A DNA stretch of 64,000 bases from Chiloscyllium plagiosum (lineage: Eukaryota). This document shows positions 1 through 64,000 of the stretch, piece by piece (within the stretch, counting starts at the first letter, position 1; each line of letters starts with the position of its first letter). A model generated the notes under the pieces. That model was not told where the DNA came from. It saw nothing but the letters and a program-made list of their open reading frames with translations, and made no database searches. A program made the position numbers and the translations under genes. The stretch lies in NCBI RefSeq assembly GCF_004010195.1, contig NC_057719.1, positions 8,116,190 through 8,180,189 on the forward strand, read 5' to 3'.

Positions 1-814
1 AATAAAATACCTAACTAAAATAGAATTTGAACTAGATGTTTAAAAATGAAGATTAAAGTGCAGTACAATATGGTGAGCCATGTACCTTTGTCACTCTGTT
101 TCCCTTCTCCCCGCCTTCTAGGCACTTTGCCCCACCACTCCACTTCTGCATTCTGTCTTACATCCCTTCTCACTCTTCCTCTATTCAAACCCAAACATTC
201 AATTGAACTTTAATGCACTGTTACTGGACTCTGATCCAATTCCATTAAGTAATGGGGCTCTCAGGTGATTGAAATTCCTGCAGATAATTTAGTTTTTAAG
301 TGGAAAAAATACACTGGTTTATTCTGTTGTGGTTCTGTTCGCCGAGCTACAAATCTTCTCACAAACTTTGAACTGGTTTATTCTACAAATCAGTGAGAAA
401 AATATAGAGCCTGCTGCAATGTGGCAGTATTTTATAATAGACCATGTCCAGAAATATATTTTCAAGAATTCCACACTTGTGCTAATTCAGCAGTTTAACT
501 ATATTAAAGATAACTGTGATAAACTGTGAAATGCTGATTTCGTTCCCAGAAATTTACAACCCAGGATAAATTGAGGAGAAAAGTACAATGGAATGCTGAA
601 AATCCGTAAATGGAAATACCATGTAAGAATATAGTAGATAGGGGCAGAAATACGCTATTTGACTCTTCAAACTTACTTTGCTTTCAAACAGATTGTAATC
701 AATTGTCTACCTCTGCACCCATTTTCCCCGCTACCACCAAATGTCTTTATTATCGGCAAAATCTATCAATTTCTATCTTGAACATGCTCAGTGATTAAGC
801 TTCCACAGCCCTCA

Positions 815-1330
815 GAGGTGTTAGCATGGATAGAAAATCAGCTGACACAAATCAGAGAGCATGCCAAAATGGGTCTTTGTTTGATTGGCAGGTTTTGACG
901 AGTGGAGTCCTGCAGGGATCTCTGCTTGGACCTCAAACTTAAATGAACGGGAAGCGTGAAATGAAGGCTGCGATAATTCCAGAGGCTCATAGTCTGGTGT
1001 CTCATGAGAGATAGAGAAAGATGGCTAATGATGGGTTTAACTTGAGGATCACCACACCTCAGTCAAGGGGCAAGGTAGAGAAATAGTGTATGAGAATTGA
1101 TCCTGCGCTATTGGTATCACTCTGCATTGAAGAATCACACAGCTGTCCAGCCAGCTGAGCTAACTGACCCCTTGAAAGAGTGAACTGAGGGGAATGAAGG
1201 CTAGGTACTTAAATTTTCAGATTACATGAAATTGGATAGAAATGTATCTTGTAAAAAGGACATAAGGAGGTTGCAGGTGGGTAGGGAGAGTTTGATTAAT
1301 TGGGTAGAAACCTGGCAAATATAATATTGT
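815..1330 (+). mobile_element. Old, fragmented CR1-like LINE RT remnant interrupted by a tRNA-derived SINE (about 960-1170, minus strand)
   Basis: Degenerate CR1 RT motifs (gcatggatagaaaat..., agtggagtcctgcagggatctctgcttggacctca). Minus-strand tRNA-like head (revcomp gggtcagttagctcagctggctggacagctg) resembles the + copy at about 30990-31160. Confidence 0.55.
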
Positions 1331-1337
1331 TATGAAG

Positions 1338-1442
1338 AAAAACAGAAGCTATTGGAAAAGCTCAGCAGGTCTGGCAGCATCTGCGCACTGTGCAGAGAAA
1401 TCAGAGTTAACATTTCATGTCCAGTGACCCTTCCTCAGAACA
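1338..1442 (-). mobile_element. Short PLE-derived terminal fragment carrying a hammerhead-like motif
   Basis: ggaaaagctcagcaggtctggcagcatc...gttaacatttc...gacccttcctcagaac; the reverse complement contains CTGAGGA-stem-GAAA. The same module recurs many times in the window. Confidence 0.6.
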
Positions 1443-1721
1443 GCATCGGCAGTTCCTTCAGTTATTAGTTAGCATTGTTATGATCCTTGCTAATGTTAAT
1501 GCTAACAAGTCAAGTTACAGAGTGAAACCAAGCTTGATAAATTATCAGTTTAATCTTTCCATTTGGTTACCGGGGTGGTTGTTCCCTAGAAATATTCACG
1601 GCAGGCTGTCAGTGTTCTTTATCCAATGAACACAAGTGTATTATCTAAAAGCTTTGTACACATATGTCACTTTAGAAAGATCTTAACAAACTGTCAATGG
1701 TGCTATTTTCTGGGTCTGTAG

Positions 1722-4700
1722 ACTTTGAAGGAGCAAAAATGGCTTTTAGTAGAGTGATGTGCTCTTCCTGTCGGATGTGGGAGTTTAGGGAGAGTTTCCA
1801 TGTTACTGATGCAGGAAGTGTCCTTTGTTGTGAATCATGTCAGTTTACATGGATCGGTTGGAGTGGCAGTTAGAGGGAATAAGGAATTTACCAAGAGCTA
1901 GGGGGTGTGATGGATGGCAGTTATAGAAAGGGAGAAAAGCCGCATATACAATCAGGTAGATAGGTTAACTCTTGGAAAGGTAGGAGGGGCAGGTAGGTTG
2001 TGCAGGAGTCTCCTATGGCTATTCCCATCTCAAACAAATATGCCGTTTTAGAAAATGTAGGGAGTGATGGACTCGTGGGGGAATGTAGCACAACAGCCAA
2101 GTTTCTTGTATCGAGACTGGCATTAATGTAACGAGAGGAACATTGGGTTCCAAGCGATTGATTATGTTAGGGAAGTCTCTGGTTAGACGCACAGACAGAC
2201 ATTTCTGCAGCCAGCAGCGAAAAGTCAGAATGGTATATTGCTTCCCCAGTGCTAGGATCAGGGATATCTCAGAGAAGGTGCAGAATGTTCTCAAAGGGGA
2301 GAGGGACCTGCAGGAGGTCATTGTATACATTGGAACTACTGACATAGGAAGGGAAAAGGATGAGATTCTGAAGGGAGAATATAGAAAGATAGAAGAACTT
2401 AAAAAGATGTTCCTCAAGGGTAGTAATATCTGGATTACTCCCAGTGCTATGAGCTAGTGAGGGCAGGAATAGAAGGATAGAGTAGATGAATGCATGGCTG
2501 AGGAGCTGGTGCAGGGGAGAAGGATTCACATTCCTGGATCAATGGAATCTCTTCTGTGATAGAAGTGACCTGTACAAGAAGGATGGATTGCACCTGAATT
2601 GGAAGGGAACTAATATACTGGCAGGGAAATTTGCTAGAACTGCTTGGGAGGATTTAAACTAGAAAGGTTGCGGGGGGGGGGGGGGCGTATAGGTGGGAGC
2701 CAGAGAAATAACGAGGAAAGAGATCAATCTGAGACTGGTACAGTTGGGAAAAGGAACAAGTCAAATAGTCAGGACAGGCAGGAACAAAGCAGAGAACAAG
2801 GTCGGACTGATAAATTAAACTGCATTTATTTCAATACGAGAGGCCCAACAGGGAAGGCAGATGAACTCAGGGCATGGTTAGGAGCATGGGACTGGGATAT
2901 CATAACAATGACAGATACATGGCTCAGGAATGGGCAGGACTGGCAGCTTAATGTTCCAGGATACAAATGCTACAGGAAGGACAGAATAGGGACAGGAGAG
3001 GATCGGTAGTGGCATTTTTGATAAGGGATAGCATTACAACTGTACTTGAGGATATTCCTGGAAATACATCCAGGGAAGTTATTTGGGTTGAACTGAGAAA
3101 TAAGAAAGGGATGATCACCTTATTGGGATTGTATAATAAACCCCCTAATAGTCAGCGGAAAATTGACAAACAAATTTGTAAGGAGATTTCAGTTATCTGT
3201 AAGAATAATAGGGTGGTTATGGTAGGGGATTTTAACTTTCCAAACATAGCCTGGGACTGCCATAGTGTTAAGGATTTAAATGGAAAGGAATTTGTTAGTG
3301 TGTCGAAGACAATTTTCTTGGATGTACCTATTAGAGATGGTGCAAAGCTTGACATACTCTTGGGAAATAAGGCAGGACAAGTGACTGAGGTGTCAGTGAG
3401 GGAGTATTTTGGGGCCAGCGACCATAATTCTATTTGTTTTAAAATAGTGATGGAAAAGGATAGACCAGATCCACAAGTTGAAGTTCTAAATTGGAGAAAG
3501 GCCAATTTTGACGGTATTAGGCAAGAACTTTCAAAAGCTGATTTGGGGGCAAAAGTTCGCAGGTAAAGGGATGGTTGGAAAATGGAAAGCCTTCAAAAAT
3601 GAGATAACGAGAGTCCACAGATAGTATATTCCTGTCAGGGTGAAAGGCAGGGATGGTAGGTGCAGGGAATGCTAGATGACTCGAGAAATCAAGGGTTTGG
3701 TTAAGAAGAAGAAGGAAGCATATGTCAAGCATAGACAGCAGAGATCGAGCCAATCCTTAGAAGAGTATAAAGGCAGTAGGAGTATACTTAAGAGGGAAAT
3801 CAGGAGGGAAAAAAGTGGATATGAGATAGCTTTGGAAAATAGGGTTAAGGAAATCCAAGGAGATTTTATAAACACGATAAGGACAAAAGGGTAACTAGGG
3901 ATAGTATAGGGCCTCTCAAAGATCAACAAGGCAACCTATGTGTGGAGCCGCAGGAGATGGGGCAGATACTAAATGAATATTATGTATCAGTGTTTACAGT
4001 GGAGAAGGACGTGCAAGATATAGGATGTGGGGAAATAGATGGTAGCATCTTGCAAAATGTCCATATTACAGAGGAGGAAGTGCTGGATGTCTTGAAACGC
4101 ATAAATGTGGATAAATTCCCAGGACCTGATCAGGTGTACCCAAGAACTCTGTAGGAAGCTAGAGAAGTGATTGCTGAGCCCTTACTGAGATATTTGTTTA
4201 ATTGACAGTCACAGGTGAGGAACCGGAAGACGGAGGTTGGCTAACGTGCCACTATTTAAGAAAGGTAGTAAGGACAAGCCGGGGAACGATAGACCGGTGA
4301 GCTTGCCATCGGTGGTGGGCAAGTTGTTGAAGTGAATCCTGAGGGACAGGATTTATATGTATTTGAAAAGGCAAGGACTGATTAGGGACAGTCAGCGTGG
4401 CTTTGTGCATGGGAAATCATGTCTTAGAAACTTGATTGAAATTTTAGATAAAGTAACGAAGAGGATTGGTGAGAGGAGAACAGTGGACATGATCACTAAG
4501 GTGTTTGACAAGGTTCCTCATGGGAGACTGATTAGCAAGGTTAGATCTCGTGGAATACAGGAAGAACTAGCCATTTGGATACAGAATTGGCTCAAAGGTA
4601 GAAGACAGAGGGTGGTGATGGAGGGTTGCGTTTTAGACTGGAGTGACCAGTCGAGTGCCATAAGGATCGGTGCTGGGTCCTCTACTTTTTGTCATTTATA

Positions 4701-5552
4701 TAAATGATTTGGATGTGAACATAGTTAGTAAGTTTGCAGATGACACCAAAATTGGAGGTGTGGTGGACAGTGAAGAAGGTTACCTCAGATTACAACAGGA
4801 TCTTGATCAGATGGGCCATTGGGCTGAGGAGTGGTAGATGGAGTTTAATTTAGATAAATGCAAGGTGCTACATTTTGGGAAAGCAAATCTTAGCAGGACT
4901 TATACACTTAATGGTAAGGTCCTAGGGAGTGTTGCTGAACAAAGAGACCTTGGAGTGCAGGTTCATAACTCCTTGAAAATGGAGTCACAGGTAGATAGGA
5001 TAGTGAAGAAGGCGTTTGGTATGCTTTGGAATATTGCGTGCAATTCTGGTCTCCTTCCTATCGGAAGGATATTGTGAAACCTGAAAGGGTTCAGAAAATA
5101 TTTACATGGATATTGCCAGGATTGGAGGATTTGAGCTATCGGGAGTGGTTGAATAGTGTTTTCCCTTAGGGTGAGGGGTGAGCTTATAGAGATTTATAAA
5201 ATCATAAGGAGCATGGATAAGGTAAATAGACAAGATCTTTTCCCTGGGTTGGGGGGTGTCCAGAACTGGAGGGCATAGATTTAGGGTGAGAGGGGATAAA
5301 TTTAAAAGGGACCTAAGGGGCAACTTTTTCACGCAGAGGGTGGTGCGTGTATAGAATGAGCTGCCAGAGGAAGTGGTGGAGGCTGGTACAATTACAACAT
5401 TTAAAAGGCATCTGGATGGTTATATGAATAGGACGGGTTTGGAGGGATACGGACCAAATGCTGGCAAATGGGATTATATTAGGTTCGGATATCTGGTCGA
5501 CATGGACCAAAGGGTCTGTTTCCGTGCTGTACATCTCTGACTCTATGACTCT
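1722..5552 (+). mobile_element. Near full-length decayed CR1-clade (HER1-like) LINE: ORF1 with SGNH/esterase-like domain, ORF2 with APE endonuclease and reverse transcriptase
   Basis: ORF1 begins MAFSRVMCSSCRMWE and includes MVYCFPSARIRDISEKV...IVYIGTTDIGR. Endonuclease motifs CIYFNTRG, DTWL, VMVGDFNFPNIAW, GASDHNSI. RT motifs GPDQVYPR, FDKVPHGRL, KFADDTK, MEFNLDKCKVLHFG. 3' tail ctctatgactctga. Many stops and frameshifts. Confidence 0.95.
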
Positions 5553-6002
5553 GATATCCTTTACTGTTCCTAGTGAAGTGTTATTCTTTAATTACTTAAA
5601 AAAAAGTGAAAATTGCTCGAAATGTTTGCAGCAATTTCTGTTTTTGTTTCTGATTTCCAGCATCCTTAGTTCTTTTGATTGTTTTCTTTAATTTCTTACT
5701 AAAGTGGCTCTTATTTGCTGACCTGCAGACTACTTTGCAGATCTATATCTTAACCATCTTCAGTACTGACAGCTTGAAAAACCTCTCCACAAACTCTCAA
5801 AGCTTGGACACTTAACAAATTAAAATCCTTCTGCTGAAGACAAACTGTTTCCTGAACTGAAACTAAAATAACTGGACAGAGGCTGGTATCCTGTCACCCA
5901 TTCATCCAGTCACCTTTATTTACACATGGAGGGTCCTAGACACTGATGCAGCTCCCTCAGAGCCAGCTCTTGGAGTGAACAGGATATCTGACACTCCTGT
6001 TT

Positions 6003-6400
6003 ATTTTTTTTTATTTTTTTTATTTTTTTTATTTTTTTTTTCTTTTTTAATTTTTTTTTCTTTTTTTTAAAATTTAACCCCCACACTACCACCTAAGTGC
6101 GGTAGTGCTTATTTTATCCCCAGCACCCATGGTGTGTGTGTATGCAGGTGTGAGACACAGTGGAAGACACTAAGTGCACGAATCTTTATTCAATTTCCAC
6201 CACCAGGAAGATAGGAAAACACCCGGGTGGCCAGTGACAAACACTGCCCTTCACATCAAAGGACAGTGCTGTGTGATCAAAACAGTGAAGGGGAGGGTAG
6301 GGACTAAATCAAAATAGAGTTGGAGGGAGAAATGATGCACTCCACTCCCTGCGGCGCCCACCTCTCCCTAAACAACTCCAGGGTGTTGGTGAACACCGCG
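6003..6400 (-). mobile_element. Tx1-clade (L1 group) non-LTR retrotransposon 3' end, copy 1: ORF2 C-terminus, 3'UTR and poly(A)
   Basis: Minus strand about 6400-6305 reads AVFTNTLELFRERWAPQGVECIISPSNSILI*, resembling Tx1-type ORF2 C-termini. Poly(A) tail appears as a T-run at 6003-6068. Confidence 0.8.
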
Positions 6401-6415
6401 AATTTCTTGATTATA

Positions 6416-6602
6416 TATTTTTTTCTCTTTTAAATTTTAACCCCCACACTACCGCCTAAGTGCGGTAGTGCTTATTTTATCCCCAGCACCCATGTGTGTG
6501 TGTGTGTGCAGGTGTGAGACACAGTGAAAGACACAAAGTGCACAAATCTTTATTCAAATTCCACCACCAGGAAGATAGGAAAACACCCGGGTGGCCAGTG
6601 AC
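6416..6602 (-). mobile_element. Tx1-clade 3'UTR plus poly(A), copy 2
   Basis: Near-identical to 6070-6240 (aacccccacactacc...cgggtggccagtgac), with its own T-run. Confidence 0.8.
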
Positions 6603-6616
6603 GGACACTCCTGTTT

Positions 6617-6815
6617 ATTTTTATTTTTTTTTTTGTTTTTTTTTTATTTTAACCCCCACACTACCACCTAAGTGCGGTAGTGCTTATTTTATCCCCAGCA
6701 CCCATGGTGTGTGTGCGCAGGTGTGAGACACAGTGGAAGACACAAAGTGCACGAATCTTTATTCAAATTCCACCACCAGGAAGATAGGAAAACACCCGGG
6801 TGGCCAGTGACAAAC
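6617..6815 (-). mobile_element. Tx1-clade 3'UTR plus poly(A), copy 3
   Basis: Third near-identical copy, bounded by acactcctgtttat at 6605-6618 and 6814-6827. Confidence 0.8.
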
Positions 6816-8055
6816 ACTCCTGTTTATATCTGTCTGCCAGGGCTACCTGATTGAACCAGATTAATTGCTCCAATCAGGGAACTCATACTATATGATGTTC
6901 ACCTAGCTGACTTCATTACAATTACTACAGAAATCTAATTCTGAGCTGAACTCAAAAAAACTAGTGGGTCCTGGTTTAGTTCCGCTGTGTGTCATAAAAG
7001 TTCAATTTTGTAAATTTCATCAGTCAACAGCATAGGTATCCTGCTCAGCATTTAACTTAAATCACATGCCTTCTTAGAATTAAGGTCTTCAATTTACAGT
7101 TCCAAATGATTTGCTGACCGCTTTAAAAAAAGCTTGCATAAAATTGAAATCATACATTTATTTTACCTCTACTTTAAGATTCTAACTCCCAAATTGTGAT
7201 AATATGTTTTACACTTTAAGCACAATATGAATCAAGTCAACTTTTTTATATTGCTTCCAGTGAGTTTACATCCTCTCTTAATTAAGATGACTGAAACTGC
7301 ACACAGTTCTCGAGATATGGGCTACCCAATGCTATACATAACTTTTACACAATATTCTTATCTTTATGTTCTGTCTTTATGACCTGGACGGCCAGGTAAC
7401 TTGTTAATAGGAGAAAGCAGAAGTTACATTTTTTTTACTTTCCAGTATTCCTTGTTTTGGTTAAGCCATACTAAGGGACTTCATAATTTTACATCCTAGT
7501 TCTGCTGAAAGGTTTCTTCTTAGGCAGCACCTCAGTACTTCCAGTTTCATGGGTTTTGAGGTAGCTGATAAGTCTCTGCAAAATCTGCAGACTATAACAT
7601 GAGGGATGGGTTGTATTTTCAGGGTTAGATAGGTGTGTTGTTTGGAAGTTTGATTGCTTCCAGTGATGCTTCAACTTCGCTTCTGCACTTTCCTGATGAA
7701 GGATCTCAAACTGTTCAGTACCTTCCTGAATGTGCCTTTTCCTTGCAGTTGGTCACGAGCCAGGATCTCTCGATGCAGGTTTTTGATTTCTTTAATTTCT
7801 GGACATTTTGAAAAGTTTCCACTTTCATCCTAGGAGTTTGCTGTCATGATTGAGTTCTGAGTGAGAAGGGTCTAAGTAGAATCACACAGCATGAAAAGAT
7901 GTCACTCAGCTTCATGTGTTACCAGATAACCTGAGGTATTTCACCATCGCCTTGAATTCTCCTCTGAAAGTGGCAATTGAATCTGTTTCTACCACCTTTT
8001 ACATATAGTGCTTTCTAGATCATTTTAACTTGCTGTACACCTGGAGCATTAATTT

Positions 8056-8218
8056 CCTGAATGTGGTGCTGGAAAAGCACAGGAGGTCAGGCAGCATCCA
8101 AGGAGCAGGATTTGACGTTTCGGGTAAAAGCCCTTCATTCTCCTGCTCCTCGGATGCTGCCTGATCTGCTGTGCTTTTCCAGCACTGCACTCTCGACTCT
8201 AATCTCCAGCACCCGAAA
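8056..8218. mobile_element. Short PLE-derived fold-back element with TSD
   Basis: Arms gtgctggaaaagcacagga...ggcagcatccaaggagcagga and tcctgctcctcggatgctgcc...gtgcttttccagcac are reverse complements. TSD cattaattt at 8047-8055 and 8219-8227. Confidence 0.75.
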
Positions 8219-8369
8219 CATTAATTTGTCTGTTCTCTTCTAAGAAGCTGATGGAATTTACACTCTGCTAATTTTGATTTGTGAATAATCATCTGGTGGA
8301 TAAATTCTGGGGCCTGACAATTATTGAGAATGTAATCATTGATTTGCGTTTTTGTTTTCTTTTTTCCAG

Positions 8370-8393
8370 GATAGGATTGCAGACTTAGAAAGT
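8370..8393 (+). CDS. Candidate 24-nt coding microexon (DRIADLES)
   Basis: Strong acceptor (tttttgttttcttttttccag) and perfect donor (gtaagt). Only phase 0 is stop-free. Confidence 0.6.
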
Positions 8394-9509
8394 GTAAGTA
8401 TTTCATTTTGCTAAATCCTTGTGTATGCCTATAACTTTTCATTCAGTTTTTGTTTACGATTGACTGTTCCATGCACAGGAATCCTGAATAAGCAATTTGG
8501 GATAGGCAATAATGGGCCAGTTTTGCCAAGATCTCACGAATTAACAAGTAAAAGAATCAGCCATGCAATTTAAGACTATTCATAGAACCACTCCAATTTG
8601 TAAGTGTACAATGCAGCAATTTGAAAACTAGCAAAGCTGGCTGTCAATTGAATATTTTATAATAGCGGAAATTGGAAGGTGAACTCAATCCAGTAAGGTA
8701 TAGAATTCTTCTCTGCACATCGCAGAATCGTACATCACTAATGAAGATCACTTTACCCATTTGACGTTTTAAAATAGCTACCCAATTAGACACAGTATTC
8801 ACCCATGTCTGTGCATACATCCAATTCTTTTTTGAGAGTTACCATTGAATCTCTTTCTGCTACCCTTTCAGGCAGTGCATTTCAAATCACTACAATTCAC
8901 TGAAGTGAAACAAAATCTCATTCTTCGACACTCTTGTTTTTTATCAGTTCCCTGAGATTTGGACTTCTGGTTATGGACCACCCTGTGATCAGAAATAGGA
9001 GCTCTCTCTTTACTCCATCTAAGCGTCTCATTATGAATTAGTAACCATGGGCAGTACTCATTTGATCATTAATTAGCACCAAATTATTTACAGTTTAATT
9101 GCTAGTGATGCAAAAATAACTGTACGGGTATAATATTGGGTCAGAGAGCAGGTCCGGGTGGACAGCTAATGCAGGTTGTTGGATCTCAGTGGGCATTGCT
9201 TTTGGAATTTCTAAAGAAACTAGTATCAGCTTGGCACCAGATGAATGTGAAATGTATTATCTGAAACCATCTGTGTAACTCAGAAGAAAGTGTAATGCAC
9301 TGAGTCTCAATAAGAAATGCTCCTTTTCAGGCGAAGTGGGAGCTGCATTGGTTTTGTAGAATGTGTTGCTTATCCAGAAGGAGCATTGTATGGAACTGCC
9401 TTTGAATGGAATTGTCCTCTAGAAGACACTGAAAGATGAAGAAGTCCCCTTAATTACATTGTAGTTCTCATTTCAGTACTTTGTCATTGCAGTTTCAGCA
9501 TTGTTAATT

Positions 9510-9960
9510 TTAGGAACAGGGGTCGACCATTCAACCCCTCGAGTCTGTTTCACCATTCACTAAGCTCATGGCTGATCTGTGACCTAACTCCATGCCTTTG
9601 GTCCATATCTCTTAAAAATGTATCTGTTTCAGATTTAAAATTAACAGCTGATTAGCATTACCTCCTGTTTGTGGAAGAGAGTTTCAAATATCTACCACCC
9701 TTTGTGGGTAGAAGTGCTTCCTAATACCTCCCCTGAGGCCTGGCCCTACTTCTCAGACAATGCTTCTTAGTTCTCGAATCCTCAACCAGCAGAAATAGTT
9801 TATCTTTGTCTGCCTTGTCGTTTCCTGTTAATATATTGAAAACTTCAATCAGATCATCCCTTAACCTTCTAAATCCTCGAGAAAACAGACCTAATTTGTA
9901 TAACCTATCCTCCTGAAGTGCATATATCATTCTTATAAACTTGCCTTGAACTTGCCTTTC
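9510..9960 (-). mobile_element. CR1 LINE 3' fragment
   Basis: ORF 9721-9966(-) LYKLGLFSRGFRRLRDDLIEVFNIL...; typical CR1 3'UTR. Confidence 0.85.
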
Positions 9961-10399
9961 TTTCATTCAGTCACTTATTTCTTCAACTAGCTGTCCTGTG
10001 CGAAGCTGTGTGGCATACTGGGTAATAAGTGGCCCTGGCAGATCGCTCCTTTGCAAGTGCTGCTTCCTAGCACCGTCAGTGAGCCCTTCCATCACTTTAC
10101 TGAATGATCAATTGTAGATTGATCGGGAAGTAATTGGTCAGGTCGGATTTGCCCTGCTTTACAGTACTTTTGCTAGAACATTGTCAGAACCCATATAAAT
10201 ATACACACCCTTCAGCAGTTTCTGAATATCATGTGTGGTGAATTGAATTGACTGAAGCCTGGCATCTGTGGTTTCTGGGCTTTGGGAGGAGTCTGAGCTG
10301 GACCATCCATTAGGCACTTCTAACTAAAGATAGATTCAGTGCTTCTGCCTTGTGTTTGCACTAACATGCAGTCTTTCCTCATCATTGAAGATGGATTTA

Positions 10400-12035
10400 T
10401 AGAATCAGAGAATAGTGTGGTCCATTCAACCTATTGAGTCTGTGCTGACTGACCCGAAAATGCACTTTCCACTGTTTCGCCCACAACCTGAAATGTTATG
10501 ATAGTTCAAGTGCTCATCCAAGTAATTTTAAAGGTTCCAACTCAACTATCCTACCAGGTAGTGTGTTCCAGATTCCCATGACTGGGTGAAAGTCCTTTTC
10601 CTCAAATCCTTTCTAGACACTCTGTCTTTCACCTTAAAATTATGTCCCCATGTTAGTGACCCTTCAACTAAGGGGAACAACTACTTTCTATCCACCCTTT
10701 CTATCCCTCATAATCATATATACCTCCATCAGGTCCCCTCTCAGCCATCTCTGCTGTAAAGAAAACAAGTTGATCTTATCCAGCCTCTCTTCATCGATAA
10801 AATGCTCGAACCCAGGAAACAGCCTGGTGCATCTCCACTGCACACCCTCCAATCATATCCTTCCTGTTGAGCAGTGACTGGAACTGCACGTTTTACTCCA
10901 GTTGTGGCCGAACCAAAGTTTTGTACAACTCCAACATAACCTCCCTATCATAATCTATGCCATGATAAAGGCAAGTGTTCAATATGCCTTTTTCATTAAC
11001 CTATTAAGATGCATTACACCCTTATCCTCTGAGCTTCCTAGTGTCCTGTCATTCATTGACTTCCTACTGAAGGGCTCCTGCCCGAAACGTCGATTTTCCT
11101 GCTCTTCGGATACTGCCTAACCGGCTGTGCATTCCCAGCACCACTTTCTTGACTCTGTAATCTCCAGCATCTGCAGTCCTCACGTTCGACCATTCATTGA
11201 CTACACCCTTGTCTTGTTATTTCTTCCAAAGTGCATCACTTCACATTTATCAGGGTTAAATTCCACCTGCCACTGATTTGCCCAATTTGTTTTTATCCTT
11301 CTGTAGAACATAGAACATAGAACATAGAACAATACAGCACAGAACAGGCCCTTCGGCCCACGATGCCTAGATTAAGTACCCATCCATGTACCTATCCAAA
11401 TGCCGCTTAAAGGTCGCCAATGATTCCGAGTCTACCACTCCCATGGGCAGCGCATTCCATGCCCCCACCACTCTCTGGGTAAAGAACCCACCCCTGACAT
11501 CTCCCCATACCTTCCACCCTTCACCTTAAATTTATGTCCCCTTGTAACACTCTGTTGTACCCGGGGAAAAAGTTTCTGACTGTCTACTCTACCTATTCCT
11601 CTGATCATCTTATAAAGCTCTATCAAGTCACCCCTCATCCTTCGCCGTTCCAACGAGAAAAGGCCGAGAACTCTCAACCTATCCTCGGACGACTTCCTCT
11701 CCATTCCAGGCAACATCCTTGTACATAGACCCCAAGATCCCTCTGTTCCTCCACCTGACTAAGAATCCTACCATTAACCCTGTATTCCGCAATCATATAT
11801 ACCTGTAACCTAACATTTTCTTGCTCACTCTGAACCACCTGGCCAATTGAAGTGTCATCTCCCTCCACTTTATCTTCTATATTGTTTAGAAATGTCATGA
11901 GCAATAAGGAACCTAGCATTGTTCCCTGTGGTTATGCAATGGACAATGGCCTCCCATCACAGCTTTCTACCACCACCCTCTGTTTTCTACCACTAAACCA
12001 ATTTTGGGTCCAACTTGCCAAGTTACCCTGGATTC
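10400..12035 (-). mobile_element. CR1 LINE fragments: older copy with a nested younger CR1 3' end (about 11306-11790, (catagaa)n tail) and a nested PLE fragment
   Basis: ORF 11432-11716(-) RLRVLGLFSLERRRMRGDLIELYKMIRG. PLE piece at 11062-11190 with TSD cattcattgact (11050-11061 and 11191-11202). Confidence 0.85.
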
Positions 12036-12729
12036 CATTAATGGAGCCTGATAGTTGTTTAATTGTCTACCAGCATTCAAGACTGGATGTGGCAAGAGTG
12101 CAGAGTTTTGTTGGTTCGGATCTGTTGGTTGTATGATTGCTTAGGCTTCTAAATCATGTACAGCTTCCACTGTTTAGCATGTACGTAGTCCTGTTTTATA
12201 GCTTCAGCAGGTTGGCTCCTAATTTTTAAATATATCTGGTGCCACTCCTGATATGCCCTCCTGCACTCTTCATGTTCTTCCTCATAAAAGCATATCGCCT
12301 AACACTTCTTCACATTCTACTGCACCTGCCACTTATCCTTCCACTCCAACAACATGTTTATGCCCTTCTGGAATTTTACATTCTCCTTCTCACCATTCAC
12401 AATGGTTGCTCATTTTGTATCATCAATGCCAATTTTGAAATTGTGCCCTGCATACAAAGGTAACTTCTGCTCTTCAAACTTTTCACTGCAGCCTTGCCCA
12501 ACACTATGCCATTTCCGGCTGCCTTTGCAATGCCCCGTCCCCATTTTGTGAGAAGTGGCAGAGACTTTTAGCCATGCTGTTATATACACTTGAATCCTTG
12601 CAATCCTTCGCTCTTCTATTTCAAAAGCCAGCCTAAATCTATCTTTCAGAGCTTTCAATCAGCACCTAATCCATGGCTTATATCTGAGAGTTAATTTTTG
12701 TATCTGTGAATGTCTTGGGTGTTTACCAT

Positions 12730-14925
12730 GGAGACAGTGAGGTCTGCAGATGTTGGAGATCAGCGTTGAGAGTTTGGTGCTGGAAAAGCACAGCAAGTCA
12801 GGCAGCATTCGAGCAGCAGGAAAATCGACCTTTCGGGCAGGAGCCCTTCATCAGGAATGAGGCTGGGATGCTGGGGTGGAGAGATAAATGGGAGGGGGGT
12901 GGGACTGGGGAGAAGGTAGCTAAGAGTGCAATAGGTGGATGGAGGTGGGGATAAAGGTGATAGGTCGGAGAGGAGGGTGGAGCAGATAGGTGGGAAGGAA
13001 GATTGGCAGGTGGGATAGATCATGAGGACGGTGCTGAGCTGGAAGGTTAGAACTGGGGTAAGGTGGGCGGAAGGGGAAATGAGAAAACTGGTGAAGTCCA
13101 CATTGATGCCCTGGGGTTGAAGTGTTCCGAGGCGGAAGATAAGGCGCTCCTCCTCCAGGCATCGGATGGTGAGGGAGTGGCAGTGGAGGAGGCCCAGGAC
13201 CTGTATGTCCTCGGCAGAGTGGGAGGGGGAGTTGAAATGTTCAGCCACTGGGTGGTGGGGTTGGTTGGTGTGCGGATGTCCCGGAGATGTCTCTGAAGTG
13301 CTCTGTGAGAAGATGTCAAGTCTCCCCAGTGTAGAGGAGACTGCATCAGGAGCAACGGATACAATAAATGATGTGTGGAAGTGCAGGTGAAACTTTGATG
13401 GATGTGGAAGGCTCCTTTAGGGCCTTGGACAGAGCTGAGGGGAAGGTGTGGGCGCACGTTTTACAATTCCTGCGGTGGCAGGGGAATGTGCCAGGAGGGG
13501 AGGCTGGCTTGTTAGGGGACGTGGACCTGAACAGGTGGTCACGGAAGAAATGATCTTTGTGGAAATTGGATAAAGGTGGGGAGGGAAATATATTCCTGGT
13601 GGTGGGGTCTTTTTGTAGGTGGTAGAACTGTCAGCAGATGATTCGATTTATGGTTGGTGGAGTGGAAGGTGAGGACCGAGGGGATTCTGTCCTTGTTGCA
13701 GTTGGAGAGGTGAGGTTTGAGGGCAGAGGTGCGGGACGTGGATGAGATGCATTGGAGGGCATCTTCAACCACATGGGAGGTGAAATTTCGGTCTTTAAAG
13801 AAGGAGGCCATCTGGTGTATTCTGTGGTGGAACTGGGCCACCTGGGAGCAGATGCGGTGGAGGCAGAGGAATTAGGAATACAAGATAGAATTTTTGGAGG
13901 AGATACGGTGTGAAGAGGTGTAATCCAGGTGGGTTTGTAAAAATGTCAGTGTTGAGTCGGTCCTCGTGGATGGAGATGAAGAGGTCTAGGAAGGGGAGGG
14001 AGGTGTCAGAGATGGTCCAGGTGAAATTAACGTCGGGGTGAAATGTTTTGGTGAAGTTGATGAACTGTTCGACCTCTTCATGGATCCAGCTGGTCCTTCT
14101 GTGGGTCCTCAACAGTTACCGCAAAGACTGTTCGCTCCGCGACCACCTGGTCAGGTCCATGCCCACAAACAAGCCACCCTCCCCTCCTGGCACATTCCCC
14201 TGCCACCGCAGGAATTGCAAAACCTGCACCCACACCTCCCCTCTCACCTCCATCCAAGGCCCCAAAGGAGCCTTCCACATACATCAAAGTTTCACCTGCA
14301 CTTCCACACATCATTTATTGTATCCGTTGCTCCCGATGCGGTCTCCTTTATGTTGGGGAGACCAGGCGCCTTCTCGCAGAGCACTTCAGAGAACATCTCC
14401 GGGACACCCGCATCAACCAACCCCACCACCCCATGGCTGAACATTTCAACTCCCCCTCCAACTCTGCTGAGGATCTGCAGGTCCTGGGCCTCCTCCATCG
14501 CCACTCCCTTACCTCCCGATACCTGGAGGAGGAGCGCCTTATCTTTCACCTCAGGCCCCTCCAACCCCATTGCATCAATGTGGACTTCACCAGTTTCCTC
14601 ATTTCCTCTCCCCCCACTTTACCCCAGTTCCAACCTTCCAGCTGAGCAACGTCCTCATGACCTATCCTGCCTGTCAATCTTCCTTCCCACCTATCCCCTC
14701 CACTCTCCCCTCTGACTTATCACCTTCACCCCCACCTCCATCCACCTATTGCATTCGCAGCTACCTTCTCCCCAGCCCCACACACCCCTCCCATTTGTCT
14801 CTCCATCCACCGAGGCTCCCAGTCTCATTCCTGATGAAGGGCTCCTGCCCGAAACGTCGATTTTCCTACTACTCGGATGCTGCCTGACCTGCTGTGCTTT
14901 TCCAGCAACACACTCTCAACGTATC
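12730..14925 (-). mobile_element. Penelope-like element (RT C-terminus plus GIY-YIG endonuclease) with a large inverted terminal copy
   Basis: Minus strand: EQFINFTKTFHPDVNFTWTISDTSLPFLDL (RT) and AEHFNSPSHSAEDIQVLGL (GIY-YIG region). 14100-14925 is the reverse complement of about 12770-13560. TSD tgtttaccat at 12720-12729 and 14926-14935. Confidence 0.9.
14826..14864 (+). ncRNA. Minimal hammerhead ribozyme motif in the PLE terminal repeat
   Basis: CTGATGA (14831-14837), A, GGGC-tcct-GCCC, GAAA, CGTC. Palindromic ACGT stem III; predicted cleavage after GUC at 14858. Confidence 0.7.
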
Positions 14926-15699
14926 TGTTTACCATACTGAAATACTATTTAGAAATGCAAATTAATGTCATTGACATGCTCTTCTTTCAGGAATATCATT
15001 CACTGATGCGAGGATAACTTTCATATTTGTGTTGGTGACCGAAGCCCAGTCGTGTTTCTTTTGCCAACACCCTTGACTCCAGACTGTTCCCACCTTTTCT
15101 GACAGCTTGTTTAGCCTCAAGCCTCCCAAGAAGCTAAACAGAAAACAGATCCTCAGCTTAGTATCAGCCAAAAGAAATCTATCCCGTTGTCTTGATACTG
15201 GCACCTGCCCAACTCCAACTCTGCTCTTAGCAACTTCCCCAGCTCCCATTAAGTGCTGGGCTCAACAATTCCGAACTATTCTGAGAGGGTAGTTGAAGCA
15301 GGCTTTGTCTGTGGGTTTTGAACTGGGAATCCTCTAGTGTGCCTGTTTAACACAGTGTAACAATGATGATGTTTGGACAATTATGATGTTTTGGGATTGT
15401 GCCCTTAAATTAGGGTAAATGAAGAAGGTTCAGGCAAGGGTAGCTAGGCTCTTGATATGTAAGATGTTGAAAGGTTAGCAGGGTCGGCAGAAATGTGGGG
15501 ATTGGAGGTTGTAGTCAGATGAGCCATGATCTTATTAAATGGCGGAGCAGGGCCTGTGGGGACGAATCGCCTACTCCTGCTTCTCATTTTGTGTGTTCTG
15601 CTTTGGGGATTTAATTGTTATGGATCAAAAGAAGGCTAGATTGTTTTACTGAGAAAAAGGTACAAATAATTCACTGAAGGAGACAATGGCAACAACATC

Positions 15700-15735
<36 letters not shown>

Positions 15736-15905
15736 GTCACATGTACCGAGATACAGTGAAAAGTGTTGCTTTGCGTGCTCGACAGGCAGGTTGTACCATA
15801 CGGAGTGCATCAGGGTAGCAGAACTGACAGCAGAATACAGTGTTACAGCCACAGAGAAGTTGCAAGGAGTGAGATCAACATTAACATTTGACAGGTCCAT
15901 TCAAA
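15700..15905 (-). mobile_element. Rex1/Babar-like LINE 3' tail with (GATT)n microsatellite
   Basis: (gatt)n followed by gttgtcacatgtaccgagatacagtgaaaag; reverse complement matches the tail of the element at 50455-51115. Confidence 0.65.
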
Positions 15906-16261
15906 GGTTGCCTGAGTATATGACGAGTCTCCCAAATTCCTGAACAAGTGCTGTAGCTATCCAGTTGCAAATAAATGTGCTGTAAACTGTCCATTTGCTT
16001 TTAAGATGAAAGAGACTTAGGTGTAGAATAGCTAATTAGCACTTTTACCTAAATACAAGGTTAACATCTTTCACGTTGCCAGGTGAAGGGAAGCCATTTT
16101 TGAGATTAGGTCACAGGCTTCCCTACAAATGAGTGAATATCACAGACAGGCATCCGTTCTGTGTGGTCAGCAGAAAGAAGAAGCTTCTTAATTTTGTAAA
16201 TGACCATGGCTGGAGCCGAGGAAATGCATACTGCAGTCAACTTCCAGCAGATTTGTTCGGT

Positions 16262-16307
16262 ATGACTGAGGGAATGAGAATTACTGCACCAGATTTTACT
16301 GCTGGAG
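16262..16307 (+). CDS. Candidate 3' part of a coding exon (MTEGMRITAPDFTAG, phase 1 end); 5' boundary unresolved
   Basis: Donor GAG|gtgaat. Phase 1 end joins in frame with the exon at 22144. The frame is open upstream to about 16133. Confidence 0.35.
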
Positions 16308-17314
16308 GTGAATTTTTGAAATTCTTCAAAAACTAAATAAAGTGCTTGAAAGATGATCACTGGACATTACTGTGGATGGTTTGCTCTAGGGAATTTAGTT
16401 CTGTGAGGAGCATGCTGAATGATAAATATAAAAGGGGAAAATTCTTCTATGTTACTGAAAGTATAGGTAGCCACAAAAAAGAAATCATGTTTAGTCAATG
16501 GTGCTTTATCATTATCGGCTGCTGTAAATGTTTTAAAACTTGAATTCTTGTGTCATTCCTTCAGCTGTTAATTGGAAGTTTGAATTTCTATACAAGTTAT
16601 TAACCTCTTCAGAAATTGTAACACCATTCCTCTATGTTATTCTCTCTTTCAGCAGCCACCCAGTTTCACATTTTTAAGACTGGATAAAAGCAAATTACTG
16701 CGGATGCTGGAATTTGAAACCAAAAGAGAAAATACTGGAAAAGGGCCAATTAAACACGAAACGTCAACTCTTTTCTCTCCTTACAGATGCTGCCAGACCG
16801 GCTGAGATTTTCCAGCATTTTCTATTTTGGTTTCATATTTTTAAGAACCTGCTCTTGCTGCAATTGCTCCTTTTATTAGTACACTGTAAAATTCCTGGCG
16901 TTGTCACATATATTTTAAATTCCACGGTGTCTCTATAAGCGATAGTGGGGACAGATATAGTCATCACAACTGACTCAGCAGTTCATGCTTGGACATGCAG
17001 CTTTCAAGCAAGTTGGTTTAATTCAATCCTTTTTTGTAATCGAGTATAACTGACCTTGAATAGCTTCAATAGACATGAACCTTCCATGCAAACATGATGA
17101 TCCTAGCACCTTGCTTGGCTGTGCAATGTATCTTTTCATCAACTTTTTGTGTGCTGTCAGAGAACCTGAGAGTCATTTGAAATAGTTTGATTCCAATGCT
17201 GTTAGACAACGTGGACATTGTTTTTGCATTGTATAAGGGGTGATAGGAGCAGTAGGTTCAAATGTCACCATGGTAGCTGGTGGAATTTGAATTCAATCAA
17301 TCAAAAATCTAGAA

Positions 17315-17445
17315 GCAAAAATAGAAATTGCTGGAAAAGCTCAGCAGATCTGGCAGCATCTATGGAAAGAAAGCAGAGTTAACGTTTTGGGTCCAGTGAC
17401 CCTTCCTCAGAACTAAGAATGCTGATAACTCTGCTTTCTCTGCAC
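17315..17445 (-). mobile_element. Short PLE-derived element with hammerhead motif (similar copies near 16690, 20225, 20390, 31220, 34212, 36722)
   Basis: Reverse complement reads gtt-CTGAGGA-a-GGGTC-actg-GACCC-aaaa-cgtt-aac, with the core GAAA mutated to AAAA. Confidence 0.65.
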
Positions 17446-17461
17446 AGAGTTAGTCTTTATT

Positions 17462-17779
17462 GGGTGGCACGGTTGCTCAGTGGTTAGAACTGCTGCTTCA
17501 CAGCGCCAGGATCCTGGGTTCGATTGCAGCCTCAGGTGACTGTTTGCACTTTCTCCCCATGTCTGCATGGGTTTGTTGCCATGTTGCCTCCCACAATCCA
17601 AAAGATGTGCAGGTCAGGTAAATTGACCATGGTGTTTAGCGATCGGTAGGTTAGGTGCATTAGCCAGGAGTAAATGCAGGATAATAGCATTGGGGAATGG
17701 GCCTGGGTGGGATACTCTTCGGAGGGTTAGTGTGGACTTGTTGGGCCGACGGGCCTGTTTCCACACTCTAGGGATTCTA
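17462..17779 (+). mobile_element. HE1-like V-SINE (tRNA head, V-domain, CR1-derived tail)
   Basis: ggcacggttgctcagtggttag...ggttcgatt (A and B boxes), V-domain ctcccacaatccaaaagatgtgcagg, tail gggcctgtttccacactctagggattcta. Confidence 0.85.
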
Positions 17780-17789
17780 AGGTCTTCTA

Positions 17790-18393
17790 AGTGCATTTAG
17801 TAGAGGAGTTGGGCGATCACGTTGCGGCTGTACAGGACATTGGTTCAGCCACTATTGGCATATTGTATGCAATTCTGGTCTCCCACATTTAGGAAGGATG
17901 TAGTAAAACTTGAATAGGTTCAGAAAAGATTTACAAGGATGTTGCCAGGGTTGGAGGGTTTGAGCTACAGGGAGAGGGTGAATAGATTGGGGCTGTTTTC
18001 CCTGCAGCTTTGGAGGCTGAGAGGTGACCTTTTGGAGGTCTATAAAATCATGAGGGGCATGAATAGGGTAAGTAGACAAGGCCTTTTCCCTGGGGTGGGG
18101 GAGTACAGAACTAGAGGGTGTAGGTTTAGGGTGGGAGGGTATAAATTTAAAAGGGACCTAATGGGCAATCTTTTCACACAGAGAGTGGTGTGTGTATGGA
18201 ATGAGTTGTCAGAGGATGTGGTAAAGGCTGGTGTAATGACAACACTTAAAGGGCATTGGGTGGGTATATGTATAGGTTTAGAGGGGTATGGGCGGAATGC
18301 TGGGAAATGGGACTAGATTAATTTAGGATATCTGGTCGCTGTGAACAAGTTGGACTGAAAGGCCTGTTTCTGTTCTCTTTATCTCTATGACTC
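17790..18393 (+). mobile_element. CR1 LINE 3' end
   Basis: ORF 17939-18316 LPGLEGLSYRERVNRLGLFSL...; ctctatgactc tail. Confidence 0.9.
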
Positions 18394-18399
18394 ACAAGA

Positions 18400-19800
18400 C
18401 AATTAAAGGAACAAGTAGTAGGCAATTCAGCTTGTTCCGTCATTCATTAACATCATGGCTGATGTTTGGCCTAACTCCATAGTTATGCCTTTGGCCCATA
18501 TTCCTTAATTCCTTTGCTGAACGAAAATTTATTCATCTCAGATATATAATTAACAACTGATCTGGAATCCATGCTGTTTGTGAACCAAACTTCCAAACAT
18601 CCATCACTCTTTGTATGTAGATATGCTTCCTAACATGTTTCCTCAATGGTTTGACCCTAACTCTCAGACTATACCCCCCAGTTTTAGAATTACCAACCAG
18701 TGGAAATGGTTTATCTTTATCTGCCCTGTCTTTTCCTGTTAATATCTTAAAGATTTCAATCTTCTAAGTTCTAGAGAAAACAGGCCTAATTTATACAATG
18801 TCTCGACATAACTCCTGAAATCCAGGTATTATTCTTGTAACCTATGTTGTACTTCCTCCAAGGTCAATGTATCTATCCTAAGGTGTGGTGCCCAGATTGT
18901 TTTGTGGTGCCCAGAGTACACCACGTGAGGTCCATCCAGGGTTTTGTATAACTGCATCACGATTTCAGCTTCCATTAGCCATCTAGAGTGTTTTCTGCAC
19001 CTGTTCATGATATTTTAAAGATCTATGAACCTGAACTTTTAAGGCTTTTTAGACATCCGCTGTATTTAACTTCATAACTCCCAGAAAGTACCGTAAACTA
19101 TCCTTTTTTGGTCCAAAATGGATGACCTCACATTGCTTTCATTGAACTTCATCTGCCACAGATCATCTGATCTATCAATCTCACTTTGTAATTTTATGCT
19201 ATCATCTATATTGTCTGTACTGCTACCTAACTTTGTGTTATTAGCAAATTTGTATATATGACTTTCTGTGTCATTAGACATGTTGTTAACAATTAATGTG
19301 AACAATCAGGCCTAAATAGAGAATCATAATGTCATACAGCAGGGAAACAGGCCCCTTGATCCAACCATAATCCAAACTAAACTAGTTCAACCTGCCTGTG
19401 CTTGGCATGTATCCCCCCAAACATTTCTTATTCATTTACTTATCTAAATGTCTTCTAAACATTGTAACTGTACCCACATCCACCACCTCCTCTGGAAGTT
19501 CATTCCACATGCAAACCACTCTCTGCAAAACAAAATTGCGCCTCATGTCTTTTTTAAATCTTTCATCTTAAAAACGCGTAGTCTTGAAATCCCCCCCTAG
19601 GGAAAAGATACCTGCCATTCACTTTATCTGAGCCCCTCATGATTTTATAAACCTCTGTAAGGTCACCCCTCAACCTCCTACACTCCAGTGAAAATGTGAC
19701 AGCTATCCAGCCTCTCCTTGTACCTCAGATCCCCCCTTCCTTGCAACATCCTGGTAAGTCTTTTCTGAACCTTTTCCACCTTAATAATATCCTTACTGTA
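18400..19800 (-). mobile_element. Two CR1 LINE fragments (about 18400-19310 and 19320-19800)
   Basis: ORF 19072-19305(-) YKFANNTKLG; CR1 3'UTR motifs on the minus strand. Confidence 0.8.
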
Positions 19801-20736
19801 ATAGATTATTATCATTAAAACCCATCTGGTTCACTAAGGTCCTTCTGGGAAGGAAATTTGCCATCCATCCCTGGTCTTACCCACAGCAATGCGGTTGATT
19901 CTTAGCTGTCCTTTGAAATGGCCTAGCAAATATCTTAGTTCAATGGAAGTTAGGGATGGATAACAAACATTGGCCTTGCTGACAATGCCCTCATTGGTGA
20001 AATGAAACATGTTGGCACTGGCGCTTAAATAGTAATGGAACATGAATGTGTTTTGCACCAGAACTAAAGTCTCAGTGCATACCTGTTGGATCTAAATGCA
20101 TTGCCTGTACATTATCCAGTACTCCCAAAAAGCTGAATGTGTCCAAATTGACAAATTAGTCATGCCAATTCTACCAAAGACCCCAATGTGAAATTTTAAC
20201 TGGCTCAGCACTGTCTTCATAGAGATAAAAACCGAAAGAACAGCAGATTCTGGAAATCGGAAACAAAAACAAAAATTGCTGGAGAAGCTCAGCAGGTCTG
20301 GTAGCATCTGCAGAGAGAAATCAAGGTTAATGTTTTGGGTCCAGTGACCCTTCTTCTTTACCTAAAATGTAAGAGTGACTAGGAGGTACAAACAGAAAAT
20401 GCTGGAGGGAACCCAGCAGGTCTGGCCTTGTCTGTTGAGATAGAAACAGAGTTAACAATTTGAGTCGGATATGGCTCTTCTCTGGAACTGACTAGAGAAT
20501 ATTTCTTCAAATGCGACCTTCACAGCATGCTAATGCTTGAACTTAGGCTGAATCACACAAAAATGTTAAATCCCACTAGCATACTCCAGTAGAGTTCAAA
20601 CTGAATTTTTAGCCCCTGTCCAAAGGGAAAAGTGCAAAATGTGTCTGCAGGTTGGGAAGTAGGGTTCACCAGCCCTTTATATTTTTGTGATTGAGTCACA
20701 CAGCACGGAAACAGACCCTTCAGTCCAACTCTTGGT

Positions 20737-21092
20737 GGGGAGATGATGGCCTAGTGGTATTATCGCTGGACTGTTAATCCAGAGACCCAGGTAATGTTCT
20801 GGGAACCAAGTTCAAATCCCGCCACGGCAGATGGTGAAATTTGAATTTAATGAAAATCTGGAATTAAGGATCTAATGATGATCATGAATCCATTGACAAT
20901 TATTGGAAAAACCCATCCGGTTCATTAATGCCCTTTCGGGAGGGAAACTGTCATCCTTACCTGGTATGGCCTACATGTGACTGCAGACCCACAGCAATGT
21001 GGCTGACTCTGAACTTCCCCCTGGGCATTTAGGGATGGGCAATAAATACTGGCCTAGCCAGCGCTGCCCTTGTCCCATGAATGAACAATAAA
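20737..21092 (+). mobile_element. tRNA-derived SINE, second family (other copies about 19818-20005, 23191-23516 minus, 30480-30740 minus, 36420-36710 minus, 44858-45130, 61730-62000)
   Basis: A box tggcctagtgg, B box gttcaaatcc. Tail agggatgggcaataaatactggcc...ccatgaatgaacaataaa. Confidence 0.8.
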
Positions 21093-21469
21093 GTATTCAC
21101 AAGATATCACAGTGCATTCTGTTTTGACTTGCCTACCTGACCCCACCTCCCTTTGAAGGACTCTTGTTTAAAATTCCCTTCACCTCTGAAGGTATGATAT
21201 TCCATGTATCTCTCTCTCTCTCTGTCTCTCCAGAAACTCACTTAATTTACAACTGTAGCCATTTTTGGTTATTTGAGCCCAGTTTAAAAAAATATATATT
21301 TTGGAATTACATATTTAAAATATCCATGGTACTTAGGAATTCTGACCCATGGCATGATATTCTTCAACTAATTTCTGATACATAGCATGTACAATGAACT
21401 GGTTAAGTTAAATAGTTCAATGAGTTTTTTTACTCAACATCACATACTTAGATATATTGTGCCAGGTCA

Positions 21470-22090
21470 TATTTACGCTACAGAAACGGGCCATTTGGCC
21501 CAACAGGTTTGTGTCAGTATTTATTCTCCACATTAGCCTCGATTTTTTTAATCTAACCTTTAAACATAATTTCTATTCCTTTCCCTCCTGTTTATTTACC
21601 TTTTTCTAAACTGTATCCAATCTACTTACCTCAGATAGTGGTGAGTTCCAAATCAACCTACTCTTTTGGTTAGGAGGTTTCTTCTGAATTCCAGTCTGAA
21701 TTATTAATAATCATCTTATTTTGATGGCCTCTAGTTCTGTCTTGCCTGCAAATGGAAAGATTTACATCTGGGTTATCAAATACATGCCATGAGGTAAAAA
21801 GCCCTCTCAATTCACCCATCAATTTTTACTCTTCTAGAGAAAACACCCCCAGCCTGTTCAATCTTCCCTGATGGTTGTAATATTTTATTCTAGTCCCATT
21901 CTAGTAAGTCATTTTCACATTTTCTCCAGTGCCTTTAAATCTTTTACATAATTTTCAGGCCTGAAATGTTCAAAATATCGTCTAAATAGGTTTCTGTGTA
22001 GGTTTAGCGTACTGCTTTTCAGTTATGTCCCTTGAGAAATGAATGCCAGTACTTTGTTTGCTATTTTAGCTTTTTTATGGCCTTATTAAC
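21470..22090 (-). mobile_element. Highly decayed CR1 3' fragment
   Basis: Degenerate CR1 motifs (ccagcctgttcaatcttccctga, acagaaacgggccatttggccc). Confidence 0.6.
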
Positions 22091-22143
22091 CTGGTTTTAT
22101 GTTCTTATCAGAGTACTGAGAGCTGGCACACTTTCCGTTTCAG

Positions 22144-22193
22144 AAACTCTGTCAGGATCGAGCGAGGTCAGGTACGATGCGATTAGATCCCTG
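22144..22193 (+). CDS. Candidate coding exon ((E)TLSGSSEVRYDAIRSL), phase 1 to 0
   Basis: Acceptor ctttccgtttcag, donor CTG|gtaaag. CpG-retaining non-repeat sequence, in frame with the exon at 24969. Confidence 0.6.
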
Positions 22194-22869
22194 GTAAAGC
22201 TTTTATCCTTTGCCTTGGCAAGAGCAGCTTTTCTATATTGTGAATTTAGAAGTCCAGTTTGTATTTAGACATGGCATATTTACAACCTAAAAGTCCAATC
22301 TCTGCGTAGAGCATTGATGATGTTAATCTTGAAATTGCAATTGCACAACTGGTTGTAATTCTTTGGCCAAAGTGTCACATCAGCAGCAGCAAATTATGCT
22401 TTCGCGACTTTTTGGATTCAGTTTGCAGACATTTTTTCATATTCTGGACTGTGATATAGACCAGAAAGCCCTGAGTTTGGTGCACTGGTTAGTCGACTTG
22501 TACTCTATATAATTGTGCATCAGTCCTTATGGGCTAGTGAGAATTAGGTTCCATGCCTGTCGCTTTCTGCTATGAGCCTGGTTTCAAAATGTAAACAAAT
22601 AGATAGGATTTGATGGAGTGAGGGTTGTGGGGGTGTGTTTTGGAATGCGGAGGCTGTGGGGGTGGGGGTTGATTATTTGCTGAAGCGAACTCACAAATTA
22701 GGTTAAGGGCAAGGTCAGTAGAGATGCAGTCACAAACTATTGAGGAATATTCAAGAATACATAAAATAGATACATTTTAACCAGAAAGACAAACTCCATT
22801 TGGTTACTGACTTAAAAGTAGTATCAAACCTCAAGAAAAATAACATATAATTGTGTAGAGATGGGAGGC

Positions 22870-24400
22870 AGGTCAAAAAAGTGGACAAAATATATTTTTA
22901 AAAAGCAAGAATTGCTAAACAAATGATAAAAAGAAAACATTAGAGCATGAGAGAAAACTAGCCAGAAATATAAAAACAGGTAGTAAGAGTTTCAATAGAC
23001 ATTTTAAAAAGAAAAGCGTTAACAAAATGAGCAATGATCCTATAGAAAATTGACCCAGGGAATTAAAACTAGAAAATAAGGAGATGGCAGATAAATTTAA
23101 TAGGTGTTTTGCATCAGTCTTCACTATAGTGGTTAATCAGGAAATGTAAGGAGCTCAAATTGCAATCACCATGGAAGTAGTACTGAGCAATTTTTTTATT
23201 CATTCAGGGGATAAGGGCATCGCTGCTAGATCAGCATTTATTTCCCAGAGGGCAACTTACCACATTGCTATGGGTCTGATATCACATGTAGGCCAGACCA
23301 GATAACTTCCTTCTCTAAAGGGCATTAACGAACCAGATGGATTTTTCCTGACAATCAGTAATGGCTTCATGATTATCACTTGACTCAATTCCAGGCATTT
23401 ATTGAATTCAAATTCTAGCATCTGCTGTGACAGGATTCAAACCCAGGCCCCTAGAACATTACCTAGGTCTCTGGATTAAAGGTCCAGCAATAATACCACT
23501 AGGCCAATGCCTCCCCACTACTTGTTGGAGCTGTGGGCTGACAAGTCCTTGGGTCCTGATGGATTTTATCCTAGACCTTAAAAGAAGTGATTAGTGAGGT
23601 AGTTGATGCGTTGTTTTTAAATTTCCAAAATTCTCTAGATTCAGGGAAGCTTCCATTAGATTGTGAAATAATGAATGTAGCTCCTTTATTCAAAAGGGGA
23701 GGAAGACTGAAAGTTGGAAGGAAACATACTATCTATAGAGGGTAAGGGATTCCAGAGGCATTTGGCTGGTCCAGTTTCAAAATGTTAGTATGCAGGTACA
23801 GCAAGTAATTTGGAAAACTCACAGCATGTTATAATTTATCCTGAGGGGAATTGAGTACAAAAGTAAGGAGGTAATGCTTCAGATATGTAGGACATTTGTT
23901 ATAATAATGGTCTCCCTATTTAATGAAACATGTGAAGCAGTTCAGAGAACGTTCACTTGGCTAATACTTGGAATGGATAGATTATTTTATGAAGATAGGT
24001 TAGACATGTTGGACAGGTTTTGGCTGGAGTTTAAAACAGTAAGAGGTGACTTGATTGAAACATATGGGGAATTTGAGAGGCTGAATAGGGAATAGATGTT
24101 TCCTCTTGTAGGGGAATCTAGTAGCGGGGAAGAGATCACTGTTTGAAGATCATGTTTCATCTGTTTAAAACAGCAATTAGATTTATTTTTGCTTTTGAAG
24201 GGTTGTGAGTCTTTGGAACTAACTTTCTCATCGGGTAGTGAAAGCAGAGTCTTCGAATATTTTTAAGGTAAAGGTAGATAAATGCTTTATCAGCAAGAGC
24301 AGGACATGTTACCAGTGATGGTTGGGAATAGGGAATAATGAAACCAGCTGTTATAGAATGATGGGGTGGGCTCAAGAGGCTGAGTGCCCTTCTCCTACTT
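22870..24400 (+). mobile_element. Decayed CR1 LINE ORF2 fragments with an inserted SINE (23191-23516)
   Basis: Motifs gggtcctgatgggattttatcctaga and RLDMLDRFWLEFKTVRGDLIETY. Confidence 0.8.
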
Positions 24401-24968
24401 CTAACCTACCTGCCCCTGATTCACCATTGAATGTTCCTCTAGCATATGCAGCCTGAGTTAATACTTGAAGAATAGGCACCTTGGTAGGAAACTGGGAAAT
24501 GGCTGTGGTACCTTTGTTTAGCCTGAACTAACACCTGGAAAGGAGGGGATGAAGAGGGAAAACTGTTGTAATATTGTTTGCAATGTAATCCCTGTGACCT
24601 TTTTCCATCCTGTCCTCTACCAGAATCCTGTACCTTTGCTCCGCAAAACAGAAATATGCTGCAAAACAAATGTTAATTTGCACAAATGCGAGTGTATTCT
24701 ACAAGATAGAATGCTTGTGGAAGGTCTAGCGCTTGACATCCCTTTCATTATCAACAAAAGAGAACACTGAACCGTGCACTATTCTGAAGAACACTGACTC
24801 GTGTATTGTTACTAATGAACAAGTTGGCTTGTGTGTTCTGTTATTAAGGAGAATTTTGACCCTGTGTGATGCTAATGAGAAAAGTGACTCACTTGTACAG
24901 TTACAACATTGATGCTGGTTTCAGTAAAATAGAGAGGTTAACATGTTTTAACTTGGTTTTGAATTTAG

Positions 24969-25046
24969 AGCACACGGATGGCGTTGGATCATCTTGAATC
25001 GGTGCCAGAGAGGTTGAGTATCCTAGATGGCATCCGGGATTTGGAG
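24969..25046 (+). CDS. Candidate coding exon (STRMALDHLESVPERLSILDGIRDLE), phase 0 to 0
   Basis: 78 nt; acceptor tttag, strong donor GAG|gtaagg; open frame in unique sequence. Confidence 0.7.
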
Positions 25047-26210
25047 GTAAGGACATTTTGATGATTGTTTTAATTGCCCATTTTCATAATACAAAAATGT
25101 GGAAACAATTAGTTGAAAATCCGTGACATTTTTATCGTGACATTGTAAAGCCTAAAGCACTTAATCTCTAACTGTGGTAAATTGGAGATAGATTTTGAAA
25201 ATATTTGGAACTCCTTTGTCTCCAGGCATGGTCTCTTTATATGGAAATATTGTGTTAGAGCCTTAAGGCCAAGAACATTGGAGCTTTTTACTGGACCCGT
25301 ACCTGGGATTCCAGGGTTGCTAGTTAAGATGAAGTATTGATCTGTGAAATACAACTCAATCTGTGAATTTGCCAAGGTTGTGTCCTTTAATCATACCTCC
25401 CTTTAATGGGAAGGACTACAATGGGGAAATTTAGAATTGCAACAGAAATCCTGTTGTGTGAATCAACAGAAAAATATTTTGACGAATTATAACCAGAAAT
25501 AGAAGCAGAAAGTATCAGAAGCACACTGGAAGCAAATCAGTATCTAAACAGTAGCACTTGGGGGTAAAACTGCACGTGGGAAGGAATGGAACATATGACA
25601 CATCTGACATTCCTTGTTTGATGTTCAGGGAATAACAATGTGTCATATAACTGGCAACCAATGTGATGCCACCTGATTGCACCCTTCCCAGCTGCAATTT
25701 CTGCATATCTGATGAATATCCTCTTGGACAGGCCGTTGAGGTTCTCGGTGTCAGGTTGAGTTCTTGTATTTTATTGCACAGTACAGTACAGTATTGTACA
25801 AGGAGAATATTGACCAGAAGGTTGGTCTTTCCTTCTCCATTTTCTTTCTTTCCTACTCATCTCTAATGAAGGCACTGACTCTCAAGTTAGTAGAGTTCCG
25901 TGGGTGGAAGAAGCCCTCTGACACTTGCCAAGGTGACCCTTCTAAGTTTCCTGCAGAAATGTGTGAATGGCTGCATTTCTTGCATTTTTTCCTTGCACCA
26001 CAATATCATTGGTGCCTGGAAAAAGGTTGCTGTCTGCTCAACAATGTTCTCATAGGAATTATCCACATGCCAGCACTGATGACGGTGCATCTCAGAACAG
26101 AATGCAAGTGAAGAATGGATTTACTTTGAACTTTGAGTTGGTTGTATATCACAGGAGCACAATGCATTCAGTCAGTATGCTCCTGCATGTCCACTGCATT
26201 CATTGAGAAG

Positions 26211-28755
26211 TCATGATTTGGAGGAGCCGGTATTGGACTGGGGTGTACAAAGTTAAAAATCACCAGGTTATAGTTCAACAGGTTTATTTGGAAGCACTAG
26301 CTTTTGGAGCACAGCTCCTTCATCACGTAGAGGTGGAGTATAAGTTCATAAGACACAGAATTTATAGCGAAAGTTTACAGCGTGATGTAACTGAAATTAT
26401 ATATTGAAAAAGACCTGGATTGTTTGTTAAGTCTCTCATCTGTTAAAATGACAAAGTTGGTTTCAGTTCTTTCATATGTAAATCGCAAAACTCTTTGAAA
26501 AGATACATTTTCAAGTGAACTTTAACAATTGGTGTCATGTTGGCCCAGATAATGTATTAAAGGTGTGAGCTACACTGTGTGAGGCTGTCTGTGCCATAAT
26601 GGACAGACTGATTCTAATCTAACAAACGGATCTACATAATCTTATATGGATTCATGTAGTTTTTAAGCAAAATAAGATGTAATTCTGCAAATACAAATTC
26701 ACCCCACACACTTAGGGTTGTGTGTGCATGTAGGTGTGTGTGTGGAAGTTATGAGTGTCTGTGAGAGAGTGTGTGAATGTGTGTGAGTGTGCATGTAAAG
26801 GGGTATAAGTCTGTGAGGGGGTGCGTGTGTGCATGTGAATGTGGGAGTGTGTATGAGAGAGAGCCTGTCTATGAGAAAGCTTCTACGTTAGTGTATGGGT
26901 CTGTAGGTGTGTGTGTGTATGTATATATATCTATGTAAGCTATCCCAATGGGGCTATCAGCCTCTGCTCGGTCACTTTTTGTTGTTGGTCAGAGACCGCC
27001 TTAGCGGAGAGTCACCCAAAGGTCTGAGGTCAAATGTCCCAGACCGCTGAAATTTTCTCTGACTGGGAGGGAGCACTCCGGTCTGTTGATTGTTGAGCAG
27101 TGTCCATTAATCCGTTGCCGTAGCCTCCTCTCGGTCTCTTCAATGTACCATACCTCAGGGCATCCTTGCCTGCAGCGTATGAGATAGACAACGTTGGTTG
27201 AGTTGCATGCACGATGGCCTGCCACATGCACGATGGGAGGTGTCCCCACGCGGAATGGCGGTATATGTGTCGACACTCTGACATGTCTTGCAGCGTCTAC
27301 CGTGACAAGGTTATATAGTGTTGTCCTGAAAGCCGGGCAGTTTGCTACGAACAATGATCTGTCTGAGGAAGAAACCGTAATGACCTCCTCAGGAGACAGA
27401 CACGTGCTGCAACTGACAGGGTACCCTTCATAGTCCATTACTTCCCAGGAGCCGATAAACTACGCCATGTTCTTCGCAGCCTGCAACACATTATCAATGA
27501 GGATATGCACCTTGCCAAGACCTTCCCCACACCTCCACTTCTCACCTTTAAACAACCACCAAACCTCAAATAGACCATTGTTCGTAGCAAACTGTCTGGC
27601 TTTCAGGACAACTCCATACAACCCTGTCACAGTAGTCACTGCAAGACGTGTCAGAGTGTCGACACAGATACCACCTTTACGCGTGGGGACACCTCCCACT
27701 GTGTACATGGTAGGTACTCATGCAGCTCAGCCAACATTGTCTATCTCATACGCTGCAGGCAAGGATGCCCTGAGGCATGGTACATTGGCGAGACTGAGCT
27801 GAGCCAACAGTAGCAGATGAATGGGCACTACACAACAATCAACAGACCGGAGTGTTCCCTCCCAGTCGGAGAACACTTCAGCGGTCAGGGACATTCGACC
27901 TCGGACCTTCGGGTGACTGTCCTCTAAGGCAGACTTCGAGACAGGCAATAGCGCAGAGTGGCCAAGCAGAGGCTGTTAGCCAAGTTTGGTATCCATGGGG
28001 ATGGCCTCAACCGGGACTTTGGGTTCATGTCACACTACAGGTGACTCCACTGCACTACACACACACACAGATACACAGACACACGCACACACACCTACTC
28101 ATACACTCACACAGACCCTCTCTCATACACAAGCACTCTCTCATACGTTCACACATACGCTCCCACACATACACGCACCCTCTCACAGACTTATACCCTT
28201 TTACACTCACATACATAAACCCACTCTTTCACAGACACTCATAACCCCCTCACACACACACACACCTATATGCACACACACATATATATTTGTGGGGTGA
28301 ATTTGCATTTGCAGAATTACATCTTATTTTGCTCAAAAACTGCATGACTCCATATAAGATTCTGTAAATCCATTTTTTAGATTAGAATCAGTCTGACCAT
28401 TGTGGCACAGACAGCCACACACAGGGCAGCTCACACCTTCAATGCATTATCTGGGCCAACATGACACCAATTGTTAAAGTTCACCTAAGGATGTGAATTT
28501 AAAAAGGTTCTGCAATTTACATATGAAAGAACTGAAACCAAAATGTTCATTCCAAAAATTGAGAGTCTTAACAAACAATCCAGGTCTTTTTCAATGTATA
28601 ATTTCAGTTACATCACACTGTAAACTTTTGCTATAAATTCTGTGCCTTACAATTGTGTCCTCCACAACCTCCTGATGAAGGAGCAGCGCTCCAAAAGTTA
28701 GTGTCCTTCCAATTAAGCCTGTTGGACCATAACCTGGTGTTGTGTGATTTTTAAC
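26211..28755 (+). mobile_element. Penelope-like element, second family, with inverted terminal copy and (CA)n-rich 3' region
   Basis: Plus arm from about 27365 encodes RVPFIVHYFPGADKLRHVLRSLQHII...TFKQPPNLK then a GIY-YIG region. Minus arm 26211-27360 mirrors it (NVVYLIRCRQGCPEVWYIEETERRLRQRINGH). TSD ttcattgagaag at 26199-26210 and 28756-28767. Confidence 0.9.
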
Positions 28756-29379
28756 TTCATTGAGAAGGCAGCGGTTCCTCTACAGCCGTAAGTGTTACCT
28801 AGCTGTCTTTCATTGTTTGTTCAGTCTACTTAGATTACAGTCACCGCACTTGAAAGTAATTGATTATATGTGAAGTGCTTTGAGAGATTTCTAAAAGATA
28901 TATAGCACAATATAATGCAAGTACTTCTTTTCAGAGATATTTCAATGTTGACGGATAATTCAGTTGGTGATAGAAAAGCTGATGGGTATTTTGATGGTTG
29001 GTGTTGTTTCCAGTTTACGATGCAGCCACTTTTCTACCTTTGTATTTCCATTTGCGCTCCACAAGCCTGCAAAAAAAAATCAACCCTTGGGAGGAATGTT
29101 TCCAATTTGGTGGGAGGGGAGCATGAGAGGAGTAGGAAGCTTGTTGGGTTAGTATCCCAAAGCCGACCTTCCTCCCTCCAGCTTTTTAATCAATAAGTGA
29201 GTGCAGATAATGAAAGCAATTAAAGTGGGCTATAAAGATTGCAAGTTGTGTTGCCAACTTGGAAAGTTGGAGAAGCAAAGCTTTTTCGTTCTTACTTGGG
29301 ATGTGGGCTGGCCACTCTTTGTTGCCCATCCCTAATTGCCTTTGAAGCTTGTTGCGTCATTTCATTGGACAGTCAAGAA

Positions 29380-30468
29380 TCAACCACTTGGATAGAGAAC
29401 TGGCTAGGCAGAAGTAGCAGTGAAAGGGAATTTCTCAAAATGGGGCCCAGTGACCAATGGTGTTCCTCAAGAACTGTGCTGGGACCACTGTTGTTTGTTA
29501 TATACGTAATTGATCTCGAGGAAGGTATAGGTGATCTGATTAGCAAGTTTGCAGGTGACTCTAAGATTGGCAGATTAGCTGATAGTGAAGGGGCCTGTCA
29601 GAGAATGCAGTGGAATATAGATAGATTGGAGAGCTGGGCAGAGAAATGCCAGATGGTGTTCAATCCTGACAAATGCGAGGTGATAAATTTTGGAAGATCC
29701 AATTCAAGAGCGAACTATACAGTAAATGGAAAATTCCTGGGGAAAATTGATGTACAGAGAGATCTGGGTGTTCAGGTCCATTGTACCCTAAAGGTGGCAT
29801 CACGGGTTAGTGGAATGGTCAAGAAGGCATACGGCATGCTTTCCTTCATCATACGGAGTATTGAGTACAAGAATTGGCAGGTCATGTTACAGTTGTATTG
29901 GACATTGGTTCGGCCACATTTTGGAATACTGCCAACAGTTTTGATCGCCATATTACCAAAATGATGTGAATGCTTTGCAGAGGGTACAATGGAGGTTCAC
30001 AGGATGTTGCGTCATATGTAGGGCGCTAGCTATGAAGAGAGGTTGAGTAGATTAGAATTATTTTCATTAGCAAGATGGAGATTGAGGGGGGACCTGATTG
30101 AGGTCTACAAAATCATGAGAGGTATAGACAGGGTGGATAATGAGAAGCACTTTTTCCCAGAGTGGGGGACTCAATTACTAGGGATCACAAGTTCAAGGTG
30201 AGAGGGGAAAAGTTTAAGGGAGATATGCGTGGAAAGTTCTTCATGCAAAGGGTGGTGGGTGCCTGGAACGTGTTGCCAGTGGAGGTGGCAGGGGCAGGAA
30301 CGATAGTGTCATTTAAGATGTATCTAGACAGATATATGAATGAACAAGGAGTAGAGGAATACAGATCCTTAGAAAATGGACGACAGGTTTGGTTAGAGGA
30401 TCTGGATCAGTGCAGGCTTGGAGGGCCAAAGGGCCTGTTCCTGTGCTGTGATTTTCGTTGTTCTTTGT
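29380..30468 (+). mobile_element. CR1 LINE RT and 3' end
   Basis: VLGPLLFVIYVIDL...SKFAGDSKIG...FNPDKCEVINFG; HKFKVRGEKFKGDMRGKFF. Confidence 0.92.
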
Positions 30469-31532
30469 ACTTTGTTTCTGTGGGTCACATATAGGCCAGA
30501 CTAGGCTAAGGAAAGCAAATTTTCTTCCCGAAAGGATATTAATGAACCAAATGGATTTTTGCAAAGATTGATGATCATTGTCATAGTCACCATTACTGAT
30601 GGTGGCTGTATGTTTCAGATTGAATTTTAATTTTCATCAGTTGCCATGGTGAGGCTTAAATCCATGATCCCACAATATTAGACTGGGCCTCTGAATTCTT
30701 ACTTCAGTGGCTTATCCTCTGTGCTACCATTCTCCCCGCCACTCCCAATGCAGGTGACCAATGGAAAATCTTTGAGGTCTGAGCCCAGCATGACTTCAGC
30801 AACATTAGGAGGGAAAGCAACTTCTAGTACGTCAGCTATAAACAAAGGCAAGCACTGACAGGAACCTTCCTTAATGCAAATTCATTAGGTTGTTTTCAGC
30901 AAAAAGAATTTGGCGCCATTTCACTGAGGACATGTTGACAGGGTGAGTGCTGAAAAGATGTTTCCCATTTTTAATAACAATATGCAGGGAGTACTGGTTA
31001 GCTCATTTGGCTGGACGGCTAGTTTGCAATGCAGTAATGTCAACGATGTAGATTCAACTCCTGTACCAGCTGAGGTGTGGTAACCCTCAAAGAACCACCA
31101 GCCATCTTGTTCTGGTGAGAGAGCAATCCTAATTTTCTCTGGGGCTATGGCGACTTTATTCCAAATATGGTTTCACCAGTGCCCTATATAACCGACACAC
31201 AACCTCATTACTTGTGTTAAAAAACTAAAAGAACTGCAGATGCTAGAAATCAGAAACAAAGGCAAATATTGCTGGAAAAGCTCAACAGGTCTGGCAACAT
31301 CTATGGAAAGAAATCAGAATGAATGCTTTGGGTCAGTCACCCATCGCCAGATCAGAAATTATAATATTGGATTAGCTTTCCTAATTACTTGCTGTACCTG
31401 AATACTTGCTTTTTCTGTTTAGTGCACAAGGACACCCAGTTCACTTTGCATCTTGCAAATATATATGTTTCTTTTTATTATTTCTGCCAAAATGGATATT
31501 TTCACACTTTCCCTCATTATACTCCATTTCCC

Positions 31533-31840
31533 GGCACAGTGGTTAGCACTGCTACCTCACAGCGCCAGAGACCCGGATTCAGTTCCCGCCTCAGGCGACT
31601 CTCTGTGTGGAGTTTGCACATTCTCCCCGTGTCTATGTGGGTTTCCTCCAGGTGCTCCGGTTTCCTCCCAAAATCCAAAAATGTGCAGGTTAGGTGAATT
31701 GGCCATGCTAAATTGCCTGTAGTGTTAGGTCAAGGGGTAAATGTAGAGGAATGGGTCTGGGTGGGTTGGGCTTCGGTGGGTCGGTGTGGACTTATTGGGC
31801 CGAAGGGCCTGTTTCTACACTATAAGTAATCTAATCTAAT
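31533..31840 (+). mobile_element. HE1-like V-SINE
   Basis: ggcacagtggttagcactgctacctcacagcgccagagacc...; (taatc)n tail. Confidence 0.9.
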
Positions 31841-32637
31841 TCCCACATCTTGGCCCATTCACTAAAGTTATCAATATCACCATTTACTCTCCTCCTTAGC
31901 TGAGTCTCATCAACAGATGTGGCAGCCATACTTTCTGTTCATAGATATTACATCCAAGTAATATCTATGAACTTTAAACAATTAAGATCCCAGCAACTAT
32001 CCTTTATATCATTCACTGCATTTTGCCAACCTGAAGAAGACCCATTTATGCCTAATGTCTGCTTCTTGTTAGACAGTCAATCGTCTATTCATGACCCTAT
32101 GCAAATTCTTATACCATGAGCTTTTCATTTACTTTGATACAGGACTTTGTCACATGTCTTATTGAAGTCCAAGTACACCACATCCATTGGTTTCCTTTTA
32201 ACTGCAACATATGTTACTTTCTCAAAGAACTCTAATACATTGCTCAAACATGGTGTTTAGGAACAGGAATAGGCCATTCAGCCCTTCAGCCTGTTCCATA
32301 TGTCAATGAGACCATGTGTGATCAGTGGTGAAACTCCATACCCTTGCCTTTGGCCCATGTCCCTGATCACCTTTGCTTAATAAAATTCAACTGCTGTTTG
32401 TGGAGGAGGGTTCCAAACCTCTATCACCCTTTGTGTGCGGAAGTGCTTCCAAACATCTCTCCTGAACGGTCTGGCCCTAATTCTCAGGCTATGCCCTCTA
32501 ATTCTAGAATCCCCAACCAGTGGAAATAATTTAGCTTTTTCCACGCTGTCTTTTCCTGTTAATATCTTGAAGACTTTGTTCAGATCACCCACATACCCTT
32601 CTAAATTCTAGAGACCCAGTCTGTATATTCTGTCCTT

Positions 32638-32963
32638 GGTGGCACAGTTGCTCAGTGGTTAGCACTGCTGCCTCACAGCACTAGGGGCCCAAGTTCAGTT
32701 TCAGCCTCAGGCAACTGACTGTGTGGAGTTCTCACATTCTCCCCGTGTCTGCATGGGTTGCCTCAGGGTGCTTTGGTTTCCTCCCACAATCCAAAGATGT
32801 GCAAGTCAGGTGAATTAGCCATGCTAAATTGCCCATAGAGTTAGATGCATTAGTCAGAGGGAAATTTGGGGAATGGTTCTGGGTGGGTTACTCTTCGGAG
32901 GGTCTGTGTGGACTAGTTGGGCTGAAGGGCCTGTTTCCACACTGTAGGGAATCTAATCTAATC
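32638..32963 (+). mobile_element. HE1-like V-SINE
   Basis: Same head, V-domain and tail as the other HE1 copies. Confidence 0.9.
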
Positions 32964-33566
32964 ATGACTTAACCCTTGAAGTTCAGTTATTATTCTTGTA
33001 AACCTACACTCTACTCCCTCCAAGGTAAATATATTCTTCCTAAGGTGTGGTATCCAGATCTGCTCTCAGTACTCCAAGTTGGGTCCAGCCAGGATTTTGT
33101 AAAGCTACCTTTCACAAAACCAAATTGCCTCTTCCACATTACTGTACCATATCTGAGCACCCCGCAATAACTGCTTTTGCCATAGCTTTGAACATTTTTT
33201 TCTGTTTTCCTCATTTCAACAGGGCCCCAATCCACAAGATCCTACACTCTGGTTGAATTGGTTCAATCAGTTTTGTACTCAACCAGTATAGTTCTTGGCA
33301 TTAAATAGAACATAGTGATAAGCATGAGCTGCCCCTAATCAGCATACCTTATATAATTACAATGAAACTAATAGTCCCCATGACCAAATGCAGTTTGGGG
33401 AGGCGAAGTGAATTATAATGAATTGCAAATATTTTAAGGGTTGCATCAAAAAAGGGAGTTTTCTTGGAGATATTAAAGGGCTTGAAGAAGCAATTCCATT
33501 TAATTTTGTGTTGAATTAAATATTGTTATCTATGTTTTTTCTCCCTTTATTATTTTTGTTAAACAG

Positions 33567-33676
33567 AATGCAATTCAAGAGTCACATTGTATTCTCTCTC
33601 CCTACCCCTGCCTGCGCACAAAAACAAAACAAACTTATCTCGAAAATGTATCTTGGGAGAGGATTGGGATGGCGAA
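33567..33676 (+). CDS. Candidate coding exon (NAIQESHCILSPYPCLRTKTKQTYLENVSWERIGMA), phase 0 to 2
   Basis: Long pyrimidine tract plus aaacag acceptor; donor AA|gtaatg. Continues the frame of exon 24969 (...RDLE|NAIQ...). Confidence 0.55.
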
Positions 33677-35577
33677 GTAATGCAAAACTGATATTGTGGA
33701 TGCAGGGCGAAGGTCTTGTGTCCAAAACCAGCAGGTTTAACAAGGCAGTGGGTTACAGAATGTCTTTCTTGCCATTTGAGTTTCTCAAATGTCAAGTTGA
33801 TGGTTAAATTTATGAAGATAGACAAGTGCTGTCCGTAACAGTTGTTGGTGGATGTTTCCACTGCTCCAAGAGGTTTAAAAGTTGACTTTTTTGTTGACGG
33901 CATTGGGGGAATTGTATTATATTTCCTTTGCATACTCATCCATTTATTTCACAAATAATACAGTAGATGCTCAGTAAAAGTTCTGGGATCTATCACATGA
34001 TGCACAAAGTTGCTGCTGTTTGCCACTGAATGACGCATTTCCCAGAAACTCAACATGCCACCAGCAATGTGTTCCAACAAAGCAGCCTTTATTTTAAGTG
34101 AAGAGTTTAAGCAACTAAAAATATAACCATGATAAATCTCAGTCATCACATTTCATAAAGTGCAGAGAAATAAATATAAGCAGTGTGCTTTGACCTACTC
34201 AAGGACTATAACAAAAACAGAAATTGCTGGAAAAGCTCAGCAGGTCTGGCAGCATCGGTGAAGAGGAATCAGAGAAACATTAACTCTGATTTCTCCTGAC
34301 TGATGCTGCTGGACCTGCTGAGCTTTTCCAGCAATTTCTGTCATAGTCATAGAGATGTACAGCATGGAAACAGACCCTTCGGTCCAAACCGGCCATGCCG
34401 ACCAGATATCCCGACCAAATCTAGTCCCACCTGCCAGCACCCAGCCCATATCCTTCCAAACCCTTCCTATTCATATACCCATCCAAATGCCTCTTAAATG
34501 TTGCAATTGTACCAGCCTCCACCACATCCTCTGGCAGCTCATTCCATATACGCCCCATAGGTCTCTTTTATATCTTTCCCCTCTCACCTTTCTGATTTAT
34601 AGCATCTGCAGTTCTTTCAGTTTTTAAGGGACTAATAACAGTTTGTTGCTGTTTAAAATGGAAAAAGATTACAACTCCTGATGCTTTCATATGATAGGTT
34701 CTGTTTAGAAATCACCTCCTGACCTTTCAGTATTAACCTATTTGTGTTGCATTTCCCTGGTTGCTTCATTTCAATTTTCCTCTTTAACTTTTATATAAAC
34801 TTCTGTTCATCAGATTTAAAAGTATAAACTGTGCCTACCTACAGCCTATTTGAAGTACGTTGGCAGCTTGTACTCAGCATACACTTATCAGCCGTAGTGT
34901 GGCCATCCAAAGAGCCATGCTATCATTAATCCATGCAGTGTACTTTGCACATCTTGCATTAGAACCAGGACCCCCTCAAACATGCTCCACCATTTAATAC
35001 GATCATGGCTGATCTCATCCCGTCCTCCACTCCACTTTCTTGCCCATTTCTTAAATACCTTCCAACCGATAATGTGATCTTTTTATTTTGCATGTGGAAT
35101 GTTTGTGGTGAGTTGGTCAATCTATGCACTTTGATGTTGTCGGCTAATGTAGGCCAGTAACTGGAGTGAACTAGTCCATATGAGTTTAACGTCAGTCAGC
35201 AAAGTGTAAACATTTGCATGCATTTAACCTGAGCTCCATTTTAACTCCCTGCCATGAAACTTCACTCACACCTGCCACTGGTTTGAAAGGCTGGTGGTTC
35301 TTACAGCTCACTGACAAATGTAATTGGAAAAGACTACTAGTCAGCCAAATAGACTTCTTTGATTTTTAACCCATGAAATGAATGATTGGGTCCGGTACTG
35401 TGTTATTGCTGACAATTCCTCTCTGCTGACTGTCCAGATGTGAAGTTAAATGTTTTGCCAATTCTGACATCTACCCCAAACTTGCTATGTTATTTCTGAT
35501 GCATTTTACAGGCACTTCAACCTCATCCACTGTTCCAATACATGATCCTGCAACCATTCCAAAAGCTATGTCAGTAT

Positions 35578-35880
35578 CGGCATGGTGGCTCAGTGGTTGG
35601 CGCTACTGCCTCACAGCACCAGGGACCTGGATTTGATTCCAGCCTTGGGTGACTGTCTGTGTGGAGTTTGCACATTCTCCCCATGTCTGCATGGGTTACC
35701 TCCCACAATACAAAGATGTGCAGGTTAGGTGAATTGGCCATGCTACATTGCCCGTAGTGTTCAGGGAGTGTAGGTTAGGTGCATTAGTCAGGGTTTAGGG
35801 TTTGGTTGGAATACGCTTCAGATGATTGGTGTGGACCTGTTGTGCCGAAGGGCCTGTTTCTACATTGTAGGGATTCTATG
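35578..35880 (+). mobile_element. HE1-like V-SINE
   Basis: ggcatggtggctcagtggttggcgctactgcctcacagc...gggattctatg. Confidence 0.9.
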
Positions 35881-37254
35881 ATGATAAATCCCACCTTGTT
35901 TTGGCACGTACCACTACGTTGTTTACCTCTATCTTTGCAGTATCTCCTGTAAGCATTTGTTCAATTCCCTTTCGAAGACTACTGTTGCATCTGTATCCAC
36001 CAACCTATTGGACATTGCATAAGAAATGTTATGCTGCTGTCACCTTTGATTATAGGGAAACTAGGGATTCCTTTTTGTAGGGGATGTGGAAATGATTTTG
36101 TTTGAGATTGTCCATTTAAAAAATTGAGGTCCAGAACAAGGGGATTTAATGAACGTACGTGCTTTTCTTGATCTTAGATTCATAATTTTGGTGTCCAACA
36201 ATCTCTCCATGATGAAGGTTTTCAGCAAGAGATGAGTTGAGATGGACAGAGTCAGGCAATATTACAGAGGTGGAAATGGGTGGCCTTAATGGTGGTATGG
36301 AGTTATCTATATGACAAGGCTGTGAACAGTCTGGTTCAGCCTCAGAGAATTTCCAGGGAGGGCATGGAATGGGCAGAGAGGGAGCAGAGTTTGGACTGGA
36401 GACAAATAGACTATTTTTAAATTCAGTCATTGCATTTGTGAGCACTGTTGACTGGACCAGAATATATTGTCCATCCCTAATTGTCAGAGGGCACTTGAGT
36501 GTCAATTGCATTGTGTGGATCTGGAGTCACATGTAGGATAGAGCAGGTAAAGTCAGCAGAATTCCTTCTCTAAAGGACATTAGTGAGTCAGATCAGTTTT
36601 CTGACAATGAACAATAGTTTCATGGTCACCATCAGACTTTTAATTCCAGATTATTATTGAATTCAAATTCACATTCTATTATCTGCCATGGCGGAATTTG
36701 AATCAGGATCCCCATATGTTTACAAAAACAGAAATTGCTGGAAAATCTCAGCAGGTCTGACAGCATCTATGGAGAGAAATCAGTGTTAGTGTTTCAGGTC
36801 ATTCTGAGTCGGGACCAACTCAGAACTGATAATCAAGAAACCCATCTCTGTCTTAAACACACTCAATGACTTGGCTTCTACAGTTTTCTGTGGCAATGAG
36901 TTCCAAAGATAAACCACCTTCAAAATGAAGAGGTTTCTCCTCATCTCAGTCCCTTCACTCTGAGGTAGTGCCCTTGGGTTCTAGACAGGTTCTGTCCACT
37001 CTAAACAGGCCTCTCTATATTCTTTAAGTTTCAGTGAGATACACCCCTTATCCTTCAAAGCTCCATCAAGTACAAACCCATGGTCCTTGTATAACAAGCC
37101 CTTCATTCCTGGGATCATTCTCGTAAACCTCCTCTGGACCAAGGCAAAAGCACATCCTACCTTAGATATGGGGCCCAAAACTGCTCACAATGTTCTGAAT
37201 GCAGTCTAACCACAGCCTTATGCAGCCTCAGCAATATAACCCTGCTATTGGATA

Positions 37255-38580
37255 CCGAGGGATAGGATCTATTTACATTTGAAAGAAAATTGACTCCTCA
37301 GTGATAGGTAGCATGATTTTGTGCAGGGAAGGTCAACCTAATAGAATTCTTTGAGGAAGTGACAAAATTGATTGATGAGGGAAGGGCTGTAGATGTCATA
37401 TATATGGACTTCAGTAAGGCGTTTCATAAGGTTTTCCATGGTAGGCTGATGGAGAAAGTGAAATTGCATGGGGTCTAGTGTGTACTAGCTAGATGGATAG
37501 AGAACTGGCTGGGCAACAGGAGGCAGAGAGTGGTAGTGGAAGGGAGTTCCTCAAAATGGAAAACTGTGACCAGTGGTGTTCCACAGCGATCCATATTGGG
37601 ATCACTGTTGTGTATGATATATATAAATGATCAGGAGGAAGGTATAGGTGGTTTGATTAGCAAGTTTTCAGATGACACTATGATTGGTGGAGTAACAGAT
37701 AATGAAGGGGCATGTCAGAGAATGCAACAGAATATAGACAGATTGAAAAGTTGTGCAGAGAAATGGCAGCTGAAGATTATTCCTGACAAATGCGAGGTGC
37801 TGCATTTTGGAAGATCCAGTTCAAGAGTGAACTGAATGGTAAATGGAAAAGTCCTGGGGGAAATTGATGTACAGGGAGATCTGGGTGTTCAGGTCTATTG
37901 TTCCCTGAAGGTGGCAATGCAGATCAGTGGAGTAGTTAAGAAGGCACAGCATGCTGTTCTTCATCGGACGGGGTATTGAGTACAACAGTTGGCAGGTCAT
38001 GTTGTAGTTTATAAGACTTTGGTTCTGCCACATTTGGAATACTGCATACAGTTCTGGTCGCCACATTACTAAAAGGGTGTGGATGCTTTGGAGAGGGTGC
38101 AGAGGAGGTTCACCAGGATGTTGCCTAGTATGGAGGGCGCTAGCTATGAGGAGAGGTTTAGTAGATTAGGATTATTTTCATTAGAAACACGGAGGTTGCG
38201 GGGGGACCTGATTGAGGTCTACAAAATCATGAGAGGTATAGACAGGGTGGGTAGCGAGAAGCTTTTTTCCAGAGTGGGGGTCTCAATTACTAGGGGTCAT
38301 GAGTTCAAGGTGAGAGGGGAAAAGTTTAAGGGAGATATGCATGGAAAGTTCTTCACGCAGAGAGTGGTGTGTGCCTGGAACGCGTTGTCAACAGAGGTGG
38401 TAGAGGCGGGCATGATAACGCCATTTAAGTTGTATCTAGACAGGTACGTGAATGGGCAGGGAGCAGAGGGACACAGATACTTCGAAATAGACGACAGGGA
38501 TTGATAGAGGATCTGTATCAATGCAGGCTTGGAGAGCCAAAGGGCCTGTTCCTGTTCTGTAACATCCTTTGGTCTTTGCC
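37255..38580 (+). mobile_element. CR1 LINE RT and 3' end inserted in opposite orientation into the older CR1
   Basis: VTSGVPQRSILGSLL, SKFSDDT, RFSRLGLFSLETRRLRGDLIEVYKIMRG. Same subfamily as 29380-30468. Confidence 0.92.
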
Positions 38581-39863
38581 TTTGTTGATTTCTAGTCCTC
38601 TTGAAATAAATGCTTACATTGCATTCACCTTCCTAACTGCCAGCTGAACCTTAAGAGAATCCTGAGCTCAGACTCCAAGACCCTTTATTCTTCAGATATC
38701 CAAAGCCTGTCCTCATTTAGAAAATAATCTATGCCTCTATTCTTCCTACCAAAGTACATAACCTCACACCTTACCACATTGTAATTGTTGTGCACTCTCC
38801 TAACCTTTCCAAGCCCTTCTGCAGCCTCCCCATTTATTCAACTCTACCTATCCCTCCACCTATCTTTGTGTCATCTGCAAACTTAACAATGCCTTTAGTT
38901 ACTTCACTAAGGTCATTTACATGAATAATTGTCATCCTAACACAGACCTCTGCAGAAGTCCACTTAACACCGGCTGCCATCCTGAAAAATACCCCTTTAT
39001 CCCCACTCTTTGCCTTCTGCCAATCAGCCAATTTTCTACCTGTGCCAGTGCCTTGCCTCCAACACCATGGGCTCTCACTTTATTCAGCAGCCTGCTATGT
39101 GACACCTTGTCAGCGACCTTCTAGAAATCCAAATACATCATGCCCAATGGCTCTCCTTTGTCTAATTTGCTCATTAAATCCTCAAAGAATTCTAACAGAT
39201 CTGTCAGGCATGACCTCCTCTTGATGAAGCCATGCTGACTCCGTCCATTTTACCATGATTATTATACTTACACTCTTACTAATAACCAAGGTCAGGCTAA
39301 CAGTCTGTCATTTGCCCAGAAACCCCTGACAGTGCTGCTCTACTATCTTCACTGTTAAGCTCCCCTAACAATCAAATCTGGCCAGCTCCTCCCCTCATGT
39401 CTTTGTAGGTATGTTTATTTAATTGTAATGCCATTACAGCTGAATAAGGCTTCTCCCTGCAGGGTGAATTCAATCATATTATGGTCACTATCCTCTAGGG
39501 ATTTCTTCACCTTAAGCTCCCTAATCAGCTTGGCCACTTTACACATCTCCAGATCCAGAATTGCCTGTTTCCTAGTGATCTCTGCCAACATGTGGCTCCA
39601 ACAAAACAATCTCAAAGATATTCCACAATTTCTTTCCTTGAGATCTGCTACCAACCTGATTTTCCCAGTCCGCTTGCATATTGAAGTACCCCATGATTAT
39701 TGTAGTAGTCCTTCTCTTATATGCCTTTTTTATTTCCTGATTTATTTTCTACCTTCCATCCTGACCACTGAGAGGAGACAGGAGCATAATTCCTATCAGA
39801 TTCTTTTTGCCCTTGCAGTTTCTCAACTCTACCCACAGAGATTCTATGCATTCTGACCTGATA

Positions 39864-40305
39864 CGCTCCATCGCCAGACCATAGCAACACGACGGTTGGA
39901 GGAAGAGCACCTCATCTTCCGCTTAGGAACCCTCCAACCACAAGGGATGAACTCAAATTTCTCCAGTTTCCTCATTTCCCCTCCCCCCACCTTGTCTCAG
40001 TCAAATCCCTCGAACTCAGCACCGCCTTCCTAACCTTCTTCCTGACCTCTCCGCCCCCACCCCACTCTGGCCTATCACCCTCATCTTGATCTCCTTCCAC
40101 CTATCGCATTTCCAACGCCCCACCCCCAAGTCCCTCCTCCCTACCTTTTATCTTAGCCTGCTGGACACACTTTCCTCATTCCTGAAGAAGGGCTCATGCC
40201 CGAAACGTCGATTCTCCTGTTCCTTGGATGCTGCCTGACCTGCTGCGCTTTTCCAGCAACACATTTTCAGCTCTGATCTCCAGCATCTGTAGTCCTCACT
40301 TTCTC
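39864..40305 (+). mobile_element. 5'-truncated PLE terminal repeat with hammerhead motif
   Basis: RRLEEEHLIFRLGTLQPQGMN; CTGAAGA-a-GGGC-tcat-GCCC-GAAACGTC at about 40182-40209. 15-bp TSD cattctgacctgata at 39849-39863 and 40306-40320. Confidence 0.9.
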
Positions 40306-41176
40306 CATTCTGACCTGATAGTTTGTTGCCATCGATTTAATTTCTTACTTACAAGGTAACCCTACCCCCTCTGTTTTTTTGCCTGTCCTTTCTATAGGAT
40401 GGATGTTCATGGATTTAATTGACAGCTTTAAACCCTTGCAACCACGTCACTGTGATATTCACAACATCATCCCCGCCAATTTCAGTCAGCACTGTAGGTT
40501 TGCTTACTTACTTTGTTTCATAAACTGTGTGCATTTATGTAAAACACCCTCAGTTCTGCATTGACCACCCCGTTCTCATAATTGTCCCCTTACTGTTCCT
40601 GAAGTTAGATCCCTGACCCTTTCCATAGTCTCTGTCCTATTACTTGTTCTTGAAACTATAATACATGTCTCCTGATCCTACCCTTTTACCAGCTTAAAGT
40701 CCTTGTGACCATCCTATTTAGCCTTTCCTGGTCCCAGTTCGGTTCGGGTGGAGCCCATCCCAATGGTACAGTTCCTCCCTGCCCCAATATGGATGCCAGT
40801 GCGCTCAAACCTCATCTTTCTTCCCTCCCCCCTCTTCCTATCCCTGTTTCTTCTCATGCCCCTTTAGGTAGTCTGTGCCACCATATGCCCACCTCAAATC
40901 GACCAAGCCCTGTCAGGTTCTGCTTCCATATTTCTTTCAGAACCAGTGACCCAGTATGAAATGCAGTCTTCAGGATCCATGCAGTAGAATTAAAAATAAT
41001 TTTAAAATCATTGGAAAGAAATTAATGTGCTACTGATATAATAAACTCCTGATTTTAAATACACTAACATTGGTAATAGAAAAAGAAACTACTCCAGAGC
41101 AAGAACATCATCTTTTAGATTCCTATTTGGATGGTAAACAATCATGAAAAGACATCAAATGTGTATTCTGTTATTA

Positions 41177-41907
41177 GAACAAGTTTTGAGAAGATTTGTA
41201 GCTCAGGTTAAGGTTCTGGATGTAGGTTTGCTCGCTGAGCTGGAAGGTTCATGTTCAGAAGTTTTGTCACCCTACTAGGTAACATCTTCAGTGGGCCTCA
41301 GGTGAAGCAGTGTATATGATTCCTGCTTTCTATTTATATGTTTGGGTTTCTTAGGGTTGGTGATGTCATTTCCTGTGGTGATGTCATTTCCTGTTCTTTT
41401 TCTCAGGGGGTGGTAGATAGGGTCTAACTCAATGCGTTTGTTGATAGAGTTCCGGTTGTAATGCCATGCCTCAAGGAATTCTCGTGCGTGTCTGTTTGGC
41501 GTGCCCTAAGATGGATGTGTTGCCCCAGTCGAAGTTGCGTCCTTCCTTATCTGTATGTAAGGATATTAGTGAGAGAGGGTCATCTCGTTTTGTGGCTAGT
41601 TGGTGTTCATGTATCCTGGTGGCTAGTTTTCTGCCAGTTTGTCCAATGTAGTGTTTGTTACAGTTTTTGTATGGTATTTTGTAAATGACATTAGTTTTGC
41701 TTGTTGTCTGTATAGGGTCTTTCAAGTTAATTAGCTGCTGTTTTAGTGTGTTGGTGGGTTTGTGGTCTACCCAAAGAAATTCAAACATATAAATAGAAAG
41801 CATGAGTCATGTACACTGTTTCGCCTGAGGCCCACTGAAGATGTTACCTAGTAGGGTGACGAAATGTCTGGAAATGAACTTCCCAGCTCAGCGAGCAAAC
41901 CGACATT
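41177..41907 (-). mobile_element. Penelope-like element, third family: GIY-YIG fragment with short inverted end
   Basis: ORF 41471-41803(-) KTNVIYKIPYKNCNKHYIGQTGRKLATRIHEH. About 41220-41350 mirrors 41772-41905. TSD tgttatta at 41169-41176 and 41908-41915. Confidence 0.9.
41832..41871 (+). ncRNA. Minimal hammerhead ribozyme motif
   Basis: CCA, CTGAAGA (41835-41841), t, GTTACC-tagtag-GGTGAC, GAAA (41861-41864), tGTC, TGG. Stem I CCA/UGG and stem II both pair; predicted cleavage after GUC at 41868. Confidence 0.7.
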
Positions 41908-43000
41908 TGTTATTACAATTTCTCAAAAGATTTTTTAATTCTTAGATAAATAGAGCAAAGTCACTATTAGATTTTAAAACCATGCAAGCATTCATCGTGG
42001 CTACAGGTGTCATAAAATGATGACTGCTACATTTTGTGAAAGTGACAGAACAGACTAGAACACAGTTTCCCTTCCAAAGCACAATGCCTGGTAATCAGTG
42101 GAGACAATGCAGAGTTTCTTTGTCTTCAACTTTCAGAAGCTGTTTCTGTTTTAACAGCCAGAGCTATCAGTTGATCTAAATTACAGCATGAAGCTTGACA
42201 ACATGAACCTGCAGTAACATTAGGTTACATCTTTTTAATGTATTTGGCTCCTCCTTCAATGAAAAAAGTATAGTAATGGTTACACAGTATTGGTCAATGT
42301 ACCTTTGTAGTACAGTTCCTTATGGTGAATCATTGTGATAAAACACCCACAGGGAGGTGATGGTGTAGCGGTAATTTACAGGGGGCTAGGAATCTGGAGA
42401 CCCAGATGAATGCTTTGGTATGGATTCCAATTTCACGATAACAGTTTCTGGAATTGAAAAAGATCAGTTAATAATAATTAATAAAACAATAAATAATTGT
42501 TAGCATGCTAGCTTTGTCATAACAAGGGGGCACACTTTTAAAATGAAAGGTAGGAGATTTTGAGGTGATTTGAGGAAAATGCTTTTCACTCAGAGGGTGT
42601 AGTGGAGGGGTCTGGAATGCACTGGTTGGGAGGGTAACCTCACAACCTTTAACAAGCACTTGGAGGAGCACTTGAAATGTCATAACATTCAAGACCATGG
42701 GTCTGGTGTTGGAAACTGGACTTGTATAGATTTAGTGTATGTTTGATGAGCACCTTCTGTACTGTATGATTCTGTGATAAAATACATCATCCAATAAAAC
42801 ATTCAAAGGAGGAAGCAATTTTATGGTTATTTTTAGAATGCTTCCTTTCTCATCGTGCAAGGAGATATGTGTTTCTAAGGCTTCCCAACCCCACACCAGA
42901 ACATGAAAATTGATGAGGGAGAAAATACCATTTTCTGTGATCCCCATAATGGGCACCTTGTCCTCAGGAAAGGTGCTTGTCTGATATGCAACAGATGGGT

Positions 43001-43460
43001 GGAGATCAGTCAAGATTAGAGTGGTGCTGGAAAAGCACAGCAATCCAGGCAACATCCGAGGAGCAGGAAAGTCAACATTTCAGGCAAAAGCCCTTCATCA
43101 GGAATGAGACAGGGAGCCTCCGGGGTGGAGAGACAAATGGGAGGGGGGTGGAGCTGGGGAGAAGGTAGCTAAGAGTGTAATAGGTTTATGGAGGTGGGGA
43201 TGAAGGTGATAGGTCGGAGAGGAGGGTGGAGTGGATAGGTGGAAAGGAAGATAGGCAGGTAGGGCAGGTCATGAGGACGGTAAGTACAGTAAAAATCTAC
43301 TGTATCCGTTGCTCCCGATGCGGTCTCCTCTACATTGGGGAGACAGGATGCCTTTTCACAGAGCGCTTCAGGGAACATCTCTGGGACATCCGCACCAATC
43401 AACCCCACCGCCCTGTGGCCCAACATTTCAACTCCCCCTCCCACTCTGCGGAGGGCATGC
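43001..43460. mobile_element. Rearranged (inverted) PLE fragment of the first family
   Basis: Minus-strand terminal repeat at 43001-43280 joined to plus-strand GIY-YIG IYCIRCSRCGLLYIGETG...VAQHFNSPSHSAE. Confidence 0.85.
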
Positions 43461-43499
43461 AGAGATTATGTCACATTGTCTATGATAACAGTATGGATG

Positions 43500-44020
43500 A
43501 AACCAGCACGTTCTGAAGATGTGGTTTCGCCATGTGGCTGCTTGAAGGCTGGATACTCGGCAGTTACTTTGACAGAACAAGGGCAATGGAACTGTCAAGC
43601 AAGTTCATGGAAGTAAAGCTAGGTGTCACTAAGATAATTGTAGAACCTCGTCCTATGTTTGTCTTAGATGTTACTAACGGAGAGCATGTAGATGAGAACA
43701 CAAAAAGGAAAGAAACAAGCTTTTTCCCGGGGTGAAGGTTTCAATAACCAGAGATCATGAGAGGTGGAAAGTTTAAGGGGGATACACGCGACAAGTACTT
43801 CACACAGGGTGTTGGGCGTTTGGAACGCATTGCCAGCAGAGGTGGTAGAGGCAGGCATGGTAGGTTCATTTAAGATGCGTCTGGACAGATGCATGAGTAG
43901 GGGAGCAGAGGGTTACAAATGCTTAGGAATTGACCAACAGGTTTAGACAGTACATTTGGATCGGCTTAGACTTGAAGGGCCGAAGGGCCTGTTCCTGGGC
44001 TGTAAATTTTCTTTGTTCTT
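43500..44020 (+). mobile_element. CR1 3' fragment
   Basis: RVLGVWNALPAEVVEAGMVGSFKMRLDR; gggccgaagggcctgttcc tail. Confidence 0.75.
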
Positions 44021-44317
44021 TGTTCTATCATGGGATGGGAGAAATAAGTACCAAGACATTAATACTAAGAAAGTCAAAAAGACGCCGTTGATGAGAATCA
44101 ACCATTTAAGGACATTTGCCATAATTTTGTCAATCACTATACCCTTTCTGTCCTGCTTTATTTTGTTTTGTGATGTTGGTTTATGGAGGAATGATTGGAT
44201 ACCTACTATGATATTTTACACTGGAACTGATGAGTTCATAACAAATGCAAAGCAGGGCATTTTGGCAGGAAAGGGATACTATAAACCATTTCAACCTATG
44301 AGAAGGAAACCAAGTTT

Positions 44318-44633
44318 TTAGATTAGATTCCCTACAGTGTGGAAACAGGCCCTTCGGCCTAACCAGTTCACACCGACCCTCTGAAGAGTAACCCACCCAG
44401 ACCCATTTCCCTCTGACGAATGCACCTAACACTATGGGCAATTTAGCATGGCCAATTCACCTGACCTGCACATCTTTGGACTGTGGAAGGAAACCGGAGC
44501 ACCCGGAGGAAACCCACGCAGACACGAGGAGAATGTGCAAACTCCTCACGGACGGTCGCCCGAGGCAGAAATTGAACCCTGGACCCTGGTGCTGCGAGGC
44601 AGCAGTGCTAACCACTGACCCACCATGCTGCCC
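44318..44633 (-). mobile_element. HE1-like V-SINE
   Basis: Reverse complement of the HE1 consensus seen at 31533 and 63228. Confidence 0.9.
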
Positions 44634-45240
44634 AGATTGAGAACAAGGGAACTACCTGCATCAGTTGGACCACAACAAATCTGAGAGGTCCAAAGAATTG
44701 GAAAGGCATGGTAAATTACAGAGTTTGAGAGTGGTGAGACTTTCACTGGAGAAAAACAATTCATATCATTCTTAGCATTCAGTAGATATGCAAAATTTGA
44801 TGGAAATATTCGAATTATGCATCAAGATAGTCCTAAACTTCATGTTAATTCCAATGCAGGGGTAGTGATCTAATGGTATTGTTGCTGAACCAGTAATCAG
44901 AGAGCCAGGTAATGTTCCAGGGATCTGGGTTCAAATCCTAATATGATAGATGGTGAAATTTGAAGATGATGATATTTTTTAGAAAACTGGAACTAAGAGT
45001 TTAATGATGATAATGAAAGCATTGTAGATTGTTATGTGTCCTTTCAGGAAGATAACTGCCATTCTTACCTGGTCTGGCCCACAGCAATTTGGTCCCCCCT
45101 TAACTTAGGGATGAGCAATAAATGCTAGCGAATGTGCAAATTAAAATGTCTGAATGTTTAGCATGTTCCTCCAATGGATAGGCAAAAGTCTTACACTGAA
45201 GTCAATTTACATAATTATAAACTTCTGTTTGTTCTTTCAG

Positions 45241-45293
45241 AACAAAGATTCCTTTTCCAAGATTCCTCGCACCATCCTCAGTCAAGAGGATAG
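45241..45293 (+). CDS. Candidate coding exon (NKDSFSKIPRTILSQED-R), phase 0 to 2, putative GC donor
   Basis: Strong acceptor ttctgtttgttctttcag. AG|gctgac gives the phase 2 required by the exon at 53003. Confidence 0.4.
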
Positions 45294-45364
45294 GCTGACT
45301 TCCTGCTCTCAGGCCTCTGCCTATGCTGCTGTACAATCTGTCACCTTGTTGTGTTGCTTTAGCA

Positions 45365-47100
45365 TAATGGAGGCCTATGACTAGTGGAGTCCCTCAGGGG
45401 TCTGTTTGTTATTTATATCAATGATTTGGATGATTAATAAGTTTGCTGATGACACTAAAATAGGTGGTATCATGGACAGAGAGAAAGGTTATCAGAAATT
45501 GCAACAGGACCTTGATCAGCTGAGGAAGTGGGCCAAGAAATGGCAAGTGAGTTTAATATAGATAAGCCTTGCATTTTGGAAAGTCAAATCAAGTTAGTAG
45601 TTTCATGATGAATGGTAGGGCCTTAAGGAGTGGAATGGAACAGTGGGACCTTGGAGTTCAAGTGCACGGTTCTCTGAAAGTGGAGCCACAGGTAGGACAG
45701 TGAAGAAAGCTTTTGGCACACTGGCCTTCATCAATCAGGGCATTGAGTATAGAAGTTGGGAAGCCATGTTGCTGTTATACAGGACATTGGTGAGGCCGCA
45801 CTTGGAGCATTGTGTTCAGTTTTGGTCACCTTGCTATAGGAAAGAGTGCAGAAGAAATTTACAAGGATGTTGCCATGACTCAAGGTTCTGAGTTATAGGG
45901 AGAGGTTGGACAAGCTAGGACCTTTTTCTTTAGAGTGTAGGAGAATGAGGGTGATCTTATATAAGGGTATTGTTATGAAGATATGGGTGTACTGTACCTT
46001 TAAGAGTGTTAAAAGCTAGCAGAACTACCTGACAGCACCAAGTGTTCTGATTAAGATACAATGTAGCATGTGGTCCAGCAGCCAGAGTAGCTGGTTGCCT
46101 AGAGACAAAAACAAGTTTAAATTAGGGCAATCAGTTTAAATTATACCGCCCCCCCCCCAAAAAAAAACAAACTCAAAAAAAACAAACTCCAATCAAGTTT
46201 GAATTTAGTATATTGATAGTATTAAAAACCAATGACAAATCTGATGCTTTAGGGATGTAAGACCGGGAAAAATTGAACAGTTAAGAGAGAACTACCAAAA
46301 CACCAACAGATGTAGCTGCTAGTCAGAACTCTCTGAGAGATACCTGTCTAGAGAAAGAGTTTGCACAGAGAAAGACATCAACTCAGACCTGGAGAGCAAC
46401 TCTACAGAGGGAGATATAAAGAGAAGATTTGAACTGCTGGCTGATTTTGAAATTTCATGTTTTAGTAAATCTTAATCGGGGGTTTTATCGGACCATTATT
46501 ATAGAAGGGAAAGTAAAACATTGGTTAGAGGAAGGAGTTGTAAATAGTTGTTAGTCAAGTATTCTCTGTTACATTTTAAGAAATGAAGTTTAAAATTTTT
46601 ACTCTACGTAATTCTTGACCTCTCAAATTTTCACAGATTATGGCACGGGGTAAATCTTTTCTGTGTTGCTGGTTTAAATTAGCTGGGGGCCTTACCCTGT
46701 GTCGTAACAGTGTAAGATCATGAGAGACAAGAATGGGGTGAATGCACTCAGTCTTTTTTCTTGGGTTAGAGAATCAAGGACTAGAGGGCATTAGTTTAAG
46801 GTTAGAGGGGAAAGAATAAAAGGGTATCTGAGGGGAAGCTTTTTTTACACAGGGTGGTATGCATGCTCCTCAGATGCTGCCTGACCTGCTGTGCTTTTCC
46901 AGCACCACTCTAATCTTAACTCTGATCTCCAGATTCTGCAGTCCTCACTTTTGCCTTTATGGAATGAGCTGCCAGCAGAAGTGTTTGAGGCGGTTACATT
47001 AACACTTAAACGGCATTTGGCCTTTGTACAAATACATGGTTAGGAAAGGATTAGAAGGATATGGACTAAGTGCAGGGAAATAAGGTTACTGTGGATGGAC
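45365..47100 (+). mobile_element. CR1 LINE RT and 3' fragment interrupted by a solo LTR and a PLE fragment (about 46865-46957)
   Basis: KFADDTKIG; VKKAFGTLAFINQGIEYRSWEAMLLLYRTLVRPHLEHCVQFWSP. Confidence 0.88.
45971..46709. mobile_element. Solo LTR (739 bp) of an LTR retrotransposon or ERV
   Basis: Ends TGTTATGA and TCGTAACA (7/8 inverted match). Cleanly interrupts CR1 sequence; 4-bp flanks gtat and gtgt resemble an imperfect TSD. Confidence 0.8.
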
Positions 47101-47849
47101 AGTACTGTGTAAAATGTGGCATATCATCCTGCATAATTTTATGTGTAGTTATTTATTCTAAATTGCTTATTTTTTTTGTTAGCAACACAAATTCAATATC
47201 TGTTAGGTTGTATATTCTTCTAAACGATTGTATATTCCCAACAAACAAAATAATGTAGTTTCCCTTTAAGTTTTCCAGGACCGATTTTAGATTGGCTCGA
47301 TTGCTCGTGTTTCTACTGGAGAACATTTTGCACATTATTTGTAAGATTATTGAAATTTGTCAAATAACTGAAAGGCTAAGGTTTCTTGCTTTGACATTGA
47401 CTGATAGCATTCTATTCCACACACACATACCAATTTTCTACATCAACATCAAGAGAACTAAAACAAATTGTCTCATTGCTACAGGATCTATTGAAGTTTA
47501 ATTTATTGATTTACATTGAAGTACTGTTCTGAGGTTAGTCTTATTTGTAAATTACAAAGAAATTCAAAGGTTGCAGTGAGAGCTGATTATTGACTGGAAG
47601 AAATAATTGCACTAGAAGGAACTATGTTAGTAGCCACCTCACCATGTGTTAATGCGAGTTAAGAGGCAAGATGGTTTGCGTGATATTACAACATGATGAG
47701 AGATAATTTTCTGCAAAAGAGTCAAAGTAGGACCTGCAGCTTAATCTTAGAATCAGTTTGGGTAATTCTGATTAAGTATTTGGCTTTAACCATGGTTAAA
47801 GCATTCAAATCAAAGTGGGCCATTTGAAGGAAAGAAAGAGAGAGAAAAG

Positions 47850-48115
47850 CTAACATTTCTCACAAAATTGCAAAGCACTTCAAAAACACAAGTACTTTTT
47901 GAAATGTAGTCACTATTATAATACAGGAAACTCAGCAGGCAAGTCGTCCATAGCAAATTCCCTCAAACCAGCAATGGGATAATGACTGTATGATCTGTTT
48001 TACTGATGTTGATTGAAGCATAAACCTTCACCAGGACATTAAGGATAATTGCCTGGCTCTTCTTTGAAATATTGCAATGTGATCTTTTATGTTCACCTGA
48101 GCAGGCAGCTGGAGC
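47850..48115 (-). mobile_element. DeuSINE (SacSINE1/AmnSINE-like) remnant; related pieces at about 52700-52900 and 28800-28930
   Basis: Reverse complement contains Deu-domain-like ataaaagatcacattgcaatatttcaaagaagag...gtcctgg and the tail gtgactacatttcaaaaagtac. Confidence 0.6.
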
Positions 48116-48206
48116 GTTGGTGGAAAGGCCTCCTAGCAGTGGTCAGAATGTGAGGAAGAAAGTAAATCAGGAGATAGAATAGGTATGTAGGAAAGGTACT
48201 ATTACA

Positions 48207-49905
48207 ACAATGAAAACAACAAATGCTGGAGATCACAGCGGGTCAGACAGCATCCATGGAGAGAGAGCAAGCTAATATTTCGTGTCTAGGTGACTTTCAT
48301 CAGAGCTGAAGTGAAGTATGGAGGGGACAGCATTTACACGATAGTTTTGGATGGTTGGGGGAGGGGGTATACTGGGTGTAGGGTGCTGGTGGAGAAAAGA
48401 TGTTGATAACTCAGATTAAATGATCAGAATTTGAGGATGGCAGAGCAATGGTGTGACTCCTGTCAGACTTGGAAGGACAGTAAGTGGGATTTGGGGGAGG
48501 GGGGGGAGGGTGGCGGATGGACATGTCAACAAGCTAAAGGAAAGGGAAGAAATGGTTCACAGTTTAAAAGTGTTGAACTCAGTATTAAGTCCAGGCAGCT
48601 GTCAAGTGCCTAGCCTGAAGATGAGCTGTTGTTCCTCCAGTTTGTGCTGTGTTTCACTGGAACATGCGAGCAGGATGCTATGTTAAAGTGATCGGCTACG
48701 GGAAGGTCGGGGTCCTGACTGTGCACAGACCCAAGGTGTTGCGCAAAGCAGTCACCCAATCTGCGTTTGGTTTCTCCAATGTTGAGTAGGCCACACTGGG
48801 TGCAGTGAATACAATCCACAAGATTGGAGGAGGTCCAGGTGAAATGCTGCTTCACTTGGAAACGCTGTTTAGACCCTTGGATGGTGAGCAGGGAGGAGCT
48901 GAAGGGGCAGGTTTTGCCCTTCTGTGGTTACATGGGAAGGTGCCATGGAGACAGGGTTGGTGTTAATGGTTGTGGAATATGTTAGGGTGTCCCAGAGGGA
49001 ATGATGCCTGCCAAATGCAGATGGGGGAGAGAGGGGAAGATGTGTTTGATTGTGGTGCTCTTTTGGAATTATCTGAAATGGCGGAGAATGATCCTTTCAA
49101 TGCGGAGGCTGGTGGGCTGAAAATTGAGGACAAGGGGCACTTAACACTGTTGTAAGTAATAGGAAGGGACAAGGGTGGGAACATAGGTGATGGGTCGGAT
49201 GTGGTTGAGGGCCTGTCAACCACAGTGGGTGGAGAAAGCATGGTCATGGAAGAAGGAAGCCATGTTAGCAGCTCTGTTTTTGAAGGTGGCACCATTGGAA
49301 CAGATGGGATGTAGGCGAAGGAACTGGGAAAATGGGGTGCAATCCTTGCAGGACATGGGGTGTGATGAGCTGTTGCGGGTCATTTTAACACAGCATCGTG
49401 CTCACATGCCCGCATGTCTGTACTCAGCATGCTGCAGTGCTCCAGTGAATCACAGTGCTAACTGGAGGAACAACATCTCATCTTCAGACTAAGCACTTTA
49501 CAGCCTTCTGCACTTAATTTTGAATTCAACACCTTCAAACTGGGAACCATTTCTTCCCTTTCCTTTAGCTTGTTATCATGTCCTCCCCTCCCCCATCCCA
49601 ATTACTGTCCTTTCAGGTCTGACAGGAGACACACCACTGTTCTGCCAGTCTCACTTTCCGATCCACTTAAACTGAGTTAGCAACATCTTTTTTCCACCAG
49701 CACCCCACACCCTCTACCCTCACCCCATCCTCAAACTATCGCATAAATGCTGTCCCCTCCACACTTCACTTCAACTCTAATGCAGAGTCACCATTTTGAA
49801 ACATGAGCTTGCTCGCTTTCCATGGATGCTGCCTGACTCGCTGTGATCTCCAGCATTTGTTGTTTTCAGTACAGATTCCAGCATCTTCAGTAATTTGCTC
49901 CTATT
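48207..49905. mobile_element. Penelope-like element, fourth family, with inverted arms, inserted in a CR1 endonuclease region
   Basis: ORF 48610-48855(-) NLVDCIHCTQCGLLNIGETKRRLGDCFAQHL...VADHFN. About 48212-48690 is mirrored by 49380-49870. CR1 resumes with GDFN at 49920. Confidence 0.85.
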
Positions 49906-51700
49906 ATTATAATAATCGTGGGAGACTTCAATATGCAGATGGATTGAGAAAATCAGGTTAGAAGCGCACCTCAAGAAAAAGAATTAATGGAATATCTGTA
50001 GGATTTTTTTTGGAGCAGCTCTTGGTAAAGCCCACGCAGGAATAGATAATTCTGGATTTGATGGTATGTAATGAGGCAGACTTAATTAGGGAGCTTAAGG
50101 TGAAGGAACCCCTAGGGGCCAATGACCATAATATTATAGAATTCACCCTGCAGTTTGAAAGAGAGAAACTTGAATCAGTTTCAGTTGAGTAAAGGTAACT
50201 ACAAAGACATGAGGGAGGAGCTGGCCAGAGTTGTTGAGAGAGGACTTAGCAGGGAAGGCTGTGGAGCAGCAATGGCAGGAGTTTCTGGGGCTAATTCGGG
50301 AGGCACAACAGAAATTCATCCCACGAAAGAAGAAACATACCAAGGGGAGGATGAGGTAACCATGGCTGACCAGGGAAATCAGGGATAGCATAAAAGCAAA
50401 AGAGAAAGCATATAATGTGGTGAAGATTATTGGGAAGCCTTTAAAAACCAGCAGAGGAAAGAAGGGAGGAGAGCACACCTCCATCTACAACAACGGAGCA
50501 GAGGTTGAGAGGGTGGAGAGCATCAACTTCCTAGGAGTGATAATAACCGACAATCTTTCCTGGACTTCCCATGTAGATGCGACGGTCAAGAAGGCATAAC
50601 AACACTTCATCTTCCTCAGCCGGCTCAGGAAATTTGTCCATAAAGACCCTCACCAATTTTTACAGATGCACCTTTTGAAAGCATACTGTCTGGGTGCATA
50701 ATGGCCTCGTACGGCAACTGCTCTGCCCAGGACCATAAGAAACCACAGAAGGTTATGTGCATAGCGCAGACCATCACAGAAGCCAACCTCTAGACTTGTT
50801 ATTGCTGCGGAAAGGCTGCCAACATCATCAAAGACCCATCACACCCCAGTAGTGCTCTCCGACAACCTTTTCTGTTAGGCAAAAGATACAGAAGCTTGAA
50901 CACGCATACTAACAGGTTCAAGAACAGTTCCTCCCTGCATTTACTATTCCGATGGATGGACTGTCAAACATCATATAATGCTGATCTTGCCTAGCGCACA
51001 CCCTATGCTTACTATGTCTTTGCTTACTATGATCTGCCTATACTGCTGGCAAACAAAGCGTTTCACTGTACTGAGGTACACATGACAATTAATCAATCAA
51101 ATCAAATCAAATCAAACACAATGTGCTGCACAGAACGTTGCTAAATAAGATAAGAACCCATGGTGTTAGGGGCAAGGTACCGAGTGGATTGGGTGACTGG
51201 CAGCAGGCAGAGAGTGGGGATAAAGCGGTCTTTTTCAGGATGGCAGCTGATGATTCTGCATAGATCTGCTTTGGAACCAAAACTGTTCTGGTCAGCAGGG
51301 ATGGGTTGGGCCAAAGGGCCTGTTTCCATGCTGTATACTTTTATAACTCTATTTACATTGTACATTAACAATCTTGATGAAGGAACTGAGGACATTATTG
51401 CTAAGTTTGCAGATAAAACGAAGAGAGATGGAGGGGCATGCAGTGTTGAGGAAGTGGGGAAGCTGTAGAAGAACTTGGACAAACTCGGACAGATAGTATA
51501 CAGTGTGGGAATTACTAATTCCACCCATGTCCAACTGCACAGAACAGCTGTTGAAGTGAGGATATTTGTTCATTTAGGTGTATCAATGGTTATGGAATTA
51601 AGCTGAGTAGCTGTGGTTAAGATCAGCCATAATCAAATTGCATTGTGGAACAGGTCAGAAGAACTGAATGGCCTACTCTGTTCCTGTATTCCTGTGTAAG
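49905..51700 (+). mobile_element. CR1 LINE fragments (EN through RT and 3' end) interrupted by Rex1/Babar
   Basis: EPLGANDHNIIEF; TLYINNLDEGTEDIIAKFADKTK. Confidence 0.75.
50455..51115 (+). mobile_element. Rex1/Babar-clade LINE 3' fragment
   Basis: GAEVERVESINFLGVIITDNLSWTSHVDATVKKA...LSRLRKF; (aatca)n tail. Confidence 0.8.
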
Positions 51701-53002
51701 TAAATATACTAATAGCCTTTTTTTTGTACATGTCAAGACTATATTTTGTTTATATCTCGATAGTTTTGAATGTGGACTGAAGTGGGAAAAGGATTGTTTC
51801 AAACTGAAGGTTTGTGGAAGGTATTGCTGCACTTTTTAAAAGCAAGTTACTGTAACTCATTGCAAGTCATGCACACATAGTTGCTGAGTTAAAGCAGTTG
51901 GAGAGGTTGTTTTTACAAGGCCAGCTTGTCTGGTGTATACAAAATGAGATTCGGCTGGCACAGGTTACTGATTGGTTTGCGGAGTTGTGACCATTTGTGT
52001 GTGACAAAGGCAGTCAGCCTAACATGAGCTATTGCCTGTGGGGTGGCTGAATTTGTGGATATGTAGAATATTGGTAGAAGCCTTTGGACTGCTGCAAGGA
52101 GTAGGTTGCATGTCTTTCTTTCCAGGAAATGACCTAAAGCCTGAAGTTCTTTTAGCTGTGGCTTTTAACCAATCTGGAGAAAAAAGGTTGAAGATCAGAA
52201 AATCCAGGCAATCAAAACTCTTAGCAAACCCTGTGGACTGGGATCAATGAACTGCTCTCTTTTACCTCCACTCCACCCACAACACAACTTTTGTTTGTTT
52301 GGCTGTATGTTTGCTTTGGGGAAGTTTTAGAAGGGGTTAGAATTTGAAGTAACAGTGTTACATGAGAACAGTTCATAGTTTACCTGTGGTTCGAAGTAAT
52401 AAAGGACTGCAACCCAGTCTATGTTTTCTGTTAACCTGAATCTGTCTGACAGATAAATTGGGGACTTTGTGCACTCTGCTAATTTTTTCATTGTTTTTCT
52501 GTGAACTCTGTCTCTTAACAGTGGGGTGAACCGAGGAGTGGCAGAGGGAGCAATGAACTCTATTGCTGTAACGTCTTGCATTATATTCAGTTTTTCAAAA
52601 TGATGCTGAAGCACGGTGATACTTTGCGATTTGCGCACGGAAAACACTTTTCACTGTGTTTTTATATACATGTGACAATAAATCTAATTGTAAATCAATG
52701 AGAGGTTACATGCAGCAAACTAATAGCAATGAGGTGAATGTCCAGATAATGTGTATTAGCTGTGTTGGTTGATGTTGGCCAAGTTTCTAGAACAAATCCT
52801 TTGATCTTCAAATAATGCTGCAAAATTCCTTACATCCACACAAAGAGGCAAATGGAGGCCTTGATTTTGTGTCCCACCATCTGCATGAAGCACTGTGGTA
52901 ACTGGCCTTCCAATAGATCTGTTTTTTGTAGTAGTACTTATAGTCATCGGTGTCTAAGAATGTGAAGTGGTGCAAGGGGTTATAGATCTTCATCTTCATT
53001 AG

Positions 53003-53096
53003 ATTGAAGAAGCAGCGAGGCAAGATGGAAAAGCACAGAAGACAAAATGCCCAAGAGAAGTTATATGAAATGAGAAGAAGGAGGAGATTTATTGCA
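53003..53096 (+). CDS. Candidate coding exon ((R)LKKQRGKMEKHRRQNAQEKLYEMRRRRRFIA), phase 2 to 0
   Basis: Acceptor tcttcatcttcattag, donor GCA|gtacgt. Only one frame is open; purine-rich exon-like composition. Confidence 0.6.
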
Positions 53097-53298
53097 GTAC
53101 GTTGAATGGCATGAAGATTGACTGGGGTGCATGGGGCAGATTTCTCTATAACCTTCTGCCAGATTAACTTGTTATTATGAATGTATATGTTTCTGTTATC
53201 AATATTTTTCTCAAACCACATCAGTTTTATGCTGATCATAGCTCGTAAAATATCTCACAAATGATAAACTGTATTGATTGCATTGAGTGTGAAAATAG

Positions 53299-53358
53299 CA
53301 TCCACTCAGTTTGAGGCCAGCGAGCAGTTCTGCATGGCTTCAACAGGGGAATACCAAG
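53299..53358 (+). CDS. Candidate coding exon (HPLSLRPASSSAWLQQGNTK), phase 0 to 0
   Basis: 60 nt with donor AAG|gttaac; the acceptor has a weak pyrimidine tract. Confidence 0.4.
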
Positions 53359-53869
53359 GTTAACTGGTATTTAATTTAAAAGACATCTTGGAAAAGTAAG
53401 TCTGTGCAAAGATAAAACGTTCAGGAGGATAGTGATTTCAGGCTGACAAGGATCCCCTTAGGCGGCATCATGAAAATTGCTGACTCGGGTTTGTACTCCT
53501 GCCAAATTAGTTTAACAAAATGTTAACCTGCCAGTTTCCAGCCTTAGCATTTAGTCCAATAAAATGATCCAGCCAGAATTGATTAAGAGTATGGACAGGG
53601 TCATCATTATAAAAGAAGAGGGACCCTTTTATCTGAGGTTCCTGAATGCTCCTCATTGAGCCTTGACATTGGCAGGGAGCGGTTAACTTTAAGTGCTGTA
53701 GCTCAGTGCATAACTGTGTCGCTCGGGTCAGAAGGTGGTGAGTTCAAATTTCAACCCAAAGCCCTGAGTATGTAATCTACTGCTGAAGTTCCAGTGAGCA
53801 CACATACCCAACTTTCTACCTCAGGACATTGCCTCAAGGCAATGATCAGATACGTGTGATTAGGAACAC

Positions 53870-54430
53870 AAATGGAATGATGCCGTTATTACAAAGAGAA
53901 TACAGTGCAAGAGTAAAAAGCTTATACTACATTGGTACAGGAAATTGTTGAGACCGCATCTGAAGGACTGTGCACAGATTTGGTTCTTATTTGAAAAGGA
54001 TTTAATTGCACTTGAAACAGTTGAGGGAAGGAGACTTACTTCTGGAATGAAGGGCTCCTCTTATCAAGAAAGATTGAAGGGTGAGGCAATAGCCATTCAG
54101 GTTTAAACGAATGAGATGTCATTTTGCAGAAACCAATCCTGAGAGAACTTGTTGGGTAAATACTGGGAGGATGTTTCCTCTTGTGGGGAAGATGAGAATT
54201 CAGGAACATAGCTTAAAAATAAGAAGTTTCCTTTTTAAGACTGAGTTGAGTATTTTTTTTCCTCTGGGGCTTATTGGTATTTGGACTTTTTATCCTCATA
54301 AAACAATCACTGAATTTATTCAAGGCTGAGTTAGATAGAATGAGGATGAGGTTGAGACCACAACCAGTTGGCCAGAATCTTAGTAAATGGGGGAGCAGGC
54401 ACAATGGTCTACTCCTCCTAAGTCTTATGT
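53870..54430 (+). mobile_element. Old CR1 3' fragment
   Basis: VNTGRMFPLVGKMRIQEHSLKIR. Confidence 0.7.
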
Positions 54431-54804
54431 TTCTTCCTGGGGGGAGGGGATGAACTGGAGGGCACCTAGGCTGTCAGTATTGCATCTCCCGGGAGTTTCC
54501 GCCACAGAACCTCTACTCGAAACGTTTGCTTGTCTTTTCTCTTTACCGTCATTTACAGACGAGCTTTGTGCTTCAGCATTTTTGCTTGTTGCTGCCATAT
54601 TTTTCTTCTTCTGACCAAGCCTAAACTGAGCGTATTTCATCGGTACAAAAATGAGCCGATTTCAAAACTACTTCCTCACCTTACTGTGCAGCATGTTAAA
54701 ATAAATTTTAATTTCATACCTCAGAATTTTCTTCCCACTGTGGCTAGGATATTTCTGCACCTTAATGCTGTTTATCCTCCCCATGAACATGTTCTGTTTT
54801 AAAG

Positions 54805-54918
54805 GATTCCCAGCGTCACCGAGAGATGATAGAAGAAAGATACTCCAAATACAAAGAGATAGTGACTTCCCTGCAGCAGCAGCTGCGAGATTCAACAAGG
54901 AAGATTCGAAAATATCAG
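54805..54918 (+). CDS. Candidate coding exon, coiled-coil-like (DSQRHREMIEERYSKYKEIVTSLQQQLRDSTRKIRKYQ), phase 0 to 0
   Basis: 114 nt; acceptor gttctgttttaaag, strong donor CAG|gtaagg; heptad-like hydrophobic spacing. Confidence 0.75.
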
Positions 54919-55227
54919 GTAAGGCAGGATTTGCATTCCATTTATAGTGATATGTCTTTTTGTGTAATTCAGTTCAGGAGCCTTTAATGCAAGGATTTTA
55001 TTCAAAGAAAAAATGTTCTAACATTGAGTCACCTTCCCAGCTCAGTTGAGGTCAGTACCAAAAATGAAAGAGGAAAATGCTGAGAATTGATAGCAACTTG
55101 TGAGGGTATGTAAGAGGAAAAGATAGGTTAATGGTTCAGGTGTCAGAACTGAATCTGGAAACGAATTAGCTCATTTGTAGGATTAAACAAAAATGAAGAG
55201 AGTTGGGACGATCAAGAAAACATAAAG

Positions 55228-55469
55228 GCCCAGATTTTTGTGGCACATGCCTTTAAAAATGGCCTGCAGTGCGCAGATCCAAAAGACCCTCATCCATTTG
55301 CTGCAAGGGTCTTAATCATGAAGTTATGAATTGATGGAGTTATGAATTTTTAGGGTAGTTCTAGTGGTTCTCCTGATGGGTAGATAAGGTCTTGTAGAAC
55401 TGTTTCAAGCCCCAGCCCTTTCAAAAATAAACAACCTGCCTATGCCAGTGAAGGTTGAAAAATCTGGGC
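55228..55469. mobile_element. MITE-like non-autonomous DNA transposon
   Basis: Perfect 12-bp terminal inverted repeats gcccagattttt (55228-55239) and aaaaatctgggc (55458-55469). Confidence 0.55.
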
Positions 55470-56289
55470 TCACTGTTTAGATAACTGTTTGTAGAATTGC
55501 ATTACCTCAAAGGTTATCATTTTACCGTTATTAACATTTGGCTACTTTCAACCTGTCACTATCTCAGTGGGAGATCCTAAGTTCACAGTTTCATTGCCAG
55601 CTGGATGATTTAGATGTCTTGATTGATGGGTTTATGTGGTCTGTTTTTATAAGGAGTGATGAACTTGAGGGTATTTACATGTTTTGAAAGGCCTATCATG
55701 AGAGCAAGCATTTTTCTTAAGATAGTGAAGGCTATGATAGATATTTAGAACTTCATCTGAACATGGTTCCTGAGGTCTGCATAAGGTGGATAGTGGGTCA
55801 GTTGACATGGAGGGTGTAAGTGCAAAGGGTGTAATTCGGCATAAGTTGGCATGGTGTATATGAGGGACATATTGCGTGTAGGTGCGAAATGAGATGGTAT
55901 TAAACATATGAGGGACCATTAGAGATATAGGAATGGATGGGCCTGTGGAGTGTGTGGGGGATGTGATGGATGAGGGCTGGAGGACATACTACTTAACGAA
56001 GTAGGCATCTAAATGAAGACCTCCTCAATCAGCAATACTTTCTCCTGAGTCTAATGTGATGAGCCACAACATTTCGTGACGGTTGCTACATCTGCCTCAG
56101 GAGTGAAAATCTGGGTCTCTTGGAGTGTTTCGAAGGTACAAAAGAGGGAGATAGAAGACTTTGTAAATTAGAAGAAGTATGAATTATTGGATGGGGTAAA
56201 CAGGGTGAGAGTAAGTGTTAAAGGTTTTAGTGCCTTACAAAGCGAATTGGTTGACAGGCCTGCATGGAATGTCTTCTGAACTAATAGAA

Positions 56290-57665
56290 GGGAGAAAGAG
56301 GTAGACCAAATAATTGCAGCCAGTCAGTCTAATCTCACTGGTAGGCAAATCATGGAAAAATTTCTGAGAGACTGCATTAATAGTCCTTTTATATGGTATG
56401 AATTAATTGAGGAAAGTTTGCATGAATTTATTGAGGCTAGGTCATGTTTAAGTGATCTGATTGAATTTTTTGAGGTGTTAACAAGGAGACTGAATAAAAA
56501 CAGTGCATTTCATGTAGTCTACGTGGACTTTCTCAAGGCTTTTGACAAGGTATCACATGCAGTATGTTCAGAAAAGTAAAACTCCATGTGATTCAAAGCA
56601 AAATGGCAAGTTGGATATTCGAGTCGCTATAATCTATAAGGCTACAGATCAAGAGCTGAAAGTGAGTTCAGACTGGATATGATAGAGGCTGGCATGATGA
56701 CTGCCTTCAGTGTTGTCAATTTCTATGGTTCTATTAACTCTTCAGCAAAGAATTTCATGGTCAACGGAAAAACACTTTATTTTTGTTTCTGGAGAGATGT
56801 GGACTTTCATAGGCCAATTCCGATACAGAATTGGCTGATTTACAAGAAGCAGAGTGGTGGTTAATGGATGTTTTTCAGGCTGGTTAATGGTTTGCAGTGG
56901 AGTTCCCCCGGGGTCAGTGTGGTATCCTTGCTTTTTCTGATATATAAATTACCTAGACCTTGGAGTACACAGCACAATTCCAAAGTTTACAGACAATACA
57001 AAAATTGGAAGCTTATAAACTGTGAGAAGGTGGAATTTCAAAATGGCAAGTTGGTAGATTAAGTGGCAGGTGGAGTTTAATGCAGAGAAATGTGAAGTGA
57101 TTTGGTTTGATAGGAAAAACATGGAGAGACACTATAACGAGTATGACAAATACAAAGGACCTGGGTGTACATGTGCAGAAGTCCTTGAAGGTGCAGGGCA
57201 GGTTGGGAGAGTGGTTAACAAAGCATAAGACTGTGAAGGAATGACATTTTATTTCCAAATCAGCATGGTGATTGGTTGGAAGGGAACTTGCAATTGGTGG
57301 TGGTCCCATGTATCTGCTGCCTTTATTTGCAGAGGCGTAGAGTACAAGAACAAGGAGGCAGAAATGGATACTGCAGATGCTGGAAACCAGAGTTTAGATT
57401 AGAGTGGTGCTGGAAAAGCACAGCAGGTCAGGCAGCATCCGAGGAGCAGGGAAAACCGACATTTCGGGCAAAAGCCTGAGTCCTGAACAAGGAGTTATGT
57501 TAAAGCTGCATAAGACAATAATTTGGCCTGAGCTGAAGTGTTGCATCTAGTTCTGCATGTTGCCCTTTGGAAGGATGTAAAGGCACTGGAAAGTGTACAA
57601 AAATGATTGACAAGGATGGTTTTAGGAATGAGGCACCTCAGCTGTAAAGGTTGAGAAATTAGTAC
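56290..57665 (+). mobile_element. Old CR1 RT fragments with a nested PLE piece (about 57358-57484, TSD gaacaaggag)
   Basis: RSCLSDLIEFFEVLT...VVYVDFLKAFDKVSH. Confidence 0.8.
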
Positions 57666-58854
57666 TGAATTCCTGAAAAGAAGCAAAGTGCAGTACTATG
57701 GATGCTAGAGATTTAAAAACAGAAAGTGCGAGAGGAACATAGTTAACAGAGTTCAGTATTGCTCTGTATCAGAATTTGAAGAGGCTAGAAAATGATAGTT
57801 TTTATGCTGTTGCCATCAGGGCAGAAGGGTCAGGTCAAACAGATGATGAGGATGCCCAGAGCAAATGAAAAAGGAAGTGCTAATGAGAATGGAGGAGAGC
57901 TATATATGAATAAGAAGTGTTAATAAAAGGCGTTAAACACAGAAAATAGCTCAGCCATATAGAGAGCAAACCTATACAAATAAGCCACTGAAGTGGGGTG
58001 GGGTAGGGAGGGGAGCAATGTTCCCTTGAGATCTCCCTTGTTCTGAACAGTACTGCAGAACCTTTATGTTCCTCAGAGAGAGCAGGTAGGACTGGTATTT
58101 AATTGCTTTTCCAAATGAAGACATTTCTGTCAGCGTAGCAAAATATCTGCAGTGAGGCTTGAACCTATCCCCTTCTCATTCAGAGTGTTACGGTCAAACC
58201 AAGACTGACAAGTAAGTGACGGTGACTCTCTCAGACATTGACCCTCAATTTTCTCCCGTAGTATTGCCATCTGTAATAAATTTGCTTATTCTAGTGATGG
58301 TGACGACTTGTTTCACTTCCTTTCGATGAACCTTTGCCTATTTAGCAGTTGACCTGATCCATGCAGTGCCAGGGAATTGAAGTTCCAATGTACGATAATC
58401 AGCCTACTTTCTACAGTGTTACTAAGTAAGACAATCACAGTGCCTTTGTTTGTAGGAGAATCTGAATGGTTTAAAATTTTCTGGGCAGATTATCTGCAGA
58501 AGCATTCAATTCAAAGCTTTCTGTGCTAAGCAGGAAATAAATCAAGCTTATTCATTATATCTCACTATTTGACCCATGATGGGTCACATGTCACATTGTT
58601 TCTTTGACCACTCAGTCACAAGCTGTGTAACAGTCTCTAATAAGAGGGGAAAGTAAACAATATTGTTTTCCAAGTCCAAATACCTAAGCAAACTGGCAAC
58701 ATTTCTGAATAAAACCGACTACCAAAATTGCTTAATACTGCTTCTTAAATTTGGAGGTCAATAAATTACAGCTCCTGACTGAAAAGACTGTTAAGAATTT
58801 CTCTCTCTTTCTAGTTTTAGCCTCCATTTCCCAGCCTATCGTATTCGCTTTGAG

Positions 58855-59311
58855 ATAGGGGCATCACCGCCGTAGCCAGCATGATCCCTAATTACCTTTG
58901 AGGCAGTATTGGTGAGATACCCTATTTTCTTCTTAAACTGCTGCAGTCTATGCGGTGTAGGTACACCCCCAAAGCTGTGAGGGAGAGAGGTCCAGGATTT
59001 TGAGGGAGCAACAGTGAACGAATGATGATACAGTTCCAATTCAGAACTGCGTGTGGCTTGAAAGGGAGTTGGCAGGTGATGAGGGCCCTTTGTCTGCTGT
59101 CCCTGCACTTCTAGGTGGCAGTGGTTACACGTTTGGAGGGTGCTGTTGAAGGAACCTTTGCAAATTGCTGTTGTGCATCTGGTGGTGACTGCACATTGCT
59201 GCCATTGTGTGTGGATGGTTACAGGCATTTTTTAAGGTGATAGATTGGGGGTCACTCAAGCAGGCTGCTTTATTGTGGATGGCATCCTGCTTCCTGAGAG
59301 TGTCGTTGGAT
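58855..59311 (-). mobile_element. 3' fragment of an L2/CR1-group LINE whose tail resembles the second SINE family
   Basis: ORF 58836-59228(-) ...HSFTVAPSKSWTSLPHSFGGVPTPHRLQQFKK; tail reverse complement ctcaaaggtaattagggat...gctggc. Confidence 0.65.
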
Positions 59312-59452
59312 CACCGGGTGTATCCGAGAAGTTCTTCTCAGGTTCGGTTAAATGTCGTTAAGAGAAGACTCAACAGTAGCAATTTGCGTAAATATGAACA
59401 TTTGTTGGGTAACAATAAAAGATGGAAAAGGAAGGAAAAATAAAAGACTGAA

Positions 59453-59667
59453 CTCAGAGAGTAGTAAAGGTATGGAATGCTTTGCCTGCAACGGTAGTAG
59501 ATTCGCCAAGTTTAAGTACATTTAAGTCGTTATTGGACAGGCAAATGGACGTACATGGAATAGTGTAGGTGGGATGGGCTTCAGATTAGTATGACAGGTT
59601 GGCGCAACATCGAGGGCCGAAGGGCCTGTACTGCGCTGTAATGTTCTATGTTCTATGAACTATGAAC
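59453..59667 (+). mobile_element. CR1 3' end with (ctatgtt)-type tail
   Basis: ctcagagagtagtaaaggtatggaatgc...gggccgaagggcctgtactgcgctgtaatgttctatgttctatg. Confidence 0.85.
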
Positions 59668-62186
59668 ATCTAATAAAAAATAAAAGGAAGGAAAAGAAAA
59701 CAATGAGCCTCACACCCTCCAGCACGTTGGGGACTCCTCGATCGACGGATGGTCTGGAGTCTAAGGTTCACAGTTCCGGTCTAAGATGAAGTCCAGTATT
59801 AATATCCCCAGTAATAATCCCGGCCAGACAATTGAGAAGTCACCAGTGGGTCTACCATTGGACCTGGACTTCTGGGGCTAGAAAGTCCCGCCCACTGAGC
59901 TGCTGGCAAATCAGAGTCCTGTGACTCTTTCACACAGCTGCGGCATCTGGGAGATGGAGATTGGCGCCAGAATGACGCTCATTGGATCATTGCGAGATGG
60001 CAAAGGGTGTTTCACATCTTTGGGGATTGTGGGGATCAACTGCAAGGGCAGGAGCCTGACCATCAATGATACCCTCTTATTTTCCCAAATCTATATCCCA
60101 CAGAGTGTCTTTGAACAAGGAACCCTCGTCAGCAGGCCATAGCAACCCATACAGGTTTGCATGGTGTAGTCCCCACACTGATAAGCCAACCTGTCACTGG
60201 GTTAATACCAGGGCTGGTGTGAAGAGGCCCTTCATTGGGAATTATTTTCTCCTTAGGTGCCTCAACTGGCAGTGTATGGGAAGGTGGTCTGTGGATCTAC
60301 CTGCAGAGGCAGGAAATAGGTGGCTCCCCATTTACTACCATCCCACCTAATTAAATTCCCCTATAGCTCCAATCCTGCCAAGAGAGAGAGTATAAAATAC
60401 AAACCTCCTCCAACTCCTTTGAATGCAATTACAACCACAGTGGTCACCAACTCAGAACAGAGCAAGGCTGGATGTAGGACCTACTGAGATCGACAGCTCA
60501 GTGCTACAGCACAGGAATTTGGAACAGGACTGGGCCATTGGTCCTCCAGGATCTGCTATGCTATTGGATAAGACCATGGCTGATCTGGTTATGGCCTTGA
60601 CTCTACTTTCAACCCTCCTTGTCAGTCAAGAATCTATCTAACTCAGCCTTGAATATATTCAATGACCCGGCCTCAACTGCTCTCTACGGAAGAGAATTCT
60701 GCTGACTAACAACCTCTTGACAGCAAAAAAACACTTCGCATCTCCACCTCTAAAAGAATTGAGGATGTTACCAAAAGAAACCCATTAGTTAGTTGAAAAT
60801 TCTTACTATTGTAGGCCTGCAGTACCTTTTGTCGACCATTTGTTCTATTCACTGTACCCCTCCTGTGTTCTTGGATCCCTGGTGACATGTTCTATGTGAA
60901 GCTTCTTTGATAGCCAATCTCTTCCTATGTGGCTGTATAACTCCAATATTTTTTGAGGGCCCTCAAGAAAGGGGCAGCTTTATATATTTCTTCCAGTGTA
61001 ATTTTGATTTCTGGGGAGAGGTGTGAGGAGAGATCTTTAGAGAAAAATTGTCAAGGGATTTGGAGATAAAGTAGGTAAAGTAGCCATGGTAGAAAAATAG
61101 AGCAGGCTCAAAGAGCTGGATGGCCTACTCCCATTCCTGCTGTTCCTCTGAGTGGGTGTGAGATAATGAAAGTTACTTCATTCTGTGCTCTCTCTGGCCT
61201 GTAATTCTTCTGCAAGAATTCAACTCTCCTGCTGCTTGTAACCTATCCAAGGAGGATAAAACTGAATGTGTGTGGATTGAGACACTGAATAGATGTAGAC
61301 ACATGTACACAATAGATTCATCAGTGGGTAGATGAAAAGTGGATTTTTTTTATAGAATGAAGAAAAATGGTTTCCTTCTCCAGCATTGTGGAAAAACAGT
61401 GGCAAACTGGTTTCATTCTCTTTGCATATATCTTATGTGAGAGAGACTTGATTTAGGTCACAATACAGGTCAATTCGTTAGAGTATGTTAGTTACCATGG
61501 GAACCTGTAACGTATAAAATAGCAACCATTATCTGAGCATTTTTATACTAAATGTCACTGTTGCAAGCACAAATCTCCTAAATTTTAGTTACTGTGCCAT
61601 CGTACTGTATGTGTTATTACACAATGCTAAATACTTGTATCATATAAAGTTATCTTCCACACTGGAATATCTTTGGTGAAAGCGTTTATGTTATCAGCTG
61701 CTTTTAAATTGTACTTTAATAGCCATGCGTTGTGGCTATGGTGGGATAGTAGTTATCATGTGTGACTAATAATCCAGTTCAAATCCCATTACTGCAAATG
61801 AGAATTCTATTCTTTTTAAAGTTCTGGAAATAGGAAAACAAAATCTTGTATTGGTAAAAGTACAGTTGTCAGAACGCAAAAACAAAACTGGCTTACTGAC
61901 CTCCTTTAGGGAAAGAGACCTTGTCTTGTTTGGTCTTTGTGACTCCAGGCCCACCCCAATATCGTCGCACCTTGGGCTTCCTCTGAGGTGACCTAGCAAG
62001 CCACTAAATTACTGCTGCAAAGCATGCCAACATCAGAGGTTCAAGATGAAGAACTGCCACCAGCTCCTCGGGGAAACTGGAAACAGGTTATAAATATTAA
62101 CCTCAAAAGGTCCTGATGAAAGAGAAGTTGACTACTTTGTGTTTCTTAAACTGATTTTGTTTTTAATAACCCTCCCTGATAATCAG

Positions 62187-62295
62187 GAAGAAGAGTCTGA
62201 CACTATCTTAAGGAGGGAGAGGTTGGAAAGTCTTCCTGTTGCACTATACAATCAAAACGATTCCCCTCCTAGCTGTTCCACTCCAAAAACAGGCT
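62187..62295 (+). CDS. Candidate coding exon (EEESDTILRRERLESLPVALYNQNDSPPSCSTPKTG), phase 0 to 1
   Basis: Acceptor ...ctgataatcag after a pyrimidine-rich tract; donor T|gtgagt. In frame with exons 54805 and 63803. Confidence 0.7.
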
Positions 62296-62624
62296 GTGAG
62301 TATACGCAGGGTTCTCTCAACCCACACCCTAATGTGTCAAGTGCAGCATTATGATAAAAGTGGGATCTTGGTAATGGTCAGTGTTTCTGTAATGATTAAT
62401 ATCTCTAATTACAAAGTTGCTGACAAGAATCTCATGAGTGTTTAAGACTGGTTTTCTTCAGTGATAGCCATTGTGCCAATCCTAACACAACATTTGCAAA
62501 AGCATTTCTGCTCTGTCGGGAGCAGATTACTTTTACAGAAATCTCAGTGAGGTACCAATGGGCATGTTTCCATTGTTTCTGCACACAACTGTTTGAAGAA
62601 GAGTCACAAGTCCCAAGTATACTA

Positions 62625-63225
62625 CGTGTATACACACACACACACGCACACACATGCACACACACATGCCCACACATTTAAGTCTATAGGGTGAATTTGC
62701 ATTTGCAGAATTGTATTTGCAGGTACATTCTATTTTGCTCAAAAAGCACACAATCGACAGGCAGTCAATGCAGGCCGTCAATCCACGTGACATTTTATAA
62801 ATTCCTACTTTGGAAATAGAACCAGTCTGACTCAAGATTAGAATACAGACAGACTAACCTCACACGTTTTAACTCATTGTCTGAGCTGAGATGTCACCTT
62901 CTTTTATAAAACCCTAAGTTACCTCAGGATTGTGTCTTGAAAGAAGTTCTGGAATTTATATATTAATAAATCGAAGCCTGCAACCCATTCTAAAAGATGA
63001 AAGACTTAACAACAATCTAGGTTTGTTCAATATATCGTATCAGTTGCATGACACAATGATCTTGTGCTATAAATTCTGTGTCTTATGATCCCGTCTCATT
63101 ACCTACCTGATGAAGGAGCAGCACTCTGAAAGCTCGTGCTTCCAATTAAACCTGTTGGACTATAACCTGGTGTTGTGTGATCTTTAATTTCGTCCACCCC
63201 AGTCCAACACCGGCAGTTCCTCATC
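62625..63225 (+). mobile_element. PLE terminal repeat (related to the second family) with hammerhead motif
   Basis: Similar to 28250-28755; CTGATGA (63107)-a-GGAGC-agc-actct-GAAA-gctc-gtg. Confidence 0.8.
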
Positions 63226-63227
63226 AT

Positions 63228-63537
63228 GGTGGCACGGTGGCACAGTGGTTAGCACTGCTGCCTCACAGCGCCAGGGAACCGGGTTCAATCCCTGCATCGG
63301 GCAACTGTCTATGTGGAGTTTGCACATTCTCCCTGTGTCTGCATGGGTTTCCTCCGGGTGCTCTGGTTTCCTCCCACAGTCCAAAGATGTGCAGGTTAGG
63401 TGAAATGGTCATGCTAAATTGCCCATAGTGTTAGATGAAGGGGTAAATATGGGGGAATGGCTCTGGGTGGGTTGCTTTTCGGAGGGTCGGTGTGGACTTG
63501 TTGGGCCGAAGGGCCTGTTTCCACACTAAGTAATCTA
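63228..63537 (+). mobile_element. HE1-like V-SINE
   Basis: ggcacggtggcacagtggttagcactgctgcctcacagcgccaggg...gtaatcta. Confidence 0.9.
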
Positions 63538-63802
63538 AACGAGAGAAAGTGTGTGTTTTTTATCCAAATAACCACTCTTTGGTCATATTGCTATACAGTT
63601 ATGCACATCTTGAAGGGTACATGGGTGTTTCCTGACTCTTTGCTACACTGAGTAGGCACATTCAGGATAACCAAGACACCCTTCCCCTCCAAAATACAGC
63701 TCAAAAAAAAACATTATTGAGTGGAGGGTGAAGGATGTCAGTGTCATTAACTTCTTTCTGCAGGAATATCACTTAGCTTGTTGTAATTCTCTTTCCTTGC
63801 AG

Positions 63803-63924
63803 CACCAGATGACAGCAGCAGACGCAGAAATCTGCCTTTCAGAAAGGAAGATGCAAGCCAAGGACAAGAGCTCAGCAGGGCAGCTAATGGAAGAAAGTCT
63901 CCTGCAGAAAAAGACAAGTATTAG
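63803..63924 (+). CDS. Candidate coding exon, possibly terminal ((S)PDDSSRRRNLPFRKEDASQGQELSRAANGRKSPAEKDKY*)
   Basis: Strong acceptor ttctctttccttgcag; phase 1 matches exon 62187. TAG at 63922-63924; an alternative donor AA|gtatta just before it is possible. Confidence 0.6.
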
Positions 63925-64000
63925 ACCGTAAAGTCCGAGTCTGTGTGTTTTTCCAGCAGCTTTAATGGATGTCAGCTTACCTTGTATCAAGCAGGGTGGC

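Follow-up and report, generated by a model that had tools for sequence, protein, structure and literature searches.

Insertions of a Tx1-clade LINE at the TATA position of an LTR family in Chiloscyllium plagiosum, and their possible anchoring to an upstream CCAAT box

Results

A split LTR with three LINE 3' ends

The window, which is the whole 64-kb stretch of DNA analysed, contains a solo LTR split by three A-tailed 3' ends of one element, all in the same orientation (Table 1). The 3' ends lie between the copies of a 14-base motif which occurs exactly three times in the window, on a single strand (5991-6004, 6605-6618 and 6814-6827), as the first-pass annotation had described; the match extends to 15 bases in two of the copies (5990-6004 and 6604-6618). 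A chance origin of this triplet is excluded, because the same arrangement recurs genome-wide. The longest copy had been read as the end of ORF2, and its reading frame does end in LELFRERWAPQGVECIISPSNSILI, followed by the stop codon TAG at 6304-6306. The description of the LTR as a solo LTR with a 5-bp target-site duplication stands for the split LTR itself, but the duplication is imperfect (GAAAC and GAAAT, four of five bases identical) and the ends on the minus strand are TG...TA, not TG...CA.

The motif copy at 6814-6827 shares five bases with the element (microhomology). It is at five bases common to target and element that copies 2 and 3 begin, at most two bases apart. Four sites distinguish these two copies; at each of them both letters are frequent throughout the family, and some are CpG sites. 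The tails of the three copies are unlike one another. A palindrome-like stretch near the 3' end of the element (6084-6107, 6447-6470 and 6659-6682) is a candidate recognition hairpin in the RNA for an element protein. Unrelated to the array is an inverted repeat at 8048-8203 with 63-nt arms (83%).

Table 1. Features of the split LTR and of the LINE array within it, in positions of the window.
Feature	Position	Strand	Remark
LTR target-site duplication, left copy	5859..5863	.	4/5 match to 6930-6934
Solo LTR, downstream part (R/U5-like), likely Gypsy-type	5864..6004	-	includes target copy 5990-6004; internal pieces adjoin other LTR copies
Target-site duplication, 3'-most copy	5990..6004	-	15 bp, TATA position
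Copy 1	6005..6400	-	A-rich tail 6005 to about 6066, 3' UTR, ORF2 end (stop 6304-6306); likely carried along with copy 2 by transduction
Foreign target-like junction	6401..6416	-	recurs at six other loci; putative 3' transduction from one source array
Copy 2	6417..6603	-	5'-truncated 3' end, short tail
Target-site duplication, middle copy	6604..6618	-	15 bp
Copy 3	6619..6813	-	5'-truncated 3' end, own tail; putative second insertion, into the 5' duplication
Target-site duplication, 5'-most copy	6814..6827	-	14 bp; final 5 bases shared with the element
Solo LTR, upstream part (U3-like)	6828..6929	-	
CCAAT-box position	6850..6854	-	27 bp before the duplication; reads TCAAT here
Second CCAAT box, reverse orientation	6870..6874	+	47 bp before the duplication; intact
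LTR target-site duplication, right copy	6930..6934	.	

Number of insertions at the locus

Three retrotransposon ends stacked at one site had been described for this array, with the caveat that the junction between copies 2 and 1 (6401-6416) is without the target motif, so that at least two events were supported. The caveat was right, and a recurring foreign junction now explains it. The junction has seven exact matches in the genome, namely the window and six other loci. At each of these six an A-rich run directly precedes it, and element sequence of varying length and then a new tail follow; at L406 this holds for a near-match which lies slightly upstream of the exact match. It is best read as the target of one source array, brought in by a read-through RNA; the source array itself is absent from the seven exact genome matches. 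Since the junction recurs at six other loci, copy 2 and copy 1 likely arrived as one RNA, and the window would likely hold two insertions rather than three: copy 2 plus copy 1 first, then copy 3.

A local tandem duplication or an assembly artefact would account for the start of copies 2 and 3 at almost one base, and no contig spans the whole array, the contigs of organisms A and B covering both flanks with LTR halves. The family-variable differences between copies 2 and 3, the differing tails, the recurrence of the inner junction and the age polarity seen across arrays make such an origin hardly credible.

Lineage and proteins of the LINE family

In the 3.56-Gb genome a 28-base motif of the 3' end is matched exactly 1,962 times, its reversed control not once. 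Near-full copies encode ORF1, an APE endonuclease and a reverse transcriptase (RT); Pfam detects PF03372 and PF00078 in L061, and the ORF2 of L411, a 6.9-kb solo insertion within an LTR, aligns in pieces with residues 1 to 1292 of Tx1L ORF2. The RT region is 60% identical to that of Xenopus Tx1L ORF2 over 97%. In a tree of 21 RT rows (midpoint root, Repbase families left out, composition of the query flagged as unlike) it falls into a clade with 100/100 support together with Tx1L and pieces from sturgeon, turtle and stingray, and is sister to the stingray fragment, a placement which by itself would point to a cartilaginous fish host. By this phylogeny, which had been suggested as a check of the initial Tx1-clade placement, and by the order of APE and then RT in ORF2, the family is of the Tx1L lineage of the Tx1 clade.

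The hairpin loop of the Tx1L endonuclease has been tied to target recognition (PMC1950540); in 5/5 readable copies of the present family this hairpin is three residues shorter than that of Tx1L and is without the RDG tip. Target-site duplications at single-copy sites are 10-19 bp long, 31/37 of them 13-17 bp, and an A-rich tail is present. A Pfam search of three pieces from the ORF1 region found no DNA-binding family, a weak negative given that the reading frames are broken.

Preference for one LTR family

Insertion sites were read in a positional sample, made of the first 100 matches of the 28-base motif (contigs C1-C2), and in a held-out sample of 60 and then 12 further places; separate discovery sets were ranked by similarity. 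Of the 128 arrays of the positional and held-out samples whose 5' flank could be read, 66 lie in the LTR family of the window, nearly all at the TATA position, a count which includes a few antisense LTR sites and is a lower bound, as some of the other arrays start with the tail of a second family. The 62/128 placed outside this LTR come from a script classification and are an upper bound; 26 arrays are without a readable 5' flank. Outside arrays, 483 kb of sequence contained the LTR only twice. An RT-bearing internal piece adjoins the LTR copy L127, and the target LTR family is likely Gypsy-type, a label given, domain order aside, on RT and protease motifs which we take to be of that type. Where one sequence type makes up more than 20% of its flanks, a Tx1 family is considered target-specific (PMC4494074), and the 66/128 found here lie above that proportion.

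The 55 non-LTR sites with a duplication (L028, which is the tail of the second family, was dropped) have a cut consensus of only T/AAAA, where the slash marks the cut, and the duplication finder biases this motif by demanding an A-rich run. A conserved target word at most sites, of the Tx1L or R1Bm type, was not found, as only T/AAAA is shared outside the LTR.

Several further insertions were recorded in the course of this survey. L124, L143 and L229 carry insertions of opposite orientation at other positions of the LTR. A second family, likewise A-tailed and unlike the first in its 3' end, occurs at the same LTR target and within arrays (L197, L362, L406, L012, L151 and L201); it has 25 motif matches in the fetched loci, some of them overlapping, and is possibly a partner SINE or a second LINE. 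The LINE also strikes a further repeat family that has both CCAAT and TATA boxes, apparently at two different boxes (L168, L021, L006, L252 and L120). L185 and L272 show, at the LTR target, a retro-copied downstream piece of the LTR with a poly(A) and an insertion made of a tail only.

The CCAAT box of the target LTR

An exact CCAAT 27 bp upstream of the target is present in 61/73 occupied LTRs and in 28/58 empty ones (p 2.6e-5), the empty controls being drawn by one subfamily pattern, and CCAAT is the most over-kept five-mer in occupied LTRs among the 60 scanned. ATAAA is kept in 32/73 occupied and 26/58 empty LTRs. The reverse CCAAT box is without effect (45/73 and 37/58), and LTR identity elsewhere is 0.82 in occupied and 0.85 in empty copies. 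After L003, L143 and L216 are dropped the box is intact in 60/70 occupied LTRs; it is intact in 22/23 of the held-out sample, in 39/44 of the main subfamily and in 7/8 further LTR-like sites judged by eye. In 38/60 cases the LTR duplication begins exactly 27 bp past the box.

When LTRs were chosen by pattern, 9/30 were occupied with box and TATA intact, 6/30 with the box intact and TATA changed, and 1/30 with the box mutated, which gives 15/60 for an intact versus 1/30 for a mutated box (p 0.017), the box-mutated pattern having left the TATA start unfixed. Among LTRs chosen by a motif upstream of both boxes 5/70 were occupied, 3/30 with and 2/40 without the box (p 0.64), and both of the box-less occupied LTRs hold old copies. 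Without the box occupancy is reduced, not abolished: 12/73 occupied LTRs are without it. Long arrays also occur where no box is present (L249 with 12 repeats, L099 and L215). The box raises insertion about fivefold in odds, yet is not required. The TCAAT change in the window probably came before the insertions, given the age of the LTR. In the main LTR subfamily a T precedes the box, which is off the NF-Y optimum, and no LTR with a large change in the spacing from box to cut was found.

The first-pass annotation had proposed that a Tx1 family targets the promoter of an LTR family and that it does so by specificity for the 14-base motif. The first part is upheld by the preferred position, the single orientation and the re-insertion into the regenerated target. 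The second part is not supported in that form, since up to about half of the sites (62/128) lie outside the LTR and share only T/AAAA, and since the word is no better kept in occupied LTRs; what tracks occupancy is CCAAT 27 bp upstream. The check suggested with that proposal, a table of the 30 bp that follow each poly(A), is confounded by the tails themselves, into which target motifs of other loci have been transduced.

A classical Tx1 specificity, in which the endonuclease would read a 13-15-base word at the TATA box and all other sites would be off-target noise, agrees with the at least 66/128 positional sites in one LTR family, with the sequence specificity of the Tx1L endonuclease in vitro (PMC1950540) and with the LTR of the window, which keeps the word while its box is changed. 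We consider it unlikely: TATA or target are often altered in occupied LTRs and the altered targets are still cut at 27 bp, the word is not better kept there, the consensus outside the LTR stops at T/AAAA, and the endonuclease hairpin is shortened.

CCAAT at sites outside the LTR

An exact CCAAT lies 24-28 bp before the duplication in 13/55 non-LTR sites, in seven of them at 27 bp, while the remaining 89 offsets together hold 18 boxes (p 2e-10); with one repeat family collapsed it is found in 10/52 (p 2e-7). All seven boxes at exactly 27 bp are on one strand, and several of these sites have no TATA. The remaining 42/55 sites are without a box, and boxes with one mismatch are not enriched (9 versus 8.6). 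The proportion differs between samples, being 9/19 in the similarity-ranked discovery sets and 4/39 in the positional set (p 0.011), or 3/38 in the latter after collapse of the repeat family (p 0.051); age and length fail to explain this gap. In the held-out sample 2/21 sites have a box (p 0.08), one of which was scored at 24 in one analysis and at 27 in another, the preset window being 25-29. As a post hoc observation, a reverse ATTGG is found 39-41 bp upstream in 4/55 non-LTR sites (L245, L254, L067 and L137).

These sites bear on a reading by access only, according to which NF-Y opens LTR promoters and the cut is set by a preference of the endonuclease for the AT-rich TATA step together with pairing of the RNA head, so that no ruler would exist. 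Such a reading accounts for the effect on LTR occupancy, and it suits both the binding of NF-Y to LTRs in closed chromatin (PMC3730095) and the homology of the element head to the LTR; with 7/55 unrelated sites at exactly 27 bp, on one strand and in part without TATA, and with a reverse box that has no effect, it is improbable.

Among the 13 non-LTR boxes eight fit RRCCAATSR, the extended NF-Y motif (PMC11802806), as do 7% of background boxes. A protein of the element, from ORF1 or ORF2, might instead recognise the CCAAT box, at 27 bp from the nick, without the help of a host factor, and this predicts the same spacing and strand. The fit of the box flanks to the extended NF-Y motif, and to a lesser degree the Pfam result on the ORF1-region pieces given above, make direct reading doubtful.

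Growth, tails and heads of the arrays

The expectation that target-primed reverse transcription (TPRT) regenerates the target and so allows arrays is supported by re-insertion into the regenerated duplication and by an age polarity of the arrays: of the two outermost copies, the one at the 5' end is the younger in 35/46 arrays (p 1.3e-4). Tails were identical in 0/46 pairs. An inner copy shares the 5' junction of the first copy in 48/66 arrays (89/220 inner duplications), a count which is affected at LTR sites, where foreign targets can mimic local ones. Neighbouring copies show a modest excess of identity at the 5' end (about 2.8% versus 4.4% mismatch), and in L060 the first 42 bases of the new copy match the old resident while the remainder is young. 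We infer that the reused 5' junctions may arise from cDNA that paired with the target end or with a resident copy. A module pattern gave a broad spread of 1-68 bases after the AATAAA-like signal; it also caught internal element sequence, so that nothing is concluded from it.

Among 15 copies with the head motif 12 start like the LTR's own downstream region and three with a piece of the element's own 3' UTR. The heads of L411 and L413 differ from the local LTR, and the head therefore travels with the RNA. It had been suggested that the insertions could disable the LTRs; to judge by the sequence of the heads, LTR-like heads look more like promoter use than LTR disabling. A transcription start at the initiator-like motif of the LTR is at odds with the head of L413, which starts upstream of that motif. 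No RNA data set was listed for the window. RNA reads from three runs were placed on L411: run X22 gave none, a pile-up of starts was absent, and run X21 gave poly(T)-ended reads of one strand at the 3' end, which genomic A-tracts could prime. The lineage of L060, L062, L350, L352, L364 and L423 has a piece of its own 3' UTR as head, which suggests masters born inside arrays. In L356 a piece which we take to be 5S rRNA-like is joined before a full-length head and recalls the snRNA heads of SINEU, and in L015 a copy, presumably tRNA-Val-like, lies between two tails, after a target-like word, inside an array.

Discussion

The spacing and strand of the box, inside and outside the LTR, lead us to favour CCAAT-anchored insertion, likely through NF-Y, to which we give a probability of roughly 0.6. 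More tentatively, and at somewhat less than even odds, the LINE may have given up endonuclease specificity for an NF-Y tether, landing 27 bp past CCAAT on the TATA box of the LTR, with an LTR-derived head which would use the captured promoter and with tails which would record past targets.

In such a scheme NF-Y on CCAAT would tether the element particle, or make the DNA bordering its footprint accessible, and a loosely specific endonuclease would nick the nearest T/AAAA-like step, box-less steps elsewhere being used at a lower rate. The LTR family would be the commonest place with a box and a T/AAAA-like step 27 bp apart. New copies would enter the 5'-most duplication, the sole one to retain the box at 27 bp, and the new cDNA would pair with the target end or with the resident copy, so that a new body and tail would often come to stand behind the old 5' junction. 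Read-through RNAs from array elements would bring to new sites a tail, the target of their source and a portion of the following copy. Full-length copies, which begin with LTR-like sequence, would be transcribed by way of the captured promoter. Binding of NF-Y to DNA is asymmetric, NF-YB lying some 15 bp past the box on its downstream side, and LTRs are occupied by NF-Y even where the chromatin is closed (PMC3730095); the one-sided CCAAT spacing therefore fits.

The family shares with Xenopus laevis Tx1L (UniProt YTX2, P0021; PMC1950540, PMC4494074) the APE endonuclease, the RT and insertion into another transposon. It differs in that its target is an LTR promoter, its cut motif is loose, its hairpin is without the RDG tip, the CCAAT spacing is present, and up to about half of its sites lie outside the main target. 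Preference of Tx1 families for LTRs is already in print: the crocodilian Tx1-8_Crp and Tx1-4_AMi prefer particular LTR retrotransposons (Kojima 2015, PMC4494074). For these two we saw neither a position within the LTR nor an upstream rule described, on both of which supplementary figure S4 of that paper may bear. The related SINEU-3 likewise forms tandems around a duplication (PMC4494074). Insertion of an APE-type non-LTR element at a fixed distance from the site of a host factor is known from Dictyostelium TRE5-A, whose ORF1 binds TFIIIB (PMC5911963); there the targets are Pol III genes, the factor is TFIIIB and the host is an amoeba, while here a Pol II box, a vertebrate and a putative protein contact are concerned. 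As Stage and Eickbush (2009, PMC2718515) describe, tandem arrays of Drosophila R1 also grow into the 5' duplication and have 5' junctions primed by microhomology. Unlike the present family, R1 has sequence specificity for 28S, and reuse of a resident truncation and chains of transduced targets are features of the present arrays which we have not seen described for R1 (PMC2718515).

In vertebrate LINEs the choice of target is as a rule attributed to the endonuclease (PMC4494074), and the account of NF-Y in PMC12065363 concerns binding to LTRs only. A CCAAT or NF-Y rule for LINE insertion was not found in the literature searched, which left most subscription journals and Repbase outside. Motifs after the poly(A) tails of such arrays overstate sequence specificity. 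If the LTR preference alone holds, the family is one more case of a known Tx1 habit. If the CCAAT anchor is true, a LINE placed at a fixed distance from the box of a Pol II factor would be a second targeting route in vertebrates, and it would explain shifts of the family between transposons which share a promoter layout.
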